Below the pieces are notes generated by a model. It saw nothing but the letters and a program-made list of their open reading frames with translations. It did not search any database and was not told the origin of the DNA. A stretch of DNA of 37,323 nucleotides. It comes from an uncultured Pseudomonadota bacterium (GTDB lineage Bacteria > SAR324 > NAC60-12). Positions 1 to 37,323 of this stretch are shown here, piece after piece; within the stretch, counting starts at the first letter, position 1, and every line of letters begins with the position of its first letter. Where the stretch lies: positions 1 to 37,323 of the forward strand of contig CAJWCD010000017.1 in NCBI GenBank assembly GCA_913020725.1. The letters run 5' to 3'. A program made the position numbers and the translations under genes.

Positions 1-255
1 TTTCAAAGCATTTTTCTCCCTATTTCGCAGCAGTCCCGAAGTCCAAGTTTCCAGCGCTCCGGAGACCCAGACTCGGGATGATTGCCCCTGCGAAAGGCAA
101 ACCTACAGATTCAGTTGACCAAGAGTAGCGCTTCTTTTTCTCAGAGCGTCATTCAGACCACCTCCAGAATCTGGAAGCGGTCCGCATGGCGCGGACTGCC
201 GTCTCGTCTGCCCGACTCCGGAGAGGGTTCCCCGGAGTAAGACAGAGAGAAACAT

Positions 256-1719
256 TCACGCCAGCAGCGCCAGCACGCTGCTCGGCAGTTGGTTCGCCTG
301 CGTCAGCATCGCGGTCCCGGCTTGGGTCATGATCTGGTTGCGGGTAAACGCGGTCATTTCCGCCGCCATGTCTGTGTCGCGGAGCACCGACTCGGAGCTC
401 GTCAGTTCCTCGTTCGCGATGCGCAAGTAGTTGAGGTTGCTCTCCAGATTGTCCTTCTGGAAAGCCCCCAAGTCCCCACGCTGGATGGCCACCTGCTCGA
501 TCGCCCGATCAATCACCCGGATCGAGTCCGTTGCTCCTTGCAGCGAAGTCACGTCCACCTCGCTGAGCGAGTCGAATCCGGAGCCATTGAATACGGCACG
601 ACCGAGCTGATCTGGACGCATGGAGCGCACCGAGGTCGAGGTGGTCTGTCCATCGTTCGCGCCGATCTGGAAGGTCAGTGAATTCTGGCTGAACGTCAGT
701 GTGCCCGCGAAGTTACCCTCCGGCGCTTTTTCTCCGGAGTAGCGGATCGCCACGCCCTCCGAGGTAAATGCGCCCGGGCCTGCGGTGAGTTCCTGTCCAC
801 GCCCAGTGGCGTCCTCCCCGTTGATCTCTCCAGTGACATCCAGCCCGGTCTGGATCCAGTCGGAGACATCCCCCTTGGTCGAAAGGAGGCCTCCCGTCGT
901 GCTCGCCGCCGTGAAGCTGTGCTCGCTGCCGAACTGCTTGTGCCGCAGGTTAATCTGCAACGGCTGGCCGTTTGGGGTCGTGGCCGCGTCGGGACGCAAC
1001 AGGTCAACGTTGAGTCCTGCGTCTGAGATCGCCTTGCCGAGGTCGTTGAGTGTCTGTTCCACAGAACGCCCCGCCACGGTTTGGAAGTCGAGCGTGCGCC
1101 CGCCCTCGGTGATCGTGAGCTGCTCGCCTGCGTCAATGATCCCCTGATTGAGCGCCTTCGTGCCCCTCACCTCCGAGCGTGTCGACGCCTGCATGATCTC
1201 GACGCTGTAGCCGTTGATCCCTGAGGTCTTCGCCTCGTGCGTTGCGGTCACAAACTCCAAGTTCTTCCCGACCGTGACTCCGTTGCCGGCGGCGCTGCCG
1301 TCGAGCAGGTAGTTATTGCCAAACTGGGCCTGATTGGCCACGCGGTTGATCGTCGTCAGGATGTTGTCGACCTCCTGCTGGTCCGACTGCACCATGAAAG
1401 GGTCGTTTGCCCCCTCGTTGGCCGCATGGACCGCGAGTTGGCGGGCGTTGATGAGCGCCCGGCTCACCTCGTCCATCGAAGCCTCCGCCGTCTGCACCAT
1501 CGAGATCGCAGTCTCCGAGTTGCTGATCGCCTGTCGCAGTCCGGAGGTCTGTGCCCGCAGGCGCTCCGAAATCTGCAGGTTCGCCGGGGAGTCCGCTCCC
1601 CGATTGATCTTCATCCCCGAGCTGAGCCGTTCCATGGTTTTTGCTCCGGCCTCGTGGGTGTTCGTCAGGTTGCGATGTACGTTGAGCGCAACCGGGTTCG
1701 TGTTGATTCGCAGGGACAT
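256..1719 (-). CDS. fliC: Flagellin (copy 1, 487 aa)
   Basis: Flagellin N-terminus (MSLRINTN..ERLSSGMKINRGAD) and C-terminus (RDTDMAAEM..QANQLPSSVLALLA); AAAGGAG RBS upstream. Confidence 0.95.
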   Translation of the reverse strand: MSLRINTNPVALNVHRNLTNTHEAGAKTMERLSSGMKINRGADSPANLQISERLRAQTSGLRQAISNSETAISMVQTAEASMDEVSRALINARQLAVHAANEGANDPFMVQSDQQEVDNILTTINRVANQAQFGNNYLLDGSAAGNGVTVGKNLEFVTATHEAKTSGINGYSVEIMQASTRSEVRGTKALNQGIIDAGEQLTITEGGRTLDFQTVAGRSVEQTLNDLGKAISDAGLNVDLLRPDAATTPNGQPLQINLRHKQFGSEHSFTAASTTGGLLSTKGDVSDWIQTGLDVTGEINGEDATGRGQELTAGPGAFTSEGVAIRYSGEKAPEGNFAGTLTFSQNSLTFQIGANDGQTTSTSVRSMRPDQLGRAVFNGSGFDSLSEVDVTSLQGATDSIRVIDRAIEQVAIQRGDLGAFQKDNLESNLNYLRIANEELTSSESVLRDTDMAAEMTAFTRNQIMTQAGTAMLTQANQLPSSVLALLA

Positions 1720-1907
1720 GGGATTCTCCTTTCAATCAGTTTTTGCCGCCACAGTAATTGCGGCGAACTTAAAGACCGACTTCTTCACAGGTCGGTTCTG
1801 CCGGTCTGCCCTGCACTCGCAAAGCAGACCACTCCTGCACAGCAAAGAGGGTTTCACGTCCTCCCTCTCTGGGGTGCAGCCTCAAACTCCGGATTTGTCG
1901 ATATTTC

Positions 1908-1930
1908 TCAGAAAAATAAACTTTTCCTGA
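1908..1930. promoter_or_regulatory. 23-bp palindromic box upstream of flagellin 1
   Basis: TCAGAAAA-ATAAACT-TTTCCTGA; the same motif lies upstream of three other flagellins. Confidence 0.75.
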
Positions 1931-2536
1931 GAAAAAATCACCCACAGATGGGCTATCGCCTGTCCGGAGCAACGCCCCGGACACTCGGCAAATTTGGAGT
2001 CAGATTCGTTTGAGCAAGAGCCGACACTCAACCTTGAGTGCCCTCTGGGCCGCACCCGGCATCCGGACACGACTCACAGCACACTAGCACTGGCCTGCTC
2101 ACAGGAATCAACATCTGACCAAGAACACCACTCTGCTACTCCGAGCATCCTCCAGACCGTCTCCGGATACCTCCCAGAAAGGGTCTGCATGACCCCAGAC
2201 TCGCACACTCCCCACCGCTGTTCCGGAGAAGATTTCCCCACGATCCCCCTCCAGTTCCTGCCCCAGTAAGGGCCGGGGCAGGATCAGGGATGCTTCACCT
2301 CAGGAGGTTCAGCAGATGATTCAGTTGCTGGTTTCGACTCCGCTCAACCAGCGGGTTGTAAGGGCACCACCCGCAGACAGTGCGACCGTCTCAACCACAG
2401 CTAAAAGCCGGGCCCATGCGGGTATCTTCCAAGCGGCTGACCTTAAACGAACACGCTCAACAAACGTGATGGTCTCTTAACAAGCCGTCATCCCTGCGTA
2501 GGCGCAGGGGCATCAATCAAGCAATCACGCCCGTGC

Positions 2537-2586
2537 TCCCCCTTTCGCAAAGGAGGGAAGAAACGACGGATCGCTCCGCTGTTTTT
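2537..2586. repeat. ~50-bp dispersed repeat, copy A (palindromic core CCTTTCGCAAAGG)
   Basis: Shares the 13-bp core and the downstream ACGAC-N3-TCGCTCC-N-CTGTTTT with 4925-4971. Confidence 0.6.
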
Positions 2587-2736
2587 TACTATTCAAGAAC
2601 TCTAGGAAACAAGGGTGCCCCTCAAACAAGGGCCTCCCTAAATTTTCAACAGCCCTGATTCCGACAAGCGGGCAGGCGCTGAGTGCGGTGACGATAGATA
2701 ACACCGGGCTTCGTCCCGTCTCTCGTCTTGCGCACA

Positions 2737-2809
2737 CCCGCTTGGGGTGACGCTGATGAGAGCGGGGCGAAACCTCGTGCCACCGAGGTCAGATTCACTG
2801 ATGACAAGC
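2737..2809 (+). ncRNA. Hammerhead-ribozyme-like motif (type I topology), copy 1
   Basis: CUGAUGA (2753-2759), G..C 1-bp stem II, GAAA, stem III ACCUCG/CGAGGU, GUC triplet ending 2790. Stem I is imperfect. Loop II AGCGGG is complementary to upstream CCCGCU. Confidence 0.5.
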
Positions 2810-2872
2810 TTCGCTGCGACAGGCGCGGGCGATTCCAACAAAGCGGAGTCGCCAAGGCCACCCACCGGAGCA

Positions 2873-2902
2873 GGCGGATGCGCTGCGCTGCATCCGCCCT
2901 AC
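2873..2902 (-). repeat. GTAG-type REP-like hairpin (second copy 3209-3238)
   Basis: Minus strand GTAGGGCGGATGCAGCGCAGCGCATCCGCC; the second copy lies just downstream of the flagellin 2 stop. Confidence 0.6.
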
Positions 2903-3072
2903 CACCTACCAAAACGCTTAACCCAAGAGCTGAAGCACACTCTGGGACAGCATGTTGGCCTGCGCCATCATTCCTAAATTTTCAACAGCCCTGATTCCGA
3001 CAAGCGGGCAGGCGCTGAGTGCGGTGACGATAGATAACACCGGGCTTCGTCCCGTCTCTCGTCTTGCGCACA

Positions 3073-3145
3073 CCCGCTTGGGGTGACGCTGATGAGAGCG
3101 GGGCGAAACCTCGTGCCACCGAGGTCAGATTCACTGATGACAAGC
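3073..3145 (+). ncRNA. Hammerhead-ribozyme-like motif, copy 2
   Basis: Same sequence as 2737-2809; predicted cleavage after 3126. Confidence 0.5.
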
Positions 3146-3253
3146 TTCGCTGCGACAGGCGCGGGCGATTCCAACAAAGCGGAGTCGCCAAGGCCACCCA
3201 CCGGAGCAGGCGGATGCGCTGCGCTGCATCCGCCCTACCACCTACCAAAACGC

Positions 3254-4717
3254 TTAACCCAAGAGCTGAAGCACACTCTGGGACAGCATGTTGGCCTGCG
3301 CCATCATTGCAGTGGAGGACTCCACCATGATCTGGTTGCGCGTGAAGGCCATCATTTCCTCCGCCATGTCCGCATCGCGGATCACAGACTCAGAACCCAT
3401 GACCTCTTGATGTGCAATGCGCAAGTAGTTGAGGTTGCTCTCCAAGTTGTTCTTCTGGAAGGCTCCCAACTCCCCGCGCTGGACGGCGACATCCTCAATC
3501 GCCTTGTCAATCACCCGGATGGCATCCTCAGCGCCCGGGGCCGTGGTCACATCAATCGTGCTGAACGAGGCGAATCCAGAGTCGTTGGCGACTCCGATTC
3601 CCAGTTTGTCGGCTTGCATACTGCGCAGCGAAAACGCCGAGGTCTGCCCAGCGTTTGCGCCCACATGGAAGATCAGCGCATTCTGCGCGAAGGTCACGGT
3701 TCCAGCGAAGCCTCCTTCTGGTGCTTGCTCGCCGGTGTAGCGCAGTTGAATGCCCTCCACCGCAGAGGCTCCAGGGCCTCCCGTGAGCACCTGCCCCAGC
3801 CCGGTGGCCGCCTCGCCATTGACCTCACCCCCGACGTTCACCCCGGTCTGAATCCAGTCGGAGATGTCGCCCTTTTGTGAGAGGACACCCGATGTGGTAC
3901 TCGCCACAGTGAAGTTCAGCTCACTGCCAAACTCCTTGTGCCGCAGCCGAATGAACTGCGTGGCATCGTTGTCCGTCACCGTCGGATCCGGACGCAAGAG
4001 GTCGAGGCTCAACCCCGCCTCCTTAATCGCCTTGCCAAGGTCGTTGAGCGTCTGCTCCACCGAGTGCCCGGCCTGCGTCTCAAAGTTGAGGGTGCGGCCC
4101 CCTTCCGTGATTGTGAGTTGCTCGCCCTCGTCAATGATGTTCTGCGTGAGTGCTTTCATCCCGACGTGCTCTGAGCGGGTCGCGGCTTGCGTGATCTTGA
4201 TGTCATAGCCGCTCACCCCGGAAGTCTGCGCCTCGTGGGTGGCGGTCAGGAACTCCAAGTTGGCACCCTGAGTGATCCCGTTGCCCGCGCGGCTACCGTC
4301 GAGCAGGCTGTTGTTCCCGTAGGACGTGTAGCTCGCAATGCGGTTGACTTCCTCGACGATGTTGTCCAACTCCCGTTGGTCCGCCTGCAACATGAACTCG
4401 TCGTTGGTGGCCTCGTTGGCCGCGTGGACCGCAAGCTGCCGGGCGTTGATAAGCGTGCGGCTCACCTCGTCCAGCGCCGCCTCGGCGGTCTGCACCAGTG
4501 AGACACCCATTTCCGAGTTGTCGATCGCCTGCTTCAAGCCTGCGGACTGTGCCCGCAAACGCTCGGAAATCTGCAAGTTCGCCGGAGCGTCGGCTCCGCG
4601 ATTGATCTTGAGTCCCGAACTGAGGCGCTCAAGCGTCTTCTCTTGAGTCCGATGATTGTTCGCCATCTGACGATGCACCCCGTAGCTCGGGGAGTTTGTT
4701 TTGATTCTTAAGGTCAT
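3254..4717 (-). CDS. fliC: Flagellin (copy 2, 487 aa)
   Basis: Start re-assigned to MTLRIKTN (ATG 4717, ACAGGAG RBS). Conserved flagellin termini; central domain clearly homologous to copy 1. Confidence 0.95.
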   Translation of the reverse strand: MTLRIKTNSPSYGVHRQMANNHRTQEKTLERLSSGLKINRGADAPANLQISERLRAQSAGLKQAIDNSEMGVSLVQTAEAALDEVSRTLINARQLAVHAANEATNDEFMLQADQRELDNIVEEVNRIASYTSYGNNSLLDGSRAGNGITQGANLEFLTATHEAQTSGVSGYDIKITQAATRSEHVGMKALTQNIIDEGEQLTITEGGRTLNFETQAGHSVEQTLNDLGKAIKEAGLSLDLLRPDPTVTDNDATQFIRLRHKEFGSELNFTVASTTSGVLSQKGDISDWIQTGVNVGGEVNGEAATGLGQVLTGGPGASAVEGIQLRYTGEQAPEGGFAGTVTFAQNALIFHVGANAGQTSAFSLRSMQADKLGIGVANDSGFASFSTIDVTTAPGAEDAIRVIDKAIEDVAVQRGELGAFQKNNLESNLNYLRIAHQEVMGSESVIRDADMAEEMMAFTRNQIMVESSTAMMAQANMLSQSVLQLLG

Positions 4718-4723
4718 TGCGAT

Positions 4724-4791
4724 CTCCTGTTCGCTAGATTCATCCCTGATTTTTTCGCCACTCCATGTGACTCTTGATGCATCCATGCATC
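4724..4791 (-). promoter_or_regulatory. Cluster of CsrA/RsmA-type ANGGA hairpin sites in the flagellin 2 leader
   Basis: mRNA reads GAUGC-AUGGAU-GCAUC, GUCAC-AUGGA-GUGGC, UC-AGGGAU-GA, then an SD ACAGGAG: GGA motifs exposed in hairpin loops. Confidence 0.65.
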
Positions 4792-4924
4792 CCACCGTCT
4801 TGCGACGGGAAGGTCCGCCTCCCTCAAGGCGAAACACTTCCAAGCAGGCAGGATTCCTCTGCCCGCTGGGAAATTTTCCAGCTTGGGAAATGACCTTTAA
4901 CTAGGGTGAATTTTGGCGAAGGGA

Positions 4925-4971
4925 TCCCTCCTTTCGCAAAGGGAGAGCACGACTTGTCGCTCCCCTGTTTT
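4925..4971. repeat. ~50-bp dispersed repeat, copy B
   Basis: Homologous to 2537-2586. Confidence 0.6.
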
Positions 4972-5587
4972 GCCTATCCAAAATTCACGTTAAATAATAT
5001 TTTCCAGACAGTTTTTCAAACAAGTCTCCGCTGCACACGATCCTGTGCTGGGATGGACTTTCAGCCCTTTGCCCTAGGATTCATCCTCTCACGAGGCGTT
5101 GCCCCATGCTGGCTCATCCCGACCTTTGGACCTCAAACAAACAGGTCCAACACATGCGTTGCTCCGGGAGTCCTCCCCGGAAGTACCCGGACCATCTTGG
5201 TCTCGGTTTCACAGGTTCACGCTAGGCAGAGCAGTGTTCTCGATTCCACTTCATGCTGACGTGGAATTCCGGAACTCTGCTTGCTGAGTGCTTGCTCTCT
5301 AAACTGTCGAAGAACATGACCACGCACCTTGCTTGCCTCAGCAGGCAGATGCGCGACGCGGGCAACACCCGCTGCTCAGGAAATAACCTTGCTTGCCCGG
5401 CTGCTGCCGAACTTTGCTTGGGCCATCACCCTGAGCGCTGCTGCCTTGTGACAGCAGCGCTCACCATGATAGTTTTTCGTTTCCACTCTCGCTGACTCCT
5501 CCAGCATCCCCGTCAAGTCCGTCCATGGTCCTGACAGGGTAGCGTCGTCGTCATCAAATGCCCCGTAGGGCTCCAAAACCCCAGTGG

Positions 5588-7045
5588 TCAGGACTGCAAT
5601 AGTGACATCACTGACATTGGGGTCTGGTTCGCTTGGGCCAGCATCGCTGTACTGGAGCTGACCATGATCTGATTGCGCGTGAACGCGGACATCTCCTCCG
5701 CCATGTCCGCGTCACGGATCACGGATTCGGCGTTGCTGATCTCCTCGTGCGCCTGCCGCAGGAAATGGAGGTTACTTTCGAGGGTGTTCTTCTGAAACGC
5801 CCCCATGTCCCCCCGAAAGACGGACAGTTCTTCGATGGCCCGGTCCACAATCCGCATCGTGTCCTCGGCACCCCGCTGGGTGGTCACGTCAATGTCGTGG
5901 AGCGACCCGTAGTCGGAGCCGTTGTCCACCCCCTGCCCCAGTCTGTGGGTGCTGATCGCCCGTAGAGAGAACCGGACATTGTGGTCGGCATCCGGTCCAA
6001 TCTGAAAGTGTTGCGAGCCTTGGGCGAAAGTCACCGTCCCGACAAACCCGCCCTCTGGAATCTCCTCGCTACTGTAGCGTAGTTTCATTCCGGAAATCTT
6101 GGTGGGGGCCGCTCCGGTGAGCACTTGCCCCCGGCCAAAGGCCTCCTCGCCCCCGACCGTCCCGGCGATGTCCTCGCCGTTGTTGATCGTGTCATAGATG
6201 TCAGCCTTCGTGGACAGCAACCCCGAGGTGGTGCTTGCGACTTCAAACTGAAACTCGCTGCCGTACTTCTTGTGCCGAATGTTGAGGAACTGCGGTTCGT
6301 CTGGACTCATGGCCGCCCCCTCCGGCTTGATCAGCTCAAGGTTCAAGCCCGACTGACGGATGGCCTTGTCCAACTTGTTGAGGGTGGTCTCGACCGAATC
6401 CCCCGCCGTCGTCTTAAAGTTGAGGGTTTTCCCGCCCTCCAGCAGAGTGATCTGCTCTTCGGAGTCAACCATGTTGCGCGTGAGTGCCTTTCCTCCGAAG
6501 AGCTCCGAGCGTGCCGCCGCCCGCTTGATGAGCACCTCGTAGCCTCCAAGCGGGGAGGTGTCCGCGAGTTCTGTCGCACTGATGAACTCCAAGTTCGCTC
6601 CGGTGGTGACACCGTTGGCACCCATGCTGCCATCGAGCAGCGCCTTCTTCCCATAGTTGGCAGTGCGAGCGATCCGGTCAACCTGAGCGAGCACATGGTC
6701 AATCTCCTGCTGGTCAGCCTGAAGCATGAACTCGTCGTTGACGGCTTCGTTGGCCGCATGGACCGCCAGTTCCCGGATATGGATCAGTGAACGGTTGGCC
6801 TCGCTGAGCGCCCCTTCTGCAGTTTGTAGCACAGTGACTCCTGCCTCGTTGTTGTCAATTGCCTGTTTCAGGCTGGCTTGCTGGGTGCGGAGCCGCTCGG
6901 AGATGATGAGCTGCGCCGGGCCGTCCGCTCCCCGGTTGATCTTCAACCCGGAAGATAACCTCTCTAGGTTCTTCGCTTGGGCTTGGGTGTTTGTCACCAA
7001 GTGACGCCGTGTGTTCAGCGCACTGATGTTGTGGTTGATTCGCAT
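5588..7045 (-). CDS. fliC: Flagellin (copy 3, 485 aa)
   Basis: MRINHNISALN..ERLSSGLKINRGAD; C-terminal RDADMAEEM..AQANQTP. Confidence 0.95.
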   Translation of the reverse strand: MRINHNISALNTRRHLVTNTQAQAKNLERLSSGLKINRGADGPAQLIISERLRTQQASLKQAIDNNEAGVTVLQTAEGALSEANRSLIHIRELAVHAANEAVNDEFMLQADQQEIDHVLAQVDRIARTANYGKKALLDGSMGANGVTTGANLEFISATELADTSPLGGYEVLIKRAAARSELFGGKALTRNMVDSEEQITLLEGGKTLNFKTTAGDSVETTLNKLDKAIRQSGLNLELIKPEGAAMSPDEPQFLNIRHKKYGSEFQFEVASTTSGLLSTKADIYDTINNGEDIAGTVGGEEAFGRGQVLTGAAPTKISGMKLRYSSEEIPEGGFVGTVTFAQGSQHFQIGPDADHNVRFSLRAISTHRLGQGVDNGSDYGSLHDIDVTTQRGAEDTMRIVDRAIEELSVFRGDMGAFQKNTLESNLHFLRQAHEEISNAESVIRDADMAEEMSAFTRNQIMVSSSTAMLAQANQTPMSVMSLLQS

Positions 7046-7200
7046 GGAACCCCTTCTTTACAGCATTTGAATAACGATTTTTCCTTCACTGATAAGCAAC
7101 GCCTCCATGCGTTCCCCTCCATGCTCCTCGCATCCAGCTTGGAGCATGAATTTTCGCTAAGTCTCTGTCTCTCGACCCTTCAACTTTGGCGAATGTACTT

Positions 7201-7223
7201 TCAGAAATAACTCAGATTTCTGA
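7201..7223. promoter_or_regulatory. 23-bp palindromic box upstream of flagellin 3
   Basis: TCAGAAAT-AACTCAG-ATTTCTGA (perfect 8-bp inverted arms). Confidence 0.75.
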
Positions 7224-7270
7224 CAAATATGCTCTCAACCCGTGGTCATGCGACCCCGGGTTTGCCTGCT

Positions 7271-8710
7271 TTACTTCAGCAGGCTCAGCACCGCTTGCGG
7301 CTGCTGATTTGCTTGCGCCACAACCGACTCCCGGGTCTTGGCAATGATTTGCCCCCGGGTGTACTCTGCAACCGCATGGGCTTGTTCGGAACCCTCAATA
7401 ACCACCCCGTCCTGGTTCAGTTGGGCGTGTTCGTGCTTGAGTTTCCGGATGGTCTCGCGAAGCGTCTGCTGACCCAACTCGTCCAGCCGTTCCTTGATGC
7501 TACCTAGTTCGCTCAGTGCTCCTTCGAGAATGGCCTCGGTGTCTCGCGCCCCTTGGATGGTGCGCAGATGCACATCCTCCAGACTCTGGAATCCCGACGG
7601 ATTGGGAACATCGCGCCCCAAGTCGTGAACCCGGAAACTCCGCAGGCTCAGCTTTGGAGCCGCTGACAACAAACCTCCACCAAGGTGGAGCGGGATGGCG
7701 TTCTGGAGAACAGAGACCGTCCCTGCTTTCTTGAGCGTCAAATCCTCTGTGGCTCCCGTGTAGCACAAAGCCAAGCCCGCAATCAGCGGTGATCCTGAGT
7801 GGCCCCGCAAGATTTGCCCGCGTCCTTCGCAAGGCTCCCCGTTGATGCGCCCCTGCACATCCCTACCGGGCCGTGCGCTGTTCCATTCCAAACTCCTCGG
7901 CGAAAGCACCCCCGGAGTTGTGCTGGCCACTGCAAATTTGTGGCTGCTGCCGTAGCGTAGGTGTTGCAAGCTCAAACGCTCACCTGTCACCAGAGTCGCT
8001 TCCAAAGGCAACTCCTGTTCCCGGAGTGCCTGCTGCAACTCGGCAAGCAACACCTGCGGCGGTTTACCCCGGATGGCCTGGAAGCGCACTTCGGCGTTGC
8101 CCTCGCGGACCCAAAGTTGCTCGCCCCGGTCAATCAAGTCCTGAGTGAGCGGGCGCGTCCCGACAATTTGCGCGGGGAGGGCGGCTTCGTGGATTTCCAC
8201 GCTGTAACCCTCGATCGGTGACGAGGGGATGTCCCCCTCGACTCCAAGAAACTCCAGATGCTCGCCAGCAACCATGCCCTGCACTGCGTGGCTACCATCG
8301 AGCAGCAACTGCGACCGAAACCGGGTCGCGGTTGCCAAGGTCTCGATCAGTCCGAGGGAGTGTTCCAATTCCTGCTGGTCGGCTTCGCGCAGGGCCGTGT
8401 TATGTTCGGCTCCATTCGCGGCCTGTCCGGACAACTCCCGAAGTTCCAGCAGCATGTCCTCCAGCCGTCCCAATGCCGACTCCACGGTCTGCACAAGGGA
8501 GAGGTCGGATTCCACTTCGATGATCTCTTGGGTCAGCGCAACGGCTTCCCGACGACGGTGTTCCGTCATCCTCAGCACCACTGGTCCCGTCGGAGTGACC
8601 TCCGGACGCAGTTGCAGTGCTGGTTTTGGCTCACCTCCCGGTTCTCGTTGAGGTGGTTGCTGATACGAGGCTTGTCCGCTCATGGCGTCGAAGCCGCTCT
8701 TTACATCCAT
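7271..8710 (-). CDS. Divergent flagellin-like protein (copy 4) lacking the conserved N-terminal D0 segment
   Basis: D1 motif (SLVQTVESALGRLEDML..ELSGQAAN), shared central domain and C-terminal AQANQQPQAVLSLLK are present; the N-terminus is a Pro/Gln-rich non-flagellin sequence. Start uncertain (ATG 8710 chosen). Confidence 0.85.
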   Translation of the reverse strand: MDVKSGFDAMSGQASYQQPPQREPGGEPKPALQLRPEVTPTGPVVLRMTEHRRREAVALTQEIIEVESDLSLVQTVESALGRLEDMLLELRELSGQAANGAEHNTALREADQQELEHSLGLIETLATATRFRSQLLLDGSHAVQGMVAGEHLEFLGVEGDIPSSPIEGYSVEIHEAALPAQIVGTRPLTQDLIDRGEQLWVREGNAEVRFQAIRGKPPQVLLAELQQALREQELPLEATLVTGERLSLQHLRYGSSHKFAVASTTPGVLSPRSLEWNSARPGRDVQGRINGEPCEGRGQILRGHSGSPLIAGLALCYTGATEDLTLKKAGTVSVLQNAIPLHLGGGLLSAAPKLSLRSFRVHDLGRDVPNPSGFQSLEDVHLRTIQGARDTEAILEGALSELGSIKERLDELGQQTLRETIRKLKHEHAQLNQDGVVIEGSEQAHAVAEYTRGQIIAKTRESVVAQANQQPQAVLSLLK

Positions 8711-8845
8711 AGGACCCTCGTTGTTATTCCTTTGAGTGGTTGGTGTAGAGGGATTGGCATCCTCCGAACTCCACACTGCTCCGGCACCGAATTCGGCACC
8801 GCCACCATGGGGTCGTTTCCCAGCCTGAAATCAGACTGAACGTTT

Positions 8846-8868
8846 TCAGGAATAATTATTTTTCCTGA
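8846..8868. promoter_or_regulatory. 23-bp palindromic box upstream of flagellin-like 4
   Basis: TCAGGAAT-AATTATT-TTTCCTGA. Confidence 0.75.
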
Positions 8869-9813
8869 TGAAAAAACACGGTCTCCGGCCTCTGACTTCC
8901 GGAGCCTGTGTTTGCTCTTCTCCAAGCTCTGGGGTTGCTAAGAAACCTCTGCAGCACACGCGACTCCGTCAACGGAATCCCATTTGACTATTGCACGAGC
9001 TTTCCAGCAAACGGTACTCTGCGTGGCCATGCCTGCAGCAGAGAACGCTGGACGGCGTCCCTGCTACGGCTTTGGCTGACTCCACTCCACTTCCGGAATG
9101 CGGACATTTTCATGCCCCCGGACTTGGGTGGCAATTTCGCCACCGCCTAGAATCCCCCAATCTCTTGGGTAATGTTGTGACAAGAACCTATGCTTCAGGC
9201 CACCTGCCTCATGCTCGGCAGTCCGACCTGTTCCTTTGCACAAATCCCTTCTGTTTTGTAAACCGAAGGTGCGGGCGCGGCAAAGCGCCTGACAATTTGT
9301 GTTTGGATTCTGCAACACACTCCGGAGCTTGCGCTCCGTTGTGCCATCGATCCAGCGCATCACTCCCTCAGCAAGGGGGTGATCCACTCCAACCGACGGG
9401 CGGATGCACGTCTGCACGGTTTTCTGCCGGGCGGCAATCGTGCTTTTGCCACCACGGGCTGCCCCAATCCCCACATTGTCCAAACGGAATTCCGGAGGGA
9501 TGGACAGAGTTCCCCTGAGATTCTCCACTGTCCGAGAATCCGGGAGACCTGCTCCAGCACACAACCCTTGGCTGCACCGGAGATCCGTGTTGCTCTGCTG
9601 CTCTTGCCGTAATTGAAGCGGCGTGAGAGCGCGGGCTTGCGCACGCATGACTGGCCTTTGGTCTTTAACTCATGGTTTTTGACTCACCTCCATGTTGTGG
9701 GTTGAACAGCGTCCATTTCGTTCAGAGAATGCCGTTGCTGCGCACCAGTTCGATGCCCATCAAAGGCGCTCCCTTGGGAGCTTGGGGCTGGATTTCTCCA
9801 GCCCCGGTCAGTG

Positions 9814-11418
9814 TTACTGCGCACCGCCAAGCAGTTGCAGGACGGATTTCGGAATCTGATTCGCCTGCGCGGCCATCGCCGTGCCTGAGGCAAGCAGAAT
9901 CTGATTCTTGGTGAAATCACTCATCTCCTTAGCCATGTCCGTGTCACGGATCACCGACTCGGCGTTCACCATGTTCTCCTGCGCGACCCGGAGGTTCTTG
10001 AGGTTGTTCTCCAGAGAGTTGCGCTGGAACGAACCGAGATCGCCCCGCAGGACAGAGAGTTCATCAATCGCCTCGTCAATGAGGATCAGGGCATCCTGCG
10101 CCCCTTCCCCGGAAGTCAGGTCAATGTCTGCCAAACTCCGGTATTCGCTCTCGTTATCGATGCCCCGCGACATGTTGTCCGTGCGCAGGTTGCCCAACGA
10201 GAACCGCACCGTCTGATTGGCGTTCGGGCCAATCTGGTAGGTCACGGAGTTCTGTGCCACATGGACGTAGCCGTCCACCTCATCGCTGATCAGTTCTTCT
10301 GCCGTTGAGCGTACAAGTTGCTGGCCGACCACGTTGCCCTGTGCGTCCTTAATGTCCTCCACGCGGGTCTCCAGTTCACCACTGTACTCAACCACCAGCC
10401 CCTCAATCGGGGTGGCGTGCCCTCCGTAGAGGAACTGTCCTTTGCCCACGGAAACCTCCCCGCCGATGTAACCCCCGACGTCCTGCCCTCCATCAGAATA
10501 GGTCGCGTCAAATCCCTTCTCCGCGAGGATGCCAGGAATGCTGGAAACCACGCTGAAGCTCGGCTTGGAGCCGAACATCTTATGCCGCACGGTCAACATG
10601 CCCATCTCGTTGATGTAGACATCCACCTTGAGGCCGGACTCCCGCGCCTTGTCGTGCAGGGAGCGGGCGATCACTGTGGCCATCGCGGATTCAACCTGCT
10701 CCTTGTCGTAAACCTGCGGGTTCAGCCGATGGTTCTGGACGAGGGTCTGAAGGGTCTCCGCCAGCTCGTTATCCTCCATGGTCTTCAGTTCGATCACGCG
10801 GTTGCCCTCGTTGATGAGCAACTCAATGCCTTCCTCCACGTTCTGGAGGCTCACCGGCTTGAGACCCGAGACATAGGCGCGGGTGGCAATCTGCTGGATG
10901 TCCACCTCCCACCCCGTTTTGGTCGGAGCGTTTTTGGTTTCCGGAGTTGCACCCACGAAGCGTAGCTTCTGGCCGACCGTCACTCCGGTCACGGCAGAGC
11001 CGCCATCGAAGAGCGGCTTGTTGCCGAAGCCCGTCGTCATTGCCAAACGGTCGATCGTGCTGAGCAGCCGCTCGGCTTCGTTCTGATCGGCCTGCACCAT
11101 CTTCTGATCGTTGGCGCCTTCGTTGGCCGCGTGCAGGGCGAGCTGACGCATGTTGATGAGCATCGCGCTGATCTCACTCAACGTGCCCTCTGCCGTCTGC
11201 ACCATCGAAACCCCGATCTCTGAGTTCTTGATCGACTGATTGAGTCCGGAAATCTGTGCCCGCATGATCTCCGAAACGATCATGTCCGCCGGACCGTCCT
11301 TGCCGGAATTGATCCGTAAGCCGGATGAAAGGCGTTCGAGATTGGTCTCGGTCGCCCGATTCGTCTCCCCCAAATGCCTCAATGCATTCAGGGACGTCGG
11401 ATTGTGATTTACACGCAT
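9814..11418 (-). CDS. fliC: Flagellin (copy 5, 534 aa)
   Basis: Start MRVNHNP at ATG 11418 with GAGGAGG RBS; conserved termini; two insertions in the central domain relative to copies 1-3. Confidence 0.95.
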   Translation of the reverse strand: MRVNHNPTSLNALRHLGETNRATETNLERLSSGLRINSGKDGPADMIVSEIMRAQISGLNQSIKNSEIGVSMVQTAEGTLSEISAMLINMRQLALHAANEGANDQKMVQADQNEAERLLSTIDRLAMTTGFGNKPLFDGGSAVTGVTVGQKLRFVGATPETKNAPTKTGWEVDIQQIATRAYVSGLKPVSLQNVEEGIELLINEGNRVIELKTMEDNELAETLQTLVQNHRLNPQVYDKEQVESAMATVIARSLHDKARESGLKVDVYINEMGMLTVRHKMFGSKPSFSVVSSIPGILAEKGFDATYSDGGQDVGGYIGGEVSVGKGQFLYGGHATPIEGLVVEYSGELETRVEDIKDAQGNVVGQQLVRSTAEELISDEVDGYVHVAQNSVTYQIGPNANQTVRFSLGNLRTDNMSRGIDNESEYRSLADIDLTSGEGAQDALILIDEAIDELSVLRGDLGSFQRNSLENNLKNLRVAQENMVNAESVIRDTDMAKEMSDFTKNQILLASGTAMAAQANQIPKSVLQLLGGAQ

Positions 11419-11471
11419 ATGCCTCCTCGATGCGCAAGGTTTGCAAACCAAGTCTGAACTTGGCTTGTATT

Positions 11472-11494
11472 TCAGAAAGATAAAGTCTTCCTGA
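11472..11494. promoter_or_regulatory. 23-bp palindromic box upstream of flagellin 5
   Basis: TCAGAAAG-ATAAAGT-CTTCCTGA. Confidence 0.75.
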
Positions 11495-12267
11495 TAAACT
11501 GACGACTACTCGTGCTGTGATTCTGCGCTTGCGGCATTCCTGCTTGGAAAAGCCGCCGCAGACTCCAGTTCTACTTCACATTTTCTGCAAGTGCCCTTTC
11601 CGGAAGCGACTTTGCCGCTCTGCGAGTTCTGCGTTCACGACAGACCTCGACGAACGTGGGTTGACACCACAGTTCCGTTGTTCGGACCTGTCCTGTGAAC
11701 CCTGCGACTCGCCTTGAGCAGTGCCGCGCCGCGCCAATGCCGTGAAATCGCGCCCAGAGTTGCGATAGCTGCATCTCAAGGCTCGATCCTCAGCCAACAA
11801 AGAGGGCCAACTCAGGGGCTTGAACTCAACACACCGACTCGCTTGCGCAAGCCAAGGGTGTTTGGTTCCGGAGCAACCGTTTTCCAAACATGAGGTGCAG
11901 GCACCCGTTCCAGACTCAAACCATCTGGTGTGCTTGGAATCCGGCGGTCATTGCGGGGTGGAAGCCTGTTTTGCTCCAGCCTCAGCAATCTCCTGCCGGA
12001 ACACAGAATTGCTCTGCTTGCTTCCCGTCTCATCAAGCTGGACGGATGCGCTGCAGAAATCCATTTCCGGTCTCCCCTTGGGTCCGGAAGCCCCTGCGGA
12101 CTTCCAAATCCTCCCTCTTCTTCAGCAACAGTGTCTCATCAGAGAGCAAGCCTGTGCGGATCAAACCATCCGCAGACTGCCCACTGCTGTTCCGTTGGGG
12201 GTTTGCATTTCAAAGAACATCCCGGAATCCACCCACGCATGGTGGATGGACTTCCGGCCTTATCTCT

Positions 12268-12294
12268 TCATCGGCATTTCGGCAGAATCCTTTA
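12268..12294 (-). promoter_or_regulatory. sigma28 (FliA)-type promoter P2
   Basis: TAAA-N15-GCCGATGA versus the consensus TAAA-N15-GCCGATAA. Confidence 0.75.
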
Positions 12295-12362
12295 GTCCTT
12301 CCACCAAATTAAATGCCGAATCGGCCTGCCCGGACCTTGCCGGGCTTGTTGTCTTGTCCCGT

Positions 12363-12389
12363 GTATCGGCACTTGACTAGAGAACTTTA
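12363..12389 (-). promoter_or_regulatory. sigma28 (FliA)-type promoter P1
   Basis: TAAAGTTC-N11-GCCGATAC. Confidence 0.8.
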
Positions 12390-12449
12390 GCGGCAAAACG
12401 ATTAGGAAGTCGGAAGGTGATGCTCTGGGGCGAGCCCGCCTGCTGGAGG

Positions 12450-13436
12450 CTAGAAGCGGTAGGTGAATCCGAAGAGGGGATAAGTGCGGGCGGCGAGGGG
12501 GTTGCGGGCGGTTTCGCCAGACTTGCGGGCAACGAACTGGGACTCGCGGAGTCGGCGGTTCACGAGAATCGTGTCCCACCACGCATGAATGGCAATCGGC
12601 TCGATCAGGTCAAACTGACCAACTTCGGGGTTGTAAACCCAGCCAAGGTACATGCCCGCGCCAAACGCGACTCCTGAATTTGCGGAGAAGCCTTGTCCGG
12701 AATGGGCGGCTCCAAAAATGGCGCTGGCGGTGACGAGGCTTGTCCAGCGGGCGGCTTTCTTGGAGAGGAAGCCGGAGAACCCGTTGTAGAGCGAGCGCTG
12801 GATCACGCCCCGGAAAAGCATCTCCTCGCCGATGCCCACAAGCTGGTACTGCACGAACGAGAGATTGATCATCTCCTGCCACGAGAGGTTGGTATCCACA
12901 TGATAGGTCACGTTGTCCGATCCCAACGGAACCACTCCCGCATAAACCACGGGCGCCCAAAAAGTCGGCTCCGCCCAGAAGTGATCAATGCGGAAGGGCG
13001 CGGCCATCAGCTTATAGGTCTCGGACTTGGAGCCGCAGCCGTCATAAAGGTCGTAGATGGTGGCGAAGGTGAGGTTGCCGTACATGCTCGCGTAGGCTTT
13101 GCCGTAAAAGGTCTCACGGGACAAGTAGATGTCCATCTTCTGCCGCTCCTTGCCATCCACTGTGATCTGCTCGGTTTTGTAGATGTCCCGGTAATCTTTC
13201 AGATAATTCGGGCTGCGGGCGAAGGAAGCGTACTTGCTGAGCGCCGCCCAGCGCAACCCGCCGAAGATCACGGCCTTGTCGTACTCGCCGAGCAGGGCGT
13301 AGCCCACTCCCGGCAGCAGATACTCTCCCAGCATGGCCCCGATGCATGCCAACCCCGTACGCTCCGCCTGAGCCGTTCCCGTGGTGGCAAGCAGCACGGC
13401 CAGCCCTACAAGCAGGTAACGGAGGAAGCGCGGCAT
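12450..13436 (-). CDS. CPBP (Abi/type II CAAX) family intramembrane glutamic endopeptidase
   Basis: EEMLFRG, FGAAH and HAWWD motifs; signal-peptide-like N-terminus from ATG 13436. Confidence 0.85.
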   Translation of the reverse strand: MPRFLRYLLVGLAVLLATTGTAQAERTGLACIGAMLGEYLLPGVGYALLGEYDKAVIFGGLRWAALSKYASFARSPNYLKDYRDIYKTEQITVDGKERQKMDIYLSRETFYGKAYASMYGNLTFATIYDLYDGCGSKSETYKLMAAPFRIDHFWAEPTFWAPVVYAGVVPLGSDNVTYHVDTNLSWQEMINLSFVQYQLVGIGEEMLFRGVIQRSLYNGFSGFLSKKAARWTSLVTASAIFGAAHSGQGFSANSGVAFGAGMYLGWVYNPEVGQFDLIEPIAIHAWWDTILVNRRLRESQFVARKSGETARNPLAARTYPLFGFTYRF

Positions 13437-13440
13437 GGCC

Positions 13441-14325
13441 CTACGCAAGCGCGGCAGCTCCGTACACCCCGCTGGCGTCGCCAAGCTGGTTCGGACGGAT
13501 TTGGGTGGAGAGTTCGCGGTTGAGGACGAGTTCGGCGATACGCTCGCGTCCCTCGTTGTAGAGCATGGGCAAATTGGAGACTCCGCCGCCGATGACAATG
13601 GCGTCCGGATCGAAGCAGAAGATGAGGTTCGCCAGTGCTTGCGCGTAGAGTTCGAGGAAGCTTGCCATCACGGCCTGCGCATCCGGGTCGGCGCCGTCCT
13701 TGGCGTGATCGTGAATCTCCGGGGCCGATTTCTCACGACCTGTGCGTTCCCGATACATACGGCGGATTCCGGTTCCGGAAATGTACTGCTCCTGACAACC
13801 GCGCCGCCCGCAGTAGCAGAGCGCTCCCTGCGGGTCAATCGTCGAGTGTCCCCACTCCCCGGCAAGCCCCTGCGCTCCGGGCCACACGCGCCCCTGATAG
13901 ACCACACCACCACCCATCCCCGTGCCCAAAATCACGCCCAGCACCACGCCAAAACCCTTGCCCGCGCCGTGCAACGCCTCAATGAGCGCAAAGCAATTCG
14001 CGTCGTTGCCAATCGTCACTCCACACCCTGCCGCGTTTTCTAGGTCAGCTTGCAGTGATTGTCCGGACAGGCAGAGGATGTTGGAGGTGGCGACCACGCC
14101 ATCCTGAGGCGACATCACCCCCGGAATCCCCAACCCAACCCGCGCCTTGCCCTCACATTTTTCCTGCAACTCCTGAATCAATGTGGCCAACTCCTGCACG
14201 AGCGCCTCATAGCCCTCCGTCTGCAAAGTCGGAACACGACGACGCTCCAGCACCTCCATTGGATTCTCGGTGGTGAGGATGGTCTCGATTTTGGTCCCGC
14301 CCAAGTCAATGCCAATTCGTCTCAT
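13441..14325 (-). CDS. ROK family sugar kinase (Mak/fructokinase-like)
   Basis: GIDLGGTK, NDANCFA, GTGMGGG, GEWGH and Zn motif CYCGRRGC. Confidence 0.92.
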   Translation of the reverse strand: MRRIGIDLGGTKIETILTTENPMEVLERRRVPTLQTEGYEALVQELATLIQELQEKCEGKARVGLGIPGVMSPQDGVVATSNILCLSGQSLQADLENAAGCGVTIGNDANCFALIEALHGAGKGFGVVLGVILGTGMGGGVVYQGRVWPGAQGLAGEWGHSTIDPQGALCYCGRRGCQEQYISGTGIRRMYRERTGREKSAPEIHDHAKDGADPDAQAVMASFLELYAQALANLIFCFDPDAIVIGGGVSNLPMLYNEGRERIAELVLNRELSTQIRPNQLGDASGVYGAAALA

Positions 14326-14476
14326 AACAAAACTCTCCATGCACAACCGACGAAGTGTAAGCCAAACCCCGCAAAAATCCAGCCCTTTCCGAGGGAATCC
14401 GCTTGTCCTTCCAGCGTGGATCGTGCAGAATTTTCGTTTTTCTGCGACTCAACTCACACTCCCAACCCCTGACCTG

Positions 14477-16951
14477 ATGGCCTTGCAGATTCCCCTGAAC
14501 TGGATGCGCGACTTCGTGGACTGGTCCCTTGCAGACGATGAGCTTGCAGAACGTCTCACCATCGCCGGACTGGAGGTCGAGGCCATTGAGCCGATGGGAA
14601 AAAGCTGGGGGGAACTCTGCTTTGTGGCAGAAATCGCCGCTGTCGAAAAGCACCCGGACGCGGATGCGCTCAGCCTCGTGACCGTACAGTATGGAGCGGG
14701 GCAGCCGCTGACGGTCGTGACCGGGGCACCCAACGTGCGGGAGTTTGAAGCCGGACTGCCGGAGCCAGCGCCCAAGGTCGCGCTCGCCGTGGTCGGTGCA
14801 ATGCTTGTGGACGCTTACACTGAGGGGCATCCGCTCAAGCAACTCAAGCCCTCCAAAATCCGGGGCATCCGCTCCGAGGGCATGATCTGCTCCGAACTGG
14901 AATTGGGCATCGGCGAGGCGCACGAAGGCATTCTGCTGCTGCCTCCGGATGCACCAACCGGAACGCTGCTCAAGGATTACCTCGGCGACACGGTCCTGCA
15001 CTTTGACATCAAGGGCGGCTTTGCGCACCTGCTTTCGATCCTTGGTGTGGCTCGTGAAACCGCTGCCCTGCTCAACACCTCGCTCAAGCACGACCTGCTG
15101 CCGGACACCTCAGCGCTGACCACGACCGAGCAACCCGACTACATCGGGTTGGAGATCACCGCGCCGGATCTCTGCTCACGCTACTCCGTGCTGCTCATCC
15201 GGAACATCAAGGTGGAACCATCCCCTTTCTGGATGCAGCAGCGCCTCTTGCGCTCCGGAATGCGTCCGATCAACAACATCGTGGACATCACGAACTATGT
15301 GATGCTCGAACTCGGCCAGCCACTCCATGCCTTTGATTACACGGTGCTGCAAGCACGAGCGGGAGGGCGACCGACGATCACCATCCGCCGCTCCCATCCC
15401 GGAGAGACGATCACCACGCTGGATGAGGTGGAGCGCCAGCTTGGTCCGGACACGCTGATGATCTCCGACACTACCGGAACCGTCGGCATCGCCGGAGTGA
15501 TGGGCGGCGGCAACTCCGAGGTTTCGGAACAGACCACCGAAGTTTTGCTGGAAGCCGCAAATTTCGAGTTCCTCAACAACCGCAAAACCAGCCAGTTGCT
15601 CAAGCTGCGCACTGAAGCAAGCGAGCGTTTCGGCAAACAACTTGATCCAGAAGGAACCCTTCCCGCCGTACTCCGCGCCGCACAACTGCTGGTCGCTCAC
15701 GCAAGCGGCACGTTGGAGCCGATTGCCGGAGACCTTTACCCGGAGCGTCCCGAAACCGTGGTTTTGGAACTCGATCCGGATTACGTCCGCCGCGTCATCG
15801 GGGTGGACCTGAGCAATGCCGAGATGGTGCGCATCCTCACGGCGCTGGAATTTGAGGTGGACTCCGGGAAGACGTTACGAGTCACCGTGCCCAGCCACCG
15901 CCTAGATGTCCGGATTCTCGCCGATCTTGTGGAGGAAATCGCCCGCATCCACGGTTACAACAACATGCCTCCGTCACTGATCCGCGATGAACTGCCACCG
16001 CAGCGTCCGAACCTCAAGCTCGACAACGCAGACCGCATCCGCGATTTGCTCACCTCGCTGGGGCTGGACGAGATCATCACCTACTCGATGATCAACCCGA
16101 AGGACGACGCCCGCTTGCAGATGCAGGAGGCGGTGGACCTCGGCGAGTACGTGCCCGTCGTCAACCCCCTCACGCAGGAACGCACCCACTTGCGCCGCAG
16201 CCTGCTTCCGGGTGCGCTTGGTACGGCACGCTCGAATTTGCGTTTCATGGATCGCGTCGCCACCTTTGAGGTCGGCGGAGTTTTTCACCCCAAGTCCGGG
16301 CAGGTACTTCCGGAAGAACCTCAGCGCTTAAACCTGCTGCTCACCGGAACCCAACAGGGCAGTTCGTGGTTGGGGGCCGACTCCGGAAACCTCGATTTCT
16401 TCGACCTCAAAGGGATCGTTGAGCAAATGCTCGACACGCTGCACTGCACCAACGCAGAATTCCGCAAGGCCCAAACCCTGCCGTGGCATCCCGGACGCTG
16501 TGCGGAACTGCAAATCGCCGGAGAAGCCGTGGGACATTTGGGTGAGTTGCACCCTGCGATTCGACAATCCTTCGGACTTCCGGAACAGCCGATCGCCCTT
16601 GCCGAGTTCGACTTTGACCGCATGATGGCCCTGATCTCCGGAGAGTACCTGATGCGCGAGATTTCTCCGTTCACGCCAATTTACGAAGACCTCGCACTCG
16701 TGGTCGATACCGGACTTTCCGCCGCTGCGGTGCTTTCCGCGCTGCTGGAGTTCGGCAAGCCCTTGCTGCGCAAGGCCAGACTCTTCGACGTGTACGAAGG
16801 CGAGCAGGTCGGTGTGGGCAAGAAAAGCCTCGCCTACGCGCTCACCTACCAAGCGCTGGACCGCACCCTCACGGACAAGGATGTGGAGAAAGTCCGCAAG
16901 CGTATCGTCCGCAAGTTGGAGCAGGCATTTCAAGCACACCTGCGGGGCTGA
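14477..16951 (+). CDS. pheT: Phenylalanine-tRNA ligase beta subunit
   Basis: tRNA-binding OB fold (HPDAD, IRGIRSEGMICS), RPINNIVDITNYVMLELGQPLHAFD, DLVEEIARIHGY, C-terminal FDX-ACB domain. Confidence 0.97.
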   Translation: MALQIPLNWMRDFVDWSLADDELAERLTIAGLEVEAIEPMGKSWGELCFVAEIAAVEKHPDADALSLVTVQYGAGQPLTVVTGAPNVREFEAGLPEPAPKVALAVVGAMLVDAYTEGHPLKQLKPSKIRGIRSEGMICSELELGIGEAHEGILLLPPDAPTGTLLKDYLGDTVLHFDIKGGFAHLLSILGVARETAALLNTSLKHDLLPDTSALTTTEQPDYIGLEITAPDLCSRYSVLLIRNIKVEPSPFWMQQRLLRSGMRPINNIVDITNYVMLELGQPLHAFDYTVLQARAGGRPTITIRRSHPGETITTLDEVERQLGPDTLMISDTTGTVGIAGVMGGGNSEVSEQTTEVLLEAANFEFLNNRKTSQLLKLRTEASERFGKQLDPEGTLPAVLRAAQLLVAHASGTLEPIAGDLYPERPETVVLELDPDYVRRVIGVDLSNAEMVRILTALEFEVDSGKTLRVTVPSHRLDVRILADLVEEIARIHGYNNMPPSLIRDELPPQRPNLKLDNADRIRDLLTSLGLDEIITYSMINPKDDARLQMQEAVDLGEYVPVVNPLTQERTHLRRSLLPGALGTARSNLRFMDRVATFEVGGVFHPKSGQVLPEEPQRLNLLLTGTQQGSSWLGADSGNLDFFDLKGIVEQMLDTLHCTNAEFRKAQTLPWHPGRCAELQIAGEAVGHLGELHPAIRQSFGLPEQPIALAEFDFDRMMALISGEYLMREISPFTPIYEDLALVVDTGLSAAAVLSALLEFGKPLLRKARLFDVYEGEQVGVGKKSLAYALTYQALDRTLTDKDVEKVRKRIVRKLEQAFQAHLRG

Positions 16952-17316
16952 TGGAAAGCGGCATTCGGCACACCCTGCGGGCGCTTGGTTATTCGCTGGA
17001 AGGACTCACCGCAGCCATCAAGCACGAGCTCGCCTTTCGGCAGGAACTCGCCTTTGCGGTGGTGCTGGTGCCTGCGGCTTTGCTCATTCCCACGGACTGG
17101 TTGCATCGGCTCTACCTGATTGGAGCACTGTTTCTGGTCCTGATCGTGGAGCTGCTCAACTCGGCGATTGAAGCCACCATTGACCGCATTTCTGAAGAAC
17201 GACACCCGCTTTCCAAACGCGCCAAAGACCTCGGCAGTGCCGCCGTGTTTCTCAGCCTGCTGCACCTTGGCGTGGCTTGGCTGGTCACGCTTTATCTTTG
17301 GTGGAAAAACGCATGA
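16951..17316 (+). CDS. dgkA: Diacylglycerol kinase
   Basis: ELAFRQE, VELLNSAIEATID, AKDLGSAAV; three hydrophobic helices. Confidence 0.93.
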   Translation: MESGIRHTLRALGYSLEGLTAAIKHELAFRQELAFAVVLVPAALLIPTDWLHRLYLIGALFLVLIVELLNSAIEATIDRISEERHPLSKRAKDLGSAAVFLSLLHLGVAWLVTLYLWWKNA

Positions 17317-17567
17317 AACTCACGCTCGTCCCCTTCGCCATCCTGCGGGAACTGCTTCCGGAATCCGCGCTTGAACAGGAGGTTCCGGAGGGCACCACTG
17401 CCACGCAACTCATGCACCTACTCGCCCAAGCCCATCCCGAAGCTGAAGGCATTCTGCGCGTCACGCGGCTCGCGCACGAGGACGAGTACATGGGCCGCGA
17501 AACCCTGCTCCAAGACGGAGCCGAGTATTGTCTGATCCCGCCCGTCAGCGGTGGGCGAGGACAATGA
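17313..17567 (+). CDS. MoaD/ThiS-family sulfur carrier protein with C-terminal extension
   Basis: FAILRE N-terminal motif and IPPVSGG followed by RGQ; ATGA overlap with dgkA. Confidence 0.85.
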   Translation: MKLTLVPFAILRELLPESALEQEVPEGTTATQLMHLLAQAHPEAEGILRVTRLAHEDEYMGRETLLQDGAEYCLIPPVSGGRGQ

Positions 17568-17638
17568 CCCGTGGACAGTGATTGGTGATTCCGATTCATG
17601 GTTCACGGATAACTGAAAACTGGTAACTGAAAACTCTC

Positions 17639-18412
17639 ATGAGATTGAAAGACAAAGTCGCCCTCATCACGGGTGCAGCCAGCGGCATTGGCCGCGAATC
17701 CGCCCTCCTGTTCACCCAAGAAGGTGCCAAAGTGGTGGCCGTGGACCTCAACGACGAGGCTGGAGAAGCCACTGTCGCGGAAATCCGCAGTGCCGGGCAA
17801 GCCGCGATTTACGTCCATGCGGATGTCTCCAAGGCAGCAGACTGCGAGGCGATGGTTGCTGCCGCCGAACGCGAGTACGGGCAACTCAACGTGCTCTTCA
17901 ACAATGCGGGCATCATGCACGGCAGCGATGACAATGCAATGGTGACGGACGAAGACACCTGGGATTTGACGATGGCGATCAACCTCAAGGGTGTGTTCCT
18001 TGGCTGCAAGTACGGCATTCCGGCGTTGCAACGGGCCGGAGGCGGGTCGGTCATCAACACCGCTTCCTTCGTTGCCCTCTTGGGCGCGGCGACTCCGCAA
18101 ATCGCCTACACTGCAAGCAAAGGCGGGGTCTTGGCCATGAGCCGGGAGCTTGCCGTGGTCCACGCCCGTGAGAACATCCGCGTCAACGCGCTCTGCCCCG
18201 GCCCGCTGCGCACGGAGTTGTTGATGAAGTTCCTCGACACCGAGGCTAAAAAACAGCGGCGGCTCGTCCATGTGCCGATGGGACGTTTCGGTGAAGCGGC
18301 CGAGATGGCTAAGGCCGCGCTCTTCCTCGCGTCTGACGAATCCTCGTACATGACAGGCACGGAGTTCGCGGTCGATGGCGGCATCACTGCCGCGTATGTG
18401 ACGCCTGAGTAA
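17639..18412 (+). CDS. SDR family oxidoreductase
   Basis: TGAASGIG, NNAG, YTASK motifs. Confidence 0.95.
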   Translation: MRLKDKVALITGAASGIGRESALLFTQEGAKVVAVDLNDEAGEATVAEIRSAGQAAIYVHADVSKAADCEAMVAAAEREYGQLNVLFNNAGIMHGSDDNAMVTDEDTWDLTMAINLKGVFLGCKYGIPALQRAGGGSVINTASFVALLGAATPQIAYTASKGGVLAMSRELAVVHARENIRVNALCPGPLRTELLMKFLDTEAKKQRRLVHVPMGRFGEAAEMAKAALFLASDESSYMTGTEFAVDGGITAAYVTPE

Positions 18413-18544
18413 GAAGCTGTCTGGATAAAATGGTTGCGTTCCGAATTCACAAAACCGCTGGTAGCATGAGTCGGCGCACCCGTGCCCACATCCGGCGGGC
18501 GCGGGTATGCCACCCCGTGCCACCACGGCACAGGGCGTTTTCTC

Positions 18545-19825
18545 ATGGCTGAACCCCACGTTCAATCCTACTACGCCGCCAGCGCTCATCCCTCTCCGGA
18601 GCACCGGGAACTGCAAGGCGAGGAGAGCTGCGATGTCTGCGTGGTCGGTAGCGGCTTGACAGGGCTTTCCGCCGCGTTGCACCTTGCCGAGCGCGGTTAC
18701 GATGTGATCGTGCTGGAGGCGAACCGCGTGGGGTGGGGAGCTTCCGGACGCAACGGCGGGCAGTTCATTTTCGGCTACAGTTGCGAGATTGAGGTCATCC
18801 GCAAGCTCGTTGGTTTGGAAGCAGCCAAGCAACTCTGGGCCATGTCCTTGGAATCCGTTGACCTTGTGCGTTCACTCGTTGAGACGTACAAGATCGACTG
18901 CGACCTCGTGCAAGGACACCTGCACGCCGGCATCAAGCCCCGGCATCAGCGCGAGTTGAGCGAGTGGAGGCAGGACATGGAGGAGGTGTACGGCTACACC
19001 GGGCTGGAGTTGTGGGAGGGCGCAGAACTGCGCAACCGCATCGCCTCCGAGCGTTATCGCGCAGGACTGTACGATCCCAACAGCGGGCATTTGCATCCCC
19101 TCAACTTCACGTTGGGAGTTGCCGCTGCCGCTGTAAAATCCGGAGTCCGGATTCTCGAAAACTCCCGTGTGCAACGTATTGAATCCGGAGCTTCCCCGCT
19201 GGTGGTCACGGAGCAAGGACGGGTGCGTTGTCGATACCTGCTGCTCGCTGGAAACGCCTACCTGAATGGAATTTCCTCCAAAGTCCACCGCAACCTCATG
19301 CCGGTGGGAACCTATATCGGCGCGACTGAACCGCTTGGAAAGCAGCGGGCTGAGGCGCTCATTTCCAACAACATGGCGGTTGCAGACACTAATTTTGTTC
19401 TCGATTACTATCGCCGCTCCGCCGACCACCGCCTGCTCTTCGGGGGGCGCGTCAGCTATTCCACCCTTGAGCCTCGCAACCTTCCGGAAACCATGCGGCA
19501 GCGCATGTTGCTCGTCTTTCCGCAATTGCAGGAGGTGCGGATGGAGTACGCCTGGGGCGGTTATGTCGGCATCACCATGAACCGCGCTCCAAATCTTGGG
19601 CGGCTCGGCCCCAACATCTTCTTCGCACAAGGCTTCTCCGGACACGGGGTCGCCATCGCTCCGCTCGCGGGCAAGCTCATGGCCGAAGTGGTGGCCGGAA
19701 CCGCAGAGCGTTTCGACATGCTCGCCCGCATTCCGCATCGTCCCTTTCCCGGAGGGCAACTGCTACGCACCCCCTCGCTCGTGTTGGCGATGGCGTGGTT
19801 CCGGATCATGGACCGGCTCCCCTGA
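18545..19825 (+). CDS. puuB: FAD-dependent oxidoreductase, gamma-glutamylputrescine oxidase (PuuB/OrdL)-like
   Basis: SYYAAS N-terminus, GSGLTG, GWGASGRNGGQ, HLHPLN, QGFSGHGV. Confidence 0.8.
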   Translation: MAEPHVQSYYAASAHPSPEHRELQGEESCDVCVVGSGLTGLSAALHLAERGYDVIVLEANRVGWGASGRNGGQFIFGYSCEIEVIRKLVGLEAAKQLWAMSLESVDLVRSLVETYKIDCDLVQGHLHAGIKPRHQRELSEWRQDMEEVYGYTGLELWEGAELRNRIASERYRAGLYDPNSGHLHPLNFTLGVAAAAVKSGVRILENSRVQRIESGASPLVVTEQGRVRCRYLLLAGNAYLNGISSKVHRNLMPVGTYIGATEPLGKQRAEALISNNMAVADTNFVLDYYRRSADHRLLFGGRVSYSTLEPRNLPETMRQRMLLVFPQLQEVRMEYAWGGYVGITMNRAPNLGRLGPNIFFAQGFSGHGVAIAPLAGKLMAEVVAGTAERFDMLARIPHRPFPGGQLLRTPSLVLAMAWFRIMDRLP

Positions 19826-19879
19826 CTTCCTCGTTGCCTTTGCTCCCGGCAGGGGCTAGAGTGACGGCTGCTTCCTAGA

Positions 19880-19955
19880 GCGGCTGTAGCTCAGTTGGTA
19901 GAGTGGCAGCTTCCCAAGCTGCAGGTCGCCGGTTCGAGACCGGTCAGCCGCTCCA
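19880..19955 (+). tRNA. tRNA-Gly (anticodon CCC)
   Basis: 76-nt cloverleaf: acceptor GCGGCTG/CAGCCGC, anticodon loop TTCCCAA, TTCGAGA T-loop, TCCA end. Confidence 0.97.
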
Positions 19956-20041
19956 AGCCCTTCTCCCCCAACGGTTCATGGGGATTCAGACTTTCCAAAA
20001 ACAGTGTGGATTTTGGCTCAGGTGAGGCACCCCCATCAGGA

Positions 20042-20070
20042 TTGACAGGGGTGTTGACAGGTGTTGACAG
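20042..20070. repeat. TTGACAG(G) iterated repeats, left arm
   Basis: TTGACAGGGGTGTTGACAGG is identical to 21652-21671; a third TTGACAG starts at 20064. Confidence 0.8.
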
Positions 20071-20313
20071 AGGTGACCAGCGGCTAACCACTGGACAACT
20101 GCTCGACCTCATCGTGTAGGGTGTACCCTATATCCAGCAGATGATTTAGTGCTGCAGCAAGGCGCACGTTCGCAGTGCTCAGACGTCGAGTACTCAGGAT
20201 CATCTTCTGGCTTCGTGACGAGATGTGTCTGCACCAGCCGATGGATCACAGCGACCTCATCCTGAAATCCCTTCTCCTCCCTCTGCTGCTGCTCCCTCTG
20301 CATCGCAGTTCAC

Positions 20314-20340
20314 TAAAGTTTTGGTGGCCAATGCCGATAC
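20314..20340 (+). promoter_or_regulatory. sigma28 (FliA)-type promoter of the island cargo gene
   Basis: TAAAGTTT-N11-GCCGATAC, one mismatch to the extended consensus TAAAGTTT-N11-GCCGATAA. Confidence 0.8.
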
Positions 20341-20457
20341 AGAACATAAGGTCTATCCATGTCCTATGTCTAATCTTGAATGAACATGTTGAAACACATC
20401 CTTGCCTTTTGTGCATGTATACCCACTCTAAGTAGTAGAATGAATTTTGACTGGTTA

Positions 20458-21339
20458 ATGCGAAAAGCAATTAAATACCTACTTGCATCCCTATTACTCT
20501 TTGTGTTAGCAGGGGCTGTTCATGCAGAGGAGGGCAAGTGGATTGATGGGATCAAGTTTAGATATGGAACCCTTTCAAACACCACGACTTTCAAGTTGCC
20601 ATGGCAGGAACGCTATGACTCCATTATTGAAGTAAATAAGGAATTTAGTCATCTAGAGGATCCTGCTATTTTTCCGATTGCCATTACGCTCTCCGAAACC
20701 CTGATGAACTCATGGTCCTTCCGTGGTGCTGTGTTTGAATATCAAGACACAATAGAGACCAAGGATTTAAACCCAGTCTCATCAGCACTCTTCAGAGGAG
20801 ATCTCATATCTGGTACGACTTATCTGGTTCAAACGGATACTCTTAGAACATCACTCTATAATAACTTTTTTAATGCTAGTGATAAATCTTTTGCCGATGC
20901 AAACTCAAACTGGGCATTGAGTGCAGATACGGTTAGCAAACAAATTTTTCTTGGATACTATTGGGGGGTGTTTATTCCTGCATTTGAGAATCATAGATTT
21001 ATGAAAATTGGTGTGGGGTTTGGTGTTCTTTATGCTGAGTTTTCGTATACACTGAATCTTTGCAGCGAATATAAAATCTCTTTAAACCTTAAGGGAGAAT
21101 GTGTTGGGAAAAAAGAGATTGATTCCTCATCAAATAAAGGATATCGAGTCGCCCAGATTGGGCATATTACCCTCTGGGAAAGGGTTACCAAAGATTCCAT
21201 CTGGAAATTTGCTTCAATGGATCTGGCTGGCGACACCCAGAACACCTCCTTTCCTCTAAAAAATCATGATAATAATCTAATACAAGTTTCTTTAGGTACA
21301 TTCGCGACGGAAATGATTTCCTACACCTACCGTTTCTGA
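20458..21339 (+). CDS. Exported, probable outer-membrane beta-barrel protein of unknown family
   Basis: Signal peptide MRKAIKYLLASLLLFVLAGAVHA, amphipathic strands, C-terminal SYTYRF; AT-rich codons. Confidence 0.75.
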   Translation: MRKAIKYLLASLLLFVLAGAVHAEEGKWIDGIKFRYGTLSNTTTFKLPWQERYDSIIEVNKEFSHLEDPAIFPIAITLSETLMNSWSFRGAVFEYQDTIETKDLNPVSSALFRGDLISGTTYLVQTDTLRTSLYNNFFNASDKSFADANSNWALSADTVSKQIFLGYYWGVFIPAFENHRFMKIGVGFGVLYAEFSYTLNLCSEYKISLNLKGECVGKKEIDSSSNKGYRVAQIGHITLWERVTKDSIWKFASMDLAGDTQNTSFPLKNHDNNLIQVSLGTFATEMISYTYRF

Positions 21340-21641
21340 TGATCAGCCTTCATTGTTTCTGAACACACGAGTTCATTCTCTCCTCACTGCCTGAAGCAAC
21401 TCTGCTTCATCTCCTTCTCTTCCCAATCTGGACAATCAGCAAGGCCCAGAGCAGTCTCCAGTTCTTCAGGGCTAGACATCATTTATCAACATAAGATCCC
21501 GGTGGTTCCACTTGTGTCCAACCTGAGGAATCCTCTGTTCACCCACTAGCAAGCTACCCACGTACCAACACGTACCCTCTTCCATAGCCAAGATATTCCA
21601 TACTCCTTATCCTTTTCCATCCTTTGTATTCAGCTACAGGT

Positions 21642-21674
21642 TTGACGAGGGTTGACAGGGGTGTTGACAGGGGC
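21642..21674. repeat. TTGACAGG iterated repeats, right arm
   Basis: TTGACGAGGG-TTGACAGGGG-TG-TTGACAGGGG; same orientation as the left arm. Confidence 0.8.
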
Positions 21675-21766
21675 AAGCTTGGAAGCGGACAGTCAATCTT
21701 GCCTGAAAATAATTTCTTTTGCAGTATTTTCAATGGCTTACGGAGAAGCAAGGGGGTCACTGTGTA

Positions 21767-21831
21767 CAGTTGGTAGAGTGGCAGCTTCCCAAGCTGCAGG
21801 TCGCCGGTTCGAGACCGGTCAGCCGCTCCAA
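21767..21831 (+). repeat. att site: duplicated 3' part of tRNA-Gly
   Basis: Identical to 19892-19956; lacks the 5' acceptor strand, so it is not a functional tRNA. Confidence 0.95.
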
Positions 21832-21889
21832 ATGCTCTGCACGCAGACATTTTCCCCCACCAGAATTTGGCTGGCTCCCTCCAGTTGGG

Positions 21890-24187
21890 TCACGCTGGAG
21901 GGTTCTCTGGGAGGATTTGTAGAGCCGGAGCTTGTGCAGGGACGGGGGCCACCACAATCTGGCCCGGACCTTGGGCCATGGCGTGGTTGAGCGCGAGGTC
22001 TACCTCGTGGAGCATCCCTTCGTAAGTGAGGTTATCGGTGCAGACCTCCGGGTGAGAGGCGATCCCCACGTTGATTGTGAGTTGTACCGTCTTCTCTCCG
22101 TAGTGGAAGGCGTACTCCTTGACCTCTCGCTGAAGGTTCTCTGCAAAGGACCGTGACCGCTCGCCGCTCACTCCCACCATGGCAATCAAGAATTTTTCAT
22201 CCATGTAGCGCACCACGATGTGCTTTCCGGCAAGGCTCTGTTCCACCAGTTTTCCCATCTGCGCCAGCACTTGATCCACGCTCTCCAGCCCAAGGGTTTC
22301 GTAAACCGACTCCACATCGTGGATGTCTGTGAGTACAAAGCTCAAGGGAGCAGGAGTCTTCCGGAGCTTGGCAACCGTGTGCTTCATGCGCCTCGCAAAG
22401 AACTGTCGGTCTCCCAGCCCTGTCACATGATCGGTCATCTTCGGAGAAGGTCCTTGTTCGCCGATGTCAATCTTGGCGAAGCCAAGCCTCGCAAAGTGCT
22501 GGAGGGGTTCGATCAGCATCCCCATGCCAATCATCATCAACAACTTATAGAAAAAGACGTCGTCCGCGTAATCCTCCACATAAGCTTCTGCCAGTTCACT
22601 GAGGTACACGAAAATGATGAGCACCACAATCGCCACAAGATAATCCGAAGCACTGTCCAAAATCGGGCTGGAGTTGCGCAATAGTCCAGCGATGAGCAGC
22701 AGCAACAGCAGCACGCCTATTTCCGTGGAATAGAACCACCACGTCTCGTACCACGGGGGCAAGATTTGGAAACTGAAGTTGGAGATTGTGCTAACGGTGC
22801 CATCGGGGCGCACAGCCCGCACATGAAAGGTGTAGTTGCGCCAATTAAGATTGGTGTATTCACGATAGCGGCGTTCGGACGGCGAGGACCACTCGGACTC
22901 CATGCCTTCCAGGTAGCTCTGGAACTGCACAGATTCGGAGTGCCTGAAATCATTTGCGCTGTAAGTGAAGCGCAAGGCGTTCTGGGCAAAGGGGACCACT
23001 TGGTAGGTCAGGTTCGACTCTGACAACTGCTGAATCCCATCAGACTGGGCAAAGAAGGCTCCACCGAAAAAGTGGGCATCGTCCTGAATGCTCTCCACCT
23101 TGCGGATCATGGCGGCAAACCGTTGCCGCTGGGGCTGTTTGTCAGAAACCATAGCAGACATTTTGCTCCGGGAAACTGGAGCGGAGCGCATGACGGATTC
23201 CGTGTGATAAACCACAATCCCCATGCTGGTTCCCACCCAAATGCTGCCGACCCGGTCAACAAACACCCGATAGACCTGTTCGTCCTTGAGATTGAACACA
23301 GAATTCATCCGCTTCACGGTCAAGTCGGGGAGTTCCAACTGCACCAAACCAACACCTTCCACCGCAAGCAGGAGGGTCTGTTTCTCCAATTTTTCCCAAG
23401 ACGTCACCACTCGGTTGCGAAACACCGGATTGTCTCCCAAGCTCTGGAACGCCTCATTTCGTTCAGTCTGCTTGCTGCTCAAGTGCTGGGCGCTAGGATC
23501 ATAACGCAAGATTCCTTTGTCCTGCGTGATCAGCAGCAACTGCCCTGCGGGCTGGGGGATCAGCGCATGGGCCAGAAAAAAATCTCCTCCCGGCACCGGG
23601 GTCAAGCCGTTCGACTGCAACCGAGACAGTCCAGTATTGCTTTCAAAGACGTAGCGAGATTCCTCTCCGTAAGCGACTCGGTAGAGGTGTCCGGGCACCG
23701 GGACCACATGAAAGCGGCCGTTGCGGAGAAACAACAGCGACTGCTCGAACATGAACAATAATTCATCTGCATCGGCGTGCATCTCCAATACCGCGCCCAG
23801 AGCCTCCGGATGCTCCACCGGCAGTTGCGAGCGCAAGGAGCGGTAGCGCATGATTCCGTGTGCATCCGGAGCCAAGTAGCCCACCTCCCCTTCTCCTCCA
23901 ACATAAATGCGTCCGTCCGCAGCCCTGACAAGGTTAGTGGCCGGCTTGCCCTCCGGAAGTTTGATCAAGCGCCATGAGAGGCTGTCGAATTCCAGCACTC
24001 CACGATCATTGGCGAAATAAAGCACCCCCCGTTGATCTTGGGCGATGTCAAAAATATGGGGGCCCGCCTTGTACTTGAACGGGGTGTAGCGTTGCAACTT
24101 TCCGCTTTCCCAGATGACCACCGCGCCTGCCTCTGTCAAGCAGAGCAGCAGGATCGTGACCACCAGCACCCAGGGTGTCATTCGCAT
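21890..24187 (-). CDS. Membrane sensor: beta-propeller + Y_Y_Y domain + TM helices + degenerate GGDEF domain
   Basis: IAQDQRGVLYFAN and FVDRVGSIWVGT blades; FQSYLEG..WS..YTNL..YTFHVRA..ILPPWYETWW; DHVTGLGDR..DI..RYMDEKF..TINVGIA. Confidence 0.85.
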   Translation of the reverse strand: MRMTPWVLVVTILLLCLTEAGAVVIWESGKLQRYTPFKYKAGPHIFDIAQDQRGVLYFANDRGVLEFDSLSWRLIKLPEGKPATNLVRAADGRIYVGGEGEVGYLAPDAHGIMRYRSLRSQLPVEHPEALGAVLEMHADADELLFMFEQSLLFLRNGRFHVVPVPGHLYRVAYGEESRYVFESNTGLSRLQSNGLTPVPGGDFFLAHALIPQPAGQLLLITQDKGILRYDPSAQHLSSKQTERNEAFQSLGDNPVFRNRVVTSWEKLEKQTLLLAVEGVGLVQLELPDLTVKRMNSVFNLKDEQVYRVFVDRVGSIWVGTSMGIVVYHTESVMRSAPVSRSKMSAMVSDKQPQRQRFAAMIRKVESIQDDAHFFGGAFFAQSDGIQQLSESNLTYQVVPFAQNALRFTYSANDFRHSESVQFQSYLEGMESEWSSPSERRYREYTNLNWRNYTFHVRAVRPDGTVSTISNFSFQILPPWYETWWFYSTEIGVLLLLLLIAGLLRNSSPILDSASDYLVAIVVLIIFVYLSELAEAYVEDYADDVFFYKLLMMIGMGMLIEPLQHFARLGFAKIDIGEQGPSPKMTDHVTGLGDRQFFARRMKHTVAKLRKTPAPLSFVLTDIHDVESVYETLGLESVDQVLAQMGKLVEQSLAGKHIVVRYMDEKFLIAMVGVSGERSRSFAENLQREVKEYAFHYGEKTVQLTINVGIASHPEVCTDNLTYEGMLHEVDLALNHAMAQGPGQIVVAPVPAQAPALQILPENPPA

Positions 24188-24190
24188 CGG

Positions 24191-27100
24191 CTACTCCACC
24201 ACGAACTGGACACGTCGTTCCACATGATTATTCACCCAATCGTCTGCGTACACCTCCAGCGTAACCACTCCATCTTGAGGCACCGCCTGGATGGCCCGCC
24301 GATACAGCCGGAACGGTTTCCCGTTGATGGAGTAGGCCACCTCCTGCACCCCGCTGTGGGCATCCCGGACTTCTAGTTGGATATGACTGCCGGAACGCAA
24401 GATGCGGCGCTTGCCCTGCCGCACCTCCGGGGGAATCCCTTGGATGCTCAGTTCCGGAGGTGTGCTGTCCACAAAGAACTCGACGTGCGTGGGAGTCTCC
24501 CCGTTGCCCACCTGATCAACGGCAAAATAGCGCAGCACATGGGCGCCCATTGTTGGCTGGGTAATTGGGGTCGAGTACGGCTGAACCGTTGACGTGCCAA
24601 AGCGGTAGAACACCTGCCCCACGCCACTTCCCGGATCGGCACTGTGCAGATAAATTCGGGTTTGGCTGTTCAGAAACAGTGTCCCTTCGTAACGGTATTG
24701 CTTGCCCTCCAACCGATGACTTGTCTCTGGAGGCGTGAGGTCCAAGAACACCGTGCTGTCCTGCCGCTTTGAACGGTTCCCCACCTTGTCGGTGGCATCG
24801 TAGCTCACGCGGTGCCGACCTGCTTTTTCCGGAAGCCCGAAGGGTTTGCGGTACTGTTGCCAAGCCCCTTCGCCAATCCGGTAGCGGATCTCGTCCACCT
24901 CGGTTCTTAACTCTTGCGCAGCTAACCGAAACCGGGTGGATTTGGCAACAAAAAAATTTCCCTCCGGAGACTTGTGCTGTTTTCCAAAGACCGACAGTGC
25001 AACGGCAGGCGGGGTTTTGTCCAAGGTGAACTCCAGCGTGTGGGGCAGCTCGCGGTTTCCCACCCGATCGGTTGCAAAGTAGCGGAATTCGTGGACCCCC
25101 TCCGGCAGTGCCTGCAAGACCGAACCGGTCAGCGCACGCTGGTAGCGTCTGGGATTTTCCTCACCAAACTGATAGCGGACCTCCTTGACACCGGACAACC
25201 CGTCTGCCGAAGCCAAGCTGATTCGGGATTTAGGCGAAAGTGTGTTGCCGAAGAAGGGTTGCTGGACTTCATGGTTGGTCCGTGGCGGGGTGAGGTCCAC
25301 CTCGAACTGGAGGGTTTTCGTGGGTTCCGCATTGCCCACGCGGTCCACCGCGTAGTAGCGCACCTGGTATTGCCGCTCCAAGAAAAACAAGTCAATGGGG
25401 GCCGTGTAGCGGACAAACCCGGAATCGTTGAGGGAGTAGAGCAACTGGTCCACTCCGGATTGGAAGCCGAGTTGCGGCTCCTGCGCGATCAGCGTGAGAG
25501 CAGCACCCTCCCCGAAATAAGTCACGCCGCCGCGAGTGTAATGCCGGGCGCTGCTCAAGCGTGGCTTCGTGACAGGTGCATCACCATCAATGTTGACCCG
25601 AAAATGCTTTGCCATCCGTGAGAGGGACAGCTTCAGCGTTCCGGGTTTGTTCCTAGCAAAAACCAGAGGCTGCGGCCCTTGCTCCGCAGGCGGAATGGCC
25701 AGCAGATAAGAGTCCTGCTCCCCGGCTTCATCCGCAGAAATCCGTAGAAAAAACTCCAAACCTGCCGCTCCCATCAACCCGTGGTCTTCACTCAGAACCC
25801 AGCGTTTCCGGGCCTTTCCGCCGACCTTGCTCACCATTGAGGTCGCCCATGGGGAGTTGTCCACAACGATGGCGAGCGACCTTGTCGCTTCCCGATTGCC
25901 AACATGATCTTCGGCATAAAACTGCAACCGATGCGGCCCTGTTTCTGCAATCGTGATGGGTACTTGATAGGGAACGCAATCCTTGTCATCCAGACAAACC
26001 CACAGCGTCTTCACGCGAGACTCCAAGTCTGTCGCCGTCAGGATAACTTGGGAATCGCGGTTGATGATCACCGTGTTTCCACTCCAGTACAAAGGCCCCT
26101 CAATCCGGAAGTCCGTGGTTGGCGGAGTGCCATCCGTGTAGAGCTTGAGGCGGTGGTGACGGCGGTTGCCCACGCGATCCACAGTATCTCCGTGAATCCA
26201 GTGCAGTCCAGAATTGGGTGGTGCCAAGAAGGGCTGTTGGTAGGGGCCCACCTTCCCCTCATCCACCCGGAACGAGACCGATTCAACTCCAGCGGCGGCA
26301 TCCCGCGTGTCGAGCCGGATGCGGGTTTGGTCGGAAATGTACACCACTCCGTCGTACTTGAAGACTCCGGCTTCCGCCACAATTTGCAGATCCGGAGGGG
26401 TTGTATCGTGATAGAAGGTTGTGGTGTGTCGTGCTTCTGTGTTGTTGACACGATCCCGGGAATAAAACTGCAACGTGTGCTTACCGGACGCCATCGAGTC
26501 GGCACGAAGCGGACGTTGATAACGCTTCAGCGTCCCATTGTCCAACTGATAGAGCAGTTCCTTGACACCGGCTCCGGCATCTTCAGCTTCTAGCACTAGC
26601 ACTCCCTTCGATGCCACAGACGATTCGTGATGTGGCCCCTCAAAGCGCAGGACGGTTTGCGGCGGAGTGACATCCACTTCAAAATCCACAATCCGCGGGG
26701 ATTCGGGGTTGCCCACTTGGTCCACAGAGTAGTACTGCATCCGGAAGCGGCGATCCTGCCTCAGGTCGAGTTGGAGCGTGTCGGCAAGCTGAAAGGGTTG
26801 CCCTGCAAGTGCAGCCCACGTCTGCCCCAGCCCGGACGCTGTGTCCGTCCCCTCCAGTGCAAACACGGCTCCTTGGCCGATGAACCAGCGGTTCGCCCTG
26901 CGGTAAACCGTGGTGTTGCGAAAAACAGGCTTGGTGCGGGGTGGAGTGCCGTCCGCATGGACCACGAACTCCTGCACGCCGACTGCGTGGTTTTTGAGGA
27001 CATTCGCCCCGGCCTTGAGCAGCACGGGAGTCTCGGGAAGTTTTGTAGGCTTGGACTGGAACACAGCCGCCGCGTCCCCTTTGGGAGACGTACTCAACAA

Positions 27101-27265
27101 CAGATACACTGGGTGAGCCAAGGGTGCGAACACCCGCCCCTTGGCATCGGCATGAACTCGGTAGGATGGCGAGGGGAGTTCTGGAAACTCAGCCGCAGGA
27201 TTCGCCCATGCCCCCCCGGAGAGTGTCACAAATCCCGCAAGCATCCATAAGCAAGCTCTGTTCAT
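24191..27265 (-). CDS. Secreted 1024-aa protein with nine ~90-aa beta-rich repeats (OmpL47-type/Ig-like)
   Basis: Signal peptide; repeated DxTPP..D..SGV..Y..P..H..Y..DxVGN.E units. The family name is from recognition, not a search. Confidence 0.8.
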   Translation of the reverse strand: MNRACLWMLAGFVTLSGGAWANPAAEFPELPSPSYRVHADAKGRVFAPLAHPVYLLLSTSPKGDAAAVFQSKPTKLPETPVLLKAGANVLKNHAVGVQEFVVHADGTPPRTKPVFRNTTVYRRANRWFIGQGAVFALEGTDTASGLGQTWAALAGQPFQLADTLQLDLRQDRRFRMQYYSVDQVGNPESPRIVDFEVDVTPPQTVLRFEGPHHESSVASKGVLVLEAEDAGAGVKELLYQLDNGTLKRYQRPLRADSMASGKHTLQFYSRDRVNNTEARHTTTFYHDTTPPDLQIVAEAGVFKYDGVVYISDQTRIRLDTRDAAAGVESVSFRVDEGKVGPYQQPFLAPPNSGLHWIHGDTVDRVGNRRHHRLKLYTDGTPPTTDFRIEGPLYWSGNTVIINRDSQVILTATDLESRVKTLWVCLDDKDCVPYQVPITIAETGPHRLQFYAEDHVGNREATRSLAIVVDNSPWATSMVSKVGGKARKRWVLSEDHGLMGAAGLEFFLRISADEAGEQDSYLLAIPPAEQGPQPLVFARNKPGTLKLSLSRMAKHFRVNIDGDAPVTKPRLSSARHYTRGGVTYFGEGAALTLIAQEPQLGFQSGVDQLLYSLNDSGFVRYTAPIDLFFLERQYQVRYYAVDRVGNAEPTKTLQFEVDLTPPRTNHEVQQPFFGNTLSPKSRISLASADGLSGVKEVRYQFGEENPRRYQRALTGSVLQALPEGVHEFRYFATDRVGNRELPHTLEFTLDKTPPAVALSVFGKQHKSPEGNFFVAKSTRFRLAAQELRTEVDEIRYRIGEGAWQQYRKPFGLPEKAGRHRVSYDATDKVGNRSKRQDSTVFLDLTPPETSHRLEGKQYRYEGTLFLNSQTRIYLHSADPGSGVGQVFYRFGTSTVQPYSTPITQPTMGAHVLRYFAVDQVGNGETPTHVEFFVDSTPPELSIQGIPPEVRQGKRRILRSGSHIQLEVRDAHSGVQEVAYSINGKPFRLYRRAIQAVPQDGVVTLEVYADDWVNNHVERRVQFVVE

Positions 27266-27313
27266 CCTTGTAAAACTCTGCTCCTAAAAGAAAAACACCC
27301 CACCTGCAAACAT

Positions 27314-29194
27314 TCACAGAGTGTCGGTGATCACGAATTCTGCCGAGTGTTCTGCGGTGTTGTCCACGTTGTCCTGCGCCCGAACCCAGATGCGGTAACG
27401 TCCCGGTTCTGTGAAGAACAGCTCATCCTTGTAGGGCTGTGCAGGTCCATCGTCAAGTGAGAATTCCAAACGCTTCACATTGGCAGGGTCTACTGCGCTC
27501 AAAAAGAGGGTCGTGTTGATGGGATAAACGTTCACCACCTCGCTGCCCTCCCCCTCTTCCGTTCGCAACGGATCGGTGCTGAAGACTTCAGCGATCTCCG
27601 GGGGGGTGTTGTCCACAAGCAGCAGGATCGGAGTGAACACCTCACGGTTGTTGACCTGATCCGTTCCCCAAAACCGAAAGAGGTACTGCCCCTCGTTTTC
27701 AAGAGTCATCGGACCCGCATAGGCTTGTGTCGGCTGTCCCGCAAGCTGGTACTCGATTTTCTGCATTCCGGAAAGGTCATCCTCGCCATCCAAGCGAATC
27801 TGCGTGTGGCTGGCAATCCAGAAAACACCTCCGCCCCTAGTGTAGTTGGAACCACGCAGTTGGAACTGTGTTTTGGGTGGTTGGGAATCCATCACGAGGT
27901 TCAGGGATTTCGGATTTGAGCGATTGCGCAGAGCATCGATTCCCCGATAGTTGACCGTAAACTCCCCAGACCTGATCAACGGTGTGAAGGGTGTCGCGTA
28001 CTTGGAATAACCCTGCTTGCTGTCTTTTTTTCCGGACTTCCGGACTCGGTACTCGATGGACTGCACCTGCATTTGCGCATCGGTGGCCTTGAGTTGAATT
28101 CGGGTCCGCTTCGAGATGAACTGACGAATTTCCGTCGCGTAATAGTTCCCAATGAGGGTGTGGGCGACTCGGGGCGGTGTGCGGTCCAAATAGAAGGCGT
28201 ACTCCCGGGCTTGCTCGCGGTTCTCCACCTGATCCACTCCGTAGTAGTACAGCACATGCTTGCCGTCCGGAAGTTCGGACAAGGCGATGCCCGCCTTGTC
28301 GTCATAGACGTGGGATTCATCCTCCCCATCGAAGTAATAATGCACCGTCTGCACTCCGGACAAAGCGTCCTCGCTGCTGAGGCGGATCACGGAACTGGTG
28401 GAGAGGGTGTCACCAAGCAAGTTCTCGTGAGTGGCGTGTACCGTTGTGGGCATGGTGAGATCAACTGTGAACAGCACCTCCTGCGGAGTGCTTGCATAGC
28501 CCACATGGTCCACGGCATAACGGCGCAGGGAGTAGTGTTTCTCCTGCCCCAAATTCAACTCCGACTCGTAGCGCACAAACGCCCCGCCGTCGATGGAGAA
28601 AAAAACATCCCGCACTCCAGAGAGCGCATCCTGAGCCGTCAGCGCTGCGGTCAAGCCCTTGCCGAAAAAAGTGTGCCCGCCCTTGATGAAGACCGGAGCC
28701 TCCCGCAGTTTGAGTGTGGAGATTGGCGGAGCGCCATCGGCAACAAACTTGAAGAGGCTTTCCTCCTTGGTGAGGAAGTTCACCCAGCGGACAAATTGCT
28801 GCCCCTGAATCTCCAACGAGAGTCCGGAGGCGCGGTAACGCTCCGTCTGGGTGGTGTTGTCCTCCCCTGAAGTGCTGGGAACAAGGGTGCCGAATTGCTG
28901 TGACTTGCGCCCTGTGGTCTCGTCGTCCTCAGCCTCGTAGATGGTGTTCAGCAGAAAGCTCGGGGCATCCTCCTGAGCAGACGGAGACAAGCGAATCCAA
29001 AAAGGCAGGTCCACTGGCCAGAACACCGACCCTAAGTCATCCACATACACCTGATGCTTGTGTGCCGGTGGAGGAACTTGGGAGTCTGTTGCGCTGGCAG
29101 TGGTCTGATCCTGTGCCCACAGAGGGCCTGCTGCGATTCCCGTGAGCAGCAACACACTGCTCCCAATCACCCATTGTCTCAAGCTACGCTTCAT
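27314..29194 (-). CDS. Secreted 626-aa paralog with five repeats of the same type
   Basis: Start MKRSLRQW (ATG 29194, AAGGAGG RBS); signal peptide; repeats ending DHVGY, DQVEN, DALRN, DQVNN, DNVDN. Confidence 0.8.
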   Translation of the reverse strand: MKRSLRQWVIGSSVLLLTGIAAGPLWAQDQTTASATDSQVPPPAHKHQVYVDDLGSVFWPVDLPFWIRLSPSAQEDAPSFLLNTIYEAEDDETTGRKSQQFGTLVPSTSGEDNTTQTERYRASGLSLEIQGQQFVRWVNFLTKEESLFKFVADGAPPISTLKLREAPVFIKGGHTFFGKGLTAALTAQDALSGVRDVFFSIDGGAFVRYESELNLGQEKHYSLRRYAVDHVGYASTPQEVLFTVDLTMPTTVHATHENLLGDTLSTSSVIRLSSEDALSGVQTVHYYFDGEDESHVYDDKAGIALSELPDGKHVLYYYGVDQVENREQAREYAFYLDRTPPRVAHTLIGNYYATEIRQFISKRTRIQLKATDAQMQVQSIEYRVRKSGKKDSKQGYSKYATPFTPLIRSGEFTVNYRGIDALRNRSNPKSLNLVMDSQPPKTQFQLRGSNYTRGGGVFWIASHTQIRLDGEDDLSGMQKIEYQLAGQPTQAYAGPMTLENEGQYLFRFWGTDQVNNREVFTPILLLVDNTPPEIAEVFSTDPLRTEEGEGSEVVNVYPINTTLFLSAVDPANVKRLEFSLDDGPAQPYKDELFFTEPGRYRIWVRAQDNVDNTAEHSAEFVITDTL

Positions 29195-29374
29195 GCGCCT
29201 CCTTGTCGTTTTGGTTTGGTCGTCTCTAGGACATTGCCTGCTGCTCCCGAAGCCAGGGGGAACCATACCACAATCTTCCGGGTTAGGCGACACTCTTTCG
29301 TATTTCTGGTGATCCTTGCCACAAGGTCTGCTAGAGTGACCCTGCATTGAAGAACTCCAAACACTAGCCTCATC

Positions 29375-29587
29375 ATGAAACGTATCGTGTTGTACTTCGG
29401 GGCGGGGTTGCTCTGCGGAGTGTTGTTGAGCGCCTGCGCTTCCGGTGGGAACAAAGCCGGGGTGGTCGCCCAAAGTGGCCGTTCCTCCACGTTCGGCCCA
29501 ACCTGCTTCAGCTTGGCCAACCTGTTTCCGGGAGAACCCGGTTGCGGCACAGCCTCCCGGCTGGGCAAAAACCAATCCACGCCCTGA
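29375..29587 (+). CDS. Small lipoprotein (70 aa)
   Basis: MKR + hydrophobic stretch + lipobox LSAC. Confidence 0.6.
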   Translation: MKRIVLYFGAGLLCGVLLSACASGGNKAGVVAQSGRSSTFGPTCFSLANLFPGEPGCGTASRLGKNQSTP

Positions 29588-29589
29588 CC

Positions 29590-29751
29590 ATGCCCCAACC
29601 TCCGGACTCCCAGCTTCCGCCTGAAGACTCCGACTTTGTACGGCTTTCCGGACGTGAGTGGCTGATGATGCTCACCGTCTGTGTTGTGGGGGTACTCGTC
29701 ACGGCGTTCCTCGTTTTCCACATCGGCTCCAAGCTCCCCCACGTCGGTTGA
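29590..29751 (+). CDS. Small single-TM membrane protein (53 aa)
   Basis: ATG 2 nt after the previous stop; one hydrophobic helix WLMMLTVCVVGVLVTAFLVF. Confidence 0.5.
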   Translation: MPQPPDSQLPPEDSDFVRLSGREWLMMLTVCVVGVLVTAFLVFHIGSKLPHVG

Positions 29752-29816
29752 GCACCGTTTGTGGAACCGGACTTGCAGCAGTGTCTGGGAACCCATTTCT
29801 CTTTCAGGAGAGTCTC

Positions 29817-29972
29817 ATGACCCAGACAACCGATCAAGAAGTGCAGCGTGTCCTCCGGCTGATGGTGGGCCAAGGCATCTGGTCCGAAAACATGGCCAGC
29901 AACCTTGAGCCGCTGCTCCACTCCAACCCCGACCTGCGGCGCTTCTTCCTTGGAGTCGGCGAGGACGTCTGA
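29817..29972 (+). CDS. Small hypothetical protein (51 aa)
   Basis: CAGGAG RBS; MTQTTDQEVQRVLRLM..; followed by hairpin GCGGATCC-AC-GGATCCGC at 29992-30009. Confidence 0.55.
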   Translation: MTQTTDQEVQRVLRLMVGQGIWSENMASNLEPLLHSNPDLRRFFLGVGEDV

Positions 29973-30119
29973 CCCGCAAGTCAAACGCTGTGCGGATCCA
30001 CGGATCCGCCGCCCCTTCACCGCTTCGTCATTCCGGCACTCTTGGTGAGTGGACCATTGAGTCGCATCTGGTTCGGTTGTTGCTTTTCCCGCAACAACAC
30101 TTTTTTCCAGATTCTACCC

Positions 30120-30614
30120 ATGTCCATGCTCACCAAAACCTTCATCCGCAGTCAGGATGAACGGGCCACATTTGAATTCGACGCGCTACAAAGCGCCATG
30201 AACATCCACGCCCGGGCCGTCAAGCTCCGCAACGGCTCGTGGCTGTTGCGCCTCAAGCGCAACGAGTACGCGGAACACCTTGCCTCACTCTCCACCGTGG
30301 AGCGGCTCAAGTTCATCCGTAAGAACATGCGGGCCAACATGTACCACCACGGACACCCTCTCACCCTGGAACAGGCCCACCACACCTACGCCGTCTTTGA
30401 ACGCTACCTGCCCTTCTACGAGCAGTTCCGCAGGGTTTTCGGGATTCGCCCGGATTCGAATTACGAGGACGTGCAAATGCAAATCCTGCAACTCGCCGGT
30501 TACTTTCTGGAACAGCAGGCTGTGCAGGGCGAGGCTCCCTCCGTGCTGGCTCTGCTGGAGGCCGATCTTGAGGAGATCATGGATGCCGCCGACACGCCGA
30601 AACTGCTGAATTAA
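30120..30614 (+). CDS. Hypothetical protein (164 aa)
   Basis: Host-like codon usage and protein-like composition; no family recognised. Confidence 0.7.
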   Translation: MSMLTKTFIRSQDERATFEFDALQSAMNIHARAVKLRNGSWLLRLKRNEYAEHLASLSTVERLKFIRKNMRANMYHHGHPLTLEQAHHTYAVFERYLPFYEQFRRVFGIRPDSNYEDVQMQILQLAGYFLEQQAVQGEAPSVLALLEADLEEIMDAADTPKLLN

Positions 30615-30633
30615 ACACCGCTGCTGGGTTATT

Positions 30634-31338
30634 TTGTCCTTCCGTGAGTCCACCCTCGGCTGCAGAGCCGCACTCTGCGCATTTGCTCTCGCTTGTCTGA
30701 CCGGCCTGTCCGGAACCGCACAAGCCGAGGTCTTCGTCCGGACGGGCTACCACTACCAGTTCCTCAGCCTCTCCAGCGGTTACAACAAGTTCCTCAAGGA
30801 CCGCTACGGTCTCAAAAGCCTCGCCCTCTCCGGACTCGCGTACAGTGTCCACTACCGCTCCCGAGGGAAATCCTTCGCATTGGGACTGGAGATGGACAAC
30901 CTCAAAGGGGGGATCAAGTACAACACCCTCAACAGCGAAAAGCAGGAAAATGCCCTCCAGCTCAACCAAACCCTGCTGCTGCTCTCCTATTACCCCAGAA
31001 AATTCCGCAGGCTCATCGTGGACTTTGGCTACGGATCCAACACCCTTGTCCGGAGCTTCTACGGTTATCAAGACGCGAAACTGGTCACCACCAACATTGA
31101 CAACAGCGTCGGCCAAAAAGAAATCTCCACCAGCGGTTCCGTCATGATGGCTCAAGTGCTGTATCATACTTTCGGCAAGAGAATCGGTGTGGATTTCGGC
31201 GCCCGATATTCCCTCAGCCAGCATGTGATCCTCTGGTCCGATGCCCGCCCCAGTTACGACAGCAAGGGACTTCCAACCTCAACGTACTTCAACGTTGGGG
31301 GGTTGACTTTGCTCGGCACTCTCACCTTCAATTTCTGA
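30634..31338 (+). CDS. Outer-membrane beta-barrel protein
   Basis: Signal peptide ending AQA, alternating aromatic strands, C-terminal LTFNF. Confidence 0.75.
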   Translation: MSFRESTLGCRAALCAFALACLTGLSGTAQAEVFVRTGYHYQFLSLSSGYNKFLKDRYGLKSLALSGLAYSVHYRSRGKSFALGLEMDNLKGGIKYNTLNSEKQENALQLNQTLLLLSYYPRKFRRLIVDFGYGSNTLVRSFYGYQDAKLVTTNIDNSVGQKEISTSGSVMMAQVLYHTFGKRIGVDFGARYSLSQHVILWSDARPSYDSKGLPTSTYFNVGGLTLLGTLTFNF

Positions 31339-31345
31339 CCCTGCC

Positions 31346-32026
31346 ATGTGCAAACTCCACCGACGTGACTTCCTTTTCGGACTCTCCGGACTGCTACTTT
31401 CTGCCTGTGGCAGCAACGAGTATGCGGACAGCAAGGACTACTATCCCGTCGCCGTCAACAGCACCGGAACGATCTACCACTGGGGGAAGAACAACACGAT
31501 CAAGGTATATTCGGATTCAAACAGTGCCGCTCCGTCGGGAGGTGAAGCGGCCTTCAAGTCCGGAGCCAATGCGTGGGCCACCACGTTGAGCGAATTGGGA
31601 ATCACGATCTCCTATGTGACGAGTGGCTCGGATGTCAAAGTGAAATGGCTGACCAAGTCGGAAATGGAAACTGAATCGGGCAGTTCCGGCGTGTTGGGTT
31701 ATGCCTCCACCAACAAGTACATTTACATGCGAACGGATCTCAGTTCGTCCACCTTGGATTTTGTGGCCATTCATGAGTTCGGGCACATGCTGGGCATCTG
31801 GAACCACAGTTACGACTCCAACGACATCATGTACCCATATGCCACCGGACCGACTGCGCTCAGCAACCGCGACAAGCGCACCCTTGCCGATTTCCTCTAC
31901 CCGATGACCCCGACTGCGGACATGCACGACCTCTCCGGCCCGTCACTCGTTGATCCTGTCACCGGAGCCACGACCCCTCACATCAAGACCTACTACACCA
32001 CGAACGGCTGCGTGATCCAGTCCTGA
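31346..32026 (+). CDS. Matrixin/metzincin zinc metalloprotease, Tat lipoprotein
   Basis: RRDFL twin-arginine motif, LSAC lipobox, HEFGHMLGIWNH and Met-turn DIMYP. Confidence 0.88.
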   Translation: MCKLHRRDFLFGLSGLLLSACGSNEYADSKDYYPVAVNSTGTIYHWGKNNTIKVYSDSNSAAPSGGEAAFKSGANAWATTLSELGITISYVTSGSDVKVKWLTKSEMETESGSSGVLGYASTNKYIYMRTDLSSSTLDFVAIHEFGHMLGIWNHSYDSNDIMYPYATGPTALSNRDKRTLADFLYPMTPTADMHDLSGPSLVDPVTGATTPHIKTYYTTNGCVIQS

Positions 32027-32202
32027 TTGGCCACAAAATCGCGTCCTAGTTTCTGCAACCGCTCTGCTTTCTTCTTGTAGGCTCTCCGCACTTCTGGTAA
32101 TTCTAGGACCGTTATCTTGCATCTGCCCGAACAGGCTCAACCCCTGTTCCGTACCCCGGAAGATTGCCACATGTCCGAAAAAGAAGACTGGAAGACTGCC
32201 AC

Positions 32203-33531
32203 ATGTCCAAAGAAGAACTGATCGAGCAACAGCGGACGACCTCACGCCGCAAGGCACAGATGATCGACAAGGCGATCCTGCAAAAGTCCGGGACGGTCAG
32301 CGCGATTCCCAACCTCGATTTCTGGGGGTTGCAAAAGCGCATCATCCTGATCACGGAGGACATCCGCAAGCTGACCAAGTCCTCCTTTCTGACAAAGATG
32401 AAGCACTCCCTGCTTGGAGCCAACGAGGGGTTTTCCAAGGGTAGTCACATCAATGGCAGTATCCTCTCGCAAGCGTTGAACACCGGGGCGATGCGCCGGA
32501 TTGTCACCGATCTCAACCGCGATCCCAGTTCGACCAACCTCCGGGTGCAGTTGTTACGGACTTTCATGAAGGAGCACAAGGACCACAAGCTGGAGGTTTA
32601 CCGAAACCTCATTGTGCAAGGGGCGCTACCGATCTATCTTGGCGATGTCACTCCGGCAGCCACGCAGGTCGCAGCGCAAACCTATCGGCTTTATCTGCAA
32701 AAGCTCATCAACGCCCACAAGAAGCAACTCCTGCTGGTACGCTCCAGCCAACTCAAAGGCCGTGTCAACATTGATCGCATTCCCGTTGATTCCCTGCTAC
32801 GCTCCGACAAGGCCTCCTCCACCCCGGAGGAAGCGATGGCCGTGCTGGAGATCAAGGTCTGCCTCAACCTTCAGGATCAGTCACAGAACGTGGACACGGA
32901 GATCAAGCAGAACATGACCATGCCCGTCAACCTCAACGAGTTGGATCACCTCTCCGCCCGGCACAACGCGGTCATGCAGTTCCTCGGCGGAGACGAAACC
33001 GGGCAAACCTACAACAAGCGCAAGCTGCTGATCCGCAAGAGCATGGCGGTGGTGGACGTCACCCGCTACATTCCTTTTCTGCACTCGTTGGGCCTCAAGA
33101 TTGCCGGACGCCTTCAGGAGTTGGAGGGCAAAACCGCCTACCCCTTTCTCATGGAAGCCCGCATCCACATGGCTGCCGTGCGCTTTCTCATGCTCCGGAT
33201 GCAGAGCGAGGACAACACCGCACGTGTCGCCATCGCCCCCACCTTCAACAAGGCGATTGTCGCCTACCGCAAGGCGCTCAAGCGCACCTCCTTCAGCGAC
33301 CCCCACCGCAGTGACCTTCCGGTGATGGGCGAGTACGCGCAGGTTTCCAACTTCGCATTTCAAAACCGCGAGTTGATGAAACTCTCCAACGACGGGGTGC
33401 TTGACAATCTGCGGTTGGCGAAAAAGGCGGTGGACGCCGCGGTGATTGTCAATCGCCACTATGGGCGCTTGCAGCTCAAAATTCTGAACGCCATCAACAT
33501 CCTCGAAACCAAGAAGCTGGGTGCTTCCTGA
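32203..33531 (+). CDS. Hypothetical, probably alpha-helical protein (442 aa)
   Basis: Long ORF with host-like codon usage; start MSKEELIEQ; no family recognised. Confidence 0.8.
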   Translation: MSKEELIEQQRTTSRRKAQMIDKAILQKSGTVSAIPNLDFWGLQKRIILITEDIRKLTKSSFLTKMKHSLLGANEGFSKGSHINGSILSQALNTGAMRRIVTDLNRDPSSTNLRVQLLRTFMKEHKDHKLEVYRNLIVQGALPIYLGDVTPAATQVAAQTYRLYLQKLINAHKKQLLLVRSSQLKGRVNIDRIPVDSLLRSDKASSTPEEAMAVLEIKVCLNLQDQSQNVDTEIKQNMTMPVNLNELDHLSARHNAVMQFLGGDETGQTYNKRKLLIRKSMAVVDVTRYIPFLHSLGLKIAGRLQELEGKTAYPFLMEARIHMAAVRFLMLRMQSEDNTARVAIAPTFNKAIVAYRKALKRTSFSDPHRSDLPVMGEYAQVSNFAFQNRELMKLSNDGVLDNLRLAKKAVDAAVIVNRHYGRLQLKILNAINILETKKLGAS

Positions 33532-34456
33532 CGCCTCGCTGGACCTGCTCTGCCTCGGCGAACCCCTGATGGAGTTGAATCAGGTCCGAGGCGTAGAACA
33601 CTACCTTCCCGGATTTGGAGGCGACACCTCGAACTGTGCCGTCGCTGCCGCGCGGCAGGGGGCGCGAGTGGGCTACGTCACCGCCGTTGGCGAGGACACG
33701 TTCGGGAACGCATTTCTCAAGCTCTGGAACACCGAGGGCATCGACACCTCCTGCGTTCTCCGCACTCCGGATGCCCACACGGGCCTCTACCTCGTCTCAC
33801 ATTCCAAGGCCGGGCATGAATTCAGCTACTTCCGCTCCGGATCGGCGGCCAGTCGGCTGACCCCGGAGGCTCTGCCGGAAAACCAGATCGCCGCCACCCG
33901 CATTTTCCACGCTTCTGGGATTTCTCAAGCAATCAGCACCTCTGCCTGCGATGCCGTTTTCCACGCCCTTGCATTGGCACAACAGCACAGGGTCCGGATT
34001 TCCTACGATCCCAACCTGCGGCTCAAGCTCTGGCCGCTGAACCGCGCCCGTGCGGTGATTCATGAGGCGATGCGTCAGTGTGACATCGCACTTCCCGGAA
34101 TCGAGGATGCGAAACTGCTCACGGGCTTGGAGCAACCGGAGGCTATTGTAGAATTCTACCTGAAGCTTGGAGCCGAGTTGGTGGCTCTCACGCTGGGCCC
34201 GGAAGGGGTGCTCGTTGCTACCACAGAGCAGCAACAGCGCATTCTAGGATATGCGGTGGAAAGTGTGGACGCCACAGGAGCGGGAGATACGTTTGACGGC
34301 GCGTTTCTCGCCGAACTGGCCTCCGGACGCGATCCCTTTGTCGCCGCCCGTTATGCCAACGCTGCTGCCGCGCTCGCCACCACGGGCTACGGAGCGGTTG
34401 CCCCCATGCCGACCCGTAGCCAGGTGGAGGCGTTTCTCAACCATCCGAACGCTTAA
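33521..34456 (+). CDS. PfkB family sugar kinase (KdgK-like)
   Basis: GGDTSN, YDPNLR, DATGAGDTFDG. Confidence 0.92.
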   Translation: MLPDASLDLLCLGEPLMELNQVRGVEHYLPGFGGDTSNCAVAAARQGARVGYVTAVGEDTFGNAFLKLWNTEGIDTSCVLRTPDAHTGLYLVSHSKAGHEFSYFRSGSAASRLTPEALPENQIAATRIFHASGISQAISTSACDAVFHALALAQQHRVRISYDPNLRLKLWPLNRARAVIHEAMRQCDIALPGIEDAKLLTGLEQPEAIVEFYLKLGAELVALTLGPEGVLVATTEQQQRILGYAVESVDATGAGDTFDGAFLAELASGRDPFVAARYANAAAALATTGYGAVAPMPTRSQVEAFLNHPNA

Positions 34457-34595
34457 TCGTCGCTTTGCAGCGTCCTGATTTTTCTGAGATTATTCCAAAG
34501 GTAGCGTGGAGTGATGCCGAGATAGCGCAGGTGCCCAATCACCGAAACCGCAAACAGCAACAAGCAGACGATTCCGGTGGCAAGCCAAAATGGAT

Positions 34596-35738
34596 TCACA
34601 GCAACCCACTTTCGACAAGTCGGTCCACCGCGATGCCCAGATTCTCCGCAGAGTTGGCGTAGCTGAAGCGCAGAAAGCCTTCGCCCCCTTGGCCAAAATC
34701 GACTCCGGGCGTCAGCGCTACTCCTGTTTTCTCCAGAATCTCCAGCGCGAGTTCTAGGGATTTTTTCGGGTTGCGATACTTGAGGAAGACGTAGAAGGCT
34801 CCGGTGGGGTCGTATCCGGGATCCAGCCCAAGCGCCCGAAATTTCTCCAGCAAGAATTGTCGCCGCCGATCAAACTCCACCTTCATGCGCTCGCAATCTG
34901 CACCCCCTTCATCCAGCACCCGCACTCCGGCGTCCTGCACAAAATGCGTCGTCGAGATCATCAGGTTCTGGTGCATCTTCACAAGCCCCGGCATCCACGA
35001 ATCTGGAGCGATCAGGTAGCCCAACCGCCAGCCGGTCATCGCGTAATACTTGGAAAATCCGTTGAGCGCGATGGCTTCCTCGGTGAATTCCAAGATGCTC
35101 TGTGGTCGGCTTCCATAGCTGAGGTCCGCGTAGATTTCATCGGAAATCACCGGAATGCCAAGCGTGGTCAGTTCCCGGAGGATTTCTGGACGAAAGACCA
35201 CACCTGTCGGGTTCGTTGGAGAATTGAGCAGCAGGGCGCGAGTCCGGGAAGTGATCGCCTGTCGAACCGCGTCCGGATCAAGCTGGAATCCATCTTCGTG
35301 ACGTAACGGCACCCGGACGGGCGTGACCTCAGCAAGGTGGACCAGATTGTCGTAACAGGCATAGCCCGGGTCGGTGATCAACACTTCCGATCCTGGAGGA
35401 GCCAGTAGCCGAATCGCCAGAAACAGCAGGACGGACGAGCCTCCAGAAACCAGCACCCGCTCCGGGCGCACCGCCACTCCGTAATCCCGTTGGTACTTCC
35501 GGCAAATCGCCTCGCGGAGTGCCAGCGTCCCCTGCGTGACCGTGTAGCCCGCAGGATGGGCGGCAAGGCTTTGCTGAAGTGCCTCCAGTGCCACGGCAGG
35601 TGCCTGAAAATCCGGCTCCCCGAATTCGAGGTGAATCACCTCTCGACCCTCCGCCTCCAACTCATTGGCACGGGAAAACACTTCCATCGCCAAGAAATTG
35701 CTCAGGGGCTCAAGGTGAGCGAAATTGGGTGCGGTCAT
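34596..35738 (-). CDS. Class I/II PLP-dependent aminotransferase
   Basis: GEPDF, NSPTNPTG, SDEIY, NGFSKYYAMTGWRLG. Confidence 0.95.
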   Translation of the reverse strand: MTAPNFAHLEPLSNFLAMEVFSRANELEAEGREVIHLEFGEPDFQAPAVALEALQQSLAAHPAGYTVTQGTLALREAICRKYQRDYGVAVRPERVLVSGGSSVLLFLAIRLLAPPGSEVLITDPGYACYDNLVHLAEVTPVRVPLRHEDGFQLDPDAVRQAITSRTRALLLNSPTNPTGVVFRPEILRELTTLGIPVISDEIYADLSYGSRPQSILEFTEEAIALNGFSKYYAMTGWRLGYLIAPDSWMPGLVKMHQNLMISTTHFVQDAGVRVLDEGGADCERMKVEFDRRRQFLLEKFRALGLDPGYDPTGAFYVFLKYRNPKKSLELALEILEKTGVALTPGVDFGQGGEGFLRFSYANSAENLGIAVDRLVESGLL

Positions 35739-35871
35739 GACTCAAATCCGAAATCTTCATGATACACCGCCCACACATTCAGAAAAGCAGAATTTTCCCA
35801 TCTCCGCCTTGCCCTCTCCCGGTGAGCGTGCGAAACTGAAGACTCTTAACCAACTCTTCCTGGAATCCTGA

Positions 35872-36495
35872 ATGCCTCACACCGAAGTCTGGTTCGTCCG
35901 ACACGGCGAAACCTGCTGGAACGTTGCACAGCGCTACCAAGGCCACGGTGACAGCGAACTCACAGACACAGGCCGCGCCCAAGTCGAGTCCCTCGGAAAA
36001 CGCTTCCGGAATCTTGCTTTTGACCATCTTTACAGCAGTGACCTTGGCCGTGCTCGTAGCACCGCAGAGTCCATTGCCCGTCACTCCGGCCACGAAATCC
36101 AGCTCGACCCCCGACTCCGGGAAAAAAACCTCGGCATCTTTGAAGGGCTGACTGTTTCGGAAATCCAAGCACAGCATCTCGACGCCTACATCGCCTTCAA
36201 AACTCGCGGGGCCAGCTTTGTGCTCCCAGAGGGAGAAAGCACCCTGCAACTCTTTGAGCGGGCGTGGGAATTTCTGGAGGAAATGCGGGATCGGCATCTG
36301 GGACAACGGACGGTTTGCGTCACCCACGGCGGCACTATCCGGGGGTTACTGAAACACACCCTTGGACTGGTGCAGGACATGCCCACCCGCTTTCGTCTGC
36401 ACAACACCAGCCTACACCAACTCTACTGGGTCACGGATCATTGGATGGCGGGCTGCATCGGGGACACGCAGCATCTGACAGACCTCCCCAACTAG
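35872..36495 (+). CDS. Histidine phosphatase (GpmB/CobC-like)
   Basis: RHGET, SSDLGRA, LRE..GIFEG, GES, VTHGG. Confidence 0.92.
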   Translation: MPHTEVWFVRHGETCWNVAQRYQGHGDSELTDTGRAQVESLGKRFRNLAFDHLYSSDLGRARSTAESIARHSGHEIQLDPRLREKNLGIFEGLTVSEIQAQHLDAYIAFKTRGASFVLPEGESTLQLFERAWEFLEEMRDRHLGQRTVCVTHGGTIRGLLKHTLGLVQDMPTRFRLHNTSLHQLYWVTDHWMAGCIGDTQHLTDLPN

Positions 36496-36496
36496 C

Positions 36497-37096
36497 GTGA
36501 CGGATTTCCTCCAATGCCGCCACTGGGTGTTCGATATGGACGGCACCCTGACGGTCGCGGTTCACGATTTCGCCGCCATCCGCGAAGAACTCGGCATTCC
36601 AGAGGGGCAGCCCATCGTGAAAACCCTCAACGCCCTCCCGCAAGAACAGGCCCAACCGCTCCGCAAGCGTCTTCAGGAAATTGAAGCCGATCTGGCCGTG
36701 CAAGCCCAACCGGCCCCGGGCGTTCAGGCTTTGCTCACGTCGCTCAAGGCCCGAGGCTGCCGCCTGGGCATCCTCACCCTCAACTCCAAGGAGAACGCCT
36801 GGCTCACTTTGGAAACCCTTGGGCTGGACCAATTCTTTGAACCAGAAGCCGTGCTGGGACGTTGGTGCCTTGCAAACCCCAAACCCCATCCGGACGGCAT
36901 CCACCACCTGCTTAATCACTGGAACACCGATGCTCAAGACGCCGTGATGGTTGGGGATTTCCTCTGGGATTTGAAAACGGGCCGTGCCGCTGGACTCCCC
37001 ACCATCCATGTTGACCCCTCCGAAGCCTTCCCTTGGCCTGAACTCACCGACCTGCCCGTGACCTCGCTGGAAGACCTTCAGAACCGACTGCCCTGA
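36497..37096 (+). CDS. HAD family hydrolase
   Basis: FDMDGTL, KPHP, MVGD..D motifs. Confidence 0.92.
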   Translation: MTDFLQCRHWVFDMDGTLTVAVHDFAAIREELGIPEGQPIVKTLNALPQEQAQPLRKRLQEIEADLAVQAQPAPGVQALLTSLKARGCRLGILTLNSKENAWLTLETLGLDQFFEPEAVLGRWCLANPKPHPDGIHHLLNHWNTDAQDAVMVGDFLWDLKTGRAAGLPTIHVDPSEAFPWPELTDLPVTSLEDLQNRLP

Positions 37097-37323
37097 ATCC
37101 TGAAGTGTGGTACACTGCACTCAGAAACCATTGAGCTGAGTAACCAAACCTTTGACAAAAGCATCTTCAGATGAGGCTGAGTTTGGAAGAGCGACGACAC
37201 ATTCTCGCAGCCGTCCATGGACTGGATGCGAATGCGGAGGTGCGTTTGTTCGGGAGCCGTGTCCGGGCAGTCACCCTCTTGAGTGTTGTTCCTCTGAAAA
37301 TCGGGAACAATAACTGTAAACCG

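Follow-up and report, generated by a model that had tools for sequence, protein, structure and literature searches.

A probably silent, phage-type hammerhead-like motif in an apparently polymorphic duplication beside a flagellin gene

The closest described counterparts of the motif considered here are the type I hammerhead ribozymes of phages and prophages (Perreault et al. 2011, PMC3088659), whose nearest Rfam family is RF03152 (RAGATH-1-hammerhead). According to that paper, prophage hammerheads occur in clusters, about 40% of hammerheads have pseudoknots, and one ribozyme whose stem II is a single pair has been reported as active. In the experiments it describes on clustered bacterial hammerheads, spliced or circular products were sought and none were detectable. 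Tandem hammerheads are also known from animal non-LTR retrozymes, which, as presented by Cervera and de la Pena (2020, PMC7229834), carry type I hammerheads, predicted to be free, in tandem repeats of ~300 bp, from dimers upward; the same account has the hammerhead of plant retrozyme and viroid circles kept blocked by a complementary strand. With respect to activity, mismatches at the innermost pairs of stems I and III are stated in a review (PMC8495972) to reduce cleavage most, and for trans-acting ribozymes the cost of a mismatch just 3' of the NUH triplet is put at 500-fold or more (PMC3138052).

The window, i.e., the whole stretch of DNA that was analyzed, comprises 37,323 nucleotides from an uncultured Pseudomonadota bacterium (GTDB lineage SAR324; NAC60-12). 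Among homologues of an aminotransferase encoded in the window, the closest ones bearing an organism name belong to SAR324 cluster or Deltaproteobacteria genomes (58-63% identity). A first-pass annotation had described two hammerhead-like ribozymes in it, placed so as to release an RNA antisense to a flagellin gene. The motif most likely constitutes a new representative of a known ribozyme family, in decayed form. The account that we favor as probable, while well short of certain, is that of a decayed, self-blocked relic of a phage-type hammerhead, which was duplicated incidentally.

Structure and family of the motif

The elements of the motif, assigned from the sequence and all on the + strand, are as follows.

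2737-2799, +: hammerhead-like motif, copy 1, type I
3073-3135, +: hammerhead-like motif, copy 2, identical, with C17 at 3126
2737-2742, +: pseudoknot strand of copy 1, CCCGCU
2746-2752, +: 5' strand of stem I, copy 1
2753-2759 (copy 1) and 3089-3095 (copy 2), +: core CUGAUGA
2760 and 2768, +: stem II of copy 1, the single pair G10.1/C11.1
2761-2767, +: loop II of copy 1, AGCGGGG, 7 nt
2769-2772, +: GAAA of copy 1 (GAA at 2769-2771)
2772-2777 with 2784-2789, +: stem III of copy 1, 6 bp
2790 (copy 1) and 3126 (copy 2), +: C17 of the GUC triplet
2791-2799, +: 3' strand of stem I, copy 1, interrupted

The core, the 1-bp stem II, the 6-bp stem III and the GUC triplet were confirmed in both copies at the positions first given for them. 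The motif possesses the conserved core of a hammerhead (CUGANGA...GAAA, A15.1-U16.1 and an NUH triplet) together with the G10.1-C11.1 pair of stem II and a fully paired stem III. The pseudoknot proposed between loop II and the upstream CCCGCU was likewise recovered, as 6 bp of complementarity alone; a 6-bp match to this loop occurs in 2% of random 35-mers, and the linker of 10 nt is just beyond the usual 6-9. The reservation expressed earlier about stem I was borne out. Stem I is not paired directly at the core, since positions 1.1-2.1 form a G-A, followed by a single C-G, a 2-nt bulge and five pairs; a distal stem I of 5 bp is possible between 2746-2750 and 2795-2799. Inspection by eye revealed no alternative stem I partner for the motif of the kind found in the non-circular hammerhead permutations that PMC10085705 presents. 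A second CUGAUGA, at 2798, is without a GAAA partner.

Chance is expected to supply 0.0015 matches per genome to a descriptor composed of the core, a G-C stem II, a loop of 6-8 nt and a perfect 6-bp stem III; the figure assumes independent base frequencies, the descriptor was chosen post hoc, and the pseudoknot is left out of the count. The observed matches of this descriptor in the genome are two, namely copies 1 and 2.

Relatives of the motif were collected by a core-pattern scan of viral contigs, in which stem I was outside the search pattern. The scan yielded 53 loci; the 32 matches with a stem III of at least 6 bp (near-duplicates included) were retained, and the other 21 were dropped as likely due to chance. 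All 32 are built alike, as type I hammerheads in which a lone G-C pair serves as stem II and the 7-nt loop II has a complementary strand upstream. Position 1.1-2.1 is paired in 32 of 32 (in one as G-U) and unpaired in the window motif, and at least three contiguous stem I pairs adjoin the core in 31 of them, compared with none in the motif. Stems I and III covary in a 32-sequence alignment, whose rows were picked for pairing, a choice that favors structure. Among 41 distinct intact members, selected by a stem III of at least 5 and a stem I of at least 3 pairs, a pseudoknot of at least 5 bp is possible in 36, with a linker of 6-9 nt in 25 of these and of 11-18 nt in the remainder. Intact members often number three or four per 5-kb locus; in L081, L086, L087, L088, L106 and L116, three or four intact pseudoknotted type I hammerheads lie within 2-5 kb.

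A covariance model built from the alignment, of 32 intact relatives, scored the window motif at 33.9 bits (rough E 1e-8), whereas the next-best match in the window reached 8.7 bits. The motif aligns to model positions 17-54 only, without its stem I; positions 1-16 and 55-61 are left unaligned. Intact members, many of which belong to the training set, reach 66 bits over positions 1-61. Moreover, loop II of the motif is one base away from that of an intact phage locus, L061. On the basis of the shared architecture, the 33.9-bit match and the L061-like loop II, the motif very likely descends from the phage-type family of type I hammerheads that combine a stem II of one pair with a loop II pseudoknot.

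In a search against Rfam, which the first-pass annotation had named as a check, no hammerhead was matched in the window at the gathering threshold or with E relaxed to 10. Of 10 intact loci used as a control, 8 matched RF03152 (3 above the cut-off and 5 below). The loci of a short-linker group (L020, L031, L035, L059 and L061) score under the RF03152 cut-off, and Rfam therefore under-detects this group. The combination of CG before the core and AG after GUC was also searched for in the viral contigs; none of the 9 pattern matches has a stem III of more than 4 bp, so that no recurrent variant with the stem I mismatch was found.

The motif thus resembles the type I hammerheads of phages and prophages, as described in PMC3088659, in its core, G10.1-C11.1 pair, GAAA, 6-bp stem III and GUC, and in a 7-nt loop II that pairs with an upstream strand. 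It differs from them in a stem I that is unpaired at 1.1-2.1 and bulged, and in its context, which is a flagellin array in contrast to the hammerhead clusters between phage genes. Since stem I is not paired at the core, the motif is filed as a degenerate derivative of an RF03152-like family and not as a working member. A chance resemblance within a palindromic repeat would fit the lack of an Rfam hammerhead match at E up to 10 and the absence of homologues outside the species, but is barely credible in view of the low chance expectation, in which the pseudoknot is not even counted, the score of 33.9 bits against a background of 8.7, and a loop II one base from that of an intact phage member. 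The same expectation and score support the hammerhead ancestry claimed initially.

The distribution of the motif is narrow. Searches of 87 other phylum genomes, 50,697 phage records and 72,556 plasmid records yielded no DNA match to 2637-2830, and in the pattern scans near-identical loci were confined to two contigs of the same species. The search for further copies within the genome, another check named at the outset, returned this one locus and none elsewhere, unlike the dispersed copies of a retrozyme; a weak match on contig C43 was judged by eye to be due to chance. With at most 120 candidates scored per genome, the covariance model gave strong matches in 1 of 44 other genomes of the family. 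The short-stem type I hammerheads of this genome (G007, 12 Mb; L141-L153), at least a dozen in number, lie next to (TA)n microsatellites, a neighborhood that suggests eukaryotic contigs; the sequences show no similarity to the window and were set aside as likely eukaryotic contamination.

The upstream arm and the predicted state of the core

A second element, overlooked in the first reading, lies upstream of each core.

2702-2739, +: blocking arm, complementary to 2745-2779 and predicted to sequester the core and loop II
3038-3075, +: the same arm in copy 2, an exact copy

With 60 nt of upstream context, the predicted cost of freeing the core and loop II is 27.6 kcal/mol, versus 2.8-10.9 in the 41 intact members, whose cores are not covered by such an arm; removal of the arm lowers the cost to 11.3 kcal/mol. 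The calculation takes no account of the pseudoknot, of Mg2+ or of folding during transcription. The 131-nt hairpin region has z-scores of -4.0 on the + strand and -4.35 on the minus strand. The folding thus predicts an occluded core. A + strand transcript would make the arm before the core, and a transcript starting after about 2740 would be without it. Because stem I is mispaired at the core and the arm is predicted to trap the core, the motif is probably not a working ribozyme and likely represents a silent relic. A core placed within a long inverted repeat, absent from the intact members, is the arrangement that silences the ribozymes of viroids and plant retrozymes. The arm is the most interesting loose end of the locus, since the circles of these elements, according to PMC7229834, block their hammerhead in a like manner.

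Certain features run counter to decay, in that the core, stem III and the pseudoknot strand are intact and only stem I and the fold are off; decay need not leave only these two affected. None of 46 variable intergenic sites, listed by hand from run and contig comparisons, falls within 2737-2800, where 2.5 would be expected (P about 0.09).

When the arm is read on the minus strand, a degenerate second core-like stretch can be discerned by eye, with an 8-nt loop II, GAAG, a 5-bp stem III-like helix and CUC followed by AG near 2680. Also by eye, both polarities have CG ahead of the core and AG behind the triplet. The covariance model left the minus-strand core unscored at E up to 10, and the identity of the arm was matched by 38 of 2000 shuffles. 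Arm and core arm differ by seven mismatches, five of which are transitions; three give G-U on the + strand and two on the minus strand. Such transitions fit the neutral decay of an inverted duplication equally well as an element of two polarities. In viral DNA, 16 pattern matches to head-to-head cores on opposite strands were obtained, none of the 16 with a complete second core. Direct repeats noted by eye on either side of the hairpin, near 2654 and 2797, were not significant (148 of 3000 shuffles and 148 of 5000 genome pairs), and the best alignment lay elsewhere.

The 336-bp duplication in the flagellin locus

The two copies of the motif lie within an exact duplication, arranged with respect to the flagellin genes as follows.

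256-1719, minus strand: flagellin 1, 487 aa
2617-2633, minus strand (that of the flagellins): terminator-like hairpin, a few bases past the end of copy 1
2637-2972: duplication copy 1, exact, 336 bp, with ends that have no bases in common; its presence varies within the species
2827-2903: two short palindromes of multi-copy repeat type, with several copies in a congener (G001) and a few in the genome of the window
2918-2972, minus strand: duplicated last 55 nt of flagellin 2, an exact copy of 3254-3308
2973-3308: duplication copy 2, continuous with the coding sequence of flagellin 2
3254-4717, minus strand: flagellin 2, 487 aa

The palindromes at 2827-2903 are presumably REP-like. Small ORFs over the unit had no Pfam match. 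Both congeners possess the orthologous flagellin pair (78-83% identity), separated by a gap of 170-172 bp without motif or insert; here, the single-copy gap between flagellin 2 and flagellin 1 measures 1198 bp and includes short multi-copy palindromes.

The presence of two motifs 336 nt apart and the copied 55-nt 3' end of flagellin 2 were confirmed in the assembly. The duplication itself, which had been left as unverified, was examined in 8 of the 19 sequencing runs holding the region (4 DNA and 4 RNA, each from a different study within its set), all as contigs; runs holding the region were mostly marine. Among the DNA runs, X2 has a junction record (53 and 30 bases per side) and a unit depth of 12.2 versus 5.4-7.7 in the flanks. 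X4 provides a contig of exactly 2637-2972 at a depth of 19.8 versus about 7 in the flanks, with a junction depth of about 9.8 inferred from depth tables. X8 skips one copy, and X1 leaves the unit uncovered. Among the RNA runs, the junction is bridged in X16 by 58 and 48 bases and recorded in X18 by 30 + 30; X14 covers only 3119 onward, and X15 does not cover the unit. At least 31 bases on both sides of the junction are present in X16 alone, which is an RNA library, and one DNA run could be the source of the assembly itself. A junction or its signature is thus seen in four runs, and one copy in three datasets, namely X8 and the metagenome contigs L084 and L090 of the same species, which are single-copy without the junction. 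X2 and X16 each show two tails, one running to the junction and one into flagellin, that are a single base apart, a pattern expected of diverged copies or of a mixture of strains. The duplication is therefore most likely a real tandem that is polymorphic in the species, and its natural one-copy and two-copy alleles offer a built-in comparison.

The cleavage site is 153 nt from one end of the unit and 182 nt from the other, 55 nt of the unit belong to flagellin, and one ribozyme alone could not have freed such a unit. For these reasons the most likely origin of the duplication is at the DNA level, regardless of the ribozyme.

Three more exact two-copy tandem duplications were observed in the assembly, at C33:18777-18920 (72 bp), C46:10764-11087 (162 bp) and C60:7606-8017 (206 bp). 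They were seen at the level of the assembly and not of reads, have no shared end bases, all overlap long open frames and contain no hammerhead core. Either a recurring homology-free process or an assembly habit could account for them. Two Y1 transposase fragments occur at contig edges of the assembly.

Evidence on transcription and accessory functions was also collected. The RNA-library contigs of X16 and X18 run uncut over the GUC site. The RNA-library contigs as a group show no depth peak on the unit, and, being contigs, give no strand, ends or level. Their cover has gaps at 1968-2227 in all four RNA runs and at the unit in X15. The X14 contig has its end at 3119, eight bases away from where the product is predicted to begin; neither the gaps nor this end were accorded weight. 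No sigma-70-type promoter, the one type within the scope of the search, was found for the + strand or on either strand between 1700 and 3500. The 3.45-Mb assembly, 93% complete, had no match to reverse transcriptase (PF00078), Ku or RtcB. A search of the literature, judged by title and abstract start, found no link between hammerhead ribozymes and flagellin.

Origin of the locus and competing explanations

Under the favored account of an incidentally duplicated relic, a phage-type hammerhead would have entered the gap between flagellin 2 and flagellin 1 with ~1 kb of foreign or repeat-rich DNA, an insert that would have widened the gap from about 170 bp, as in the congeners, to 1198 bp. An old inverted duplication is the likely source of the arm, which would have covered the core; stem I would have decayed later, with the loss of any useful rate of cutting. 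Later still, a duplication of 336 bp that affected part of the population would have copied the motif by accident, and the motif is present twice because some strains carry this duplication. The likeliest RNA at the locus would be the minus-strand 3' UTR of flagellin 2, in which the region would form a stable hairpin and not a ribozyme, and which the duplication would merely lengthen by 336 nt. The most likely reading is an ordinary one, in which a known ribozyme family is represented by a decayed member that a local duplication has copied.

The first-pass annotation had envisaged a ribozyme that acts within a transcript of the + strand; its activity might be slow or conditional. Two cuts in the duplicated strains would free a 336-nt RNA with 55 nt antisense to flagellin 2 that could circularize. 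The perfect core and stem III, the 6-bp pseudoknot and the lack of variants within the motif (P about 0.09) are what such a ribozyme would show. The unit also folds stably (z -5.5), with its core blocked as reported for plant retrozyme and viroid circles (PMC7229834), and the X16 and X18 RNA-library contigs cover the unit and its junction. This reading is nonetheless rather unlikely, and a functional tandem cassette releasing an antisense or circular RNA is not supported: stem I is broken by the G-A at 1.1-2.1, a position that all 32 viral matches pair, an arm transcribed ahead of the core is predicted to sequester it, and the second copy is missing from three datasets. Moreover, the unit ends do not coincide with the cleavage sites, the unit includes host gene sequence, and the three other duplications contain no ribozyme. 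Neither a + strand sigma-70-type promoter nor a reverse transcriptase or RtcB was found, the strandless RNA contigs pass the GUC site uncut, and circles went undetected for the clustered bacterial hammerheads studied in PMC3088659. A different function, in which the hairpin was co-opted as a stabilizing or processing structure in the minus-strand 3' UTR of flagellin 2, its hammerhead ancestry being incidental, would be in keeping with the minus-strand fold (z -4.35), with its position between the flagellin 2 stop and the terminator-like hairpin at 2633-2617, and with the X14 and X16 RNA-library contigs that join flagellin coding sequence to the UTR. We consider it unlikely, as the hairpin is missing from both congeners and from the 87 phylum genomes searched, and has two variants within the arm. 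The duplication may, on the other hand, not be chromosomal at all, the junction having come from a small excised DNA circle or an assembly loop around one chromosomal motif. Contigs cannot separate a tandem from a circle, the inferred junction depth in X4 (about 9.8) exceeds its flank depth (about 7), and only the X16 junction record, from an RNA library, has at least 31 bases on both sides. The recurrence of the identical junction across several studies argues against this explanation, as does the one-base tail difference in X2 and X16, which diverged copies would produce (a strain mixture fits too), and we regard it as rather improbable.

The remaining explanations invoke an RNA element. The locus is similar to animal non-LTR retrozymes, as characterized in PMC7229834, in that its type I hammerhead belongs to a tandem repeat of roughly 300 bp, and tandem hammerheads 336 nt apart are indeed present in the assembly (single-copy in X8, L084 and L090). 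In contrast to those retrozymes, the locus is single, two-copy and polymorphic, its unit is G+C-rich and carries host gene sequence, its ribozyme is predicted to be blocked where theirs are predicted to be free, and its host is bacterial. No helper reverse transcriptase was found, an absence that is unproven in a 93% complete assembly. With viroids and plant LTR retrozymes, as portrayed in the same paper, the locus shares a core covered by a highly complementary strand and a monomer of viroid size, but it is without signs of an RNA replicon, a whole-unit rod, LTR features or an intact ribozyme on the opposite strand; the minus core is degenerate and unscored, and the monomer folds as a branched structure (62-67% paired as a circle) and not as a rod.

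A decayed, chromosomally integrated fossil of a two-polarity viroid-like element, with head-to-head hammerheads in one rod that would cut at 2790 on the + strand and near 2680 on the minus strand, would explain the core-like stretch, 8-nt loop II, GAAG, stem III-like helix and CUC followed by AG of the minus-strand arm, as well as the CG and AG common by eye to both polarities and the good folding of both strands. We hold it to be decidedly unlikely. The inverted duplication of a single hammerhead yields the same symmetry, the minus core goes unscored at E up to 10, and the modest identity of the arm is reached by 38 of 2000 shuffles. A complete second core was seen in 0 of 16 viral pattern matches, the branched 336-nt circle forms no rod, and no reverse transcriptase was found. 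Still more elaborate, and very unlikely, is a retrozyme-like unit in which a + strand transcript would be cut twice to give an arm-locked 336-nt circle antisense to flagellin, with the arm as the remnant of an opposite-polarity hammerhead and the whole as a fossil viroid-like replicon. If RNA from the locus were cleaved and circularized, it would represent a ribozyme-made circular RNA from a bacterial chromosome, of the kind that Perreault et al. (PMC3088659) sought in clustered bacterial hammerheads and, in the experiments described, did not detect. The favored account of a relic copied by local duplication carries a warning, in that hammerheads arranged in tandem are not necessarily a retrozyme when they come from a metagenome-assembled genome.

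Several other features of the window may be recorded. The flagellin-like array at 256-11451 consists of five minus-strand genes of 485-545 aa, of which that at 7271-8776 is much more divergent; four of the array genes have weak similarity, below the cut-off, to the flagellinolysin model. Short palindromic repeats at 2532-2558 and 4925-4951, at 2330-2357 and at 2466-2504 recur among flagellin intergenic regions or in related genomes. Further along, the 3' 65 bases of a tRNA gene at 19880-19956 (CCC anticodon, Gly) are repeated at 21756-21831, 1875 bp downstream, and the two repeats bracket a 319-aa ORF without a Pfam or NCBIfam match; the repeat is likely the attachment-site scar of a small island. 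Finally, two adjacent large genes at 24191-29575 (1024 and 753 aa) encode multiple OmpL47-type beta-barrel domains.
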